From Candidatus Aceula lacicola (lineage in GTDB: Bacteria > Omnitrophota > Gorgyraeia > Zapsychrales > Aceulaceae): a stretch of DNA of 64,000 nt. Below the pieces are notes generated by a model, which saw only the letters and a program-made list of their open reading frames with translations, had not been told where the DNA came from and made no database searches. Both the position numbers and the translations under genes were made by a program. Shown piece by piece: positions 1 to 64,000 of this stretch. How positions within the stretch are numbered: the stretch's first letter is position 1; every line of letters starts with the position of its first letter. The stretch spans positions 3,629 through 67,628 of the forward strand of contig JAVCCC010000050.1 in NCBI GenBank assembly GCA_030765785.1. Direction: 5' to 3'.

Positions 1-128
1 AAAGCAAGGAGAAAACGTCAAAATAACTAAAAAAGAAAGGATTACATAGGTAAGGATAACTTGATTTTTTTTATCTGGAAAGAAAGATTTCTGCATAAAA
101 GAGGAAAAGCTTTAACGCCTAAAATCGA

Positions 129-647
129 TTAATATTCGATTAACGCGCAAATAGGAAATTTCTTTAATTTATCTCGGCCTTTTAAAAACTTAAGCTCAAT
201 TAAAAACGCAATACCTACAATGGAGGCTTTAAATCCTTTAAGAAGCTGTGTCGTGGCCTTAACGGTTCCACCAGTTGCTAAAAGATCATCAACAATCAAA
301 ACCTTTGCATTCTTTTTTATCGCATCGCTATGAATTTCAAGAGTGTCTGTTCCGTACTCAAGATCATACGTCACACTCTTTGTTTTTGATGGAAGCTTCC
401 CCTTCTTTCGAACAGGAACAAATCCAGCTTGAAGTTTATAGGCAAGAGCTGCACCAAAAATAAAGCCTCTCGCTTCAACCGAAACAACATAATCAATTTT
501 TTTGCCCTTAAACTTCTTAGCCAACGCATCAATAGATTTCTTAAATGCGATTTTGTCATTCAAAAGCGTTGTGATGTCTTTAAAAATAATCCCTTTTTTA
601 GGAAAATCTGGAATGTCGCGAATGTAATCTTGTAGTTTCTTGTCCAT
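129..647 (-). CDS. apt: adenine phosphoribosyltransferase
   Basis: 172 aa with the PRTase motif VLIVDDLLATGGT and the typical Apt N-terminus (DYIRDIPDFPKKGIIFKDIT). Confidence 0.92.
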   Translation of the reverse strand: MDKKLQDYIRDIPDFPKKGIIFKDITTLLNDKIAFKKSIDALAKKFKGKKIDYVVSVEARGFIFGAALAYKLQAGFVPVRKKGKLPSKTKSVTYDLEYGTDTLEIHSDAIKKNAKVLIVDDLLATGGTVKATTQLLKGFKASIVGIAFLIELKFLKGRDKLKKFPICALIEY

Positions 648-665
648 GGATCCTTTTTTTTAATT

Positions 666-1520
666 TTAAACTTTTGGTTGTGCGGTCGTTTCTCTTTCGA
701 TAAATCTCGTCGGCAAAAGTACTTGAATCGGAACACCAGCGCTGCCTTCACAAATTTGATTCAACTTCTCAAGACCAAGTCTCCCCATTTCCTTTAAAGG
801 CTGAGCAACAGTTGTTAATTTAACGGCACTATGAATATTAATCGGATTATCATCAAAGCCAATCACAGAGACTTCCTGAGGAATTCTTAATCCCCTTGTT
901 TTAGCTTCATACATTACCTCCAACGCCATAACATCAGAACAAGCAAAGATAGCGGTTGGTCGATGTGTTGCATCAAACAACTCCTGTGCCGCTTTGCGAG
1001 ATGGAGTCCTTAAAAATTCTCCATACTTAATAAATTCATCTTTAAAATCAAGGCCATGCTTTTCAAGAGCCTCTTTGTACCCATCTAAGCGAAGTCGCCC
1101 TGCTTGCGTTCTCAAATCGCCGCAAACAATGGCAATGTCCTTGTGTCCTAAGTTGATCAAGTGCTCAACAGAATCAAAAGCAGCTCTCTGGTTATCAACC
1201 GCAATACTATTAATCGGTTCTTTAAAAATATTATTTAAAACAATATATGGGACGCCTGTGGCAATAACTTCTTGTAACGTTTCTACATCGTTATCAATAT
1301 CGGCAAAGATGATGCCATCAATATAATTTCGATCCACTGTCTTTCCGCTTAGCCAATCTTGGTGATCATAACGCTCGGTGATGTGCATCAAGACATCGAC
1401 TTTTAGTCGACTTGCCGTAAGTCCGATGCCTTTAACAATTTCTTCAGCATAAAAAGAATGATCCAAATCTTCAAAACGTGGGATAATCAAAGCAAATGTT
1501 TTTGTCGCCGATGCATTCAT
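666..1520 (-). CDS. LacI-family ligand-binding (periplasmic-binding-fold) protein with no N-terminal HTH
   Basis: 284 aa aligning to the LacI/CcpA effector domain (IFACSDVMALEVM..., VIGFDDNPI..., LTTVAQP). The N-terminus begins where the ~60-aa HTH would normally end. Its start codon overlaps the sigma gene stop (TAATG). Confidence 0.75.
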   Translation of the reverse strand: MNASATKTFALIIPRFEDLDHSFYAEEIVKGIGLTASRLKVDVLMHITERYDHQDWLSGKTVDRNYIDGIIFADIDNDVETLQEVIATGVPYIVLNNIFKEPINSIAVDNQRAAFDSVEHLINLGHKDIAIVCGDLRTQAGRLRLDGYKEALEKHGLDFKDEFIKYGEFLRTPSRKAAQELFDATHRPTAIFACSDVMALEVMYEAKTRGLRIPQEVSVIGFDDNPINIHSAVKLTTVAQPLKEMGRLGLEKLNQICEGSAGVPIQVLLPTRFIERETTAQPKV

Positions 1521-2347
1521 TATTCTGATTCCTCCCGAAGTCCGTTTTCTTGTTTTTTAAAAATCTCACGCAATTTCTTTATCGCTCCAACTTCCACCTG
1601 ACGAACACGCTCTCGCGAAACGCCAAGTTTCTTTGCAATCTCAGCTAAAGTGCGTTTTTCACCATCTGTGATTCCAAAACGCATATCTAAAACTTCACGC
1701 TCTCTATCAGCCATCATGCTTAAAAGATCCAACGTGCGCTCTTTGTTTAAAAAACCTTCGAGCTCTTCGTGCGGAGCTTCTAATGTTGTATCCTGAACAA
1801 TATCTTTAAATTGTCCTTCGCCTTCTTCTCCGATCGGAGCGTCCAAGCTCGACATCTTAGCAACGCACTGACGAAGTTCGCGAACACGATCAACACCGAC
1901 TTGCATTTTCTTTGCAATTTCGGCAACGCGTGGCTTTCGCTTTAATTTATGCGTCAAGTGTTCAACAGCTTTTTTATGTTTCGTAAGCTCTTCATTCATA
2001 TATACAGGAATGCGAATCATTTTTCCCTGATCAACAATAGAGCGAGAAACGCTTTGCTTAATCCACCAAGCCGCATACGTTGAAAAACGGAATCCCCTTT
2101 CAGGATCAAATTTATCGACGGCACGCATCAGCCCGATGTTGCCCTCTTCAATTAAATCACTTAAAGGAATTCCAAGATTCATGTATCGCTTAGCAATGCT
2201 AATAACAAGGCGCAAGTTCGACTTGATCATCTGATCTCGTGCTTGACGATCTCCCTTTTGAATTCTTCGAGCAAGACTCACTTCTTCTTCCGGCTTTAAA
2301 AGAGGAATATGTCGAACGTCTTTAAAATATGCGCGTATAGGATCCAA
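1520..2347 (-). CDS. RNA polymerase sigma factor, sigma-70 family (group 1/2-like, short)
   Basis: 275 aa with region 2 (DLIEEGNIGLMRAVDKFDPERGFRFSTYAAWWIKQSV), region 3 and a region 4 HTH (TLAEIAKKLGVSRERVRQVE). Confidence 0.88.
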   Translation of the reverse strand: MDPIRAYFKDVRHIPLLKPEEEVSLARRIQKGDRQARDQMIKSNLRLVISIAKRYMNLGIPLSDLIEEGNIGLMRAVDKFDPERGFRFSTYAAWWIKQSVSRSIVDQGKMIRIPVYMNEELTKHKKAVEHLTHKLKRKPRVAEIAKKMQVGVDRVRELRQCVAKMSSLDAPIGEEGEGQFKDIVQDTTLEAPHEELEGFLNKERTLDLLSMMADREREVLDMRFGITDGEKRTLAEIAKKLGVSRERVRQVEVGAIKKLREIFKKQENGLREESE

Positions 2348-2362
2348 TACTAGCCCCTTTGG

Positions 2363-5080
2363 TTATTTTTTCTTAGCTTCAATTGCCGCTTGTCCTGCTG
2401 CTAATCTTGCAATAGGAACACGGTATGGTGAACAGCTTACATAATTTAATCCTGCTCTAACAAAAAACTTAACACTCTCTGGATCACCGCCATGCTCGCC
2501 ACAAACACCACACTTTAAATTCTTACGCGTTGATCGACCGCGCTTGACAGCTATCTTAACAAGCTCTCCTACGCCTTCTTGATCGATAGAAGCAAACGGA
2601 TCGTCTCTAAGAATTTTCTTATCAATATACTCAGGCAAGAAAGTTGCAACGTCATCTCGACTGTATCCAAATGTCATCTGCGTTAAATCATTTGTTCCGA
2701 ATGAATAAAATTCAGCTTTTTCAGCAACTTTATCAGCAACAAGCGTAGCCCTTGGAATTTCCATCATCGTTCCAACAAGATAGTTGACTCTTTTACCCTT
2801 TGCCTTGATAACCTCTTCAGCAGTTTTGCGAACGATCTCTTCTAGCATATCATACTCTGTTTTTGTTCCAATCAAAGGAATCATAATCTCAGGAAGAATC
2901 TTGACCTTTTTCTTAGCCATGTTGCATGCCGCTTCCATAATCGCTGTTACTTGCATCTTGCAAATCTCAGGATAAGTAATCGACAATCGACATCCACGAT
3001 GGCCAAGCATAGGATTCATTTCATGAAGAGAATCAACCTTAGCTTTAACAACTGCTGGCGTTATCTTTAAACGTTTTGCCATCTCTGCTTGTCCTTTAGC
3101 CTCATGTGGCAAGAACTCATGCAAAGGTGGGTCTAAAAGACGCACGGTAACTGGTAGTCCATCCATCGCTTTGAAAATACCTTCAAAATCTTTTCTTTGA
3201 TATGGAAGAAGTTTCTTTAAGGCTTTTTCTCGACCAGCTAAATCATCAGCCAAAATCATTTCTCGAATTGCCCAAATGCGATCGCCTTCAAAAAACATAT
3301 GCTCTGTTCGGCAAAGGCCAATACCTTCTGCGCCAAATGCGCGTGCGTTTTGAGCATCTTTTGGAGAATCAGCATTCGTGCGAACATTAATCTCGCGTGC
3401 TTTATCTGCCCACTTCATAACTTCCAAGAAAATTTGGCAAATTGGATGTTTTAAGGCCTTTTTGTTTCCATCAATAATCCCAGAAACAACTGGCGAAGAA
3501 GATGTCTCCACATGTCCTAAAACAATCTCTCCTGTTGATCCATCAATAGAAACTTCTTCTCCTTCTTTTAAAACTTTTCCGCCCACTTTAATTGTTTTTG
3601 CTTTGTAGTCAATATCCAAAGCCGCACAACCAACAACGCAACACTTGCCCCATCCTCGAGCAACAACAGCCGCGTGAGAAGTCATTCCACCTGTTGATGT
3701 CAAAATTGCTTGAGCAGCCCACATACCAGAAACATCTTCTGGAGAAGTTTCCTTTCGAGCCAAAATAACTCTCTTTCCTTTTTCTGCCCACTTCACAGCT
3801 TCATCAGCTGTAAAAACAATTTGTCCGTTAGCAGCTCCAGGACCAGCTGGCAAACCTTTTGCTAAAACACGCTTTGCAACAATAGCTGCTATTTTTGCCT
3901 TTGGATCAAGAATCGGGAAAAGAAGTTGATTCAAATGATCACCTTCAATTCTCATCAAACCTTCTTGTTCCTTAATTAACTTTTCTTTAACCATGTCAAC
4001 GGCGACCTTAACAGCTGCAAGACCAGTTCTTTTTCCAGTTCTCGTCTGAAGCATGTACAGCTTGCCTTCTTGAATCGTAAACTCAACATCCTGCATGTCT
4101 CTATAATGTCGTTCGAGCTTCAAACGAATATCGTTAAGCTCTTTGTAAATCTTTGGCATTTTCTTTTTCAATGTTGAAATTGGATCAGGCGTACGAATAC
4201 CAGCAACAACGTCTTCCCCTTGAGCATTAATAAGATATTCACCAAAGAACTCATCTGTTCCGTCGGCAGGATTACGAGTAAACGCAACACCTGTCCCAGA
4301 ATTATCACCCATATTTCCATAAACCATAGACTGAACATTAACCGCTGTTCCTTTAAGTCCAAAAAGTTTATTGATTTTTCGATACATAACAGCTCTTGGA
4401 ATATTCCAAGATCCTAAAACAGCATCAATCGCATAAGAAAGCTGTTCTCTCGCGCTCGTCGGGAAATTCTTTCCAACACTCTTTTTATATACAACTTTAT
4501 AAACCGCTACAACTTCTTTTAACTCTTCCGTTGTTAGCTCTGTATCGAGTTTTCTTTTATATTTTTTCTTAATACGCGTTAGCTCGTGCTCAAAATGCTC
4601 ATGATCAACACCCATGCAAACATCACCAAACATATTAATAAAACGTCGGTAAGAATCCCACGCCATGCGCTCGTTCTTTGTCTTTTTAGCAAGGCCAATA
4701 ACCGCATCATCATTAATACCAAGATTCAAAACCGTGTTCATCATGCCAGGCATAGAAACCGCAGCGCCACTACGAACAGAAACCAAAAGAGGATTATCTC
4801 TATCTCCAAATTTTGCACCCATAACTTTTTCGATCTTAGCAATATTTGCATCAATTTCTTTATCTAACCCTGCTGGCTTTTTATTCTTATTCTTATCGTA
4901 ATATGCACAAACTTCTGTCGTAATTGTAAAACCTGCTGGTACTGGAACGCCGATGCTTGACATTTCTGCTAAGTTAGCACCTTTACCGCCTAAAAGCTCC
5001 TTCATTGAAGCTTTACCTTCTGCTTTTCCACCACCAAAAAAATAAACATATTTACTTATTTTACCTGCCATCTTCAACAA
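2363..5080 (-). CDS. ppdK: pyruvate, phosphate dikinase
   Basis: 905 aa with the full PPDK architecture: ATP-grasp N-terminus, a central phosphohistidine domain (GGMTSHAAVVARGWGKCCV) and a PEP-utilising C-terminus (CGEHGGDP). The true start may be the internal MAGKISKYVYFF. Confidence 0.95.
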   Translation of the reverse strand: MLKMAGKISKYVYFFGGGKAEGKASMKELLGGKGANLAEMSSIGVPVPAGFTITTEVCAYYDKNKNKKPAGLDKEIDANIAKIEKVMGAKFGDRDNPLLVSVRSGAAVSMPGMMNTVLNLGINDDAVIGLAKKTKNERMAWDSYRRFINMFGDVCMGVDHEHFEHELTRIKKKYKRKLDTELTTEELKEVVAVYKVVYKKSVGKNFPTSAREQLSYAIDAVLGSWNIPRAVMYRKINKLFGLKGTAVNVQSMVYGNMGDNSGTGVAFTRNPADGTDEFFGEYLINAQGEDVVAGIRTPDPISTLKKKMPKIYKELNDIRLKLERHYRDMQDVEFTIQEGKLYMLQTRTGKRTGLAAVKVAVDMVKEKLIKEQEGLMRIEGDHLNQLLFPILDPKAKIAAIVAKRVLAKGLPAGPGAANGQIVFTADEAVKWAEKGKRVILARKETSPEDVSGMWAAQAILTSTGGMTSHAAVVARGWGKCCVVGCAALDIDYKAKTIKVGGKVLKEGEEVSIDGSTGEIVLGHVETSSSPVVSGIIDGNKKALKHPICQIFLEVMKWADKAREINVRTNADSPKDAQNARAFGAEGIGLCRTEHMFFEGDRIWAIREMILADDLAGREKALKKLLPYQRKDFEGIFKAMDGLPVTVRLLDPPLHEFLPHEAKGQAEMAKRLKITPAVVKAKVDSLHEMNPMLGHRGCRLSITYPEICKMQVTAIMEAACNMAKKKVKILPEIMIPLIGTKTEYDMLEEIVRKTAEEVIKAKGKRVNYLVGTMMEIPRATLVADKVAEKAEFYSFGTNDLTQMTFGYSRDDVATFLPEYIDKKILRDDPFASIDQEGVGELVKIAVKRGRSTRKNLKCGVCGEHGGDPESVKFFVRAGLNYVSCSPYRVPIARLAAGQAAIEAKKK

Positions 5081-5216
5081 ACCTACCCTTCTTTTAAATG
5101 AGGCCCAAACTTACGGAATAAAATGAACGTAAGCTTGCAGGCCGAATTTATCCAGCAAAGCTGGATAAATCTTCGTTGATCCCGACATTCGCGCTAGCGA
5201 AGCGTCAGAACTTACC

Positions 5217-6527
5217 TTAATGGTTTAATAATTTATTTGATAAATATTCCTTCAAACTATCCACGGAAATGCGCTCTTGCGCCATCGTATCTCGGTCCCG
5301 CACCGTTACCTTCTTATCGCTTAAAGAATCTACATCAACTGTTACACAGAAAAATGTTCCCACTTCATCTTGTCGTCTATAAAGTTTCCCGATTGAAGCT
5401 GTGTCATCATATACCGACATAAAACATTTAGATAAATCTTTTTTAATCGCCTTTGCCGTTGAAACAATCTCTGAATTTTTCTTCAAAAGTGGCAATACCG
5501 CAACTTTAATCGGAGCCAACTCTGGACTAAATTTTAAAACAACACGTGTCGAACCTCTAACCTCTTCCTCGCAATAGGCGTCTACTAAAAACGCAAGTGT
5601 TGCACGATCAACGCCTCCGGAAGGTTCAATAATATATGGAAAAAATTTTGTGTTGGTGAGATTGTCTTGATACTGGAGATCTTTTCCTGAAGCCTTGGAG
5701 TGCTGCTTTAAATCAAAATCCGTTCGATTAGCAATGCCTTCAAGCTCTGACCAGCCAAACGGAAATTGATATTCAATATCCGTACATCCTTTGGCATAAT
5801 GCGCTAGCTCATCTGACGCATGTTTTCTAAGACGAAGTGATTCTTTTTTGATACCTAAATCAACATACCAAGCAAAGCGTTCTTCAATCCATTGTTTATG
5901 ACTCTCATCAGCTTCTTCTGGTTTTGTGAAATATTCTATCTCCATTTGTTCAAATTCTCGAGTTCTAAAAATAAAATTGCCTGGAGTAATTTCATTACGA
6001 AATGATTTTCCAATTTGAGCAATGCCAAAAGGAAGACGTTTACGCGTCGTATCAACGACATTAGAAAAATTAACAAAAATGCCTTGCGCTGTCTCAGGAC
6101 GAAGATAACTCAAGCTGCTGCTGTCCTCGGCTGCTCCCAGATATGTTTTCATCATCAAATTAAATGCTCGGCCGTCTGTAAAATCGATTGCTCCACATTC
6201 GGGACATTTTTCACCAACATGATCTTTTCGAAAACGCTTCTTGCAAGATTTGCAATCCACCAAAATATCCGAGAAACCCTCAACGTGGCCAGATGCTTTC
6301 CATGCATCCGGATGCATTAAAATACCACAATCGAGACCCACTACATCATCGCGACTGTGAACAACAGACTTCCACCAGGCATTCTTGACATTTCTTTTAA
6401 GTTCAGCACCCAAAGGACCGTAATCCCAAACACTGCTTAAACCACCGTAAATTTCGGAAGACTGAAAGACAAATCCTCTGCGCTTGCACAGAGACACTAT
6501 TTTTTCCATTAAGTTATCTTGAGACAT
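5217..6527 (-). CDS. glyQS: glycine--tRNA ligase (dimeric alpha2 type)
   Basis: 436 aa with an N-terminus (MEKIVSLCKRRGFVFQSSEIYGG) and class II motifs typical of GlyQS. Confidence 0.93.
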   Translation of the reverse strand: MSQDNLMEKIVSLCKRRGFVFQSSEIYGGLSSVWDYGPLGAELKRNVKNAWWKSVVHSRDDVVGLDCGILMHPDAWKASGHVEGFSDILVDCKSCKKRFRKDHVGEKCPECGAIDFTDGRAFNLMMKTYLGAAEDSSSLSYLRPETAQGIFVNFSNVVDTTRKRLPFGIAQIGKSFRNEITPGNFIFRTREFEQMEIEYFTKPEEADESHKQWIEERFAWYVDLGIKKESLRLRKHASDELAHYAKGCTDIEYQFPFGWSELEGIANRTDFDLKQHSKASGKDLQYQDNLTNTKFFPYIIEPSGGVDRATLAFLVDAYCEEEVRGSTRVVLKFSPELAPIKVAVLPLLKKNSEIVSTAKAIKKDLSKCFMSVYDDTASIGKLYRRQDEVGTFFCVTVDVDSLSDKKVTVRDRDTMAQERISVDSLKEYLSNKLLNH

Positions 6528-6597
6528 TGAGCGACTATTTTATCGAAAAGTTATCCAAAAATCAAGCATTTTGATTATATATTTAATATATTTAGTA

Positions 6598-7080
6598 TTA
6601 ACTATTAAAAGAGATAGGATCAGAAACTTTTGCCTCCCCTGATTCTAAAACTTTGGCAAAAATCCCTTCTTCAGGCATAATGCAATATCCTGCGGAGTGA
6701 TAAATTGAACACGGGCTGTGACATTCTTTTCCAATCTGAACAACTTCTAGGATAACTGTTTTTCCGATAAGCAAGTGAGTTCCAATAGAAATTTTTTTAA
6801 AATCAAGTCCATCAACAACCATGTTCTCTCCAAAGGCGCCATCAATTAAATCAACACCCGATTTAATCATCTTTTCAATTGAATCCTTCGACAGAAGACT
6901 AACTTGACGCGCTCCAGATCCAGCATGAGCGTCACCAACAATCCCAAAATCTTTTTTAAAAAAGACTTTATCTATTGAAGACTTTACGACGTGCTTCTTT
7001 TCGCTTAGGCATAAAGCAATAACGCACCCTTGTTTGTAATCCATACATTCTCCGAATTTTAAAGCTTTAAAAATAAACAA
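6598..7080 (-). CDS. MOSC domain-containing protein
   Basis: About 150 aa with conserved MOSC-like residues (GDAHAG...RQVSLL, GENMVVDG, conserved Cys in GKECHSPCS). The start is probably the internal MDYKQ (~7044). Confidence 0.6.
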   Translation of the reverse strand: MFIFKALKFGECMDYKQGCVIALCLSEKKHVVKSSIDKVFFKKDFGIVGDAHAGSGARQVSLLSKDSIEKMIKSGVDLIDGAFGENMVVDGLDFKKISIGTHLLIGKTVILEVVQIGKECHSPCSIYHSAGYCIMPEEGIFAKVLESGEAKVSDPISFNS

Positions 7081-7156
7081 GCATATTGTACAGCAAAATA
7101 AAATATTGTAAAAAATCTTAAGGATTCTTATTTCAAGGCAGGATTACAACAAAGTT

Positions 7157-7432
7157 CTAATATTCTTCAACATCAGCTAGATTTTGTTTCGCCCGTTTTA
7201 AAATCTGCGCACTAACAACAGAAGAGTCTGCGTCCTCTTCCTTTCCTTCATAATAATCCTCCACGATCTTCTCGCGTTTGTATTTTTCTCGATTTTTCGA
7301 AGAAATGGCAGAAGTCTGAATAACCAAAAGGATAACAGCGAGAAACGCAAACCCTCCGATAAGAGAAATAAAAACTAATGTTGCTGGTAGTATATCGGCT
7401 CCCATAATCAGACGCCTCCTTTTTAAAAACAA
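7157..7432 (-). CDS. hypothetical small membrane protein (one TM, acidic C-terminal tail)
   Basis: ORF with a hydrophobic N-terminal segment followed by a charged tail. No recognisable domain. Confidence 0.4.
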   Translation of the reverse strand: MFLKRRRLIMGADILPATLVFISLIGGFAFLAVILLVIQTSAISSKNREKYKREKIVEDYYEGKEEDADSSVVSAQILKRAKQNLADVEEY

Positions 7433-7517
7433 ATACTTCCTCTAATTTTAAACATGTCGTACTTGGTGCAGTTAAGACGGAAGATACTTATCTTGGTTTT
7501 TATCAAACGGTTTTGGC

Positions 7518-7742
7518 TTAAATGTCAACTTCTTTTTGGTCCATTTTAAAATAACAAACGAAAAAAAACGCCGCAATAGCTACAAAACCCATAATGATCG
7601 CAATCCGAATACAATGTACAGCAGCCTGACCAGGGACCTCATTGTCCGGTGTATTAATAATGCGACCATACATATCAATGATTCTCTTGTATTCTCTGGG
7701 AACGACAACTTCTAAATCCAAGCCAGTAATCGCACGATACAA
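7518..7742 (-). CDS. hypothetical small protein with C-terminal TM (non-ATG start)
   Basis: 74-aa ORF that appears to start at TTG and has a hydrophobic C-terminus. Weak call. Confidence 0.25.
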   Translation of the reverse strand: MYRAITGLDLEVVVPREYKRIIDMYGRIINTPDNEVPGQAAVHCIRIAIIMGFVAIAAFFFVCYFKMDQKEVDI

Positions 7743-7967
7743 AAAACTACCAAAATAACAATAAGAATACCAAACCCAATAAGAAAGAAATCCTGCCCCA
7801 GAGAAGAAACACTTTTTGATTTCTTCGCTTCTAGAGTCCTTTGAACACTTTAAACATCCTGATTTAAAGACTCGTTTTCCATTAAAACTTTCCTTAAATT
7901 TAACTTTTGTTATTATACGCCATTAAAAACATCGCGTCATCAACAAAACAAAATAAAACAAAAATCA

Positions 7968-8573
7968 TTATTTTCCCTGAAACCCGTCGAAAATACTCTT
8001 TATTTCACTAGCCCAATCCTTCAACACTTTTTTCGTATGAGTCCATTTGCTTAACCCATCAATTTTCTTAAAACGATCACCTTTTTCGCTTTTCATAAAC
8101 TCTAGGATAGTTTTATCTGTTTGGCCATCAACAAGCTCCATTTCCATTGATGCCCCGCCAATACCAATGCCAGGAAGCGTCGTGCTCCAATGAATATTTA
8201 GAATCGGCTCACTTGGCCAAACTTTAATCACGCTTCGTATATACAAAACATCTTTTGAAAAAAAAGAATCAGAAACAACATAACCACGACTAAATGCTAT
8301 TTTAAGCTCATCTTGAAAATAAGTCGACAAGCGATCTATTTCATATTTATTAAGCTTTGGTTTTTCTTCAAAAATTAAAACCGGCTCAACAATAACTTTT
8401 TTGTATTTCTGGATATTTATCGACGGATCTTTATAAAAAAAAAGTCCTTCCGCGATCGGACTTTCTTTCATTAACTCATACGATGATAAAAATCCAAGCA
8501 CAGCAGGCTTGTGTGTTGCACACCCTACAATAAAAATAAGAATAAAAAGAGAAATTTTCTGCTTCAAAAACAT
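7968..8573 (-). CDS. lipoprotein, DUF3313-like
   Basis: Signal peptide with a lipobox (IFIVGC) in a 201-aa protein that resembles DUF3313 lipoproteins. Confidence 0.5.
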   Translation of the reverse strand: MFLKQKISLFILIFIVGCATHKPAVLGFLSSYELMKESPIAEGLFFYKDPSINIQKYKKVIVEPVLIFEEKPKLNKYEIDRLSTYFQDELKIAFSRGYVVSDSFFSKDVLYIRSVIKVWPSEPILNIHWSTTLPGIGIGGASMEMELVDGQTDKTILEFMKSEKGDRFKKIDGLSKWTHTKKVLKDWASEIKSIFDGFQGK

Positions 8574-8589
8574 CTTGCTGGAAATTAAC

Positions 8590-8901
8590 CTACCCCATCA
8601 TATCCATGATAGGTTTATAACGCTCTTGAATTTGATTAAGCGAATTCATCATTACTTTTGAAATAAGATATGTAACAAAAAGAATTATGGCTGTTACAAT
8701 GAGTTTCTTTTTTGTGTCAAACTTTGGATTAATCCAAACCAACGGCAAAATAAATGGACCAACCATTAAAAAACCAATCACCAAAGATGATGACTTAAGA
8801 TACCATTTTTGACCCTCTGTTTTATTCAAGATCTCATTACAATAGCGACATTTAATCGCTTCATCCTGAATTTCTTCTGCGCAAAACGGACATTTTTTCA
8901 A
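8590..8901 (-). CDS. zinc-ribbon membrane protein
   Basis: N-terminal CPFC...CRYC zinc ribbon followed by two hydrophobic helices. Confidence 0.5.
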
Positions 8902-9743
8902 TTTTGGCCTCCCTTTAATTTATCTATTACTTCCTGTTTCACAGTGAAGCTATGTTCTTTATCTGGAAACTGACCAGATAAAACCTCGTTACGATAAAGC
9001 ATAACAGCGCTACTAATTATAGAGCTTAAATCAAGATACTGCTTAGAAAACTTTGGCTTAAAACGATCAAAAAGTCCTAAAATATCATGGGTCACTAAAA
9101 CTTGTCCATCGCAAAACAAACCTGCTCCAATGCCAATAGTCGGAATGCTTATTTTCTTTGTAATCATTTCAGCAATTTTATCAGGAATACATTCTAAAAC
9201 TAAACTAAAACATCCTGCCTGCTCTAATGCCACAGCTTGATCTATCAATTTCTTTGCTGACTCAGTATCTTTACCTTGAACTTTAAACCCGCCTAACGCC
9301 TCTGCTGTTTGTGGCGTTAAACCAATGTGGCCCATCACAGGAATTTGTGCTTTTATTATTTCCTTGGCCACCTCCAAACAATGATCAAACCATTCTAATT
9401 TAATGGCATCACATCCCGCCTCGTCGATAAAACGCCTTGCATTACAAGTCGCCTGAGCAATATCAAGCTGATACGACTCAAACGGCATATCACCAACAAC
9501 CAAAGCATTTTCTGCTCCACGCCGAACAGCGCTGGCGTGATAAACCATCTGATCCATGGTCATTTCTTTTGTAGACTCTAACCCTAAAACAACATTAGCA
9601 ACAGAGTCTCCTACCAAAATCATATCAATGTCCGCCTGATCAATAAGCTTAGCCATTGAATAATCATAAGCCGTGAGCATTGTGATTTTTTCGCCAGAAA
9701 GTTTTTTACCTAAAATATCTTTAAATATTTTTTTCTTCATTTT
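8898..9743 (-). CDS. panB: 3-methyl-2-oxobutanoate hydroxymethyltransferase
   Basis: [17 protein letters not shown]...[12 protein letters not shown]...[11 protein letters not shown] is typical PanB. The ORF extends to 9809, but the likely start is MKKKIF at ~9743, which avoids overlap with nfnB. Confidence 0.9.
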
Positions 9744-11124
9744 GATTCTTTTTTTGAAGATACAAATCAATTTTTTGAGCAGCCTCTTTACCTTGGCACA
9801 ATGCTTCAATCAGGTTAAGAGATTGATTGACCACGCCACCCGCCGCAAAAACACCATCAACAGATGTCATATATTCATTCTTTTTAATCCAGATAGAACC
9901 ATCTTTGTTTATTTTCAAATCTTTCATTTCTCGTATAATCAATGAATTTGACGCTCCCTTATCCGCAAGAATAACTGTATCTGCCTCGACAGCAAATTCA
10001 GAATTCTTGACTGGAACCACTTTCCACAATCCTTTTCCATCTTTATCAACAAAATCCATTCGAACACAACGAATTCCTTTAACGCAATCATTTTCATCAG
10101 ACAAAATCTCAACAGGACTCGTCAAGACTTCCAGCTTAACGCCTTCTTCTTTGGCATGGTTACACTCTTCTCCAGTGGCCTCAATGTCATCTTCCGTCTG
10201 AGAATGAATAATGGTTGCCTGCTTATCAAGCCGCACAGCAATGCGAGCGCAATCAAGCGCCATTGTTCCAGACCCAATCACAGCAATTTCTTTTCCAAAC
10301 AGATCTGGCATCTCTGTTTTAAGCGATTGCTGCTCACCCGCTAAATTCGTACGCATCAAAAATTCTTGCGCGAAATGTACTCCCTTTAACTGAGCTCCTG
10401 GAATATCCAGCATCTGAGGAGCAGATGCGCCAATGGCCAAAAGAACAGCCTCGTACCCCATATCCATTAAATCAAAAATCGTATATGTTTTTCCAATCAA
10501 ACAGTTAGTCTTAATCTCAATGCCAAGTGATGTAATATATTCAATCTCAATATCTAATGCTTTTTCAGGTAACCGAAACTCAGGAATACCGTAGCGTAAA
10601 ATTCCACCGGGCAAATGCAGTGCTTCAAAAATAGTTATCTCATATCCTGCCTCTACTAAAATCGAAGCCGCTGTTAGTCCCGTCGGACCAGATCCCACCA
10701 CCGCCACTTTTCGATTATTTCGATTCGCACTCTCTGCATTAAAAATCTGCTTTATCTTAGATTGGCCTTGATCAAATGAAAAGCGCTCAAGCGCCTTAAT
10801 ATTAATAGGATCTACGCCTTCTTCCTCATTTAAAATACAAGCCTTTTCGCAAGGTGCCGAACAAAGACGTCCACAAATTCCAGCTAAACCATTTTGCTCT
10901 CTAATTCGGTGCAATGCTTTCAAATTATTTTTTTCTCGTAAAGCACGGATAAATCCAGGAATATCAACACCTAGAGGACAACCCTCGATACATTTCGGAT
11001 GCGAGCACTGAGGACAACGCTGCGCCTCTAAAACCGCTTGATTTTTTTTAAAACCCAAAACAACTTCGCAAAAACTTTTAAGTCGTTTCAAAACCGGTTC
11101 TATGTTTTCTATGATGCGTTTCAT
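9721..11124 (-). CDS. nfnB: NADPH-dependent glutamate synthase beta-chain-like oxidoreductase (NfnB/SudA-type)
   Basis: 467 aa with two N-terminal Cys clusters (CPQCSHPKCIEGCP, CGRLCSAPCEKAC) and FAD/NAD(P) Rossmann motifs (VAVVGSGPTGL). Paired with a PyrK-like partner. Confidence 0.85.
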   Translation of the reverse strand: MKRIIENIEPVLKRLKSFCEVVLGFKKNQAVLEAQRCPQCSHPKCIEGCPLGVDIPGFIRALREKNNLKALHRIREQNGLAGICGRLCSAPCEKACILNEEEGVDPINIKALERFSFDQGQSKIKQIFNAESANRNNRKVAVVGSGPTGLTAASILVEAGYEITIFEALHLPGGILRYGIPEFRLPEKALDIEIEYITSLGIEIKTNCLIGKTYTIFDLMDMGYEAVLLAIGASAPQMLDIPGAQLKGVHFAQEFLMRTNLAGEQQSLKTEMPDLFGKEIAVIGSGTMALDCARIAVRLDKQATIIHSQTEDDIEATGEECNHAKEEGVKLEVLTSPVEILSDENDCVKGIRCVRMDFVDKDGKGLWKVVPVKNSEFAVEADTVILADKGASNSLIIREMKDLKINKDGSIWIKKNEYMTSVDGVFAAGGVVNQSLNLIEALCQGKEAAQKIDLYLQKKNQNEEKNI

Positions 11125-11125
11125 A

Positions 11126-11911
11126 TTATTTTCTAGAATTTTTCATCTTTGTTTTAAGAAATGAAAAGTCAATCTGATCAGCATCGAGTTCGGGACCTTC
11201 CACCGAAATAGACGCATACCGATCTTTAATCTTAATCAAATCACATCCGCAGATTCCAAACCCATCAATCGTCATGGGATTAATCAAAATTTTCTTAGGC
11301 ACTTTTCTTTCTGGCACGCTAATTAAAACGTCTTGAATAACAGAAAACGGGCCAGCAACATAAATACGATCAATTTTTTGTTCTGAAAAAATCTTTTCCA
11401 AACTGTCCGAGATGTATCCTCTTTTTCCAATCGACCCATCCTCAGACATGACGTAGGCTTCCTGAGAACATAAATGAATCTGTGGCTCAAGGCACAAATT
11501 TCTCTTTGTCTTAGCGCCAAGAACGCTGATGACTTTATTGCTACTTTTATGAAGGGCGCGGCAAATCGGCAGAAGTGAAACAACACCTGTCTCGTATCCG
11601 ATACAAAGAACATTGCCAAACTCTTTAATCTCCGACGGTCTGCCTAGTGGCCCCAACAAAGCAAATACAGAATCCCCAATCCATAAGCTTCCAAGCTTCT
11701 TCGTCGAAGAATCGTCTTCCTTAAAAATCAAAGTGATTGTTTCTTTTGAAAGATTAATCTCTACGATGGCAAGAGCAATGCGTGCAGATTTATCGTCGGG
11801 CGCAATCATTACAAAATGACCAGGTTGTGCTTTCTTGCAAATAACAGGCGCAACAATTTCGATGCGCTTTAAATTCTCTCCAATGATTTGTTTACTAACA
11901 ATCTTATGCAT
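11126..11911 (-). CDS. nfnA: PyrK-like FAD/NAD-binding electron-transfer subunit (NfnA/SudB-type)
   Basis: 261-aa ferredoxin-NADP reductase fold sitting immediately upstream of nfnB. The C-terminal cluster region looks degenerate (only GICGC). Confidence 0.75.
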   Translation of the reverse strand: MHKIVSKQIIGENLKRIEIVAPVICKKAQPGHFVMIAPDDKSARIALAIVEINLSKETITLIFKEDDSSTKKLGSLWIGDSVFALLGPLGRPSEIKEFGNVLCIGYETGVVSLLPICRALHKSSNKVISVLGAKTKRNLCLEPQIHLCSQEAYVMSEDGSIGKRGYISDSLEKIFSEQKIDRIYVAGPFSVIQDVLISVPERKVPKKILINPMTIDGFGICGCDLIKIKDRYASISVEGPELDADQIDFSFLKTKMKNSRK

Positions 11912-11914
11912 AAT

Positions 11915-12685
11915 TTATTTTCCAAAAACCTTTTCGGCATTCTGATTTAAAAGATTAGCTGCTTTTTCTAAATCAATATTTTTTATCTCACTTAAAAATC
12001 CCAATGTCTTAAAAACATCTTTTGGTTCAGATTGGAATCCACCGTCTTCAACTCTAAAAAAAACAGGCGTGTCGGTTTCAATCAAAATTTGGTCCATCGG
12101 CGCAAATTCAATGGCAGCTCTTAACTCTTTGCTATATCCAAGCGCTGGCGTTGCAGAAATAAAATAACCTTTATTCAAAATATTTTTTAGAGCATCTTCT
12201 GGCCCACTGTACCAATGAAAAACAGCTCTCTCAACATTCTTTTCTTCGGCAATCGAAAAACATTCTTTCCAAGCACCGCGACTATGAATCACAATTGGCA
12301 TTTCAAATTCTTGAGCCAAATCTATCTGACGCGTAAAAATTTCTTTTTGTTTCTTTTTTTCTTCATCATCTTTACGAACCCATTGATACCAAAAATCTAA
12401 ACCTGTCTCGCCAATCGCTACAATATCTGACTTATGATCTCTAATAAATTCAAACGTTTCTTCTATTTCCTTATCAGAAATATTGCCGGGATGAATGCCA
12501 AATGCAAGGCGAATATCCATATCCGAAAACTTTTGCTTAATCTCTAAATTCTTTTTATTTGAAGCTAAATCAACGCCCTGCGCAACAATTGTGCTTACAC
12601 CTGCTTGCTTGGCCCGCGTTAAAGCAGCGGTAATATCCTCAACATCATTCAAATGTGCGTGTGTGTCAATTAATTTAAAACTCAT
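11915..12685 (-). CDS. tatD: TatD-family metal-dependent hydrolase (DNase)
   Basis: [10 protein letters not shown] at the N-terminus plus conserved His/Asp/Glu positions; 256 aa. Confidence 0.9.
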
Positions 12686-13122
12686 TTGCTGTCCAATACA
12701 AAAGTCACCGGTCCATCATTAATCAAAGACACGTCCATCATCGCACGAAAAACGCCTGTTTCAACTTTACATCCTTTTTTACGCAAAGCTTCAACAAATG
12801 CTTCATAAAGCTCTTCGGCTTTCTTTGGATCTGCTGCCTTATCAAACGAAGGGCGTCTTCCTTTTTTACAATCCGCTAAAAGAGTAAATTGCGAAACCAC
12901 CAAAAATTTACCTTTAACATCTACAATCGAAGCATTCATCTTACCTTCAGAATCTTCAAAAATCCTTAAATCAATAAGCTTGCTTACAAGATATTCGATA
13001 TCATCAAATCCGTCATCTTTAGCAATAGCCAGCAAAATCAAGATTCCTTGACCAATTTGCCCTACAACTTCCCCCGAAACAATGACAGCTGATTTCTTAA
13101 CGCGCTGTATAACAATTTTCAT
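12682..13122 (-). CDS. dtd: D-aminoacyl-tRNA deacylase
   Basis: 146 aa with MKIVIQRV... and the SQFTL motif. Confidence 0.92.
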
Positions 13123-13217
13123 AAATACTTTTTATTTAATATTGATATTATTAGTAGATTATAGATTACACGCTCAATAAAATCAACATAAGAAAAAACA
13201 AACTCCCAAGGACTTAT

Positions 13218-13246
13218 TTGACACCCAAAATCTTTTGTGTTACAAA
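13218..13246 (+). promoter_or_regulatory. sigma-70-like promoter (TTGACA-N17-TACAAA) for the helicase gene, leaving a near-leaderless mRNA
   Basis: TTGACA at 13218-13223, then a 17-nt spacer, then TACAAA at 13241-13246. The ATG at 13259 is about 6 nt past the predicted transcription start and has no SD. Confidence 0.45.
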
Positions 13247-13258
13247 TAATGCCAATCT

Positions 13259-15436
13259 ATGAACGTTCAAACAACATTAAAAAAATACAAATTTCCCTCA
13301 GAATTCATTAATGCCATCACCTCCTCTGGTATTAAAGAGTTTTATCCGCCACAAGCGCAAGCCATTAAAAGCGGTGCTCTCGATGGCGAAAATATGCTTT
13401 TAGCCATTCCGACAGCCGCCGGAAAAACTTTGATTGCAGAGCTTTGCATGATCAAAGCGATTATCCAATCGAATGGCCGCTGCCTTTATATCGCACCTTT
13501 AAAAGCATTAGCCAGCGAAAAATATGAAGAATTCAAAAAAAAATACAGCCCCCTTGGCATTAAAGTTGGCATCGCCATTGGAGATTTAGATAGTCCCAGC
13601 AGACGTCTCAATCAATACCAAATCATCATTGCCACCGCTGAAAAAGTAGACTCACTTCTGCGTTCTCGCGCCAAATGGCTCATTGACAACTTGTCTGTTG
13701 TTGTTTTAGACGAAATTCATTTTATCAATGACGCCTCCCGTGGGCCAACCCTGGAAATTTTAACGGCTCGAATTAAACAACTAAACCCCGATTCACAAAT
13801 TTTGGCATTAAGCGCAACTATTAAAAATGCCGATGAAATAGCCAAATGGCTGGACGCAAAATTCGTGCAAAGTACGTGGCGCCCCGTACCATTAAAAGAA
13901 GGCGTTTATTTTGGAGAGCAAATCACATTTAAAAACGGAGGCCGACGCCTCATTAAAGAAGAACTCCCAGATGACTTAAGCAAAATTGCACTCGACACTC
14001 TACGATCAAAAGGTCAAATTCTTGTATTTGTTGGCAGTCGACGCTCAGCTCAAGCCTCAAGCCTACTTTTATGCAAAGCTGTCGGTCAAATCTTAAGCCC
14101 AGATGAAAAAAAGAAATTAAAAACCATTTCTAAAGGTATTTTAACAGGAAGCGGCGAATCAACAAAAATCTGCAAAAAACTAGCCAATGTCGTCCAAAAT
14201 GGCGTTGCGTTTCATCATGCAGGACTTAGGCCTCATCAGCGAAAACTTATTGAAGAAAATTTTAAACAAAACACTATCAAAATTATCTGTTCAACGCCAA
14301 CGTTAGCCGCAGGAGTTAATCTTCCTGCACGTCGCACTATCTTGCGCGACACCAAGCGCTACCAAGCAGGTCTTGGCGCCACGTATATCCCTGCCAGCGA
14401 ATACAAGCAATGTGCCGGACGTGCCGGACGACCTGGTTATGACGAATATGGCGAAGCTGTTATTATTGCCAAATCTCTATCCGAGTCCCATTTATTATTT
14501 GACCGCTATATCAATGCCGAACCTGATCCCGTCATCTCAAAGCTGGGAAACGAATCCGCACTTCGAATGCACGTTTTGGCAGCAATTTCGGCGGGACATG
14601 TCCATGATATCAATGAAATGTTTGAATTTATTTCACACACGTTTCTGGCACATCAAAGACAGACAACACATTTGATTGAAATGATTTCAGAAATCTTTGC
14701 ATTCTTAGAAGAAGAACAACTCGTTGAAAAAAGTGGTTTTCGTTATTTTGCCACTGCCTTTGGTCATTGCGTCAGTCGACTTTATATTGATCCGATCACA
14801 GGAATCGTACTTCGTGATGGACTTAAAAAAGTCAATGACAACAAAGCACCTTTGACGATTATCGGACTTTTACATTTAATTTGTTGCTGCCCAGATACAG
14901 AGAGAACCGTTAATATCGCAAAATCAATATATGAAGACCTCGAATATTTTGCAGCTGAATATCGCGATGACTTTATCATGACGCGAAACGATGTCGCCGA
15001 ACTTAATGACATGTTTTTTTACTTAACAACGCTTAAAACAACGTGGTTTCTGTCCTGCTGGATTGACGAAGAAAAAGAAGAAAATATCTGCGAAAAATTT
15101 AATATGGGGCCAGGGGATATTCATCGCCACACCGAAAGTGTTCGATGGCTTTTGCACGCCGCCACAGTGATCGCGGAACTTTTTAAATTTAAACGTCTGA
15201 CCTTTGAAACGGAAGATCTTAAAAATCGGGTTCGTTACGGTATTCGCGAAGAATTGCTAGAGCTTGTCTCGCTTAGAGGTGTTGGACGCGTTCGGGCTCG
15301 CAATCTTTTTGAAAAAGGACACAAAAAACTTCGTCATCTTAAATTTGTTTCACTCGATGACCTTTCGAGTGTCGACCAAGTCGGAAAATCATTGGCGAAA
15401 GACATCCTCACACAACTAGAACGCTTTAAAATCTAA
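13259..15436 (+). CDS. Hel308/Ski2-like superfamily-2 DNA helicase (archaeal Hel308/Hjm type)
   Basis: 725 aa with the Hel308-type N-terminus (FYPPQAQAI...LLAIPTAAGKTLIAE), a DEIH box, motif VI (QCAGRAGRPG), and the C-terminal HhH domain 5 (LRGVGRVRARNLFEKG). Confidence 0.88.
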   Translation: MNVQTTLKKYKFPSEFINAITSSGIKEFYPPQAQAIKSGALDGENMLLAIPTAAGKTLIAELCMIKAIIQSNGRCLYIAPLKALASEKYEEFKKKYSPLGIKVGIAIGDLDSPSRRLNQYQIIIATAEKVDSLLRSRAKWLIDNLSVVVLDEIHFINDASRGPTLEILTARIKQLNPDSQILALSATIKNADEIAKWLDAKFVQSTWRPVPLKEGVYFGEQITFKNGGRRLIKEELPDDLSKIALDTLRSKGQILVFVGSRRSAQASSLLLCKAVGQILSPDEKKKLKTISKGILTGSGESTKICKKLANVVQNGVAFHHAGLRPHQRKLIEENFKQNTIKIICSTPTLAAGVNLPARRTILRDTKRYQAGLGATYIPASEYKQCAGRAGRPGYDEYGEAVIIAKSLSESHLLFDRYINAEPDPVISKLGNESALRMHVLAAISAGHVHDINEMFEFISHTFLAHQRQTTHLIEMISEIFAFLEEEQLVEKSGFRYFATAFGHCVSRLYIDPITGIVLRDGLKKVNDNKAPLTIIGLLHLICCCPDTERTVNIAKSIYEDLEYFAAEYRDDFIMTRNDVAELNDMFFYLTTLKTTWFLSCWIDEEKEENICEKFNMGPGDIHRHTESVRWLLHAATVIAELFKFKRLTFETEDLKNRVRYGIREELLELVSLRGVGRVRARNLFEKGHKKLRHLKFVSLDDLSSVDQVGKSLAKDILTQLERFKI

Positions 15437-15438
15437 AA

Positions 15439-16173
15439 TTACTTTAAATATTTAGCTGCCTTGATGTAACGCTCAAGATGAAAAATAAGAAAATTATTTA
15501 AAATATATTTTAATTCTCTTTTAGTAATAGAATTTAACTTAAGTCTAAGAGCTTTATCCCAAGAACTTCTTTCAATATGAACAAGCGAAGCAATCGTTCC
15601 GCGTGAAATCATCGTCGCCGAATGATCATTAGATCTACAATCTTCACAAATCAACCCCCCTAATTTCATGCTAAAGCGCATGCGTGGCGTTATTTTTTTC
15701 TGACAAACGACACACGAATCTAAAAACGGACGAAATCCAGAAAGCAGTAAAATTTTAATTTGAAAAACATGAACCAATTTATTAATATCGCCTATATGCT
15801 CAAGTGTATTTAAATAATATAACAACAATCGATAAATATCTTTATTTTGTTCTTCGACGGGCATAATCGAATCAATAAGCTCTAAAGAATAGCTTGCCGC
15901 CAAAGTTCTTTTCATATCTTTTCGAATAGGAAAAAAGAATGCTTTTAAATCACATTGACTAATAAGATGTAAATCAGAATTACGGTGGGTATAGTAAACA
16001 ATATCGTTGACGGAAAACTGATCAATATTGCTTCCAAACTTTTTATGATCTTTTCGGATTCCTTTCAGAACCCCCTTGACCTTTCCATACTCTTTTGTAA
16101 AAAATGTTGCAATTCGACTCGTCTCTCTAAAATCAAACGTCTTTAAAACAATGCCTTCAGCTTGTACTATCAT
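15439..16173 (-). CDS. recO: DNA repair protein RecO
   Basis: N-terminal OB fold (GIVLKTFDFRETSRIATFFTKEYGK) and the C-terminal zinc motif CVVC...CEDC. Confidence 0.9.
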   Translation of the reverse strand: MIVQAEGIVLKTFDFRETSRIATFFTKEYGKVKGVLKGIRKDHKKFGSNIDQFSVNDIVYYTHRNSDLHLISQCDLKAFFFPIRKDMKRTLAASYSLELIDSIMPVEEQNKDIYRLLLYYLNTLEHIGDINKLVHVFQIKILLLSGFRPFLDSCVVCQKKITPRMRFSMKLGGLICEDCRSNDHSATMISRGTIASLVHIERSSWDKALRLKLNSITKRELKYILNNFLIFHLERYIKAAKYLK

Positions 16174-16610
16174 TTTTTAAAAAGTTTCAATATTTCTTGT
16201 TCTTTGGCTCGCATCTTTTCTTTATCAGATGCAGCCTTATCTTGATATCCCAACAAATGCAAAATCCCATGAACCACATAAAGCAAAAGCTCACGCTTAC
16301 TATCCGTACCATATTCTCTTGCATTTCGGTATGCAGTCTCGCCAGATACAAAAATTTCCCCCTCTATCTTTTTTCGACTTTTCTTTTTCAAAAAGGAAGG
16401 CAAATCAAACGTCACGACATCTGTGGCGTAATCATGATTTAAATATTTCTTGTTTAACGTGCGAATACGCTGGTCAGTTAAGAATACCACAGAAAGATCA
16501 GCATCCAAAACATGTTCGTGGCAAAGAATGCGCTTGATCTTTTGCTTGATCAGACTAGGATTTATTGGAATTTTCTTCTGTAGATTTTTTACGGTTAGCT
16601 GTATAGCCAT
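16170..16610 (-). CDS. ybeY: rRNA maturation endoribonuclease YbeY
   Basis: 146 aa with the HGILHLLGYQD metal-binding motif. Confidence 0.92.
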   Translation of the reverse strand: MAIQLTVKNLQKKIPINPSLIKQKIKRILCHEHVLDADLSVVFLTDQRIRTLNKKYLNHDYATDVVTFDLPSFLKKKSRKKIEGEIFVSGETAYRNAREYGTDSKRELLLYVVHGILHLLGYQDKAASDKEKMRAKEQEILKLFKK

Positions 16611-17997
16611 TGGTTTTTTCTGGATACTTGATTCGGCTATGATACATCGCGCTCAACACACGAGAAAACGTAGCACTAATTCGATCAAGATCTTTAAGGG
16701 TCAAGTTGCAATCGTCTAACTGTCCGTCAATAAATTTATTATTAATGATTTTTCGTACTGTTTCATCAATACGCGTTGGCGTTGGCTCCTCAAGCGCGCG
16801 GCACGCTCCTTCAACCGAATCTGCCAAAAGAACAATTGCCGTTTCTCTGGTCTGCGGCTTTGGTCCAGGATATCGAAATGTTTGCTCATCAACTGTCTCG
16901 CCCTCTTGTGCCTCTGAAACCGCACGCTGATAAAAATAATGCATCACACTTGTGCCGTGATGCTGAACGATAAAATCAGAGACAATAGAATTCAGCTTGT
17001 ATTTCCTGGCAAGCTCCATTCCGTTCTTAACATGATTCAAGATGACTAATCGACTCATTGACGGTTCGAGTTTATCATGTTTATTGCTTTCAAAGATTTG
17101 ATTCTCTGTAAAATATTGCGGTTTATCCAATTTTCCAATATCATGATAATATCCGCCTACACGCGCTAAAAGTGAATTTGCCCCTATCGCATCCGCCGCT
17201 GTCTCAGACAAATTACTAACAAACAAGCTATGGTGATATGTCCCGGGAGATTCTAAAATCATCCGCTTTAAAAGCGGATGATTAAAATCAGACATCTCCA
17301 AAAGACTAAAATTGGTCATAACCCCAAAAATATTTTCAAATATTTTTAATGTCGCCACAACCGCAAATGCCGATATAAAACCATTAAAGAACAATGCGCG
17401 CAAATGGTTCAATGCAAATTCTTTAGTAAACAAAAATTCTGCAGAAGGATTTAAAAGCACGACGCATAAAACCTGTACAATTCCAATAAAAAATCCGGCG
17501 TTAATCAATTCCGAACGTGTTCGTGAATCACGTACGGAAAAAGCACCTATCAAGCTTCCGCAAAAATAAATAATCATCAAATCCAAACGATTACCCGCAA
17601 TCAATCCTACCAAAACACTCGAAGCAAAAGACATGACAAAGGCGAGCTGCAAATCGTTGTACAAAAGCATCACAAGCATTGCCACCGCCGCCACCGGAAT
17701 ATATAAAGCCGAAATTGATGTGTACGTTAAAAAGGCATACGTCACAAAAACAATAAGCGCTAGAAGAAGACCAAAATGCAAAAATAGCTTAGTATCAATA
17801 GCCTTGTACCCTTTTAGATACAACCCTAAAAGCAATAACAAAATCGGAATCGACAATGAAAAATTAACCGCATAACAAAAAAGCCCTAATATCAAAATTG
17901 AGACAGCAGCAATTCCAATTTGTAGCGGATTTAAATTATTTAGAATTCGATTTCTCATAAGCCTCAATGATGCGTTGCACGAGCTCATGTCGGACAA
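16555..17997 (-). CDS. pgpH: 7TM receptor with intracellular HD hydrolase (PgpH/YqfF family)
   Basis: Multi-TM N-terminus followed by an HD/HDIG domain (YHSLFVSNLSETAA...HDIGK). Conserved phoH-pgpH-ybeY order. ORF ends overlap neighbouring genes, so the start is uncertain. Confidence 0.85.
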   Translation of the reverse strand: MSDMSSCNASLRLMRNRILNNLNPLQIGIAAVSILILGLFCYAVNFSLSIPILLLLLGLYLKGYKAIDTKLFLHFGLLLALIVFVTYAFLTYTSISALYIPVAAVAMLVMLLYNDLQLAFVMSFASSVLVGLIAGNRLDLMIIYFCGSLIGAFSVRDSRTRSELINAGFFIGIVQVLCVVLLNPSAEFLFTKEFALNHLRALFFNGFISAFAVVATLKIFENIFGVMTNFSLLEMSDFNHPLLKRMILESPGTYHHSLFVSNLSETAADAIGANSLLARVGGYYHDIGKLDKPQYFTENQIFESNKHDKLEPSMSRLVILNHVKNGMELARKYKLNSIVSDFIVQHHGTSVMHYFYQRAVSEAQEGETVDEQTFRYPGPKPQTRETAIVLLADSVEGACRALEEPTPTRIDETVRKIINNKFIDGQLDDCNLTLKDLDRISATFSRVLSAMYHSRIKYPEKTNGYTANRKKSTEENSNKS

Positions 17998-18889
17998 CGT
18001 CTTCTCCTGTTAAATGAACAAATTTAATTCCCTCAACATCTTTTAAAACCCTTTCAGCTGACACCAATCCTGGCTCTTCTCCTGATGGCAAATCACTTTG
18101 CGTGGTATCACCTGTGATAACGGCCTTGGAATCAAACCCAAGTCTGGTTAAAAACATTTTCATTTGATCAGACGTACAATTTTGCGCCTCATCTAAAATA
18201 ACAAACGCATCATTTAAGGTACGCCCTCTCATGTACGCCAAAGGAGCAATTTCAATTGTTCCTTTTTCAACGTATCCATCCACGCGTTCAGACTCAACCA
18301 TATCATAAAGAGCATCATATAAAGGTCGAAGATAGGGCGAAACCTTCTCAACCATATCCCCTGGCAAAAATCCAAGACTCTCACCAGCCTCAATTGCTGG
18401 TCGCGTTAAAATAATTCGGCGAACCAATCCTTTCTTAAGCGCATTAACGGCCATTGCCACGGCTAAATATGTTTTTCCGGTTCCTGCCGGTCCAATACCA
18501 AAAACAATATCATGAAACTTAATCGTCTCAACATATTCCACTTGGCCCTTTGTCTTTGGGGTAACAACCGCACCCTTTTTGGCAGCAACAGGAATTTTAC
18601 GCTTGGACAAACGCTTGAAATCAACGCCCTTGTCTGGCTCTGAAAGACGAAGCGCATAAACAATATCATAATGCTTAACATCTTGTCCGTGTTTAACAAA
18701 ATCCAGAAGATAATCCAAAAGCCCATTGACACGTTCAATCTTATCTTCGTCTCCGGTTACTTTTAAACCATTTTCTGTTCGAACAATCTGAACACCCAAT
18801 TCCCGCTCGATCAGCTTTAAATTCTGATCATATTTTCCAAAAAATAACTGAAGATCCTGATTGTTGTTGAGTTCTATATTTTTTTCCAT
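17936..18889 (-). CDS. phoH: PhoH-family ATPase (YbeZ-like) with N-terminal KH domain
   Basis: Walker A GPAGTGKTYLAVA and a PhoH C-terminal domain; 317 aa. Confidence 0.92.
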   Translation of the reverse strand: MEKNIELNNNQDLQLFFGKYDQNLKLIERELGVQIVRTENGLKVTGDEDKIERVNGLLDYLLDFVKHGQDVKHYDIVYALRLSEPDKGVDFKRLSKRKIPVAAKKGAVVTPKTKGQVEYVETIKFHDIVFGIGPAGTGKTYLAVAMAVNALKKGLVRRIILTRPAIEAGESLGFLPGDMVEKVSPYLRPLYDALYDMVESERVDGYVEKGTIEIAPLAYMRGRTLNDAFVILDEAQNCTSDQMKMFLTRLGFDSKAVITGDTTQSDLPSGEEPGLVSAERVLKDVEGIKFVHLTGEDVVRHELVQRIIEAYEKSNSK

Positions 18890-18904
18890 AAATGTTATAC
18901 GTCT

Positions 18905-19435
18905 CTATTTAATTTGTGGTATTTTGATAACTTTACCTGGTTTAAGGCGATCCGCATTTGGAAGCACGTCTTTGTTAACTTCATAAATTTCATACCATCG
19001 TTTATACGTATCATAAAACTTCTTTGAAATCTTCTGCAACGTATCCCCTTCTGCGATCGTATAATCTACATAAACAATCTCTACCTCAACAGCTGGTTCG
19101 CTTGATTCTTCGGCATCATAAATCACGACATCTTCTGATTCAACAACTGCATCACCAGCATCCTCCACGTAGCCTTCGGAATAAAAATCTTCAGGCACGT
19201 CCTCCTGAATTCCAGCATTCTTTGGATTCTTGATAATTTCCAAAACATAGGTCTTTCGTGTTTTCCTAATACCACTTCGATCAATAAGTTCACATTCTCC
19301 CTGAAAACAACCTTCGTTTCCAACCATCTCTTGATCAACACGACTTTTTTCTTGCACATATCTTTTAACCGTACAACTCGTTACAACAAAAGCCAATAAA
19401 ACAACGCCAATAATTCCAATAATTCTTCTAGCCAT
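18905..19435 (-). CDS. LysM domain lipoprotein
   Basis: Signal peptide with lipobox (VVTSC) and a C-terminal LysM (DYTIAEGDTLQKISKKFY...NADRLKPGKVIKIP). Confidence 0.7.
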   Translation of the reverse strand: MARRIIGIIGVVLLAFVVTSCTVKRYVQEKSRVDQEMVGNEGCFQGECELIDRSGIRKTRKTYVLEIIKNPKNAGIQEDVPEDFYSEGYVEDAGDAVVESEDVVIYDAEESSEPAVEVEIVYVDYTIAEGDTLQKISKKFYDTYKRWYEIYEVNKDVLPNADRLKPGKVIKIPQIK

Positions 19436-19505
19436 TTCTACCTCCCATTAATAAATAAATGAATAAATCCTACCGCGGCTTACCGCCGAATCAGGACTAT
19501 CTTAA

Positions 19506-20885
19506 TTATAATTCCTTTAATCCTAAATCTTTAAGCTGTTTTGTATCAATAGGTGTTGGCGCGTCGGTCAAAAGACAATTTCCTTTTTGTGTCTTTGGAA
19601 ACGCAATCGTATCTCTGATTGAATCCAAGCCCGTTAAAATAGCGACCAACCGATCAATCCCATAAGCAACGCCTGCGTGCGGTGGTGCGCCGTATTTAAA
19701 TGCTTTTAAAAGAAAACCAAAACGCTTTTCAGCTTCTTCTTCATCAAACCCTATTATATCAAATATCTTCTTTTGTACATCTTGTTTATGAATACGAACA
19801 GATCCGCTTCCAATCTCATTTCCATTTAAAACAAGATCATACGAACGTGATCGAATTTTACTTAGATCTTTTCCATCTAAAAATTTTTCATCTTCCTCGT
19901 AAAACGACGTAAACGGATGGTGCTCGCTATCCCACCGCTTTTCATCCTCATTGTATTTAAATAATGGAAAATCAACAATCCAAACAAACGCAAAATCTTC
20001 GCCTTCTTTTCTTATGTCTGGTTTGTCACTTTTATATTTTTTCATTGCTTCAGCGTGAGTTAGCCTTGGAAAAGGTGTCGGGATATCGATGCCTTTAATT
20101 TCTTTAAAAATTTTCTTATACATTCTCTCAGTCAAATCAAAAATATCATCTTGCTCCACAAAAGACATCTCCATATCTAACTGCGTAAATTCCGGCTGAC
20201 GATCAGCGCGAAGGTCTTCATCACGGAAGCATTTAACAATCTGATAATATTTATCCATTCCAGAAACCATCAAAATTTGCTTAAACAACTGCGGCGATTG
20301 TGGGAGCGCAAAAAACTCACCCGGATTAAGCCTAGACGGAACTAGAAAATCACGCGCCCCTTCTGGCGTTGATTTGGTCAACACAGGCGTTTCAATCTCA
20401 ATAAAACTTTCTTGATCTAAAAAGTTTCGAATGGTGGAACAAAGCTTGTGGCGCAATTGCAAAGATGTTTGCAGCTTTTGGCGTCTTAAATCTAAATAGC
20501 GATACGTAAGACGCAATTCTTCAGAAACATCGCCCTCATCATCAATTTCAAATACTGGCACCTCCGCCTCATTTAAAATCTCAAGACCGGTTGCACAAAG
20601 CTCAATAGTACCTGTAGGAATGCCCGCGTTAACATTCTTATCTGGACGAACATTCACCGTGCCTATAATTTTAACAACAAATTCTGGACCCAGCTGCTGC
20701 GCTTTTTCGTGAGCATCCTTGCTCACCGATGGAACAAAAACCACCTGCGTAAAACCGTAGCGGTCACGAATATCAATAAAAATAAGTTTTCCATGATCAC
20801 GTCTTCGATGCACCCAACCGCAAAGCGTAACTTCTTGATCTTTATGTGTCTTGTTTAATTCTCCGCATGTGTGCGTTCTAAGCAT
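19506..20885 (-). CDS. aspS: aspartate--tRNA ligase, bacterial type but lacking the GAD insertion domain
   Basis: N-terminal LRTHTCGEL, motif 2 (FRDEDLRADRQPEFTQLDMEMSF) and motif 3 (GAPPHAGVAYGIDRLV) are present. It is only 459 aa, and the sequence jumps from SDKPDIR straight to the VWIVDFPLF region. Confidence 0.88.
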   Translation of the reverse strand: MLRTHTCGELNKTHKDQEVTLCGWVHRRRDHGKLIFIDIRDRYGFTQVVFVPSVSKDAHEKAQQLGPEFVVKIIGTVNVRPDKNVNAGIPTGTIELCATGLEILNEAEVPVFEIDDEGDVSEELRLTYRYLDLRRQKLQTSLQLRHKLCSTIRNFLDQESFIEIETPVLTKSTPEGARDFLVPSRLNPGEFFALPQSPQLFKQILMVSGMDKYYQIVKCFRDEDLRADRQPEFTQLDMEMSFVEQDDIFDLTERMYKKIFKEIKGIDIPTPFPRLTHAEAMKKYKSDKPDIRKEGEDFAFVWIVDFPLFKYNEDEKRWDSEHHPFTSFYEEDEKFLDGKDLSKIRSRSYDLVLNGNEIGSGSVRIHKQDVQKKIFDIIGFDEEEAEKRFGFLLKAFKYGAPPHAGVAYGIDRLVAILTGLDSIRDTIAFPKTQKGNCLLTDAPTPIDTKQLKDLGLKEL

Positions 20886-20912
20886 AGCTAAAACTCCAGT
20901 ACAAATTGATTT

Positions 20913-22208
20913 CTATAATATTGAACTTATAAATTCAACAACCTTTTCGAGCTCGATTTCTTCTTGCTCGCCGATTTCCATATTCTTAAGGGTAATAATT
21001 CCTTTGTTCATCTCATCTTGACCAAGAATCAAAACGTATTTAGCGCCTGTCTTGTTGGCGGCTCTCATTTGAGCTTTCACAGAAGACGTTCGATACACAA
21101 TGTCACTCTTGATTCCGCTTACCCGTAAATCATTCAAAATACCAAAAGCTTTTTCAAATGCATTTTCATCGAGAGCGACAAGACATACATCTGCACCTAC
21201 TCCTTCTTGCGGTTCTCCTTGAAGTGCCAGCAAAATTCGCTCAACTCCAAGCGAAAATCCAACTGCGTCTACGCCTTTGCTTCCGCCAAGCTGTTCGACA
21301 AGCCCATTGTATCGTCCGCCAGCGCCAAGAGCGTCTTGACTTCCAAGAGACTTGCTTGTGATCTCAAAAACAATTCCTGTATAATAATCAAGACCCCGAA
21401 CTAAATCACACGCTTCCTGATATTCAACTCCTATTTCACCTAAAGCTTTTTTGACGTCCTTATAATATTTTTGGCTTTCTTCGGATAAATAATCACCTTT
21501 GATCTTAAGAGCTTCGACTTCTTTTTTACAGTCTTTATTTTTACAATCCAACACGCGAAAAATATTACGATCAAAACGCTGCTGACAATTCTTACACAAA
21601 CAAGATTGTTTCTTTTTTAGCTGTTCTCGCAAAGCGTTAGCAAAATTTTCTTTATCTTCTGACGATCCTAAGCTATTAATTTTTAAGACTGCATCTTTGA
21701 CACCAAAATTTTTAAGCAAATTCATGCTTAGAGAAATTACTTCTGCGTCTAAATACGCATTTTGACTATTCGGACCAATAGCCTCAACCCCAATTTGATT
21801 AAACTGGCGAAGTCTTCCTTTTTGCGGGCGTTCACCGCGAAACATTGCGCCAATATAAAATAATTTAGTTAGCGGCTCTTTGCGATCAATGCTATTTTCG
21901 ATATACGAACGCACAGCCGAAGCAGTGCCTTCAGGCCGAAGGGCAAATGTATTCTTGGATTCACCGGACTCGCCTTCTCGGGTATTTCTTTCAAGAGTCA
22001 ACATTTGCTTTTGAACCACATCGCTGGTCTTTCCCATTGAACGAGCAAACAAATCAACGTCTTCAAACATTGGCGTACGAATCTCTTTATAATTGTAGTT
22101 TTGAAGAATTTCATATGCCTTTTGTTCAACAAAAGACCATCTCAAAGCTTCAACCCCAAGAATATCAGCGGTTCCGCGTGGAATGGATATTTTTTTATTA
22201 TTCATCAT
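20913..22208 (-). CDS. hisS: histidine--tRNA ligase
   Basis: Class II motifs, a C-terminal anticodon-binding domain, and a Cys-rich insertion (CLCKNC...LDCKNKDC) of the kind seen in many HisRS. Confidence 0.92.
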   Translation of the reverse strand: MMNNKKISIPRGTADILGVEALRWSFVEQKAYEILQNYNYKEIRTPMFEDVDLFARSMGKTSDVVQKQMLTLERNTREGESGESKNTFALRPEGTASAVRSYIENSIDRKEPLTKLFYIGAMFRGERPQKGRLRQFNQIGVEAIGPNSQNAYLDAEVISLSMNLLKNFGVKDAVLKINSLGSSEDKENFANALREQLKKKQSCLCKNCQQRFDRNIFRVLDCKNKDCKKEVEALKIKGDYLSEESQKYYKDVKKALGEIGVEYQEACDLVRGLDYYTGIVFEITSKSLGSQDALGAGGRYNGLVEQLGGSKGVDAVGFSLGVERILLALQGEPQEGVGADVCLVALDENAFEKAFGILNDLRVSGIKSDIVYRTSSVKAQMRAANKTGAKYVLILGQDEMNKGIITLKNMEIGEQEEIELEKVVEFISSIL

Positions 22209-22227
22209 TTTTTGTTTTTATATGGGT

Positions 22228-22257
22228 AAGGGCGGAGAAGCTCTCTTCTCCGCCCTT
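22228..22257 (-). terminator. GC-rich 13-bp perfect stem-loop (AAGGGCGGAGAAG-CTCT-CTTCTCCGCCCTT) between hup and hisS
   Basis: Perfect inverted repeat read directly, 38 nt downstream of the hup stop and 20 nt upstream of the hisS ATG. It lacks a clean U-tract on the minus strand, so it may be a partial terminator or attenuator. Confidence 0.5.
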
Positions 22258-22295
22258 TATATCTATATTTATATTCTAATCAAAATTAAAAAAAA

Positions 22296-22568
22296 TTATT
22301 TAATTTTTTGTTTCATTTCAAGGCCAGGCTTAAACACAACAACTTTTCTAGGGGGGACAGGAACGCTCTCACCTGTGCGAGGATTTCTGCCGAAGCGTGC
22401 TCTTCTTTCTTTAATCTTGAACACACCAAAATTACGCAATTCGACTTTTTCGTTGCGGGTAAGACTTTCAATAATCGAATCAAATGTTTTCTGAACGATT
22501 TTCTTAACGTCAACCTGCTTAATTCCAGTCGAATCTGTAATCCTTAAAACGATATCTTTCTTTGTCAT
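22296..22568 (-). CDS. hup: HU/IHF-family DNA-binding protein
   Basis: 90 aa with the HU arm (RNPRTGESVPVPPRKVVVFKPG). Confidence 0.92.
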   Translation of the reverse strand: MTKKDIVLRITDSTGIKQVDVKKIVQKTFDSIIESLTRNEKVELRNFGVFKIKERRARFGRNPRTGESVPVPPRKVVVFKPGLEMKQKIK

Positions 22569-22667
22569 TGAATTCCACCTCCCAGTCCTAAGTATCGTAT
22601 CAACAAGCGCTTAGGGTGTCAAGGGTAAAATAATAGTCCAAAAACATCTATTTTCTGGATTCCTTGC

Positions 22668-22691
22668 AATTCAGCGTACGCACGCTGAATT
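22668..22691 (-). terminator. 10-bp perfect hairpin (AATTCAGCGT-ACGC-ACGCTGAATT) overlapping the stop codon of the 1067-aa gene
   Basis: Inverted repeat read directly from the sequence. Downstream minus-strand flank is only moderately U-rich. Confidence 0.35.
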
Positions 22692-25600
22692 AGGGATTCA
22701 CAGACCCCAAAGCTGGCGCATCGCGATAACGATTAACCTTTTTCGTCATAACCGCTGCCTTATCCTCACTTCCCATTTTTTGATACAAAACTGACATGTT
22801 ATGATAAATTTTTATATTATAAGGCAATATTTCTGCTGCTTTTTCATAAATCGCAAGAGCATAATCAGGCTTATTCACGAGCTCGCAATACTTAGCCATA
22901 TTCTCATAAATTAAAAAAAGATGCGGATTGTTAATAAGTAGTACTTCTAAAATATTCATTGCATTAGAAAAATCACCGCTTAAAAAATACGCCTCACTCA
23001 ATTTAAGCCCACTTTCTACTTCTAATCCCTCTTCTTTTATGCCCTGCTCAAAATAACGAATAGCATCTAAATACCGTTGAAATTTTATTAAAGATTGTGC
23101 ATATGCAAAAAGATATTCGGAATTCTTTGGTTCAATCTCAACAGCCTTTTGAAACTGAGCAAGAGCTAGCTTATGCTCACCTTTGAGAGCATAAGCCTTA
23201 GCTAAATAAAAATACGCCTCGGCTGATGGTGTGCCTCTTTTAACATAGTCACTAAAATTCTCAATGGCGCTATCTGGATTATTATTTTTCAGCTGCAAAA
23301 GTCCAAAGTTAAAAACCGCACCAGGATTCTTTTCTTCTAACCCATTTGATACACTTAACTCAAGAATGGCTTTTTCTGCAAATGCATCTTTTTTAAGATA
23401 AGCTCGGGTTAAAGCATTATGAAACGAAACCTTCTCTGGCTTATCCTCTTTCATATTGACTATCTTTGGATAACGTGCATGCCTGTGTTTCTCTACCAAG
23501 GCCTGATTCTTTGCGACAACAGTCTCATAATTATACAAATTTAAAGGAGCAGAATACTCAAGTCGCGGAAAATTATCATTGTTAATATTCGCATCTTCAG
23601 ACATTTTTTTAAGCTCTTTATTAGTCAATAAAAAACAAGATAAGAGGCCCGCGGCACCGCTTATCTTAAACTGAGACAAGTCTTCACTAACTTGCTGATT
23701 ACTTTTTATAATTTGATCAACTCTGCCAAAGTCATAAACTTGCTCGTCGTCAGAACCTATTAAAAGAAAATCTGCCGACGTTGTATTCCAAAGACTGACA
23801 TGTTTAAAAACTGACTGAAACGTCTTTACAATCATCTTTATGTTTTCAGGTGACATACTGTAGGTATTGCACCACTGACACACAATCCCTCCAGACTTAA
23901 GCCGTGATTTCATAAGTTCAAATTGCTCAATAGTAAAAAGATTGGCAACACCCGCCATCCAAGGGCTCGATGGCTCCGAGACAATAACATCATACAGATC
24001 CTTTTCAACCAAAAGATGATTGCGGCCATCGTTAATAAAATTCTTCAATCTTGCATCTTTTAGGACATTCCGATTTTCTTTTAAAAAGAATTCTGCAGCC
24101 TCAACAACGCCTCTCTCAAGCTCAACGCAATGTATTTCGTCGTAAGGATACGCAGCAAGCGCTGCAAGCGTCACTCCACTTCCCATTCCAATAACTAAAG
24201 CCTTTTTAGGAGGTTGCGCTAATAAAAGCGTTGGCAAGTGTCCCAGCATCAGCTGAGTAAACATATCTCCGGAAGAGGCATCAATATTCGAATTAATAGC
24301 AAGCATGATGTTTCCTTGTTTTCTTTTTACCGTCACAATTCCGCTTAAACCTTCCTTATAAAAAAGCATCTCCCTTTGGCCTAGTGAATTTTTTATCTGA
24401 TACTTATTATGTCCAAGATATGCTTGCGGATTAATCGCAATATTTGTCGTTAGAATATTTTTAGACCATCCTTTGGTTAGAGGCAGAAGAAAAAGTACGG
24501 CTAAAACAAGACACGCAGGGGCAATCATTTTTTTTCTGAACAATATCTTTTCAGAGCCAATCAAAATAGCGACACCCACAAAAAGATTTATACAAATTGC
24601 GACAACTAGGGTTTGCAATATCCCTATCAAAGGAACTAAAATAAAACCTACGGCAAATGAACCAAAAATACATCCCATGGTATTTGCACAATATGCGGAT
24701 CCGACTGTTTTTCCTGTGGTGCGAGCAGATCGATTGAGCAATTGCGTAACAATGGCAAACGTTGCGCCAATAAATATCGTCGGAAGAAGCATGACAAGGC
24801 TGCAAAGAAGAAATCGTCCAAGCTGAAAACCTATTCCAACATCTTTTGTAAAACTAAATAATCTTAAAAAATAAAATGGAATCTCATTAAAAAATCGAAT
24901 GCCGATAAGAACAAAAAACGCTATCGCGAGCTCAACAAAGGCAAAGGTTAAATAATTAATTCTTATCCGCTTTGACAGCCACCCGATCACAAGGCTCCCC
25001 AACGCCAAACCTATCAAGAATGTTGCCAACATAATGGCAAATGAATAAACCGAGCTCCCCAAACAAAGAGCAAGAATCTTTGTCCAGCAAATCTCGTACG
25101 CCATTGATGTGAATCCTGAGAGCCCAAAACCCAAAAACAATAATAGGATGAGGTGTTCTTCGCAAAGCCGATTATTATTCTTTTCTGCACCAACAGGCTC
25201 TAGAGAGACCCTCTCTTGCTCATCCGATGTCTGCCAAATATTTTGAGCAGAAAAAGACTGCACCCCTTTTTTAAATAAAAAAAGTGATGCAATTCCTATC
25301 ACAATATTAATCGCCGCTGCAATAAAAACGGTTGATTTTAACCCGAAATAATATATGGCAAAAAAACTGCTAAACAGCACGCCAACGCAAGCCCCGAATG
25401 TATTGATACCATAAAGAAATCCCGCATCCTCAGCTGTCCTTTTTGCATTCCTCACCAAAAACTTCATTAAAACAGGTAATGTCCCACCCATTAAGAATGT
25501 TGGAATAAGCATTAAGATAAACGCCATAAAAAAACGAATGAGACTAAACTGAAAAAATGTAGGCGAGGTCTGCTGGTAGATTAAAACATACAAATTCTCA

Positions 25601-25893
25601 ATCAATTTCCAGAGTGCAGGAGTGAAAATACAAAAAACACCTATGCCAATTTCCAAAAGACCATAGATTAAGACCGGGTCCCCTTTTTTATCGATATGCC
25701 TTCCAAAAAAAAAGCTTCCGAGTCCTAGTCCAGCCATAAATGCTGCTAGCACCGTGCTAATGGCAAAAGTTGTGTTTCCAAAAACAAGTCCCAGCATTCT
25801 TAGCCACACAACCTCATAGACAAGGCCACACGCACCAGACAAAAAGAACATCAGGGCGATGACAGAAAAAACGATTTTTGAATTATCTTTCAT
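22690..25893 (-). CDS. fused MFS-like transporter / spermidine synthase-like / TPR-repeat membrane protein
   Basis: 1067 aa built from an N-terminal ~12-TM block, a central aminopropyltransferase-like Rossmann region (KKALVIGMGSGVTLAALAAYPYDEIHCVELE) and a C-terminal run of TPR repeats. Confidence 0.8.
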   Translation of the reverse strand: MKDNSKIVFSVIALMFFLSGACGLVYEVVWLRMLGLVFGNTTFAISTVLAAFMAGLGLGSFFFGRHIDKKGDPVLIYGLLEIGIGVFCIFTPALWKLIENLYVLIYQQTSPTFFQFSLIRFFMAFILMLIPTFLMGGTLPVLMKFLVRNAKRTAEDAGFLYGINTFGACVGVLFSSFFAIYYFGLKSTVFIAAAINIVIGIASLFLFKKGVQSFSAQNIWQTSDEQERVSLEPVGAEKNNNRLCEEHLILLLFLGFGLSGFTSMAYEICWTKILALCLGSSVYSFAIMLATFLIGLALGSLVIGWLSKRIRINYLTFAFVELAIAFFVLIGIRFFNEIPFYFLRLFSFTKDVGIGFQLGRFLLCSLVMLLPTIFIGATFAIVTQLLNRSARTTGKTVGSAYCANTMGCIFGSFAVGFILVPLIGILQTLVVAICINLFVGVAILIGSEKILFRKKMIAPACLVLAVLFLLPLTKGWSKNILTTNIAINPQAYLGHNKYQIKNSLGQREMLFYKEGLSGIVTVKRKQGNIMLAINSNIDASSGDMFTQLMLGHLPTLLLAQPPKKALVIGMGSGVTLAALAAYPYDEIHCVELERGVVEAAEFFLKENRNVLKDARLKNFINDGRNHLLVEKDLYDVIVSEPSSPWMAGVANLFTIEQFELMKSRLKSGGIVCQWCNTYSMSPENIKMIVKTFQSVFKHVSLWNTTSADFLLIGSDDEQVYDFGRVDQIIKSNQQVSEDLSQFKISGAAGLLSCFLLTNKELKKMSEDANINNDNFPRLEYSAPLNLYNYETVVAKNQALVEKHRHARYPKIVNMKEDKPEKVSFHNALTRAYLKKDAFAEKAILELSVSNGLEEKNPGAVFNFGLLQLKNNNPDSAIENFSDYVKRGTPSAEAYFYLAKAYALKGEHKLALAQFQKAVEIEPKNSEYLFAYAQSLIKFQRYLDAIRYFEQGIKEEGLEVESGLKLSEAYFLSGDFSNAMNILEVLLINNPHLFLIYENMAKYCELVNKPDYALAIYEKAAEILPYNIKIYHNMSVLYQKMGSEDKAAVMTKKVNRYRDAPALGSVNP

Positions 25894-26031
25894 ATAATAA
25901 ATGAACGTAAATAAAATTAAAGACTCCCAACACGCGTACGCGTATCAGAACTAAATATTCTATCCATTCTACTATTCATCTAAAAAATAGGCAAGACATC
26001 TCCTTTTCCTGATATAATAATAAAAAAGGAG

Positions 26032-26427
26032 GTGGACATGGGGTCTTCATTATATATTGCTAGGGTTATTGGGCCGGTGCTTCTTGTTGTTTCTCTGGGC
26101 ATGATCTTTAATCGAGGATTTTACAAGAAAGTCTTGGAAGATTATTGCAAGAATGCAGCCCTCGTCTTTTTTACAAGCATAGCACCGCTTGTGGTTGGCA
26201 TCATCATCGTGTTACACCACAATATTTGGGTGGCTAATTGGACGGTAATCATAACAATTTTTGGGTGGGGTGGAATCCTCAAAGGTATCTGGCTTATTAT
26301 TTTTCCAAACACAATCACTCATTTTATGGAAGCTTACAGTAAAAGAGATGCCGTCCTATTTGCTCATTCTGCTATCGCTCTTGCTCTTGGCTTAACTTTA
26401 ACCGTTTTTGGATACTTCATAGGATAA
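26032..26427 (+). CDS. hypothetical 4-TM membrane protein
   Basis: 131-aa ORF with four hydrophobic helices and a strong SD (AAGGAGGTG) 6 nt upstream. Confidence 0.5.
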   Translation: MDMGSSLYIARVIGPVLLVVSLGMIFNRGFYKKVLEDYCKNAALVFFTSIAPLVVGIIIVLHHNIWVANWTVIITIFGWGGILKGIWLIIFPNTITHFMEAYSKRDAVLFAHSAIALALGLTLTVFGYFIG

Positions 26428-26454
26428 AATAAACTTATTCTATAAATATTTAAA

Positions 26455-26484
26455 GGGGCAGCTTTTCAGCTGCCCCTTCTTTTT
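26455..26484. terminator. bidirectional rho-independent terminator (GGGGCAGCT-TTTC-AGCTGCCCC, then TTCTTTTT)
   Basis: 9-bp GC-rich stem with a T-run on the plus side and an A-run upstream, sitting between two convergent genes. Confidence 0.8.
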
Positions 26485-26510
26485 AACCAAACTTTTTCTA
26501 TCTTGTTTAA

Positions 26511-26828
26511 TTACGAACGAATCATCGTCAACATCATTTTAAATTTCTGGATAGCTTTCAAAGCATGCAATTCTCCAAAAGGCAATATAATCATCTCTCC
26601 TGCTTTAACGATATATGGCTTTTTTGAAATTGTGATTTCAGCCTCCCCGTCTAGCACGCAAACCAACGCATCGAAAGGCGCGGTGTGCTCACTTAATCCT
26701 TGTCCTTGATCAAATGCGAACAAGGTGACAGTACCGGTTTCTTTCTTTATAACCGTTTTGCTAACAACAGCTGCATCTTGATACTTGACTAAATCAATCA
26801 ATGAACTTGCCTTTATTTCATCACTCAT
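26511..26828 (-). CDS. cupin domain protein
   Basis: 105-aa single cupin barrel (GQGLSEHTAPFDALVCVLDGEAEI). Confidence 0.7.
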   Translation of the reverse strand: MSDEIKASSLIDLVKYQDAAVVSKTVIKKETGTVTLFAFDQGQGLSEHTAPFDALVCVLDGEAEITISKKPYIVKAGEMIILPFGELHALKAIQKFKMMLTMIRS

Positions 26829-26845
26829 TTTTTCTCCGTAATCCT

Positions 26846-27277
26846 TTATTGATACCTCATTAAATTATGCTCTAACCAACCACCAGGCTTGCGATATTGC
26901 GGATCGTGATGCGTCCAATGAACAACGCCTCCTTCATCATTCCATTCATACTCGCCATAAAAATAAACCGTATCGTCAATACGCAAATCATCAACGCGCA
27001 GGGCAATGTCAATGTTGTGTGCAATAAAAATGGTTTGACCAGTTGAGAGTTTCAGAATAAATCGCTGATGACGGCTTCCCTTTAGATCATCAGGAAGAAT
27101 CTTGACAACATGGCCTTTAGATTCAACAAAAAAATTGGATTGATGATTTTGAAAAGCCGAATAAATCTTTCGCGCGTCATCTTGATGATGCGCCGCTATA
27201 CCAACAAGTATTGGCTTTGGCGGTTGAACATCACACCCGAAAAATAAACAAATAATTAAAACAATAAAAATTCTCAA
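26846..27277 (-). CDS. DUF3465-like lipoprotein
   Basis: Lipobox (FFGC) and a DUF3465-like core (HQRFILKL...GEYEWN...VVHWTHHDP). Confidence 0.5.
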   Translation of the reverse strand: MRIFIVLIICLFFGCDVQPPKPILVGIAAHHQDDARKIYSAFQNHQSNFFVESKGHVVKILPDDLKGSRHQRFILKLSTGQTIFIAHNIDIALRVDDLRIDDTVYFYGEYEWNDEGGVVHWTHHDPQYRKPGGWLEHNLMRYQ

Positions 27278-27310
27278 TAAATACCTCTTGAAAAATAATG
27301 CCTATGCTTT

Positions 27311-27763
27311 TTACCAATAAAGCTTTTTAAATCGATTTGAATATCGTTTTACCCATTTATGAGAGGCCTCCTCTAAAGAAATTTCTTTACCAGTCTGAAG
27401 AACAAGCAAATCTCGATATTCAGAAATTAAATAAATCTGCTCGATCATCTTAACTTTAAATGCTTCGCGTAACCTAAAAAAACTTACCGCAATATCGTAA
27501 AGTTGAGTCTCGGCATTCTGCACACACCGAACAACCTTAGCCTGCACATTAAAAAGCTTATCTTCAAAAGGCATCTTAATTGAAATAATTGAATCAACAT
27601 CAACAGGATTTCTACCGGGAAAAAGCAAGCCTCCAATGCTAACGTTAATTGTTTCAGAACGATTATCTTCATCATCCTTCTGAACTTTTGAATTAACAAC
27701 CTCGTAAGCAAGCGGCAACGATAATGGATGCCGGATAAACTGTCTTTTTTCTTTTTTTTGCAT
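27311..27763 (-). CDS. PilZ domain protein (c-di-GMP binding)
   Basis: RQFIRHP (RxxxR) and NVSIGG (D/NxSxxG) motifs; 150 aa. Confidence 0.75.
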   Translation of the reverse strand: MQKKEKRQFIRHPLSLPLAYEVVNSKVQKDDEDNRSETINVSIGGLLFPGRNPVDVDSIISIKMPFEDKLFNVQAKVVRCVQNAETQLYDIAVSFFRLREAFKVKMIEQIYLISEYRDLLVLQTGKEISLEEASHKWVKRYSNRFKKLYW

Positions 27764-27880
27764 AATCTACCAATCGCTTTCTTAAATGAGCACATGATTT
27801 ATGAAACGCTAGTGAACATAAATCATAGATGCGAATTTACCCCAGAAGCGCTTCTCAGCGACGCGGGGCTTCCTCTTTCC

Positions 27881-28135
27881 CTACCTCTCGTGTCCATACT
27901 TTTCATAATCAATACCAAATTCTTCCATGTCGCATTTCATTGGACCATGGAAACCAAACGGAGTCTCGGCAAAAAATGCATCGACCACATCTTTTTCTTC
28001 AACTTGCTCTCGATTGTTTTCTTTGGCAAAGCTTTCAGCCTTTTTCAAAATCGTTTCTTTTGCCATAGCACGAATAAACACCGGTGTTTTTTTAATCAAT
28101 TTATTAAAAATGCCTTGCGCTTGTTTACTCCACAT
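27881..28135 (-). CDS. PCP_red-like small protein (protochlorophyllide reductase C-terminal domain family)
   Basis: 84 aa with the KTPVFIRAMAKETILKKAESFAKE pattern typical of PF08369-like proteins. Confidence 0.45.
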   Translation of the reverse strand: MWSKQAQGIFNKLIKKTPVFIRAMAKETILKKAESFAKENNREQVEEKDVVDAFFAETPFGFHGPMKCDMEEFGIDYEKYGHER

Positions 28136-28155
28136 AATTTAACATATCGCCTTTC

Positions 28156-31100
28156 TTAAAGTTTCAAACTAATCCGATTCTCCCCCAACAATCCTTTTAA
28201 ATCATCCATCAAAGATTCATTAAGATCAACATAAAGATCTTCGCCAACCAAAATCTGAACACTTTTATGTTCATTGGTATTTAAATGCAAATATACAGGA
28301 ATAGAACCTGGAAAGCGAGATAGCTTTTCTTTTAACGTGCCAAGTCCGCTCTCATTAACACCCGAAAGATCAATGCTAATAGTTTTAACAGCTTCATAGG
28401 CCTGTTTAACATCTTGGATATCACCTGCAATAATTTTTGGCACGGCATCACGAAGACTGACGCGACCCTTCAACACAACCACATCCCCTTCTTTCAGAAG
28501 AGGCACAACAGCAGGATATGTCGACGGAAAGACAACCACCTCAACTTCGCCTTCCATATCTTCAAACTTTAATATCGCCATGCGCTCACCAGTCCTTCGC
28601 GTATTAGTAAGCTTAACTTGACTGATAAGCCCAATAAGTTTGACTTCTTCATTTTCAAGAGCTTTATTTAATTCTTTCGTTGAATAATCTGTAAATTCTT
28701 TAATCTCAATTTGATAATGCGCTAAAGGATGTCCCGATACATAAAACCCAAGCAATTCTTTTTCATCAGACAAAACTTTTCTTTTAGGCCACTCGTCAAT
28801 CTCTGGAAATGTTTCCATATCTTTTTTAAAATCTTCCATCCCTTGCATATCAAAAAATGAAAACTGCCCTGAACTTTTTTCTTTTTGAGCTTTGGCACCA
28901 GACTCAAGTGCATTATCCGCCACAACCATCAACTGCGATCGATGCACACCAAAACAATCAAAAGCACCACACCGAATTAAACTTTCAACAACTTTACGAT
29001 TAACCGTACGAGAATCCACTTGTTTACAGAAATCAAAAATATTTTCGTACGGACCGTCTTTTCGTTTCTCCAAAATCGATTCAATGGCAGCGCCTCCAAT
29101 ATTCTTAACAGCAATCAAACCAAAACGAATAGCATCTTCTCGATCAACACTAAATTCTAATTCACTCGCATTAACATCCGGCGGTAAAATCTTAATGCCC
29201 ATAGCCTCTGACTCTTTAACATACTCAACCACTTTATCTGTATTATCTTTTTCACTGGTTAGAAGCGCACACATAAACTCAATCGGAAAATTAGCCTTAA
29301 GATACGCCGTACGATACGAAATCAATGCATAGGCAGCCGAATGACTTCGGTTAAAACCATAACCAGAAAAATAATCAATCAAATCAAATAATCGATTTGC
29401 CAAAGGTTCTTTGATGTTAGATGTTTTCTTGCAGCCTGCAATAAAATCTCGACGCATTTTATTCATAACATCAGAAATCTTTTTACTCATTGCACGCCTG
29501 AGGTGATCCGCTTGAGTCATGCTAAATCCAGCAAGATCGCTTGCAATTTTCATAACCTGTTCTTGAAAAATAATAATACCGTAAGTTTCCTTCAAAATAG
29601 CCTCGAGCTTAGGATGATCATAATGCACATGGCCACCACTTCTTTTTCGATTAATATAATCATCAAGCATACCGCTTCCAATTGGACCAGGACGATAAAG
29701 CGCCAAAATAGAAATAAGATCCTCAAACTGATTTGGCTTAATACGCTTTAAAAGCTCTCGCATACCAGAACTTTCAAGCTGAAATATACCAAAACTATTT
29801 GCTCGGCTTAAAAGATCATATGTCTTTGGATCACTTGGAGGAAAATCTTCTACAGTCAAATCAATATTACGAATTTTCTTTACAAGTTTAAGCGCCTTAT
29901 CAATAACCGTTAAAGTTTTAAGTCCTAAAAAATCCATCTTTAAAAGACCGATCTTGGCAATACCATCCATAGCATAACCAGTTATAATCTGATCATCACT
30001 CGTCTTAAAAAGCGGAACGTGATCCGTCAACGGCTTATCTGAAATCACAACACCAGCGGCATGCGTAGAAGCATGACGATTAAGCCCTTCTAAAACTTTA
30101 GCCGTCTCAATAAGTTTGGCAGTTTGCTCATCCTCATCACAAAGCTGCTGCAATTGCGGCTCTTTGATGAGCGCGTCAGTAAGTTTGATATTAAGTTCAT
30201 TAGGAATAAGTTTTGCAATCTTATCAACATCCGCATAAGGAACACTCATAACACGCCCAACATCTCTAATTGCAGCGCGCGCTTGCATAGTTCCAAACGT
30301 AATAATTTGTGCCACACTATCTTTACCATATTTATTGGTAACGTATTCAATAACTTCTGGTCGTCTCTCATAACAAAAATCAATATCAATATCAGGCATA
30401 CCAGCGCGATCAGGATTAAGGAATCGCTCAAAAAGAAGACCATATCGAAGTGGATCAAGATCTGTAATTCCAATGAGATAACTAACCACGCTTCCCGCTG
30501 CCGAACCACGACCCGGGCCCACAGGAATACCGTTTTGTTTTGCAAAATGAATAAAATCCCAAACAATCAAAAAGTAACTAACAAAACCCATCTTCTTGAT
30601 AATTTTAAGTTCATGCTCGAGGCGATCGTCAATTTCTTTTGTGCGCTCTTTGTACCGATGAGCAATACCTTGCTCGCAAAGCTCTTCTAAGAATTCCTCT
30701 TTAGATTCTCCAGCAGGTGGAACAAATCTAGGAAGATGAATCTTATTAAATGTAAGCTCAAGATTACATTTTTCTGCAATTTCTAAAGTATTAGAAACCG
30801 CCTCAGGTGCATAGCTAAAAGCCTTTTTCATTTCTTCTGGACTCTTAAAATAAAACTCATCGGTAGACATGCGCATGCGATTAGGATCATCAAGCGTAGT
30901 TTGCGTCTGCACACACAAAAGAGCTTCATGCGCAGATGCTTGTGAACGCTCAAGATAATGCACATCATTTGTTGCAACAACTGGAATGTTTAATTCTTTG
31001 GAAACTTTAAGGAGACCTTCATTAATTTTCTTCTGAACTGGAATACCGTTTTCCATAAGCTCTAAGTAAAAATTGCCTTTGCCCAAGATCTGATGCAATT

Positions 31101-31590
31101 CATCAGCCACTTTCAATGCTTCATTAAAACTCTCATGACGCAAAGCTTGCGCCACCTCTCCTTTAAGACATGCGGATGTGGCCAAAAGACCTTTGGAATA
31201 TTGGGATAAAAGTTCTTTATCAATTCTTGGCTTATAATAAAAACCTTCAATATACGCGAGTGAAACCAGCTTCATCAAATGGCGATATCCCTCTTCGTCT
31301 TTAGCAAACAACACGAGATGGGACATGCCTCTTTTTCCGCTAGAAGGAGATTTATCAAAACGGCTCGCTGGCGCAACATAACATTCACAGCCAATAATAG
31401 GCTTAACACCTAAACGGACAGCCGTCTGATAAAAAGTAATCGCGCCAAACATGTTACCATGGTCGGTAATGCCAAGGGCTGGCATGCGATAATCGGCAGC
31501 TTTTTGAACTAAGTCTTTGATTCGACAGGCACCGTCGAGGAGACTATACTGCGTGTGGACATGAAGATGGACAAAGTCAGAATGATACAT
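28156..31590 (-). CDS. dnaE: DNA polymerase III alpha subunit
   Basis: 1144 aa with a PHP domain (HLHVHTQYSLLDG), polymerase core and OB domain. Confidence 0.95.
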   Translation of the reverse strand: MYHSDFVHLHVHTQYSLLDGACRIKDLVQKAADYRMPALGITDHGNMFGAITFYQTAVRLGVKPIIGCECYVAPASRFDKSPSSGKRGMSHLVLFAKDEEGYRHLMKLVSLAYIEGFYYKPRIDKELLSQYSKGLLATSACLKGEVAQALRHESFNEALKVADELHQILGKGNFYLELMENGIPVQKKINEGLLKVSKELNIPVVATNDVHYLERSQASAHEALLCVQTQTTLDDPNRMRMSTDEFYFKSPEEMKKAFSYAPEAVSNTLEIAEKCNLELTFNKIHLPRFVPPAGESKEEFLEELCEQGIAHRYKERTKEIDDRLEHELKIIKKMGFVSYFLIVWDFIHFAKQNGIPVGPGRGSAAGSVVSYLIGITDLDPLRYGLLFERFLNPDRAGMPDIDIDFCYERRPEVIEYVTNKYGKDSVAQIITFGTMQARAAIRDVGRVMSVPYADVDKIAKLIPNELNIKLTDALIKEPQLQQLCDEDEQTAKLIETAKVLEGLNRHASTHAAGVVISDKPLTDHVPLFKTSDDQIITGYAMDGIAKIGLLKMDFLGLKTLTVIDKALKLVKKIRNIDLTVEDFPPSDPKTYDLLSRANSFGIFQLESSGMRELLKRIKPNQFEDLISILALYRPGPIGSGMLDDYINRKRSGGHVHYDHPKLEAILKETYGIIIFQEQVMKIASDLAGFSMTQADHLRRAMSKKISDVMNKMRRDFIAGCKKTSNIKEPLANRLFDLIDYFSGYGFNRSHSAAYALISYRTAYLKANFPIEFMCALLTSEKDNTDKVVEYVKESEAMGIKILPPDVNASELEFSVDREDAIRFGLIAVKNIGGAAIESILEKRKDGPYENIFDFCKQVDSRTVNRKVVESLIRCGAFDCFGVHRSQLMVVADNALESGAKAQKEKSSGQFSFFDMQGMEDFKKDMETFPEIDEWPKRKVLSDEKELLGFYVSGHPLAHYQIEIKEFTDYSTKELNKALENEEVKLIGLISQVKLTNTRRTGERMAILKFEDMEGEVEVVVFPSTYPAVVPLLKEGDVVVLKGRVSLRDAVPKIIAGDIQDVKQAYEAVKTISIDLSGVNESGLGTLKEKLSRFPGSIPVYLHLNTNEHKSVQILVGEDLYVDLNESLMDDLKGLLGENRISLKL

Positions 31591-31634
31591 TGTGCAATAT
31601 GGAAATTATAATTTCTTAAAAAAATTTTAAGAAA

Positions 31635-33179
31635 TTATTCCCATTCGATAGTCGCAGGAGGTTTAGAGCTTACGTCATAAACAACGCGATTAATACCTGG
31701 CACTTCATTGATGATGCGATTAGAAATCTTTGCTAATAAATCATGCGGTAGCGGAACCCAGTCTGCCGTCATGCCGTCAAGACTTGTGACAGCACGAATC
31801 GCAATCGCGTTTTCATATGTTCTCTTGTCACCCATAACGCCAACAGACTTAATCGGAAGCAGAACAGCGAACGATTGCCAAATTTGATCGTAAAGCCCTG
31901 CTTTTCTAATCTCTTCTAAAACGCGATCATCTGCTTCACGCAGAGTATCTAGTCGTTCTCTGGTGACCTCGCCTACAATACGGATCGCGAGACCTGGGCC
32001 TGGAAACGGCTGTCTCTTAATAATGTTCTCTGGAACACCCAAATATTTTCCGATTTGACGAACTTCGTCTTTAAACAATTCTCGAAAAGGCTCAATAAGT
32101 TTTAGCTTCATCCTCTTAGGAAGCCCACCAACATTATGATGACTTTTGATTGTAGCCGATGGACCGCCTGTCGGCGAAATAGATTCAATGACATCTGGAT
32201 AAAGTGTTCCCTGGCCTAAAAATTTCACTTTCTTGCTTCGAGAAGAAGAATCCTGAAAAACTTTAATAAATTCATCACCGATAATCTTTCGTTTTTGTTC
32301 TGGATCAGTCACATTTTTTAAACGATTTAGAAAACGCTTCTGTGCGTCAACGCATGACAAATTCATTTTAAAATGTGTCTTAAATGTTTTTTCAACATGA
32401 GAGGCTTCATTCTTACGTAGAAGTCCGTTATCAACAAAAACACAGCTTAATTTTTTCCCAATCGCTTGATTAATTAAAACAGCCGCAACAGATGAATCAA
32501 CTCCACCGCTTAAGCCCATGACAACTTTTTCATCTTTAACAAGAGCTTTAATTTCCTTAATCTTTTCTTTAACAAGCTTGTCCATGGTCCAGCGTGGAAG
32601 ACACCCGCACACCTGAAACAAAAAGTTAGCTATAATTTGATGTCCGCGTTGAGTATGAACGACCTCTGGATGGAATTGAACACCATAAATTTTCTTTGGA
32701 ATATTCGCAATCGCTGCATGTGGCGTTGACAATGTGTGTGCAATGGAACGAAATCCTGCCGGTATCTTTTTAATTTCATCGCCGTGACTCATCCATGATG
32801 TTAAATTGCTCGGGAGATTGAAAAAAACTCCTCTAGGGCTGTCCACAAAAAGTTCCGCACGCCCATATTCTCTTTCATTGGTTTTCTTGACCTTTCCTCC
32901 AAATATATGAGTAATTAACTGCGCACCATAACAAATACCTAATATAGGAATTTTTAATTTGAAGATTTCTTTATTAGGCAAGGGAGCGCCTTTGTCATAT
33001 ACACTTAAAGGCCCGCCAGAGAGCACGATTCCTTTTGGTTTCATTTCTAAGATTTCATCAATGGAAATATTATAAGGAACAATCTTGCTAAAAACCTTAC
33101 TTTCACGAATACGCCTCGCAATAAGCTGTGTGTATTGTGATCCAAAATCTAAAACTAAAACAATGTCCTTATTCTTCAT
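31635..33179 (-). CDS. guaA: GMP synthase (glutamine-hydrolysing)
   Basis: GATase N-terminus (GICYGAQL) and a GMPS ATP-PPase (SGGVDSSV) with a C-terminal dimerisation domain ending ...IEWE. Confidence 0.95.
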
Positions 33180-33200
33180 TAAAATTCCTCGATTCTTTGA

Positions 33201-34403
33201 TTATTTACCCATACCAATTTTTTGGCCAATCTGAAAAACTTTGCCCTCTGTCTGAATAGATGGAGCAATAATAATTTCTACATCATTCATCTCTTTAATA
33301 TTTTTTGCACCTAAAGAACCCATGGATGTTTTTAATGCGCCAACAAGATTTTGTGAACCATCATCAACTTTAGCCGGCCCAATAAGAATTTGCTTTAAAG
33401 TTCCAGTTGTTCCAACGCGAACACGCGTCCCTCTTGGAAGATTAGCATTCGGCGTTGCCATACCCCAATGACATCCACCGCCTGGAGCCTCTTTTGCTCT
33501 AGCAAAAGCAGAGCCAACCATAACCGCATCCGCACCAGCAGCAAAGGCTTTACAAATCTCGCCTCCAATACGCATACCACCATCTGTGATGATTGGAATA
33601 TATTTACCATGACGTGTATAAAAATGATCCCGCGCAGCAGCACTATCTACTGTCGATGTAATTTGCGGAACACCGATACCTAAAACACCACGTGTCGTAC
33701 AAGCCGCTCCTGGACCAATGCCAACCAAAAGCGCATCGATGCCCTGCTCCATCAACTCAAGAGCAACGTCGTAAGTAACGCTGTTTCCGATAATAACTGA
33801 CATCTTTGTGGATTTACAGAATTTATTGATATCTAAAACTTTATATTCGCTAGAAATGTGATCGACTGTCGCAACTGTAGACTGAACAACAAATACATCA
33901 CAACCTGCTTCTTGAGCGATAGCGCCAAATCGTTTAGCATTTTGAGGAATACAGCTAACAAATGCTGGCACTTTGGCTTTCTTAATTTGCTCAACGCGTT
34001 TAGCAATTAATTTTTCTTTAATAGGAGGTAAATAAAGATTTTGAACTAATTTTGTGGCTTCATCAGCAGAAACATTAGAAATTTGACTAAGAACTTCTTT
34101 TGGATTTTCATATCGAGTTTGAACGCCATCAAGATTTAAAACCGCAATTCCGCCTAATTTACCCATAGAAATCGCAAAATCAACATCTACAACCCCATCC
34201 ATCGCAGCAGCCAAAATCGGAATTTTAAACTTCATTTTCCCTAATTTCCAGCTAATATCAACCTCATTTGGGTTAACCGTAGTGCGTCCAGGCACCAAAG
34301 CAACCTCATCAAACCCATAACAACGTCTTCCTCTTCGTCCAATCCCTATCCATTCAGCCATTTTATGTAACCTCCTTGAATATATATATTTTGATGCCTT
34401 CAA
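33201..34403 (-). CDS. IMP dehydrogenase/GMP reductase family protein lacking the CBS pair (probable guaB)
   Basis: TIM barrel with a catalytic Cys loop ([11 protein letters not shown]) and a GGG flap; 400 aa. Sits directly upstream of guaA. Confidence 0.75.
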
Positions 34404-34434
34404 TAGACAATTTTTATAAACTTAGAAACATATA

Positions 34435-34462
34435 ATATACTTATATTAATCTTAAATGTCAA
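34435..34462 (-). promoter_or_regulatory. putative sigma-70 promoter (TTGACA-N17-TATATT) for the guaB-like/guaA operon
   Basis: On the minus strand: TTGACA (plus coordinates 34457-34462), a 17-nt spacer, then TATATT, about 75 nt upstream of the ATG. The ATG is preceded by AAGGAGG. Confidence 0.4.
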
Positions 34463-34488
34463 TATAAAAATATAATAGATAAGAAAAT

Positions 34489-34516
34489 GGGCAAGGGTCT
34501 CTTAGGACCCTTGCCC
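34489..34516 (-). terminator. groESL rho-independent terminator (GGGCAAGGGTC-loop-GACCCTTGCCC, then AUUUUCUUAUC)
   Basis: 11-bp GC stem 50 nt downstream of the groEL stop, with a U-rich tract on the minus strand. Confidence 0.8.
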
Positions 34517-34566
34517 ACATTATTTTCTATAAAAATAGATGTTTTTTGCGTTTATTTTAAACGCAA

Positions 34567-36216
<1,650 letters not shown>

Positions 36217-36234
36217 TTAAATTAATTAATTGAA

Positions 36235-36528
36235 TTACTTTTTGAAAACTGCTAAAACGTCTTCTTCTCGCATAATCAAAAGATCTTCATCTTCTTTAGT
36301 CTTAATCTCTGTTCCGCTGTACTTACCATACAAAACGCGATCACCTTCTTTAATCTCCATCGCTTGAATACTACCGTTATCAAGCATTTTGCCTTTTCCA
36401 ACAGCAATCACTTTACCTTCTTGCGGCTTTTCTTTTGCTGAATCAGGAAGAATGATTCCTCCCTTTGTTTTTTCCTCTGCCTCAAGTGGCTTAACAATAA
36501 TTCTGTCTGCCAATGGTTTGAGTTGCAT
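36235..36528 (-). CDS. groES: co-chaperonin GroES
   Basis: 97 aa with the mobile loop ([24 protein letters not shown]). Confidence 0.95.
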
Positions 36529-36603
36529 TGCGACACCTCCTTTAAATTGTGTATCTTGTTATATAGCTTGAATTTTCATTCTTCTAAGAATTTAAATTCA
36601 AAA

Positions 36604-36630
36604 TTAGCACTTACCATCTAAGAGTGCTAT
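36604..36630. promoter_or_regulatory. CIRCE operator (HrcA binding site): TTAGCACTT-N9-GAGTGCTAT
   Basis: 16 of 18 positions match the CIRCE consensus TTAGCACTC-N9-GAGTGCTAA. It lies about 75 nt upstream of groES and directly abuts the predicted -10. Confidence 0.85.
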
Positions 36631-36656
36631 TATGCAAACTTTTAAAAAAATGTCAA
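36628..36656 (-). promoter_or_regulatory. groESL sigma-70 promoter (TTGACA-N16/17-CATAAT/ATAATA)
   Basis: Minus-strand TTGACA (plus coordinates 36651-36656) with an ATAATA/CATAAT -10 immediately upstream of CIRCE. Confidence 0.6.
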
Positions 36657-36689
36657 GATTTTTTTAAAAATGCTTTTAAAAGACTAGGA

Positions 36690-37490
36690 TTACAATTTAG
36701 ATCGGAAGGTTAACAGCATGCCTTTAAAAACGATCTTATCGTCGATAGCATCAACTTTTTTATGCAAAAACTTCTTCATCAATTTAGCATGTCCACCGGT
36801 TAAAATAATACGAGGTTTTTTCTTGAGTTCTTTTGAAATTCTTAAAATAAGCCCATCTAAAAGAGCTCCATATCCATGAAAAATTCCACTTAAAATGCTT
36901 TCATTCGTGGTGCGGCCAATTAAGGATTTTGGCCGCGCAATCTTAACATTTGGTAAAAGCGCAGTGTTTCTAAAAAGTGATTGTGCCGTTAAATGAATTC
37001 CGGGTACGATAATGCCTCCTCGATACCCTCCCTGACAAGATACAATATCAACAGTAATCGCGGTTCCCAAATCAATAACAATCGCTGGGCATCCATATAG
37101 TTCGCGAGCCGCATACCCGCAAATCAATCGATCTTGACCAACTTGTCGAGGCCTCTGATAACAGTTCTTAATTGGAACTTTAAGACTTTTGCCGACAATG
37201 AGAGGCGCTTGACATAGCTCTTTCTTTAAAATAGCTGTTACCAAAATTGACATCTTTGGCACAACGCTACAAACAATACTTTGATCTAATTTCTTGTACT
37301 TTTTCTTAGCTTTTGTAATAGCAGTTAAAAATGTTTTCTTAAATAACGGCTTAGACAGTCTCGTCTCAATAGATGCATGCAAAACAATTTTATTTTTCTT
37401 TACAATCGCGATCGCTGCAGAAGTGTTTCCGATATCGACTAATAATAAATTTTTTTTCACCCTACAAAGCCTCCAAAGCTGTTTTGGCAT
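36690..37490 (-). CDS. coaX: type III pantothenate kinase
   Basis: LLLVDIGNTS N-terminal motif on an ASKHA fold. The real start is probably near VKKNLLLV, which would avoid overlap with the upstream gene. Confidence 0.85.
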   Translation of the reverse strand: MPKQLWRLCRVKKNLLLVDIGNTSAAIAIVKKNKIVLHASIETRLSKPLFKKTFLTAITKAKKKYKKLDQSIVCSVVPKMSILVTAILKKELCQAPLIVGKSLKVPIKNCYQRPRQVGQDRLICGYAARELYGCPAIVIDLGTAITVDIVSCQGGYRGGIIVPGIHLTAQSLFRNTALLPNVKIARPKSLIGRTTNESILSGIFHGYGALLDGLILRISKELKKKPRIILTGGHAKLMKKFLHKKVDAIDDKIVFKGMLLTFRSKL

Positions 37491-39201
37491 TTACTAAACC
37501 AGGGTCAATCTCAAGCGCTTTTTCAAGAAGTTCTCTTGCTTTGCCCTGCTGATTTTTCTTTTGATACACCAAACCTAAACCATAATAACCCCAAGAATAA
37601 TTTTTGTCTACGAAATTGACTTCTTCAAAATATTTTGCCGCCTCATCATATTGACCTAAAAAATAATATGTAATGCCAACATTGTAGAGCGTTTTAACAT
37701 CTTGAAAATTTAATACAAGTGCGGCTTTAAAATGCTCTAGTGCTTTTATGTGTTCATTTTGAAGTCCATAAAATTTCCCGATACTGTTTTGAATACGAAG
37801 CTCTGGCGCTTCAGGATACTCAAGCGCTTTAAGATAAGATTTAAGGGCCTTGTCATTATATTCTTCACCATAAAAATGATATGCATCAGCTAAATATAAA
37901 TGCGGACGATAGCTTCCAGGTGTTTTTTTAATCGTATCTGCCCAAAGCGTAATATCATTTTTCCAGACATAATTTCGCGCAACAGTTTTTTGTGCATACA
38001 ACACAAATATAATCAAAAATCCCAAGATTACAAGCAATCGTGTTTGCCTCTCATTTGAATTCTTAAAAGAAGTCGCTGCCTTATAAAGAAGAAATCCCAC
38101 AAAAAAACAATATGCCACAGAGGGAAAATACATAAACCGCTCTGAAAAAAGTCCTCCAATTGGAATGATGTTAGAAATCATAATGCTACTTATAAAAAAC
38201 CATCCGATAAAAAAGGACACAGCCGGGCTTCTTTTGGCAAACACCACAGCGTACAAGATTAAAAATAAGACAGAAAAAACAGACACAAAAATTTTAACCA
38301 CCGTCAAGCTAATGACGGGATCAATTAAATAAAATGCAGTCAAATTTGCTGGAAAAACTAAAATAAAGAAATACTTTAAAAACGTATAAAAAATGGTAGC
38401 CACATGATCCAAAATACCGCTGCTAGCCATAATATTAAACTCAAGATTCATATTCCAAAATCCTAACGCTGTTTGTTTTCCGAATACAAGAAATCGCAAA
38501 AGAATATAAAATACAGCTGGTGTGATTAGAAATAAATATAGCTTCCATTTTTTCAGAATTCTTGAGACTGAGTAACTTGAACAAAAATAGAAATCATATA
38601 GAGCAAAAATTCCAGGCAAAATAATTGCTTCTTCTTTTGAGAACACAGAAAGCAAAAAAAGTATAGCAGACAAAATGATATATTTCATTTTACGCATGGA
38701 GTCACTCTTAATAAATGCCCAAAACGAAAAAAGCGCAAGAAACGATGCTAAGATACCCATATAATTAAAAATCGGCGCTACTGCCTCGACATGAATAGGA
38801 TGAACAGCAAAAATTAAAGAAGATAAAAACGGCACAAAGAAATTCTTAGCAATTTGCTTAATAATAAGAAAAACCAAAAAACAATTTAAAAAATGAATAA
38901 TTACGCTCATCAAATGAAAACCAAACGCATTTAATCCCCAAAGCTTATAATTTAAAACTAAAAAAATCATCGAGACTGGACGATAATATCCACTTGGCTT
39001 TTCTATCGGCGTCATAACCGCAACGTCAGTTAAAAGAAAATCTTTTAAATTCCCTAAATCTCGGATGTAGTGATTGTCTAAAATTAAATAATGATCGTCG
39101 TAGGAATAATCGTTAAAAAGCGCATTGCCAAAAATCAGAAATACAGCAGCTGCCAGAATGAAGAAAACAAAAATGTTACTCTTTAGAAACGAATGATTCA
39201 T
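37462..39201 (-). CDS. GT-C fold membrane glycosyltransferase-like protein (TMTC/PMT/DUF1736-like) with C-terminal TPR repeats
   Basis: 579 aa. The first periplasmic loop carries FNDYSYDDHYLILDNHYI (DD motif), followed by more than 10 TM segments and C-terminal TPRs. Confidence 0.6.
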   Translation of the reverse strand: MNHSFLKSNIFVFFILAAAVFLIFGNALFNDYSYDDHYLILDNHYIRDLGNLKDFLLTDVAVMTPIEKPSGYYRPVSMIFLVLNYKLWGLNAFGFHLMSVIIHFLNCFLVFLIIKQIAKNFFVPFLSSLIFAVHPIHVEAVAPIFNYMGILASFLALFSFWAFIKSDSMRKMKYIILSAILFLLSVFSKEEAIILPGIFALYDFYFCSSYSVSRILKKWKLYLFLITPAVFYILLRFLVFGKQTALGFWNMNLEFNIMASSGILDHVATIFYTFLKYFFILVFPANLTAFYLIDPVISLTVVKIFVSVFSVLFLILYAVVFAKRSPAVSFFIGWFFISSIMISNIIPIGGLFSERFMYFPSVAYCFFVGFLLYKAATSFKNSNERQTRLLVILGFLIIFVLYAQKTVARNYVWKNDITLWADTIKKTPGSYRPHLYLADAYHFYGEEYNDKALKSYLKALEYPEAPELRIQNSIGKFYGLQNEHIKALEHFKAALVLNFQDVKTLYNVGITYYFLGQYDEAAKYFEEVNFVDKNYSWGYYGLGLVYQKKNQQGKARELLEKALEIDPGLVNAKTALEAL

Positions 39202-41161
39202 TTGCCTTCAGCTCCTTTATCTTATCTCGAATTAACGCAGCTTTCTCAAAAAGTAAATTACGCGCTGCCAAATCCATATCTCGCTCAAGATCGGCGATCA
39301 AGTTTGAAAAACTATGTTGCTCTTGATCTTGACCAGAAACATCCAAAACCATCTTTTCTGCCTTGCTAAACTCTTCAATTCCTTTTTGAATTTCTTTTTT
39401 AATTGTTTGAGGTTCAATGTTATTTTTTTTATTAAAAGCCGTTTGAATCTGTCTTCGTCGATCGCTTTCCTGCATAGTTGCTTTCATGGCAGCACTAATT
39501 TTATCTGCATACATAATGACCTTGCCGTTCACGTTTCGCGCCGCTCTTCCAGAAACCTGGATAAGCGATTTCTCAGAACGCAAAAATCCTTGCTTGTCTG
39601 CATCCAAAATCGCAACCAATGAAACCTCAGGAAGATCGAGCCCTTCTCTTAATAAATTAACGCCAACTAAGCAATCAAAATTCTTCATACGAAGATTTTG
39701 TAAAATCTTTACACGATCAATCGTCTCAATATCACAATGCATATATTTTACCTTAATTTCTTTTTTCTCAAGATAACTTGTCAAATCTTCTGACATTTGC
39801 TTAGTCAGCGTCGTAACTAAAACTCGCTCATTTTGCTTAGCCCTCATTTGAATTTCTTTGGCCAGATCATCGACTTGGCCTTCCGTAGGTCTAACATCAA
39901 TCGGAGGATCAACAATTCCCGTAGGACGGATAATCTGCTCAACAATTTCGCCCTTACTCTCTTTGGTCTCAAACGTACCGGGTGTCGCTGAAACGTAAAT
40001 TCTTTGGCCTATGATATCACAAAATTCTTTGAATTTTAGTGGACGATTATCCAAACATGATGGTAAACGAAACCCATGCTCCACCAATGTTTTTTTACGC
40101 GAACGATCCCCTTCGTACATACCGTTCAGCTGTGGAATCGTGACATGAGACTCATCAATAATAACTAAAAAATCTTTTGGAAAATAATCTAAAAGTGTAT
40201 ACGGACGGCTCCCTTGCGGCCGATCAGAAAGCAACCTTGAATAATTTTCAATTCCATGACAATATCCCGCTTCCCTTAACATTTCCATGTCATAGCGTGT
40301 GCGAGAATTGAGACGTTGCGCTTCTAAAAGCTTCCCCTTTTTCTTTAAAACTTTAAACTGATCTTCAAGCTCTTCTTCAATTCGCACAATACCAGATTCG
40401 ATTGCATCTTGCGACATCACAAAATGTTTAGCAGGATAAATAACAATCTTTTCTAAATTCAAAAGCACATCCCCTGTCACAGGATCAATTTGAGAAATCT
40501 TTTCAATCTCATCTCCAAAAAACTGAATACGAAGAGCATCTCTTCGATAAGCCGGAAAAACTTCAACCACATCGCCTCTAACGCGAAACTTTCCGCGAGA
40601 AAATTCATAATCATTTCGCTCGTATTGAATATCGACGAGCTTCATCAAGAACTCATCGCGATCCATTTCCTGATTTTTCTCAAGACAAAATAAAAAATCT
40701 TTATATTCTTGTGGAGAACCCAGATTATAAATGCACGAAACGCTAGAAACCACTATCGTGTCACGACGAGACATCAAAGATGTTGTCGCCGATAATCTTA
40801 ACTGATCAAGCTGATCATTAATAGACGCATCTTTTTCAATATAAACATCTGTTTGAGGAATATACGCTTCAGGTTGATAATAATCGTAATAGCTAACAAA
40901 ATATTCGACGGCATTATCGGGGAAAAAATCTTTAAACTCACCATAGAGTTGCGCAGCGAGTGTTTTGTTGTGGGAAATAACTAAAATAGGACGATTGACT
41001 TTTTCGATAACATTAGCAAGCGTAAAAGTTTTTCCGCTTCCCGTTACACCCAAAAGAACTTGGGCGCCTATGCCATCTTGGAGACTTATACTTAAAGCCT
41101 TGGTCGCCTTTTCCTGTTCGACAACAGGACGAAACCGACTTTTTAAAACAAATTGATCCAT
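39176..41161 (-). CDS. uvrB: excinuclease ABC subunit B
   Basis: 661 aa with Walker A GVTGSGKT, helicase motifs, and a C-terminal UvrB/UvrC interaction domain (FEKAALIRDKIKEL). Confidence 0.95.
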   Translation of the reverse strand: MDQFVLKSRFRPVVEQEKATKALSISLQDGIGAQVLLGVTGSGKTFTLANVIEKVNRPILVISHNKTLAAQLYGEFKDFFPDNAVEYFVSYYDYYQPEAYIPQTDVYIEKDASINDQLDQLRLSATTSLMSRRDTIVVSSVSCIYNLGSPQEYKDFLFCLEKNQEMDRDEFLMKLVDIQYERNDYEFSRGKFRVRGDVVEVFPAYRRDALRIQFFGDEIEKISQIDPVTGDVLLNLEKIVIYPAKHFVMSQDAIESGIVRIEEELEDQFKVLKKKGKLLEAQRLNSRTRYDMEMLREAGYCHGIENYSRLLSDRPQGSRPYTLLDYFPKDFLVIIDESHVTIPQLNGMYEGDRSRKKTLVEHGFRLPSCLDNRPLKFKEFCDIIGQRIYVSATPGTFETKESKGEIVEQIIRPTGIVDPPIDVRPTEGQVDDLAKEIQMRAKQNERVLVTTLTKQMSEDLTSYLEKKEIKVKYMHCDIETIDRVKILQNLRMKNFDCLVGVNLLREGLDLPEVSLVAILDADKQGFLRSEKSLIQVSGRAARNVNGKVIMYADKISAAMKATMQESDRRRQIQTAFNKKNNIEPQTIKKEIQKGIEEFSKAEKMVLDVSGQDQEQHSFSNLIADLERDMDLAARNLLFEKAALIRDKIKELKANESFVSKE

Positions 41162-50553: not shown

Positions 50554-51022
50554 TTTTTATAATCCTTCCCTCAATGTGATCCGTGATATCCAAAACACCG
50601 TAAGAACGAAACGGTGCAAAGATTGTATCGGTAGCGCTACCTGGATTAAAAAAAAGAACGTTACCTGTTTTCTCATTCATAGGCTGATGCGAATGCCCAA
50701 AAATAATGGCATCGACTTTTTTCCCCTTAAATTCTTTTTTGACACGATCTAATAGAAATCTTGGCGTGCCTTCACCGTGAAACAATCCTATCGAAAATGA
50801 TTCACAATTAATAATTTGGCTTTTCGGCAGGATATTTCTCAAACTCGCTCCATCCATGTTGCCATAAACAGCTTCAACTTTACAAAATTTCTTTAATCCA
50901 TTAAGATCTTCTATCGAACAGAAATCTCCCACATGAATAATGAGATCGACTGTTTTAAGATCATCTAAAACTTCTTTAGATAATGTGCGAGAATGAGTAT
51001 CGGAAAGGACGCCTATTTTCAT
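50540..51022 (-). CDS. YfcE/MJ0936-family metallophosphoesterase
   Basis: MKIGVLSDTHS...HVGDF...GHSHQP motifs; 160 aa. Overlaps HIT by 14 nt. Confidence 0.88.
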   Translation of the reverse strand: MKIGVLSDTHSRTLSKEVLDDLKTVDLIIHVGDFCSIEDLNGLKKFCKVEAVYGNMDGASLRNILPKSQIINCESFSIGLFHGEGTPRFLLDRVKKEFKGKKVDAIIFGHSHQPMNEKTGNVLFFNPGSATDTIFAPFRSYGVLDITDHIEGRIIKIDES

Positions 51023-52647
51023 TTTACAATATAAGGTTTGTCGTACATGTTTAACAATAAATTTATCTCACCCTCACTCCAAATCCATGTCTTTTCTTGA
51101 AGCGCTTTTAGCCGTGCGCTATTTTCCAAATCTTTAAAAGAAATGATAACGCGTCTACGCGGCTTTTGGCTCAATTTCTTTGATTCGCTTAAGAATGCAC
51201 TCACATCGCCTTCGGACAACGGTTCTTCGTTTAGAACGATAAACCATGCCTCATCTGACGAATAAGCCTTGATCACATCCAGATCTCGCTTAGAAGCACT
51301 TCTCATTTTCAATGGCTTGATTTTATAAAAGCACGGTAAACGATATCGTCGACCCTCAAAATTAAACGATTCGTTATCAAAACATTTTAAAAGATCCACA
51401 ATGCGCAAAGACAATTCTTTTTGAGAAACCGATTGGAAGCTCGAAACAGATTCGCTTAATTCGACAGAAAAATGTTGTCTTTGGCGATCGAGGTCGCATC
51501 CAATAGAATTAAGTCTTTTCTGAAAAATATATTTTATCCAATACTTAAACAACTTATCCTTTAAATAATAAAAGCTTGCGCATTTCTCAACAATTCCAAA
51601 CTCAATTAAAATTGACATTTTTTGCAAAATAAAACTTTTTCGAAGATCAGCATTTGCAGCGATGTCCTCTGTTTTGTGATGATGGTTAGCAAGCGCAATC
51701 AAAAGACTACAAACTTCACGGTTATTCTTACCCGGCGATAACTGGCTAATCATAATTTCAAAATGACGACTCAAAACACCCCATTTATCAAAAATTGTAT
51801 TTTCAATGGCTTTGGATAATAGCGGTAAGAAAACTTCAGACTGATTATGGATTAAAGATAAATTCTTGATTTCACGAACGAGAATACTAAGATAAAATGG
51901 ATGACCGCCTGTAAAATCAATTAAAAAGTTTTTCAGATCTCGGCTCATCTGTATGTCGGAAAGGCAATAGCCAATAAAGCTCTGACTTGTTTCCAGTTCA
52001 AATGGGCGAATGTCGACGATCTCAAAGTGACCAAATAAAAGCGATAATTTTTCAGACAAAATTTTTCGGGCAATGTTTTGCATCGAGCTTGCCATCAGAT
52101 ACAGACATCTTTTCTGCGTCATAATGCGTTTGCCTAATTCTTGAAACACATCTGTAATAGCAAGGTCTTCGAGATTATGAAACTCGTCTAAAATAATCAA
52201 ACAAAACATTTTTGATTCTAGCGAAAAAACTTCTGGCAAAGAAATAAGCTGCCGATAGCTCTCCGCAAAACGTTTCTTATCAATATTAGACTGAATTCGC
52301 TTAATCACCTCAATGGTTTGAGGAATTTCCTTCTTTGTCGTTTCCATCAAAAGACTAAGATCGTCATGAAGAGCAAGTTGTTTTGATTTTGCAAAATTAT
52401 ACAAAATGCTTCCAACAAAATTACAGAAAATATATTTAAAATCTTTTTGATCTAGATCCAGATAAATCGTGATCAACTCTGGATCATCCAAATCAGAGAC
52501 AAACTTATGAAGAATAGAAGTTTTCCCAATATGCTGAGGACCTAAAAGTGCGACGTTTTGACGATATCCATCTTTTAGATCAATAACGCGTTTCTTGAGA
52601 ATCGCTAAAGTATTTTTTCGATCAAAAAAAAGTTTCTCTAAATCCAT
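51019..52647 (-). CDS. AAA+ ATPase (archaeal-type ATPase_2 family) with C-terminal DUF234-like domain
   Basis: Walker A LLGPQHIGKTS and Walker B LIILDEFHNL, with a roughly 150-aa C-terminal extension (...DVIKAYSSDEAWFIVLNEEPL...). 542 aa. Overlaps the MPE gene by 4 nt. Confidence 0.65.
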   Translation of the reverse strand: MDLEKLFFDRKNTLAILKKRVIDLKDGYRQNVALLGPQHIGKTSILHKFVSDLDDPELITIYLDLDQKDFKYIFCNFVGSILYNFAKSKQLALHDDLSLLMETTKKEIPQTIEVIKRIQSNIDKKRFAESYRQLISLPEVFSLESKMFCLIILDEFHNLEDLAITDVFQELGKRIMTQKRCLYLMASSMQNIARKILSEKLSLLFGHFEIVDIRPFELETSQSFIGYCLSDIQMSRDLKNFLIDFTGGHPFYLSILVREIKNLSLIHNQSEVFLPLLSKAIENTIFDKWGVLSRHFEIMISQLSPGKNNREVCSLLIALANHHHKTEDIAANADLRKSFILQKMSILIEFGIVEKCASFYYLKDKLFKYWIKYIFQKRLNSIGCDLDRQRQHFSVELSESVSSFQSVSQKELSLRIVDLLKCFDNESFNFEGRRYRLPCFYKIKPLKMRSASKRDLDVIKAYSSDEAWFIVLNEEPLSEGDVSAFLSESKKLSQKPRRRVIISFKDLENSARLKALQEKTWIWSEGEINLLLNMYDKPYIVK

Positions 52648-52662
52648 GATTTCTTTCTACAT

Positions 52663-53337
52663 TTACGGCAAAAAATATAACGGGTTGCTGGCGATAGAAT
52701 TCTTTCGAATTTCAAAATGTAAAAACGCCAACGAATCTTTTGTTCCAACCTTTGCAATCGGATCCCCTGATGCAACAAGATCTCCAACAGAAACTAAAAT
52801 ATCTGAATTCTGACCATATACCGTCAAATAACCATCCGCATGATCCACCATCACGGTCTGCCCATAGCCTGGGAGATAATCTGCAAAAACCACCTTCCCT
52901 CCACGGGACGTATAAACATCTTTACCAAGCGCAGACTTGATATCAATCCCATTATTGGCAGCATTCAAGTCTTGATTGCCAAAATAAGAAATGATCTTTC
53001 CCTTTACTGGCCACTTAAATTCATCGCTAACAAAAACTTCCTTAGTTGACGCAAGGGTCCTCTGTTCACTTGCACCAGGAATAAAAATCAATTGATTTTC
53101 CTGAATCTGAGCTGCATTAGAAATATTGTTTGCCCTCACAAGCTCTTCGACCGTTAAATCATACACTTTGGCAATACGCCAAAGGGTCTCTTTCTTTTTA
53201 GCCTTGTGATAAATCCCTCGCTGCTGATAACCCTGTCTTTTCAAAGAATCACGTGAATACGTTGCACAACCACTAATGGCTAAATACAGCAACGATAATA
53301 ATATCAAACAAAATTTCTTTATATCTAGTCTCATCAA
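52663..53337 (-). CDS. LysM-M23 peptidase lipoprotein (NlpD-like)
   Basis: Lipobox (AISGC), a LysM (ETLWRIAKVYDLTVEEL) and an M23 domain (HADGYLTVYGQ...LHFEIR). Confidence 0.85.
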   Translation of the reverse strand: MMRLDIKKFCLILLSLLYLAISGCATYSRDSLKRQGYQQRGIYHKAKKKETLWRIAKVYDLTVEELVRANNISNAAQIQENQLIFIPGASEQRTLASTKEVFVSDEFKWPVKGKIISYFGNQDLNAANNGIDIKSALGKDVYTSRGGKVVFADYLPGYGQTVMVDHADGYLTVYGQNSDILVSVGDLVASGDPIAKVGTKDSLAFLHFEIRKNSIASNPLYFLP

Positions 53338-53346
53338 ATTCTTAAA

Positions 53347-53418
<72 letters not shown>

Positions 53419-53434
53419 ACTTCCCTCAAAATTT

Positions 53435-53857
53435 TCAAAATAAATTGGAAATCTTTCGCTCCAACTCATAAACGCGATAACGCATCTTTTTACACGCTAA
53501 AGCTTTTTTAGAATCCATCAATTTCATAAATTCTTCTAAAACACGAATCGATTCTTTGCTGCGCTGAGAATTAGCATAAAAAATATCTTCAATGCCTTTT
53601 CGCTTAAGCTCAGTAGCAACTGTTTTCTTACCGACATCTTTTAGAATATTTCGCGCACAAATAACATTCTTCTTGTGCCCATCTATAAAAGAACATGCCT
53701 GCGTCAATTGATGACGGATATTTTTATACTGCTCCGTTTCTTTTTTCCGATCAAGAACAAAACGTGCAATATCTTCACAAATTCTTAATCCCTCTTTAGC
53801 CCGATTCAAATTCACATCGACAACACGCAATATTTTCTTCTTTTCAATTATGCGCAT
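53435..53857 (-). CDS. hypothetical protein (140 aa)
   Basis: ORF co-directional and overlapping with the hldC-like gene; no family recognised. Confidence 0.4.
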   Translation of the reverse strand: MRIIEKKKILRVVDVNLNRAKEGLRICEDIARFVLDRKKETEQYKNIRHQLTQACSFIDGHKKNVICARNILKDVGKKTVATELKRKGIEDIFYANSQRSKESIRVLEEFMKLMDSKKALACKKMRYRVYELERKISNLF

Positions 53858-54333
53858 TTCTTTAAAACCGCTTTAACAATATTCGTCGTTGAAAACCCTT
53901 TAAGATATTTGACAAGCTTAACTCTTCCACCATTAACTTTTACGATATCCTCGCCGACAATACCTTTTGATTTCCAGTCAGCCCCCTTAACAAGAACATC
54001 TGGCTTTAAAGCCTTAATCGTTTCATACGGCGTCTCCTCGCTAAAAATCGTAACGAAATCAACAGCTTCTAAGCCTGCGACAACACCCGCTCGTGATTCT
54101 TGAGACTGAATCGGCCTTCCTTTTGTCTTTATCTTTTTAACCGATGCGTCGCTATTGACGGCAACAATCAAAACATCCCGATCACCCTTAATCTTCTCTA
54201 AATAATTAACATGGCCAACATGCAAAAGATCAAAACACCCATTAGTAAAAATAATCTTCAAACCCTTCTTTCGAAGAGCAACGATTTTCTTCTTTAAAAC
54301 AGTTAAGCTTACGATTTTCTTTTGCGTATTCAT
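53848..54333 (-). CDS. D-beta-D-heptose 1-phosphate adenylyltransferase (standalone RfaE domain II / HldC-like)
   Basis: Cytidylyltransferase motif FTNGCFDLLHVGHVNYL; 161 aa with no kinase domain. Confidence 0.85.
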   Translation of the reverse strand: MNTQKKIVSLTVLKKKIVALRKKGLKIIFTNGCFDLLHVGHVNYLEKIKGDRDVLIVAVNSDASVKKIKTKGRPIQSQESRAGVVAGLEAVDFVTIFSEETPYETIKALKPDVLVKGADWKSKGIVGEDIVKVNGGRVKLVKYLKGFSTTNIVKAVLKKCA

Positions 54334-54902
54334 TTCTTACTAAACTTCTTCTCTACAAGTTCGCAAATAACATGGGCCAAGCAAATATGAGACTCTTGTA
54401 CTCTCGCTGTATTTTTAGATGGAACAATGATGCTAATATCAGATGCCTTGGCGATCGCCCCACCTGCCCCTCCAGTCAACGAAATTGTTTTCATTCCAAT
54501 TTTATTTGCCTTTTTAATCGCCTCTAGAACATTTTTAGAACTTCCGCTTGTTGACAAGCCAATAGCAATATCCTTAGCTGTGCCAAGACCTTCTATCTGG
54601 CGAGAAAAAACAATATCAAAACTATAATCATTGGCTAATGCCGTTAAAATAGAGGTGTCTGTCGTCAGGGCAATCGCAGGAATTGATTTTCTTTCTTCTT
54701 GAAATCGACCAATAAATTCTGCTGCCACATGCTGGCTATCAGCCGCAGATCCTCCGTTTCCAAACAAAATAATCTTGCCACCCTTTTTAAGTGTTCTTCC
54801 AATAGCATCAACCGCTTTGATAAGCGTATCAATATTCTTTTCAACTGCCTCTTGCTTAATAGTAATAGAATCTAAAATGATTTGATGAATAATTTTCTTC
54901 AT
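54330..54902 (-). CDS. gmhA: phosphoheptose (sedoheptulose-7-phosphate) isomerase
   Basis: SIS domain (ILFGNGGSAADSQH...) of 190 aa. Confidence 0.88.
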   Translation of the reverse strand: MKKIIHQIILDSITIKQEAVEKNIDTLIKAVDAIGRTLKKGGKIILFGNGGSAADSQHVAAEFIGRFQEERKSIPAIALTTDTSILTALANDYSFDIVFSRQIEGLGTAKDIAIGLSTSGSSKNVLEAIKKANKIGMKTISLTGGAGGAIAKASDISIIVPSKNTARVQESHICLAHVICELVEKKFSKK

Positions 54903-54919
54903 AAATATCCTTAATAATC

Positions 54920-55948
54920 TTATTCGGCAAAAAAAACTTTTGCCATGTCATAAATTTCCATGTTGACTGTTTTACGTTCTTCAACAGCACGCTCAATCGG
55001 AACTGACTGAATCACATTATTGTGAAGACTAACCATTTGGCCAAATTTCTCTTCTCTCGCCAAGCTGATGGCATGAACTCCAAAACGCGTTCCAATTATC
55101 CGATCATAAGCAGATGGCGTTCCACCTCGCTGAATATAACCTAAAACACTTACACGCGTATCGTATCCTGTTCCTTGCTCGATAGCTTGTGCGATTGATT
55201 CGCTAATACCGCCAAATCGATGCTGCTTATCAACAACCTCGCTAAACTCCGGATGATCTTTGCACTTCACCCCTTCAGCAACAACAATGATGCTAAATGT
55301 CTTTCCTCTTTGATGTCTCCTTCGAAGCGATTCGCAAACTTCCTCAATATCAACCGGCATTTCCGGAATCATAATGATATCAGCGCCTCCGGCGATACCT
55401 GACTCAAGAGCTACCCAACCCGTGTATCGACCCATAACCTCGATAACCATGATGCGATGGTGACTCTCTGCCGTTGTGTGCAATCGATCAATACATTCCG
55501 TTGCAACATTAACAGCCGTGTCAAACCCAAATGCGTAATCTGTTCCAGATAACGAATTATCGATAGACTTTGGAACACCTATAACTTTGATTACTTTTCG
55601 TCGATAAAGTTCTAACGCGACTTTAAGCGTTACCTCTCCCCCAACGACAATAAGCGCATCAATTCCGCTGCGCTTGTAATTCTCTTCAATCTTTCTTATT
55701 TGCTCTGGATTGTCTAATGGATTTATACGGCTTGTTCCAAGAAGCGTTCCACCGCGATCTAAAATGCCAGATGTTTGCTTCAAATCCAACACTTTCATAT
55801 CGTTATCAATTAGTCCAAGCCATCCATTTTTAATACCCGTAATGACATAGCCGTCTTGAATCCCTTTTCGAACAATAGCTCGAATAACAGAATTTAATCC
55901 TGGACAATCAGCGCCACCGGTTAAAATACCTATCTTTTTCATAAACAA
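54920..55948 (-). CDS. pfk: 6-phosphofructokinase family protein with atypical active-site motifs
   Basis: GILTGGADCPGLN, MGRYTG and a GYIQRGG loop are present. GGEVT replaces GGDGS and PKSIDNS replaces PGTIDND. 342 aa. Confidence 0.8.
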   Translation of the reverse strand: MFMKKIGILTGGADCPGLNSVIRAIVRKGIQDGYVITGIKNGWLGLIDNDMKVLDLKQTSGILDRGGTLLGTSRINPLDNPEQIRKIEENYKRSGIDALIVVGGEVTLKVALELYRRKVIKVIGVPKSIDNSLSGTDYAFGFDTAVNVATECIDRLHTTAESHHRIMVIEVMGRYTGWVALESGIAGGADIIMIPEMPVDIEEVCESLRRRHQRGKTFSIIVVAEGVKCKDHPEFSEVVDKQHRFGGISESIAQAIEQGTGYDTRVSVLGYIQRGGTPSAYDRIIGTRFGVHAISLAREEKFGQMVSLHNNVIQSVPIERAVEERKTVNMEIYDMAKVFFAE

Positions 55949-55963
55949 ACCTACCTGTTAGTT

Positions 55964-56575
55964 CTATTTACGATATCCCTGAAAAGGAACCGAAAGCTCT
56001 TCCTTTTCCTCTGCCTCATCATTCTTTCGATTCTTTTCTTTTCCCGATGAAGAAACAATCTTTGTGACATGAATTTTTATAATCACATTCTCCTCAATAC
56101 CTAAAACATCTTGAACTCTCGTCTTAATTAATTCTTGCAACTGTGCTGTCATGTCTGGAATACTAACATCCGACTTTAGAATTAATCGCGATGTAACCTC
56201 AATGCCTTTTTTTGTCGCAAGAATGCTCGGCTTAATTTCTTTAACCTCAGAAATTCCAGAAACCGATCGTTTAATCATATCTTCTAGCGCACTCAATGAA
56301 ATGCTAACGCGACCAGAAGGATTATCAAACGCAATCGTTTTTTCTTTTTGTTGACTACCAGTAATAATACGTGCAAAAAGAAGGCTTAAGAACATGATTG
56401 CCGCTGAAACCACAACGATAACAAAGCGAAGATTCAAATCATTGTATGCAATATCCAAATAATAACTTATCTCAGCCAAAGTAATCGCATGCGTTGCCAG
56501 CGAAATAATAAAACCCCCGATAAATAAAATAATAGCAACATAAAATAACATAGCAAGACGCGTAAACACTCTCAT
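55964..56575 (-). CDS. AmaP-like membrane anchor / Asp23-family membrane protein
   Basis: Two N-terminal TM helices followed by an Asp23-like soluble region, immediately downstream of the Asp23 gene. Confidence 0.55.
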   Translation of the reverse strand: MRVFTRLAMLFYVAIILFIGGFIISLATHAITLAEISYYLDIAYNDLNLRFVIVVVSAAIMFLSLLFARIITGSQQKEKTIAFDNPSGRVSISLSALEDMIKRSVSGISEVKEIKPSILATKKGIEVTSRLILKSDVSIPDMTAQLQELIKTRVQDVLGIEENVIIKIHVTKIVSSSGKEKNRKNDEAEEKEELSVPFQGYRK

Positions 56576-56955
56576 TATGCCCCTCCTTCGATGCCTTGGA
56601 TGTTGATATGAACATCCTTTAGGTTAATATCTGTCGTTCGATCAATCGCATCACGAATCGCATCTTGAAGCTGACGAGATGCGTCTGGAATGTTGACTCC
56701 ATACTGAACGCAAATTCGAACTTCAATGCTCACTTCATTGTCTTTGTCAATAGTAACAATGATTCCGGAATGATTTCTTTTGCGTAAAACTTTTAAAAGA
56801 CTTCCAATGAAATTTTCTGAGGCAAGAATAATGCCTCCAGCTTCATGCACAACAGACAAAACAATATCAGCTAAAACTTTTTTGTGGATTTGAATGGACC
56901 CGTAGTCAACTTTTTGGTCTTGTTTCATTTGAGCGTCTCCCTCTGAAATGTTCAA
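56575..56955 (-). CDS. Asp23/Gls24-family alkaline shock protein
   Basis: 126 aa with the Asp23 core (IQIHKKVLADIVLSVVHEAGGI). Confidence 0.8.
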   Translation of the reverse strand: MNISEGDAQMKQDQKVDYGSIQIHKKVLADIVLSVVHEAGGIILASENFIGSLLKVLRKRNHSGIIVTIDKDNEVSIEVRICVQYGVNIPDASRQLQDAIRDAIDRTTDINLKDVHINIQGIEGGA

Positions 56956-56958
56956 AAG

Positions 56959-58320
56959 TTATTTATGTAAATCAGATTCTGTCTTCGCCATTTTCTCTAA
57001 AAAACTTGTAGTTACAGTTCCTTTTAAGAAAGATGGATTTTGGAGAATCTTTTTATGAAAATTAATCGTCGTCTTAATTGGCGCGACATAAAATTCATCT
57101 AATGCTCTAGATAATGTTTTAATGGCTTCTGCTCTTGTTTTTCCGTAAACAATAAGTTTTGCAACCATCGAATCATAAAATGGGCTAATCATATAATGCG
57201 GATAAATATGTGTATCAACGCGAACACCTGGCCCTCCTGGTAAATTCAACTCTTCAATTCTTCCTGGACATGGCATAAAATTATTTTCAGGATCCTCTGC
57301 GTTAATACGACACTCGATTGCTGCGCCAGTAATTTGAACATCTTCTTGCTTAATTTTAAGTTTTTCGCCAGCGGCAGAACGAATCTGTTCTTTTAAAATA
57401 TCAACACCTGTGACCATCTCCGTGACAGGATGTTCAACCTGAACACGCGTATTCATTTCCATAAAATAAAAAGAACCATCCTCATCAAGAAGAAACTCTA
57501 CCGTTCCTACGCCTCTATAATTCACAGCCTTCGCACCCTTAACAGCCATCTCGCCCATTTTTTTACGCATCTTACTGCTTAATGCAGGCGATGGCGCTTC
57601 TTCTAAAAGTTTTTGATGTCGTCTTTGAATGCTGCAATCACGTTCACCGAGATGAATTATGTTTCCAAAATTATCTGCTAGAATTTGAATTTCAATATGC
57701 CGAGGATTCGTAATAAATTTCTCAATATAAACATCTGGATTACCAAAGCTCGCCTCTGCTTCAGTTTGTGCCATCGTTAACGAGCTAACAAGCGTCACAT
57801 CGTTGTGGCAAACACGCATTCCTTTGCCGCCACCACCTGCTGTTGCTTTAATAATAACAGGATACTTAATCTTTTTCACAAGATTCATCGCTTCTTCTTT
57901 ACTTTTTACGATAGAATTTCCACCTGGAGTTACAGGAACTCCGGCTTTTTTCATAACACTTCGAGCAGAAACCTTATCGCCCATCATACGCATCGATTCT
58001 GGCGTTGGTCCGATAAAAGCAATGTGACATGATTCACAAATTTCAGCAAAATGTGCATTCTCTGCCAAAAATCCGTATCCAGGATGGATCGCTTCAACAT
58101 TTGTAATTTCAGCAGCAGAGATAATAGCTGGAATATTTAAATAGCTGTCTTTGCTTGGTGCATTTCCAATACAAACAGCTTCGTCAGCAAATCGAACGTG
58201 CAAAGAATCTCGATCCGCCACAGAATAAACCGCAACTGTACTAACTCCGAGCTCTTTACAAGCACGAATAATACGAAGAGCGATTTCCCCGCGATTAGCA
58301 ATTAAAATTTTTGAAAACAT
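56959..58320 (-). CDS. accC: acetyl-CoA carboxylase biotin carboxylase subunit
   Basis: ATP-grasp fold, [20 protein letters not shown]..., 453 aa. Confidence 0.96.
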
Positions 58321-58332
58321 AAGCGTAATTTC

Positions 58333-58779
58333 TTAAACCGGTTCAACGAGAAACATCACAGTGCCAAATTCAACTGGCTCAGCATTCTCGACTTTAATTT
58401 CTACAATTTTTCCTCGAACATCAGATTTGATTTCATTCATCAATTTCATCGCTTCTAAAATACAAAGAACTTGTCCAACCTCAACAACTTGACCAACTTC
58501 TACAAAGGGAGGCGCATCTGGAGACGGAGAACGATAAAATGTCCCAACCATTGGCGTTTTGATTTCCTTTAACCCTGCGGCTAAAGAAGCTTCTGGCGCA
58601 GCTGAAGCAATTAGCTGAGCCGCAGCCACAGGAGCAACGCTTGGGCTTGAAACAACAACAGGAGCATCTGTTGGCCCTTTGCTAATTTTAATTTTCGATC
58701 CTTCCCTCTCAACTTCAACCTGAGAAAGATCATTTTCATTCATCAATTTAATAATTTCTTTGATCTCTTTTAGATTCAT
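58333..58779 (-). CDS. accB: biotin carboxyl carrier protein
   Basis: Biotinyl-lysine motif EAMKLMNEI; 148 aa. Confidence 0.93.
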
Positions 58780-59342
58780 TTTCTTACCCTTTCAACATAA
58801 GTTCCTGTTCGCGTATCTACTTTAATCCACTCTTCATTTCCTATAAAGAGCGGAACTTGAATATCTGCACCACTATCAATTTTGGCTGGCTTGGTTCCAG
58901 CTCGAGCAGAATCACCTTTTACTCCAGGCTCAGTCTCAACAATTTGCGTCTTAATAAAATTCGGCAAGCTAATTTTTAAAACCTGACCTTCATAAACATG
59001 GCCCGTAACATCTAGGTTATCTTGCAAATACTTGATATCGTTACCCATCAAATCTTCAGAAACAATCTGCTCCTCGAAAGTCGATTGATCCATCAAATGA
59101 AGACTTTTACCTGAACGATATAAAAATTGCAATATTCGATCTTCTAAAAAAATATCATCGAGTTTTTCTGAACTTTTAAAAGTTCTCTCGATGACAAGCC
59201 CTGATTTAAGATTTTTTAACTTAACACGAACAAACGCGCTACCTTTTCCTGGTTTAACATGACTATAATCAGCAACAACATAAATATTATTGTCAACCCT
59301 AAGCCCCATACCAGATGTAATTTGATTGATCGTTATTGTCAT
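58776..59342 (-). CDS. efp: elongation factor P
   Basis: 188 aa with the KPGKGSAF loop. Confidence 0.95.
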
Positions 59343-59391
59343 AAAAACCCTTAATACAATTACTTATATTAAAAAAAAATATAATACCTAA

Positions 59392-60438
59392 TTATTTACT
59401 TAAAACTTTACACCCGCGAGACGTTACTAAAACCATGTCTTCAACACGAATGCCAAATTGTCCGGGAAAATAAACGCCTGGCTCTACCGTAAAGACCATT
59501 CCTTCTTGAAGTTTCGAAGAATTCTTTAAAGATATAACTGGAACCTCGTGAACTTCTAACCCTATTCCATGACCTAAAGAATGAACGAAAAATTTATCTA
59601 TCTTGTTTTCTTTAAGAAAGTTACGGGCCTGCTGATCAACCTCGCTAATCAAAACACCTGGTTTAATTTTCTGAATCGCAACTCGCTGCGCCTCCCTCAC
59701 AAGACGATAAACATCCCCTATAGATTGGGGTATTTTACCCAAAAAGAACACCCGTGTCAAGTCAGACTTATAGCCATCAATGTCAATTCCCATATCAATA
59801 ACAATAGGCTCTCCTCGTCGGACTTTTCGAGTTGTAATGCGAGCATGTGGGAAACAAGAATTGGGCCCAGAAGCAATAATCGGCCTAAACGAAAACTCAG
59901 CGTTATGCCGCTTAACGTAACGCTCCAGCTTAACCAAAATCTCTTGCTCAGTCATCCCTGGGCGTATGATTCTTTTGAGATATTGATAGCATTTCAAATT
60001 AAGAACAATAGCTTTATCAATCTTTCGGACCTCTTGCCCTGTCTTGATCATACGAAGCTGTTCTATGAGCCCGCCTACTGAAACAAGCTTAACCTTTCGT
60101 TTCATTGCTTTTCGTAATTTCTGAAAAGAAGAAACGGAAATATGTTTTTCGTCAAATCCTAAACGCTTTATTTTTAACTGGAGGGCTAAATCTAAGACGG
60201 TAGAAAACATCGATTTAGAATACTCAACAATCTCAATTCCACTTTTCAGGTTCTTCTTAACCTCTAAAGTATAACGAGCATCTGTAATATAAAATAATCG
60301 TTTGGGAGAAATCAAAAACCAAGCATCTTCAGACGGAAAGCCAGTCAAGTACGCAATATTGACACTTTTCGTTACAAGAAAAGCATCAACATCTGACTTA
60401 TCCAAAATAAATCTAGTATTTTTCTTTAATGAATTCAC
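59392..60438 (-). CDS. pepP: Xaa-Pro aminopeptidase / M24B family peptidase
   Basis: Creatinase N-terminal domain and an M24 pita-bread C-terminal domain ([13 protein letters not shown]). Confidence 0.88.
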
Positions 60439-60890
60439 TTCTTTGCTAAGGATAGAATAGCCTGGAGACCGAGAACGTAGCTATGTGGACCAAATCCACA
60501 AATTTGCCCTGTGCTTACAGGAGCAATGAGCGACGTTTGACGAAATTCTTCACGCGCATAGACATTTGACAAATGAACTTCAACTGTTGGCAAATCAGCT
60601 GCTGCAACAGCATCACGAATCGCAACGCTCGTGTGCGTGTATGCTGCAGGATTAATCAAGATTGCATCAAATTCTTTTTTCGGAGCACCGCCGATGGCAT
60701 CAACAATCTGACCCTCATGATTTGTTTGCATATATTCTAAAGTTACATTACTTTTTCGTGCCACTTTCTCAAGCATGTTATTAATGTCCGAAAGTGAAGT
60801 TTTACCGTAAATATCCGTTTCTCTTGTTCCCAAAAGATCTAAGTTTGGTCCATGAATAACTAAAATTTTCTTCATCATGCTTCCTTTCAT
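60435..60890 (-). CDS. aroQ: type II 3-dehydroquinate dehydratase
   Basis: [16 protein letters not shown]...[10 protein letters not shown] motifs; 151 aa. Confidence 0.93.
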
Positions 60891-60893
60891 TAA

Positions 60894-61100
60894 CTAGCTT
60901 TCTGCCAAATCTTTTTTAGATTCTCGAGTCAACAATACTGGAATTCCATTATCGACTAAAAACTTATGCTGACACAAAATACAAACAATTTTTTCTTCTT
61001 CTAATGCAAGCTTACCCTGGCACGCAGGACAAACCAGAATTTCTAGCAACTTTTGATCAATCACCTTTTTCGACTTCTTTCTTAGGCGTTGTTTTGTCAA
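60894..61100 (-). CDS. Trm112-family protein
   Basis: 68 aa with LLEILVCPAC...LVC..C. Confidence 0.8.
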   Translation of the reverse strand: MTKQRLRKKSKKVIDQKLLEILVCPACQGKLALEEEKIVCILCQHKFLVDNGIPVLLTRESKKDLAES

Positions 61101-61395
61101 TATATTTCATTTGAAGCTCATAGATCGAAGTGCTGAGAAGATTTTCTTCTTGAGCCTCTAAATTTCCCTTTGTTTTATCTCGCAACATAGATAGGGTGTC
61201 AATAATAAGCTTGGCCTGAAGAAGATTTTCTTCCTTCTTTTTGGTTACAGGACTCTCGATTTCTCCTAAAAATACCATAACCTGAAACCCTAAGCTCGCA
61301 ACATATGCTAAAAAATCTACCTGAGGCTGATCACTTGTCTTTTGATTATTTTCCATAAATTGTAGAATAACACTGGTTATATCCGTTGTCAACAA
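61057..61395 (-). CDS. DUF1844-like protein
   Basis: 112 aa with the pattern FLAYVASLGFQVMVFLGE...LIIDTLSMLRDKTKGNL. Confidence 0.45.
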   Translation of the reverse strand: MLTTDITSVILQFMENNQKTSDQPQVDFLAYVASLGFQVMVFLGEIESPVTKKKEENLLQAKLIIDTLSMLRDKTKGNLEAQEENLLSTSIYELQMKYIDKTTPKKEVEKGD

Positions 61396-61412
61396 ACGAA
61401 GTAACGGAAAAC

Positions 61413-62078
61413 TTATTCAACTTCAAAAGAAATAACAACATTGAACGAAAGTTCTGGATATTTCAATCCTTCCGGAAAAGGAGGAAACGGACTAGCTTGC
61501 TCAACGCTTCGAATACTAATGCGACGAAGATATTGATTGGCATTCGTTCGCTCTTCAATAATTTTGATATCTTTTAAACCGCCGTCATCTTCAATAATAA
61601 AAGTAACATAAACCTCTCCCGCATCAAACTGTTCGTAATTCTGATATGCCTTTTCCCGAATACGACTTCGAATATCTTGATAATACTTTGTATACAGAGG
61701 ATTTTTGATTCTTTTTGGCTCAATCTCCGGAACAGAGACCTTACGCTTCGCCTTATCTGACCTTACAATCTTTGGCTTGACATTGCGATGAATCAAGTCA
61801 TCAGCGAGTTTTGTCATATCCTTCATGAAAGATGACAAATTTAATTTCTGCTCAGTTAGCTCCTGCGTGGTTTTCTCAAGATTAATTTTCATATCACGCG
61901 TGCGTTGATCTTCTTGAGCAACCACCTTATTTTGAACGGTCATCTTTGGATAGACAACTTCAATTCTGTTGATTGGATTCGTCTGAAAATGAATATTGGA
62001 ATAAGACATCCTTGCTAAGATACCAATATGAATAATCAAAGAGATGGCAATGGCATATTTAAATATCTTATCTTCCAT
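61413..62078 (-). CDS. TonB-family energy transducer (C-terminal TonB domain)
   Basis: N-terminal TM anchor, a charged linker and a C-terminal TonB fold (VYVTFIIEDDG...SFNVVISFEV). Confidence 0.65.
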   Translation of the reverse strand: MEDKIFKYAIAISLIIHIGILARMSYSNIHFQTNPINRIEVVYPKMTVQNKVVAQEDQRTRDMKINLEKTTQELTEQKLNLSSFMKDMTKLADDLIHRNVKPKIVRSDKAKRKVSVPEIEPKRIKNPLYTKYYQDIRSRIREKAYQNYEQFDAGEVYVTFIIEDDGGLKDIKIIEERTNANQYLRRISIRSVEQASPFPPFPEGLKYPELSFNVVISFEVE

Positions 62079-62100
62079 AAGATGCTAACTCGTACTTTAG

Positions 62101-62772
62101 TTATTTTCGTGAACACCAAACTTGTTTTATAATAAAAACAAAAAAACGAATTGTATCAATGAAGGGATTGACCTTGCTCAGTTCATTTCGATAAATACTT
62201 TGAATAGGAATTGAATGAACCTTAAACCCTTTACGGCTTGCTTTAATCAAAACCTCAGTTTCAATCTCAAAATCCGACGACGAAAGCTTAATAGCCTTTA
62301 GAATAGTTGTACTTATATAACGAAATCCACATTGTGAATCTGGAATTTGTTGCCGGCATATTCCAGATATCATTGACGACATCGATCGATTTGTTAGACG
62401 TCGAATCAAAGGCATGTTATCGCAATTCTTCATCCGACTTCCTGAAACAATGCTTTCCGGGCTCTGGCTTGCTATTTGAAGAAAACTATCAATCTCACAA
62501 ACCGCATGCTGTCCGTCTCCGTCCATTGTAATAACGCCATCATGCCCATTGTCAACAGCATAATTAAATCCATCGCGCAGGGAAACACCTTTGCCAAGAT
62601 TTTCATCATGACGAACAACAACTGCTCCTTTTTCTTCGGCGCACTGCCCAGAACCATCAGTCGATCCATCGTCCACGACAACAACGTCTAAATTCTTATC
62701 ACGAATTTCTTGAACTAACTGACCAATCGTTCTTGCCTCGTCATAAACTGGAATGACAATACAAATTTTCAT
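62101..62772 (-). CDS. family 2 glycosyltransferase (polyprenyl-phosphate sugar transferase-like)
   Basis: MKICIVIPVYDE...VVVVDDGSTDGS...DGDGQH motifs. The likely start is MKIC at ~62772. Confidence 0.85.
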   Translation of the reverse strand: MKICIVIPVYDEARTIGQLVQEIRDKNLDVVVVDDGSTDGSGQCAEEKGAVVVRHDENLGKGVSLRDGFNYAVDNGHDGVITMDGDGQHAVCEIDSFLQIASQSPESIVSGSRMKNCDNMPLIRRLTNRSMSSMISGICRQQIPDSQCGFRYISTTILKAIKLSSSDFEIETEVLIKASRKGFKVHSIPIQSIYRNELSKVNPFIDTIRFFVFIIKQVWCSRK

Positions 62773-63623
62773 TCGACCCAAAACCTCTGAAACATAAACC
62801 ACTGCATTGGATATTGCTTTACTTTGTCCTCGATAACAGAAACATATTTCTTAATCATATCTATCTGGTCTTCTTTAGAATGTTCTTTTTCAGGTGGGAA
62901 AATGGCCTCTTCAAAAATTAACGTAAAAAGATCATCTTTTTCCCTGATTAAAAACACCGGAACAATTGGTGCCCCTGTTTTTAAAGAAAAGGCTGCTGGA
63001 CCTCTTGGAAAGATTGTCTTTTTACCGAAGAAATCAACGACCTCTCCACTTGAATTAAAATCACGATCCGCTAAAAGCGCAACTAATCGATTCTGCTTTA
63101 ATCCTTTAATGCATTCTCGGATTGCGACATTATTAGGGACAATGGTCATTCCCTCCGCTGTGCGCTGTGCATTAAACAACTCATTGACTGATCTTTCTTT
63201 GTGAGGCAACGCAACCGCAATCGGAGGATAACCTAACTTGCTAATCACGCATCCACCTAGTTCCCAGTTACCCATATGAGCCGTTACGATAATCGCGCCT
63301 TTTTGTTTTTTCAAAACTTCTGTTAAGCACTCCATGTTCTTGACTGTAACATGCTCGCGAATATACTCATCACTTAAACTTCCTTGAACTTTAAAAAAAT
63401 CGACGAGATATTTTCCAAAATTACGAAAAACCTCTCTCGCCGAATACGACAACTGCTCTTCAGGCGGAAGAATCAATTTTAAATTATTTTTAACAATACG
63501 ACGATCTCGAGGACAGAAGTAATAATGAACATCAGACATAAACATCGCAATTTTGTATGACAATGCAATCGGGAGACGCCCGACACAAAATTGACCAAAT
63601 TTAAAAAGATAGTATTGTAACAT
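62769..63623 (-). CDS. lysophospholipid/lipid A acyltransferase (LpxL/HtrB-family LPLAT)
   Basis: HMGNWE acyltransferase motif; 284 aa. Confidence 0.8.
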   Translation of the reverse strand: MLQYYLFKFGQFCVGRLPIALSYKIAMFMSDVHYYFCPRDRRIVKNNLKLILPPEEQLSYSAREVFRNFGKYLVDFFKVQGSLSDEYIREHVTVKNMECLTEVLKKQKGAIIVTAHMGNWELGGCVISKLGYPPIAVALPHKERSVNELFNAQRTAEGMTIVPNNVAIRECIKGLKQNRLVALLADRDFNSSGEVVDFFGKKTIFPRGPAAFSLKTGAPIVPVFLIREKDDLFTLIFEEAIFPPEKEHSKEDQIDMIKKYVSVIEDKVKQYPMQWFMFQRFWVE

Positions 63624-64000
63624 TATTTTAAAACAAGTTTTGCGATATTAAGGGCTGAGTGAACATTGCTATGCTTAAGCGCCGCTTTGCTCATTGATTT
63701 AATTTTCTCTGGATTATCCAAAAGTTCTCTTATCTTTATGCCAACTTCATCTACGTCATCAACCTCAACAGCAATGCCTTTTTCTAAAAGAAGCTTTGTA
63801 TTTCTAGCTTCTTGCCCTGGGATAGGATCAACGACAACCATTGGCATTCCCTTGGCAAGGGACTCGGCTGTTGTCATTCCGCCAGGCTTGGTAACAATTA
63901 ACGTTGAGATATCCATTAGTTCGTTCACATTATCGATATAAGGAAAGATTTTTATTTTTTGCTTGTTTGGAAAACGAATTCTTTTAAGCATCTTTAAAAC
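63623..64000 (-). CDS. GT28-family glycosyltransferase C-terminal part (MGDG synthase/UgtP/MurG-like), 5' end outside window
   Basis: LIVTKPGGMTTAESLAKGMPMVVVDPIPGQEARNTKLL signature. The ORF runs off the window edge. Confidence 0.7.
   Translation of the reverse strand, partial: VLKMLKRIRFPNKQKIKIFPYIDNVNELMDISTLIVTKPGGMTTAESLAKGMPMVVVDPIPGQEARNTKLLLEKGIAVEVDDVDEVGIKIRELLDNPEKIKSMSKAALKHSNVHSALNIAKLVLK

Follow-up and report, generated by a model that had tools for sequence, protein, structure and literature searches.

The LacI/GalR repressors, among them CcpA, CytR, RbsR, PurR and LacI, combine a two-lobed core of the type I periplasmic-binding-protein (PBP) fold with an HTH and a hinge helix. 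In the 64-kb stretch of Omnitrophota DNA that we analysed (the window), the gene directly behind a sigma-70-family factor encodes an effector-binding protein (the LBD protein) with a like core, in which the inducer-contact positions are conserved. Unlike these repressors, it has neither the HTH nor the hinge helix and would therefore not bind an operator by the LacI/GalR mechanism. CcpA–HPr-Ser46-P and CytR–CRP are precedents for a LacI-type core that uses a protein–protein surface, but CcpA and CytR both keep an HTH, which the LBD protein does not. Its nearest solved sequence relative is B. megaterium CcpA (131 bits). R303 and K307 of CcpA, which we take to hold the phosphoserine of HPr-Ser46-P, align to E251 and Q255 of the LBD protein; because of these replacements an interaction of the HPr-Ser-P type is not expected, and we rejected CcpA-like HPr binding as a candidate function. 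The primary-sigma regulators Rsd and AsiA and the classical anti-sigma factors have just a genomic logic in common with the LBD protein, that of a small protein encoded beside, and co-expressed with, a sigma factor. They resemble it in neither sequence nor fold, and the LBD gene is dispensable in most related sigma loci. We know of no anti-sigma factor with a PBP fold, and found none in the literature that we searched. The remaining comparison is with HTH-bearing orthologues within the Omnitrophota, whose pocket residues are invariant as in the LBD protein and which replace the HTH-less form in the genomes sampled; they differ in possessing a LacI-type HTH and in lying in a secretion/pilus setting rather than behind a sigma factor. 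Members of the family carry the NCBI name 'Substrate-binding domain-containing protein', which holds no functional information. The literature searched contained no study of any member, no account of the Omnitrophota family as such and none of a pairing between a sigma factor and a LacI domain that lacks its HTH.

All genes of the locus lie on the reverse strand. The upstream member of the block is a glycyl-tRNA synthetase gene (glyS, 5217..6527, a 436-aa ORF), followed by pyruvate phosphate dikinase (PPDK, 2363..5080; Pfam PPDK_N, PEP-utilizers and PEP-utilizers_C), the sigma factor (1520..2347, 275 aa, TTG start), the LBD gene (666..1520, 284 aa, ATG start) and adenine phosphoribosyltransferase (apt, 129..647). 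The last was identified by NCBIfam apt equivalogs above their cut-offs (TIGR01090, 238.6 against 185.85). Only 15 nt separate the PPDK stop from the sigma start. The preliminary description of this DNA had reported that the sigma stop and the LBD start are joined in the sequence TAATG, and this is so: the junction occupies 1518..1522, and base 1520 is common to the TAA of the sigma gene (1522..1520) and the ATG of the LBD gene (1520..1518). A Shine-Dalgarno sequence for the LBD gene, GGGAGG (1531..1536), falls within the sigma gene near its 3′ end, 10 nt before the ATG. The apt start follows the LBD stop after 18 nt, as had also been described, and the PPDK–sigma–LBD–apt arrangement looks like an operon on its gene spacing. 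A promoter and terminator scan gave counts equal to those of shuffled controls, with none between the PPDK, sigma, LBD and apt genes. The overlap is ordinary for this genome: of the 54 co-directional neighbour pairs in the window, 10 share exactly 1 or 4 nt and 37 are spaced by 20 nt or less.

As first described, the LBD protein comprises an entire LacI-type effector domain and no HTH. Its Pfam matches are Peripla_BP_3 (E 2.4e-36), Peripla_BP_1 and Peripla_BP_4 only, the first two above their gathering cut-offs; PF00356, the LacI-type HTH, gave no Pfam match, and the NCBIfam LacI-family models align only from model positions ∼54–85, past the HTH and hinge. The AlphaFold2 model has a mean pLDDT of 92.7 and is matched by Foldseek to the cores of AscG, CcpA, CelR, RbsR, LacI and PurR with TM-scores of 0.80–0.90. 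The claim that no room exists upstream for an HTH also held, because the sigma gene overlaps the start and numerous stop codons interrupt both other frames ahead of the ATG. A hidden or frameshifted HTH, named at the outset as the finding that would make the gene a pseudogene, was thus rejected; indeed, a tblastn search of the window with four LacI-type HTH sequences returned nothing significant, its sole match being the sigma factor's own region 4.2 HTH (E=5). The protein scores far under every NCBIfam equivalog cut-off (CytR, 146 against 436; ccpA, TIGR01481, 116.9 against 442.35). A solute-binding protein of an ABC transporter (RbsB type) was likewise considered and rejected: residues 8–14 form β-strand 1 and there is no hydrophobic leader, the RbsB model gives 31.9 bits (cut-off, 337) where the CytR model reaches 146.5, and the neighbours are a sigma factor and apt.

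For mapping the pocket we used the LacI sequence and R197, N246, D274, D149, W220 and Q291, which we take to be its inducer-contact residues. R197 corresponds to R144 of the LBD protein, N246 to S195, D274 to D223, D149 to N96 and Q291 to Q240; LacI L296 corresponds to M245. Each of these six LBD residues is invariant in all 68 aligned members, the HTH-bearing ones included, and position 169, the equivalent of W220, is F in 62 members and Y in 6. In total 45 columns of the alignment are invariant. From this alignment we infer that the protein would bind a ligand, and the same applies to its oligomeric state. A search for homologues gave 1489 with E ≤ 1e-10. Almost all of the top 120 are HTH-less and 277–308 aa long, and over 100 distinct clusters at 90% identity have this architecture. 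Between the LBD gene and its counterpart at locus L081, pN is 0.19 and pS 0.90, given in place of dN/dS because synonymous sites are saturated; pN of apt is similar (0.21). Mean divergence of the LBD protein (0.43) is comparable to that of the sigma factor (0.39) and PPDK (0.37). At the sequence level these data show a large family in the Omnitrophota, strongly constrained and under purifying selection. They effectively refute the possibility that the gene is an artefact of annotation or assembly or the decaying remnant of a 5′-truncated, functionless repressor gene, for which the missing HTH and the start exactly at the core-domain boundary might speak, but which is at odds with the number of clusters of uniform length, the 45 invariant residues, a pN far under pS, a confidently predicted fold and a strong Shine-Dalgarno sequence of its own.

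The sigma factor is RpoD/RpoS-like, with regions 1.2, 2, 3 and 4 (Pfam Sigma70_r1_2, r2, r3 and r4); it starts at region 1.2 and has no region 1.1. Its scores lie under the NCBIfam cut-offs (rpoS_proteo, 304.7 against 378.7; RpoD_Cterm, 277 against 354), and orthologues with matching synteny carry the NCBI names RpoD/SigA. It is apparently these organisms' factor of the RpoD type.

Pairing of the two genes in other genomes proved to be real where the LBD gene occurs, but it does not extend to the sigma loci at large. In species genomes the sigma gene lies upstream of the LBD orthologue at 14 of 19 informative loci, and it does so at 7 metagenome loci and 2 further loci; among core HTH-less orthologues, the LBD gene is right behind the sigma gene at 23 of 25 loci, counting one at which they are 1,275 nt apart. 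At that locus (L002) two ORFs separate sigma and LBD genes and the LBD gene still adjoins apt. Apart from L002, where the gene is present, sigma–LBD spacing ranges from −32 to +18 nt and is kept across ∼50% sequence divergence, with a stop/start overlap or a gap of at most 18 nt at 22 of the 23 sigma-linked loci. Of 31 sigma-centred loci, however, 22 have ppdk–sigma–apt without an LBD gene, although these are metagenome contigs, so that their genomes could hold an LBD gene elsewhere. One LBD-less locus (L082) nests inside an LBD-containing clade. Where the LBD gene is absent, apt directly follows the sigma gene, which overlaps it by TAATG, ATGA or similar at 9 of 19 LBD-less loci. PPDK is upstream of the sigma gene in nearly all related loci, GlyRS genes precede PPDK–sigma at several (L161–163, L171 and L172), and the longer sigma orthologues named RpoD/SigA show glyS–ppdk–sigma–apt synteny without an LBD gene. 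The broadly conserved block is thus glyS–ppdk–sigma–apt, and the gene orders suggest that the LBD gene was inserted into a pre-existing, tightly packed housekeeping operon.

At least five contexts other than the sigma operon also contain HTH-less relatives. The relocated orthologues at L016 and L018 are set between larC and secG, three genes downstream of purA, and more divergent HTH-less members adjoin GH57/rubrerythrin/HAD genes, an MBL hydrolase, a giant ORF or a response regulator. The HTH-bearing orthologues occupy type II secretion/pilus operons, between gspF and gspG (e.g. P0141/L040 and P0135/L164). They are 45–53% identical to the LBD protein and match PF00356 (E 3e-11); a recognizable hinge-helix motif was not found in them. 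In the 20 genomes sampled, an HTH-bearing orthologue and the HTH-less form never occurred together. A bootstrapped NJ tree was poorly resolved, recovering monophyly of the HTH-less members in 15% of bootstraps and of the HTH-bearing members in 77%, and does not decide between a single and multiple losses of the HTH.

We favour, with a probability of roughly 55%, a model in which the LBD protein is a stand-alone small-molecule-binding protein that was inserted into a compact housekeeping operon and would act via some partner rather than as the dedicated mate of the sigma factor. In this model the protein would be a stand-alone LacI-family effector-binding domain belonging to an Omnitrophota-specific orthologue group, most lineages of which would have lost the HTH. 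Judging from the invariant pocket, it has most likely kept its affinity for one specific small polar ligand, bound in the canonical interlobe cleft. With operator binding closed to it, the protein would need contacts with some partner protein to produce an output; a route through a partner that is not named is weak as a mechanism. In part of the phylum, the gene would have entered glyS–ppdk–sigma–apt at the sigma–apt boundary, and the TAATG shared with the sigma gene would reflect compaction of the junction rather than a dedicated sigma/anti-sigma pair.

The preliminary description had instead proposed a ligand-responsive sigma modulator, stoichiometrically co-expressed with its target: a dimer of the LBD protein would bind the co-translated sigma factor, for example at region 4 or 2, and a metabolite would release or activate it. 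Such a modulator would gate bulk transcription, because its target appears to be these organisms' RpoD-type factor. The tight and conserved adjacency, with the Shine-Dalgarno sequence placed within the sigma gene, is also what a functional pair is expected to look like. The pocket is intact while the protein's own route to DNA is absent, and partner proteins are used by other LacI-family cores, those of CytR and of the closest solved relative, CcpA. The comparisons nevertheless gave no specific support. The LBD gene does not consistently accompany its cognate sigma gene, being absent from most sigma-centred loci, where apt overlaps the sigma gene in the same manner, and HTH-less relatives occur elsewhere without a sigma factor. 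A 559-aa concatenated query found no sigma–LBD fusion among the best 120 matches, a negative that is not absolute because only proteins of at least 307 aa were listed and 8000 candidates scored. No sigma residues tracked the presence of the LBD gene: just two conservative positions (D106/E and K164/T) differ between loci with and without it, and at these the sigma factor of LBD-less L082 matches those of the LBD-containing loci. Mirror-tree distance correlations were 0.78 for sigma–LBD, no higher than for sigma–apt (0.76) or LBD–apt (0.81); linked genes behave alike, so that these values are not informative. Pfam matches of the LBD protein were confined to PBP-type families, with none to the known anti-sigma domains (ASD/ZAS, RsbW/SpoIIAB, FlgM and Rsd). 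We therefore consider a sigma modulator unlikely, and find it less likely still that one branch of the Omnitrophota has recruited an HTH-stripped LacI domain as a metabolite-gated regulator of an RpoD-type, probably principal, sigma factor. Were this true, it would be a PBP-fold anti-sigma factor or sigma modulator that links bulk transcription to a small-molecule signal.

It is improbable that the LBD protein acts by subunit poisoning, forming heterodimers with an HTH-bearing LacI paralogue so that the resulting one-headed dimers bind operators poorly, a dominant-negative anti-repressor in the manner of lacI-d. That DNA-binding-defective LacI subunits are negatively dominant is established genetics and counts for this mechanism. 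At least two genomes, DOGZ01 (L009 and L035) and JADFXW01 (L011 and L036), indeed carry classical LacI paralogues (333–338 aa, with HTH and hinge) alongside the HTH-less gene. These paralogues are just 33–41% identical to the LBD protein, however, which makes a heterodimer doubtful, whereas the closer HTH-bearing orthologues are those that never share a genome with the HTH-less form in our sample. The window itself encodes no paralogue.

More doubtful again is a metabolic regulatory subunit that senses a purine, ribose or an AMP-related metabolite and modulates Apt or PPDK, two enzymes whose reactions involve AMP and PPi. Adjacency of the LBD gene to apt persists at L002, where the sigma gene is displaced; the relocated orthologues downstream of purA point in the same direction, and the best NCBIfam matches are to models of the CytR, RbsR, CcpA and PurR type. 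Against this, the spacing between the LBD gene and apt (−22 to +157 nt across loci) is looser than that between sigma and LBD genes, and most loci possess apt and ppdk without an LBD gene. No LacI core is known to us to regulate an enzyme.

If the LBD protein is a stand-alone sensor, as we favour, a LacI-family effector domain can persist for long under strong selection without its DNA-binding module, and must then have an output that does not run through operator binding. The case concerns an uncultivated phylum in which regulation is essentially undescribed. It also holds a lesson for annotation: if a gene of a compact genome shares a stop/start overlap with a regulator gene, this is on its own no evidence of partnership, and here such a junction couples the sigma factor to a purine salvage enzyme too. 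With HTH-bearing members in secretion/pilus operons, HTH-less members in the sigma operon and HTH-less members elsewhere, the orthologue group may offer a natural system for following how a repressor scaffold is repurposed.

The genes for pyruvate phosphate dikinase (PPDK; 2363..5080), a 275-residue sigma-70-family factor with a TTG start (1520..2347), the 284-residue effector-binding protein (LBD; 666..1520) and adenine phosphoribosyltransferase (apt; 129..647) are arranged head to tail, all on the minus strand, with glycyl-tRNA synthetase (5217..6527, minus) further upstream of PPDK. One base is common to the sigma stop and LBD start codons (TAATG), and the LBD Shine–Dalgarno sequence, GGGAGG, lies within the sigma gene, 10 nt 5' of the ATG. 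The preliminary description of this overlap, of a LacI-type core and of a start past the helix–turn–helix (HTH) was right in every detail. Scanning of the ppdk/sigma/LBD/apt intervals gave no promoter-like or terminator-like site; as the counts were the same as in shuffled controls, this weakly favours co-transcription. The minus strand carries almost every gene of the 64-kb window (129–22208 and most of the remainder), packed very tightly.

The LBD matches only Peripla_BP_3 (E 2.4e-36) and Peripla_BP_1, the families of the LacI-type sugar-binding core. NCBIfam LacI-family models align to the LBD only from model position ~54–85, so the ~60-residue HTH and hinge are missing. The AlphaFold2 model (mean pLDDT 92.7) superposes on the solved cores of AscG, CcpA, CelR, RbsR, LacI and PurR with TM 0.80–0.90; profile search and structure prediction thus bear out the proposed HTH-less core. 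The alternative of a frameshifted HTH gained nothing: the two other frames upstream of the LBD ATG are closed by stop codons, and no LacI-type HTH is encoded elsewhere in the window.

The effector pocket was mapped by aligning Escherichia coli LacI with 68 members of the LBD family. The LacI residues R197, N246, D274, D149, Q291 and L296, which together with W220 are inducer contacts, correspond to R144, S195, D223, N96, Q240 and M245 of the LBD, each invariant in 68/68 members; the W220 equivalent (position 169) is F or Y across the family. Judged from this conservation, the LBD has very probably kept its affinity for one particular small polar ligand. CcpA is its nearest solved relative (131 bits), but R303 and K307 of CcpA, which hold the HPr phosphoserine, align to E251 and Q255, so we do not expect the LBD to partner HPr as CcpA does. 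The family also has an unusual invariant or near-invariant set of His, Asp and Glu residues (H21, H46, H53, H126, D42, D74, D78 and E17), which could conceivably bind a metal or form an interface peculiar to the family; H46 aligns to LacI M98, a dimer-interface residue in the N-terminal subdomain.

The family alignment contains 45 invariant columns (68 members). Against its closest DNA relative, the sigma-operon locus L081, the LBD gene has a pN of 0.19 with saturated synonymous sites, resembling apt, and its mean divergence among loci (0.43) is like that of sigma (0.39) and PPDK (0.37). By these measures the family is strongly constrained, which all but rules out a decaying pseudogene or dead remnant. 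The LBD's closest homologues all belong to Candidatus Omnitrophota (the Ca. Aceula meridiana copy is 73% identical). Among the best 120 of 1489 homologues with E ≤ 1e-10, 119 are HTH-less, at 277–308 aa. When representatives clustered at 50% identity were searched exhaustively, the family fell into one or two of them, and the next matches were ordinary HTH-bearing LacI proteins.

Seen from the LBD alone, the pairing with sigma looks impressive. Scanning a single genome from each species gave 20 orthologue loci (≥47% identity, each from a separate assembly), 19 of them informative and one cut at its 5' end. The PPDK–sigma–LBD–apt block is present in 14 of the 19; two additional HTH-less members that we looked up are also sigma-linked. 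In the sigma-linked loci, sigma and LBD are spaced by −32 to +18 nt, except in L002 (Omnitrophota UBA12090; L002:3436-4469), where 1,275 nt with two unannotatable ORFs (159 and 182 aa, without Pfam match) intervene. Two loci have relocated HTH-less orthologues (L016:5992-6837 and L018:5989-6843) in the order purA-mgtC-larB-larC-LBD-secG, where their genes overlap or abut the stop codon of larC; here too a purine/AMP-related gene is close by.

The remaining three loci encode HTH-bearing orthologues of 330–336 aa (PF00356, E 3e-11) with no recognisable hinge-helix motif, between gspF and gspG of a type II secretion/pilus cluster, a setting shared by two further loci looked up. All five (L008:5830-6837, L015:3190-4182, L040:5830-6840, L164:5001-6005 and L166:3112-4122) have these flanks, are 45–53% identical to the LBD and share its invariant pocket; their HTH fits PF00356, and the segment expected to hold the LacI hinge helix is not conserved. 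None of the 20 genomes had both an HTH-bearing and an HTH-less orthologue, and the two forms look like one gene in alternative states rather than paralogues that co-exist. Bootstrapped neighbour-joining support was 100% for the orthologue group, 77% for HTH-bearing monophyly and only 15% for HTH-less monophyly.

A metagenome scan with alignment of sigma orthologues gave 31 loci with the orthologous block: the LBD gene is present in seven, sigma is followed directly by apt in 22, and two loci end too early. The pairing, conserved among LBD loci, is absent from most of these sigma loci. The LBD-less relative L082 is nested within the LBD-containing sigma clade, and its sigma retains the residues typical of LBD-containing loci at differing positions. 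Another group with the LBD gene has a large clade without it as its sister, and 369-aa orthologues named RpoD/SigA by NCBI keep glyS-ppdk-sigma-apt synteny without an LBD gene. From this distribution we infer that glyS-ppdk-sigma-apt is the ancient conserved unit and the LBD gene a lineage-restricted insertion, in places lost or moved.

The overlap had been read as a sign of a stoichiometric sigma–LBD pair. The same junction type ties sigma to apt in 9/19 LBD-less loci (TAATG in L092, L102 and L106; ATGA in L091, L093 and L094; TAGTG or GTGA in L104 and L103). In the window (38% GC), 37 of 54 co-directional neighbour pairs have gaps of ≤20 nt and 20 overlap, 10 by exactly 1 or 4 nt. On these sequence counts the overlap reflects this operon junction and a compact genome, and does not mark a specific pair.

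Sigma–apt adjacency persists, with apt immediately after sigma, in L113, L114, L122, L126 and L152 (sigma at about 4001–4800 or equivalent), loci from soil and other metagenomes that may fall beyond the close Omnitrophota group and whose sigmas are only 43–45% identical to the window's; no functional reason for this operon is apparent. Within the synteny, sigmas are either ~270 aa, starting from region 1.2, or 369–398 aa, the longer ones (L109–L111, L161:5001-6110) carrying a ~93-aa N-terminal extension without Pfam match. In many lineages, the window's included, a segment resembling region 1.1 has apparently disappeared. The window's PPDK is 83% identical to that of L082 (916-3606), against only 69% for sigma and apt, and only 58% identical to that of L081 (1241-3997), against 83% for sigma and 73% for apt. 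This discordance suggests that the ppdk allele was replaced or exchanged inside a fixed operon.

We favour, at a probability of roughly 0.55, a stand-alone effector-binding protein whose gene entered a compact housekeeping operon by insertion; the protein has kept its ligand pocket and would act through a putative partner protein. The proposal that the LBD is a ligand-responsive modulator of sigma is unlikely. Searching with sigma and LBD joined into one query gave no protein carrying both domain sets among the best 120 matches listed (all of at least 307 aa; 8000 candidates scored), and between 21 sigmas with an LBD gene at the locus and 21 without, only two conservative positions differ. Pairwise distances correlate at 0.78 for sigma–LBD, 0.76 for sigma–apt and 0.81 for LBD–apt, so the LBD co-varies with sigma no more strongly than with apt. 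More divergent HTH-less LacI-like genes adjoin GH57/rubrerythrin/HAD genes, an MBL hydrolase, a 7469-aa ORF, or a response regulator and NtrC-like fragment; at the loci examined none lies beside a sigma-70 gene. Taken together, these comparisons remove comparative support for sigma–LBD binding. In L174 (1-2979), the 7469-residue called gene (DUF1861 and peptidase M20/M28 matches) ends 22 nt before the LacI-like gene. In L175 (1-2204), a further HTH-less LacI-like gene is downstream of a stand-alone response regulator and the AAA+ activator fragment, which has a C-terminal Fis-type HTH; this neighbouring regulator is sigma-54-related, not sigma-70-related.

Two lesser alternatives rank lower again. 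Subunit poisoning by the LBD is possible, since classical LacI paralogues (33–41% identical, with hinge) co-occur with the LBD orthologue in at least two genomes, but unsupported and rather improbable; regulation of a neighbouring enzyme is slightly less probable still. A literature search found nothing on the sigma/HTH-less LacI arrangement or the LBD family. Should the LBD regulate sigma after all, it would represent a new type of sigma regulator.

What the first reader, a model, noticed from the sequence alone, without database searches (positions are those of the whole stretch)
13123..15436. Full-length archaeal-type Hel308 helicase next to recO, possibly on a near-leaderless transcript
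The 725-aa protein resembles archaeal Hel308/Hjm from end to end. This includes the characteristic N-terminus, the SF2 motifs, and the C-terminal domain 5 helix-hairpin-helix (LRGVGRVRARNL). Hel308-clade helicases are the norm in archaea and patchy in bacteria; SftH-like enzymes are the known bacterial examples. The gene is transcribed divergently from dtd and converges on recO, a recombination mediator. Its predicted promoter (TTGACA-N17-TACAAA) would give an mRNA with only a ~6-nt leader and no Shine-Dalgarno. This may be a laterally acquired replication-fork or recombination repair helicase, or a single-gene defence helicase.
Basis: partly seen in the sequence, partly recalled or inferred. 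Interest (0 to 1): 0.5.

Follow-up and report, generated by a model that had tools for sequence, protein, structure and literature searches.

The report
Archaeal-type Hel308 helicase, core in Omnitrophota
This bacterium (Candidatus Aceula lacicola, phylum Omnitrophota) carries a complete archaeal-type Hel308 DNA-repair helicase that was taken from archaea long ago and has since been inherited as an ordinary core gene, apparently made from an mRNA with almost no leader.

Summary
A 725-aa ORF (13259..15436, +) matches archaeal Hel308/Hjm from end to end: all five domains, all SF2 motifs, motif IVa FHHAGL, and the ratchet Arg/Trp. The cited LRGVGRVRARNL contains the conserved domain-5 arginines. 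It is not Lhr, SftH, RecQ or HamB.

The gene is not a recent or accessory acquisition, and it is not a defence gene.
- Orthologs at 55-86% identity occur in about 60 Omnitrophota species genomes.
- They sit in the same tatD-dtd <> hel308 >< recO-ybeY-7TM_HD-phoH neighbourhood.
- They co-diverge with the flanking core genes.

In neighbour-joining trees the Omnitrophota clade, together with an Auribacterota-type bacterial clade, is sister to Hadarchaeales/MSBL1 Hel308 with 100% bootstrap support. This indicates one or two ancient archaea-to-PVC-bacteria transfers.

The near-leaderless idea gains strong comparative support. TTGACA-N17-TA(C/G/A)AA(A/C), with a TTTRTG extension, is conserved in 52 of 58 orthologs. 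It usually ends 7-8 nt before an ATG; in the window the gap is 12 nt. No RNA data exist. Similar arrangements precede other Omnitrophota genes, so this looks like a habit of the lineage.

The most likely function is a 3'-5' DNA translocase/annealase working at stalled forks and recombination intermediates. This is a new member of a known kind and of moderate interest.

The parts
13259..15436 (+). hel308 coding sequence, 725 aa plus TAA stop. This is a Hel308/Hjm-type Ski2-like SF2 helicase.
   Evidence: ORF. End-to-end matches to Hjm/Hel308 structures. NCBIfam NF002654 scores 825 bits. AF2 model has pLDDT 86, and the top nine Foldseek PDB hits are Hjm/Hel308 with TM 0.70-0.78.
13218..13223 (+). 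-35 hexamer TTGACA of the hel308 promoter
   Evidence: TTGAC lies at the same distance from the -10 element in 42 of 52 orthologs that have the -10 element.
13233..13246 (+). Extended -10 element TTTTGTGtTACAAA (TRTG motif plus TACAAA). It ends 12 nt before the ATG.
   Evidence: Conserved as TTTRTGtTA(C/G/A)AA(A/C) in 52 of 58 orthologs. One hit in the window against 0.01 expected.
13247..13258 (+). The 12 nt between the -10 element and the start codon (taatgccaatct). No Shine-Dalgarno sequence. The predicted start of transcription is near 13253-13254, giving a 5-6 nt leader.
   Evidence: Sequence. The start-site position is inferred from the usual 6-9 nt distance from a -10 element. In orthologs this gap is mostly 7-8 nt.
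13403..13429 (+). Motif I (Walker A), AIPTAAGKT, residues 49-57
   Evidence: Aligned to Hjm/Hel308. P51, T52, A53, G55, K56 and T57 are invariant in 40 Omnitrophota homologs.
13709..13720 (+). Motif II, DEIH, residues 151-154
   Evidence: D151, E152 and H154 invariant.
14210..14227 (+). Motif IVa, FHHAGL, residues 318-323. This is the Hel308/HELQ catalytic switch between unwinding and annealing.
   Evidence: Invariant. The role of the motif is described in PMC10484726.
14408..14434 (+). Motif VI, QCAGRAGRP, residues 384-392. Cys385 is specific to the Omnitrophota clade; other Hel308 proteins have Met.
14861..15241 (+). Domain 4 (ratchet domain, PF21280), residues 535-661, including ratchet-helix residues R623 and W630
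   Evidence: Pfam. Alignment to A. fulgidus Hel308. R623 and W630 are invariant.
15257..15421 (+). Domain 5, helix-hairpin-helix, residues 667-721. It contains LRGVGRVRARNL (672-683; window 15272-15307).
   Evidence: HHH_5/HHH_2 hits, below their cut-offs. Aligned to GRVRARKL of 2p6r. G676, R677, R679 and R681 are invariant.
13158..13186 (-). Promoter-like site for the divergent dtd gene (TTGATT-N17-TATAAT). It lies back to back with the hel308 promoter.
   Evidence: 10 of 12 matches. dtd promoters of the same type occur in orthologous spacers.
12682..13122 (-). dtd (D-aminoacyl-tRNA deacylase), the conserved divergent neighbour. This is context, not part of the helicase.
   Evidence: PF02580, 4e-59. 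Divergent from hel308 in 51 of 55 evaluable loci, and within 400 nt in 40 of them.
15439..16173 (-). recO, the convergent neighbour and last gene of the phoH-7TM_HD-ybeY-recO block. This is context.
   Evidence: RecO_N and RecO_C. Convergent in 40 of 55 loci, and within 400 nt in 16 of them.

Best explanation
The gene encodes a true ortholog of archaeal Hel308/Hjm. This is a monomeric, five-domain Ski2-like SF2 enzyme that translocates 3'->5' on single-stranded DNA, opens forked and branched DNA, and can anneal complementary strands.

Its ancestor was transferred from archaea related to Hadarchaeales/MSBL1 into PVC-group bacteria, namely Omnitrophota and an Auribacterota-type lineage. The transfer happened before the sampled Omnitrophota diversified. 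Since then the gene has been inherited vertically at one chromosomal site, between dtd and the recO operon end.

Its likely role is that of a housekeeping genome-maintenance enzyme. It would process stalled replication forks and recombination intermediates, much as RecQ does in other bacteria.

It is transcribed on its own from a conserved sigma-70-type promoter with an extended -10 element. That element ends so close to the ATG that the mRNA is leaderless in most Omnitrophota and has about 5-6 nt of leader here, so translation does not use a Shine-Dalgarno sequence.

What is shown: identity, fold, intact catalytic motifs, phylogenetic position, synteny, and conservation of the promoter motif. 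What is inferred: the biochemical activities, the in vivo role, the bacterial partners, and the actual 5' end.
For: Identity:
- End-to-end phmmer matches to Hjm 2zj2 (5.6e-147) and to Hel308 2p6r and 2va8. Lhr 5v9x scores 1.8e-16, the SftH-like YprA 6znp 2.2e-18, and HamB 8vx9 4.6e-28.
- Pfam finds the archaeal helicase domain 4.
- NCBIfam Hel308-type models score 497-825 bits, against at most 109 bits for any other family.
- The AF2 model (pLDDT 86) has Hjm/Hel308 as its nine best PDB matches over about 725 columns, with TM 0.70-0.78.
- All motifs are invariant in 40 homologs, including FHHAGL, R623/W630 and GRxRxR.
- Only six columns and a 4-residue N-terminal extension distinguish the clade from the other Hel308 sequences in the alignment, nearly all of them archaeal.

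Evolution:
- About 60 Omnitrophota species genomes hold orthologs at 55-86% identity.
- dtd is divergent in 51 of 55 loci and recO is convergent in 40 of 55.
- The most divergent relative, P0124 (48% identity), still has recO and 7TM-HD downstream.
- Hel308 identity correlates with that of the flanking genes (Spearman 0.42-0.71).
- GC3 skew is -0.41, like other + strand genes.
- NJ tree 1: the Omnitrophota clade has 86% support and is sister to Hadarchaeota with 99%.
- NJ tree 2 (254 sequences): the group of bacterial clades plus Hadarchaeales/MSBL1 has 100% support.

Expression:
- The promoter motif is conserved in 52 of 58 orthologs. The gap between the -10 element and the ATG is 5-10 nt in 41 of those 52, with a mode of 7-8.
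- The full motif lies upstream of hel308 in 40 loci and occurs 9 times elsewhere in 741 kb.
- 56 of 58 start codons are ATG.

Function:
- Hjm and M. thermautotrophicus Hel308 partially complement recQ in E. coli dnaE486 recQ cells (PMC2636818).
- The translocase/annealase model comes from PMC10484726 and PMC13623763.
Against: - No biochemical or RNA data exist for any Omnitrophota Hel308.
- The protein scores just below the curated cut-off of the best NCBIfam equivalog model (825.4 against 887).
- The known archaeal partners (RPA, PCNA, RadA, Hjc) are not expected in a bacterium. The window protein has no C-terminal tail beyond domain 5, so how it is recruited is unknown.
- The trees are neighbour-joining with a simple distance correction. 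Monophyly of the bacterial sequences has only 56% support, and the direction of transfer is argued from the near-universal archaeal distribution (PMC10946056), not shown.
- The -10 hexamer lacks the canonical T at its last position (A 32, C 12, G 5, T 3 of 52). For that reason the tool's own promoter scan does not list it.
- In the window the gap to the ATG is 12 nt, not 7-8.
- How many Omnitrophota lack the gene could not be counted.
Confidence: 0.72

Rival explanations
1. It is a single-gene or two-gene anti-phage defence helicase (Hachiman HamB-like, BrxH-like or similar) that was mobilised into this genome.
For: PADLOC HamB models match at up to 2.8e-54, and PDC-M23B, SngC and BrxHI models match more weakly. 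PDB HamB 8vx9 scores 4.6e-28. tatD, two genes upstream of hel308 beyond dtd, hits QatD.
Against: The HamB matches cover only the RecA core, in two pieces (for example residues 10-212), at 182 bits. The Hel308 model scores 825 bits over residues 9-722.

There is no HamA/DUF1837 partner, and the neighbours are dtd, tatD, recO, ybeY, a 7TM-HD protein and phoH.

The gene sits at the same locus in about 60 species and co-diverges with its flanks. Defence genes do not typically behave this way. The QatD hit is ordinary TatD homology.
Confidence: 0.03
2. It is an RNA helicase of the Ski2 type, used in RNA surveillance, ribosome quality control or tRNA metabolism. The conserved neighbours dtd, ybeY and phoH would be functionally linked to it.
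For: Ski2-like relatives Brr2, Slh1, Ski2 and Mtr4 are RNA helicases and match the query at 1e-92 to 1e-31. The conserved neighbours include an RNA-linked set: Dtd, the YbeY endoribonuclease and PhoH.
Against: The closest relatives by a wide margin are the Hel308/Hjm DNA helicases. Domain 5 (HhH, with its conserved arginines) is present; this domain distinguishes DNA-acting Hel308 from RNA-acting ASH-Ski2 (PMC10946056).

The neighbours lie on the opposite strand, divergent or convergent, so they are not co-transcribed with hel308.
Confidence: 0.08
3. It is a recent, lineage-specific lateral acquisition in Aceula, that is, an accessory gene.
For: The gene's GC content (41.5%) is above the window mean (37.9%). 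Its codon-usage distance ranks second of 51 genes. It is one of only 7 of 69 ORFs on the + strand.
Against: The codon difference is explained by strand. GC3 skew is -0.41, as in the other + strand ORFs, whereas - strand genes average +0.28.

Orthologs, synteny and the promoter are conserved down to 48-55% identity.
Confidence: 0.02
4. The mRNA has a normal leader. On this reading, the conserved TTGACA...TGTTAsAAa block is a regulator's operator or a 5'-UTR element rather than the promoter, and transcription starts further upstream.
For: The -10 hexamer lacks the usual final T. Positions beyond the standard promoter elements are conserved (TTT before TRTG, T after TG).

In six lineages (L002, L006, L015, L021, L062 and L081) 22-100 nt separate the block from the ATG, so a leader is tolerated.
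Against: The block has exactly the geometry of a -35 / 17-nt spacer / TRTG-extended -10 promoter.

The spacer to dtd is only 58-250 nt in most loci and also has to hold the dtd promoter.

The base before the ATG is usually a pyrimidine, and the start codon is ATG in 56 of 58 orthologs. Both fit initiation at or next to the A of the ATG.

No Rfam family matches the region.
Confidence: 0.15

Closest known systems
Archaeal Hel308/Hjm (P. furiosus Hjm 2zj2/2zj8; A. fulgidus Hel308 2p6r; S. solfataricus Hel308 2va8)
   Same: The five-domain architecture and length are the same. All SF2 motifs are present, including motif IVa FHHAGL, the ratchet-helix Arg/Trp, and the domain-5 HhH with GRVRAR. Identity is 35-39% over the full length, with TM 0.70-0.78.
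   Different: The host is a bacterium with DnaE, UvrB and RecO, so RPA, PCNA, RadA and Hjc partners are not expected. The window protein has no C-terminal PIP-like tail. It has a 4-residue N-terminal extension, and Cys replaces Met in motif VI. It scores slightly below the NCBIfam equivalog cut-off.
Hadarchaeales / MSBL1 Hel308 (nearest archaeal relatives; L059, L063, P0329, P0357, P0411)
   Same: The window protein is 50-52% identical to Hadarchaeota Hel308. The Auribacterota-type L066 protein is 53-56% identical to Hadarchaeales and 51-52% to MSBL1 Hel308. These archaeal sequences are sister to the bacterial clades, with 99-100% NJ bootstrap support.
   Different: The genomic context is archaeal, with no dtd or recO neighbours. 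Some archaeal relatives carry an intein with a LAGLIDADG endonuclease (P0122). None of the Omnitrophota sequences examined does.
Bacterial RecQ (functional analogue)
   Same: RecQ is also a 3'-5' SF2 helicase that acts on forks. Archaeal Hjm and Hel308 partially complement recQ in E. coli dnaE486 recQ cells (PMC2636818).
   Different: It is a different family. The RecQ models score only 28-40 bits, against cut-offs of 220-1015, and the query has no RQC or HRDC domain.
Bacterial Lhr and SftH/MrfA
   Same: These are SF2 DExH helicases that translocate 3'-5' and take part in DNA repair. Lhr also has a winged-helix domain after the RecA core.
   Different: Only the RecA core matches: Lhr 5v9x at 62.7 bits, YprA/MrfA 6znp at 69 bits, and NCBIfam Lhr PRK09751 at 40 bits against a cut-off of 1496. 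SftH is defined by a DUF1998 domain (PMC8301817), which is absent here.
Eukaryotic HELQ and the Pol theta helicase domain
   Same: They belong to the same Hel308 clade and share the same core fold. Pol theta helicase matches at E=2.5e-54 by sequence and TM 0.62-0.67 by structure.
   Different: Identity is only 23-24%. The eukaryotic proteins carry N-terminal regulatory regions or a polymerase fusion (PMC13623763).

Membership tests
Hel308/Hjm helicase family (Ski2-like SF2) | A complete set of SF2 motifs (Q, I, Ia, Ib, II DEIH, III SAT, IV, V, VI) plus the Hel308/HELQ-specific motif IVa F/YHHAGL | tested here: met
   Residue-by-residue alignment to 2zj2 and 2p6r. GKT, DExH, SAT, FHHAGL, TPTLAAGVNLPA and QxAGRAGRP are invariant in 40 homologs. 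Motif IVa is defined in PMC10484726.
Hel308/Hjm helicase family (Ski2-like SF2) | [quoted passage not shown] | tested here: met
   Pfam finds DEAD, Helicase_C, HTH_61, PF21280 and HHH_5 in that order. The AF2 model (pLDDT 86) aligns over 686-728 columns to Hjm/Hel308 structures, with TM 0.70-0.78.
Hel308/Hjm helicase family (Ski2-like SF2) | Ratchet-helix Arg and Trp that contact ssDNA, and the arginine-rich domain-5 motif (GRVRAR) | tested here: met
   R623, W630, G676, R677, R679 and R681 are invariant. They align with the corresponding A. fulgidus residues. This is a sequence-level test only.
Hel308/Hjm helicase family (Ski2-like SF2) | Strand-separating beta-hairpin between motifs V and VI | tested here: inconclusive
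   The segment is present and aligns with that of 2p6r. However, residues 368-374 are modelled with pLDDT below 50.
Hel308/Hjm helicase family (Ski2-like SF2) | Phylogenetic position inside the Hel308 radiation | tested here: met
   NJ trees place it, with other PVC-group bacterial sequences, as sister to Hadarchaeales/MSBL1 Hel308 at 99-100% bootstrap support. This position lies inside a set of 150 best representatives; those that could be named are archaeal apart from one Bipolaricaulota cluster, and most carry no name.
Hel308/Hjm helicase family (Ski2-like SF2) | ssDNA-dependent ATPase, 3'-5' translocation, unwinding of forked DNA, and strand annealing | not testable with these tools
   This needs purified protein.
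NCBIfam equivalog models for archaeal Hel308 (NF002654, NF001308, NF040935, NF002251) | Whole-protein score at or above the curated cut-off | tested here: not met
   Scores against cut-offs are 825.4/887, 624.4/1216, 558.5/1200 and 497.3/891. The best model aligns to residues 9-722. The shortfall reflects divergence of a bacterial clade from the archaeal training sets, not a missing domain.
Lhr (large helicase-related) | Lhr core (RecA1, RecA2, WH and Lhr domain 4), scoring above the Lhr models | tested here: not met
   PRK09751 scores 40 bits against a cut-off of 1496, and PRK13767 scores 72 against 849. PDB Lhr 5v9x scores 62.7 bits on residues 30-361 only.
SftH / MrfA (YprA) | C-terminal DUF1998 (PF09369) domain after the DExH core | tested here: not met
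   There is no PF09369 hit. YprA 6znp scores 69 bits on residues 18-262 only. The family definition comes from PMC8301817.
Hachiman HamB | Full-length match to HamB, and an adjacent HamA (DUF1837) gene | tested here: not met
   The best HamB model scores 182 bits, in two partial stretches over the RecA core. The neighbours are dtd and recO.
RecQ | RecQ core with a zinc-binding/RQC domain (and HRDC), scoring above TIGR00614 | tested here: not met
   TIGR00614 scores 40 bits against a cut-off of 219.8. Pfam finds no RQC or HRDC domain.
Leaderless / near-leaderless bacterial mRNA | A -10 element ending about 5-10 nt before an ATG start codon, with no Shine-Dalgarno sequence | tested here: met
   The gap is 12 nt in the window. 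It is 5-10 nt in 41 of 52 orthologs that have the element, and the start codon is ATG in 56 of 58. No SD-like 5-mer lies upstream.
Leaderless / near-leaderless bacterial mRNA | Mapped 5' end within a few nucleotides of the start codon | not testable with these tools
   No RNA data were available.

The most novel reading that the evidence does not exclude
In two PVC-group candidate phyla, Omnitrophota and Auribacterota, an archaeal Hel308 has been wired permanently into bacterial recombination machinery. It would work with SSB, RecO/RecR and RecA in place of RPA, PCNA and RadA, and it may substitute for a missing RecQ or RecG.

On this reading, the acidic-Trp-acidic C-terminal tails seen in many orthologs are newly evolved partner-binding peptides that replaced the archaeal PIP box. 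That would make these organisms a natural cross-domain transplant experiment for a fork-repair helicase.
Probability: 0.25. Interest if true: 0.6.

Novelty: new member of a known kind. Interest (0 to 1): 0.42.

Why it matters
Hel308/Hjm is treated in the literature as an enzyme of archaea and animals. Oyama et al. 2009 call Hjm unique to archaea (PMC2636818). No held paper mentions Hel308 together with Omnitrophota. NCBI labels this protein only as a DEAD/DEAH box helicase.

The analysis here shows that a whole bacterial phylum, and a second PVC-group lineage, keep a catalytically intact Hel308 as a syntenic core gene. That yields a clean, datable archaea-to-bacteria transfer of a genome-maintenance enzyme.

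It also poses a testable question: how does Hel308 work without its archaeal partners? The conserved promoter placed 7-8 nt from the ATG offers a ready test case for leaderless expression in an uncultivated phylum.

This is not a new kind of system. The protein itself is conventional.

Tried and rejected
- Defence reading. PADLOC was scanned with the helicase and three neighbours. Only RecA-core matches to HamB were found, and there is no partner gene. Rejected.
- Recent transfer. The raised GC content and the codon-usage distance (rank 2 of 51) looked suggestive. They are explained by strand-specific third-position skew.
- Functional operon with recO. The genes are convergent, with stop codons 2 nt apart, and in other genomes recO is often 0.4-5.5 kb away. 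This is treated as a shared location at an operon end, not as a functional unit.
- The tool's promoter scan does not list the hel308 promoter, because it requires a T at the last -10 position. The comparative alignment was used instead.
- Naming archaeal and bacterial representatives through cluster look-ups. The first call gave useful names: Thorarchaeota, Methanomassiliicoccales and Bipolaricaulota. The second gave almost none and was not repeated.
- Literature searches for Hel308 in Omnitrophota, or for DNA repair in Omnitrophota, found nothing relevant. The Guy & Bolt 2005 paper is not held.
- An Rfam scan of the window found only one tRNA, so there is no known RNA element in the dtd-hel308 spacer.


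Full report
**1. Observation**

The window has one long ORF on the + strand at 13259..15436 (ATG start, 725 aa). The finding's start coordinate, 13123, is the first base of the 136-bp spacer to the divergent dtd gene.

- TTGACA at 13218-13223;
- a 17-nt spacer;
- TACAAA at 13241-13246, preceded by TGTGt, which gives a TRTG-type extended -10 element;
- then 12 nt (taatgccaatct) with no Shine-Dalgarno sequence before the ATG.

The composite pattern TTGACN13TRTGNTANNA occurs once in the 64-kb window on both strands. Dinucleotide-preserving shuffles predict 0.01 occurrences.

dtd (12682..13122, -) and recO (15439..16173, -) are confirmed by Pfam. The hel308 and recO stop codons are 2 nt apart.

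**2. What the protein is**

Pfam finds DEAD, Helicase_C, a winged-helix HTH_61 domain, the archaeal helicase domain 4 (PF21280, 1.8e-29) and a C-terminal HhH, in that order.

The four best NCBIfam models are all archaeal Hel308-type equivalogs, scoring 825, 624, 558 and 497 bits. No other family exceeds 109 bits. The protein falls just below the curated cut-off of the best model (825.4 against 887).

Against PDB sequences the ranking is as follows:

| PDB chain | Protein | Result |
|---|---|---|
| 2zj2 | P. furiosus Hjm | E=5.6e-147, residues 19-714 |
| 2p6r | A. fulgidus Hel308 | E=1.1e-142 |
| 2va8 | S. solfataricus Hel308 | E=3.2e-134 |
| 5a9f | Pol theta helicase domain | E=2.5e-54 |
| 8vx9 | HamB | E=4.6e-28 |
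| 6znp | YprA/MrfA (SftH-like) | E=2.2e-18 |
| 5v9x | Lhr | E=1.8e-16 |

An AlphaFold2 model built on 40 homologs has mean pLDDT 86 and pTM 0.79. Its nine best Foldseek matches in the PDB are all Hjm/Hel308 chains, aligned over 686-728 columns with TM 0.70-0.78.

Among the 40 Omnitrophota homologs, every catalytic and DNA-contact position I checked is invariant:
- GKT, DExH and SAT;
- FHHAGL (motif IVa);
- TPTLAAGVNLPA;
- QCAGRAGRP;
- the ratchet residues R623 and W630;
- G676, R677, R679 and R681 of LRGVGRVRARNL.

Compared with the other Hel308 sequences in the alignment, nearly all of them archaeal, the clade differs in only six conserved columns and a four-residue N-terminal extension. There are no domain gains or losses.

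That is wrong. SftH is defined by a DUF1998 domain and groups with Lhr (PMC8301817). The query has no DUF1998 domain.

**3. Organism and distribution**

The exact protein is recorded for Candidatus Aceula lacicola. This is an Omnitrophota MAG from Ace Lake, Antarctica (PMC8542988). NCBI places it in the PVC group. The window also encodes bacterial DnaE and UvrB.

A scan of one genome per species found 283 stretches that encode relatives. Of the 80 best, 63 come from Omnitrophota-type bacterial MAGs at 55-86% identity; many of these are labelled 'uncultured Planctomycetales' by their depositors. Below them come Hadarchaeota (50-52%), one 'Chlamydiota' MAG (47%) and Bathyarchaeia (43-45%).

**4. 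Core gene or accessory gene**

tblastn of the window's neighbouring proteins against these loci shows a conserved arrangement: tatD-dtd (-), hel308 (+), recO-ybeY-7TM_HD-phoH (-).
- dtd is divergent in 51 of 55 loci with enough upstream sequence. It lies within 400 nt in 40 of them, and the median gap is 174 nt.
- recO is convergent in 40 of 55 loci, but within 400 nt in only 16.

The most divergent bacterial relative examined is P0124, at 48% identity. It still has recO and the 7TM-HD gene downstream, and a lipid A acyltransferase upstream.

Hel308 identity to the window protein correlates with that of dtd, tatD, recO, ybeY, the 7TM-HD protein and phoH across loci (Spearman 0.42-0.71). Its range (55-86%) resembles that of RecO (47-86%) and PhoH (63-88%).

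The gene's somewhat high GC content (41.5% against 37.9%) and unusual codon usage (rank 2 of 51) at first suggested foreign origin. Strand accounts for this. 62 of 69 ORFs lie on the - strand and have third-position GC skew of +0.28. hel308 and the other + strand ORFs have negative skew; hel308's is -0.41.

I conclude that the gene is a long-resident, vertically inherited core gene of the sampled Omnitrophota.

**5. Where it came from**

The first tree was neighbour-joining, with Kimura-corrected distances and 100 bootstraps, on 173 sequences and 706 columns.
- Omnitrophota form one clade (86% support).
- P0124 joins them (92%), then the 'Chlamydiota' sequence L066 (77%).
- Hadarchaeota are sister to the whole group (99%).

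A second protein search, starting from L066, shows that its close relatives (62-87% identity) are labelled Candidatus Aureabacteria. This corresponds to phylum Auribacterota, also in the PVC group. Its next-best hits are Hadarchaeales (53-56%) and MSBL1 archaea (51-52%), ahead of Omnitrophota (48-50%).

In the enlarged tree (254 sequences, 708 columns):
- the group [Omnitrophota + Auribacterota-type | Hadarchaeales/MSBL1] has 100% support;
- monophyly of the bacterial half has 56% support;
- monophyly of the archaeal half has 61% support.

The best non-Omnitrophota representative, P0122 (52% identity), carries an intein. It sits on a contig with ELP3, AsnC, GTP-PEPCK and a RuBisCO fragment, which looks archaeal.

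A Bipolaricaulota/Acetothermia Hel308 cluster (42% identity) falls outside this group, so it represents a separate event.

Hel308 is nearly universal and vertically inherited in Archaea (PMC10946056). The economical reading is therefore one or two ancient archaea-to-bacteria transfers. The direction of transfer is inferred, not proven.

**6. The transcript**

The N-terminus is conserved in all orthologs, so the start codon is secure. It is ATG in 56 of 58 orthologs.

Upstream, 52 of 58 orthologs have TGnTAnRAn, and 42 of those also have TTGAC exactly 17 nt before the TA.

A position-frequency table shows TTGACA, a weakly conserved spacer, and then TTT-R-TG-T-TA-(C/G/A)-A-A-(A/C). The T after TG, the TTT and the -35 hexamer were not imposed by my search pattern, yet they are strongly conserved.

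The distance from the end of the hexamer to the ATG is 5-10 nt in 41 of the 52, with a mode of 7-8. Established knowledge of sigma-70 promoters puts the start of transcription 6-9 nt after the -10 element. On that basis the mRNA would start on or within 1-2 nt of the A of the ATG in most species. In the window it would start about 5-6 nt before it.

In 741 kb of Omnitrophota loci, the full motif lies upstream of hel308 in 40 loci. It occurs 9 times elsewhere, and five of those are the divergent dtd promoter in the same spacer.

Six lineages have 22-100 nt between the motif and the ATG. In L081 the intervening sequence is a palindromic insert.

There are three caveats.
- No RNA data exist.
- The hexamer almost never ends in T (3 of 52), which is unusual for a -10 element. 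This is why the tool's own promoter scan omits it.
- The arrangement is not unique to hel308. Promoter-like sites ending 5-9 nt before start codons also precede other genes: window 5217-6527, 47174-47758 and 61057-61395, and dtd in L040. Many genes in the window lack a strong Shine-Dalgarno sequence. The short leader therefore looks like a habit of the lineage and not a relic of the gene's archaeal origin.

**7. Function (inferred)**

The enzyme is catalytically intact and nearly indistinguishable from characterised Hel308/Hjm. I therefore assign it the same chemistry: ssDNA-dependent ATPase, 3'-5' translocation, unwinding of forked or branched DNA, and strand annealing controlled by motif IVa and domain 5 (PMC10484726; PMC13623763).

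Hjm and M. thermautotrophicus Hel308 partially complement recQ in E. coli dnaE486 recQ cells (PMC2636818). This shows that such an enzyme can act on bacterial forks without its archaeal partners.

The most likely role is RecQ-like processing of stalled forks and control of recombination. How the enzyme is recruited is unknown. The window protein ends directly after domain 5, whereas many orthologs carry a 15-30 residue tail that ends in an acidic-Trp-acidic motif.

The proximity to recO probably reflects insertion at the end of the phoH...recO block and does not indicate a functional unit.

**8. Rival readings**

- The defence reading fails. HamB models match the RecA core only, at 182 bits. 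There is no HamA gene, the neighbours are housekeeping genes, and the locus is fixed.
- An RNA-helicase role is unlikely. The closest relatives act on DNA, and domain 5, which distinguishes Hel308 from RNA-acting ASH-Ski2, is conserved.
- Recent transfer is refuted.
- A leadered transcript remains possible, at about 15%.

**9. Verdict**

This is a new member of a known kind: a bona fide Hel308 fixed as a core gene in Omnitrophota and in an Auribacterota-type lineage, after ancient transfer from archaea related to Hadarchaeales/MSBL1. It has a conserved promoter of the leaderless type.

I found no paper that describes this. Interest is moderate. The protein is conventional, but its fixation across a bacterial phylum is a useful and testable case of cross-domain replacement in genome maintenance.

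Noticed in passing
Loci L010, L013, L015, L018, L019, L024, L033-L036, L039-L042, L045, L051, L060 (C-termini of the Hel308 orthologs); not present in the window protein: Many Omnitrophota Hel308 orthologs carry a 15-30 residue C-terminal tail that ends in an acidic-Trp-acidic motif (...EVWTD...GNWDD...EEWDD...AEWKD...DGWED). Bathyarchaeia relatives end in a PIP-like QKALTEY instead. The tail may be a partner-binding peptide.
   Followed up: no
window 5217-6527 (-), 47174-47758 (-), 61057-61395 (-); L040 dtd; L043; L010: Promoter-like TTGnnn-N17-TAnnnT elements that end only 5-9 nt before the start codon also precede other genes. Leaderless mRNAs may therefore be common in Omnitrophota.
   Followed up: partly
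window 13241-13246 and the orthologous sites in L001-L065: The conserved -10 hexamer of hel308 is TA(C/G/A)AA(A/C). Its last position is T in only 3 of 52 orthologs, although dtd promoters in the same spacers are canonical TAnnnT. The reason is unexplained.
   Followed up: partly
whole window: 62 of 69 ORFs are on the - strand, and the GC skew of the + strand is negative throughout. hel308 is one of the few genes in the opposite orientation, probably head-on to replication, and this orientation is conserved in orthologous loci.
   Followed up: partly
L081 4411-4545: In the most divergent bacterial relative (P0124), the conserved promoter block is separated from the ATG by about 100 nt. The intervening sequence contains a long inverted repeat (CCCCGTTAGAAAG ... 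CTTTCTAACGGGG) and looks like a small palindromic insertion.
   Followed up: no
P0137 cluster (Bipolaricaulota/Acetothermia); L066 and P0310-P0328 (Auribacterota-type): At least two further bacterial candidate phyla carry full-length Hel308. The Auribacterota-type clade groups with Omnitrophota and Hadarchaeales, while the Bipolaricaulota cluster lies outside that group.
   Followed up: partly
L082 8001-11579 (P0122): One of the nearest archaeal relatives has an intein with a LAGLIDADG homing endonuclease inserted in the helicase. None of the bacterial sequences examined has one.
   Followed up: no
window 51019-52647 (-): A 542-aa protein matches PF01637 ('ATPase domain predominantly from Archaea') weakly, at 29 bits against a cut-off of 33.
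   Followed up: no
window 22690-25893 (-): A 1067-aa protein combines an MFS transporter domain, a spermidine-synthase-like domain and TPR repeats, which is an unusual fusion.
   Followed up: no
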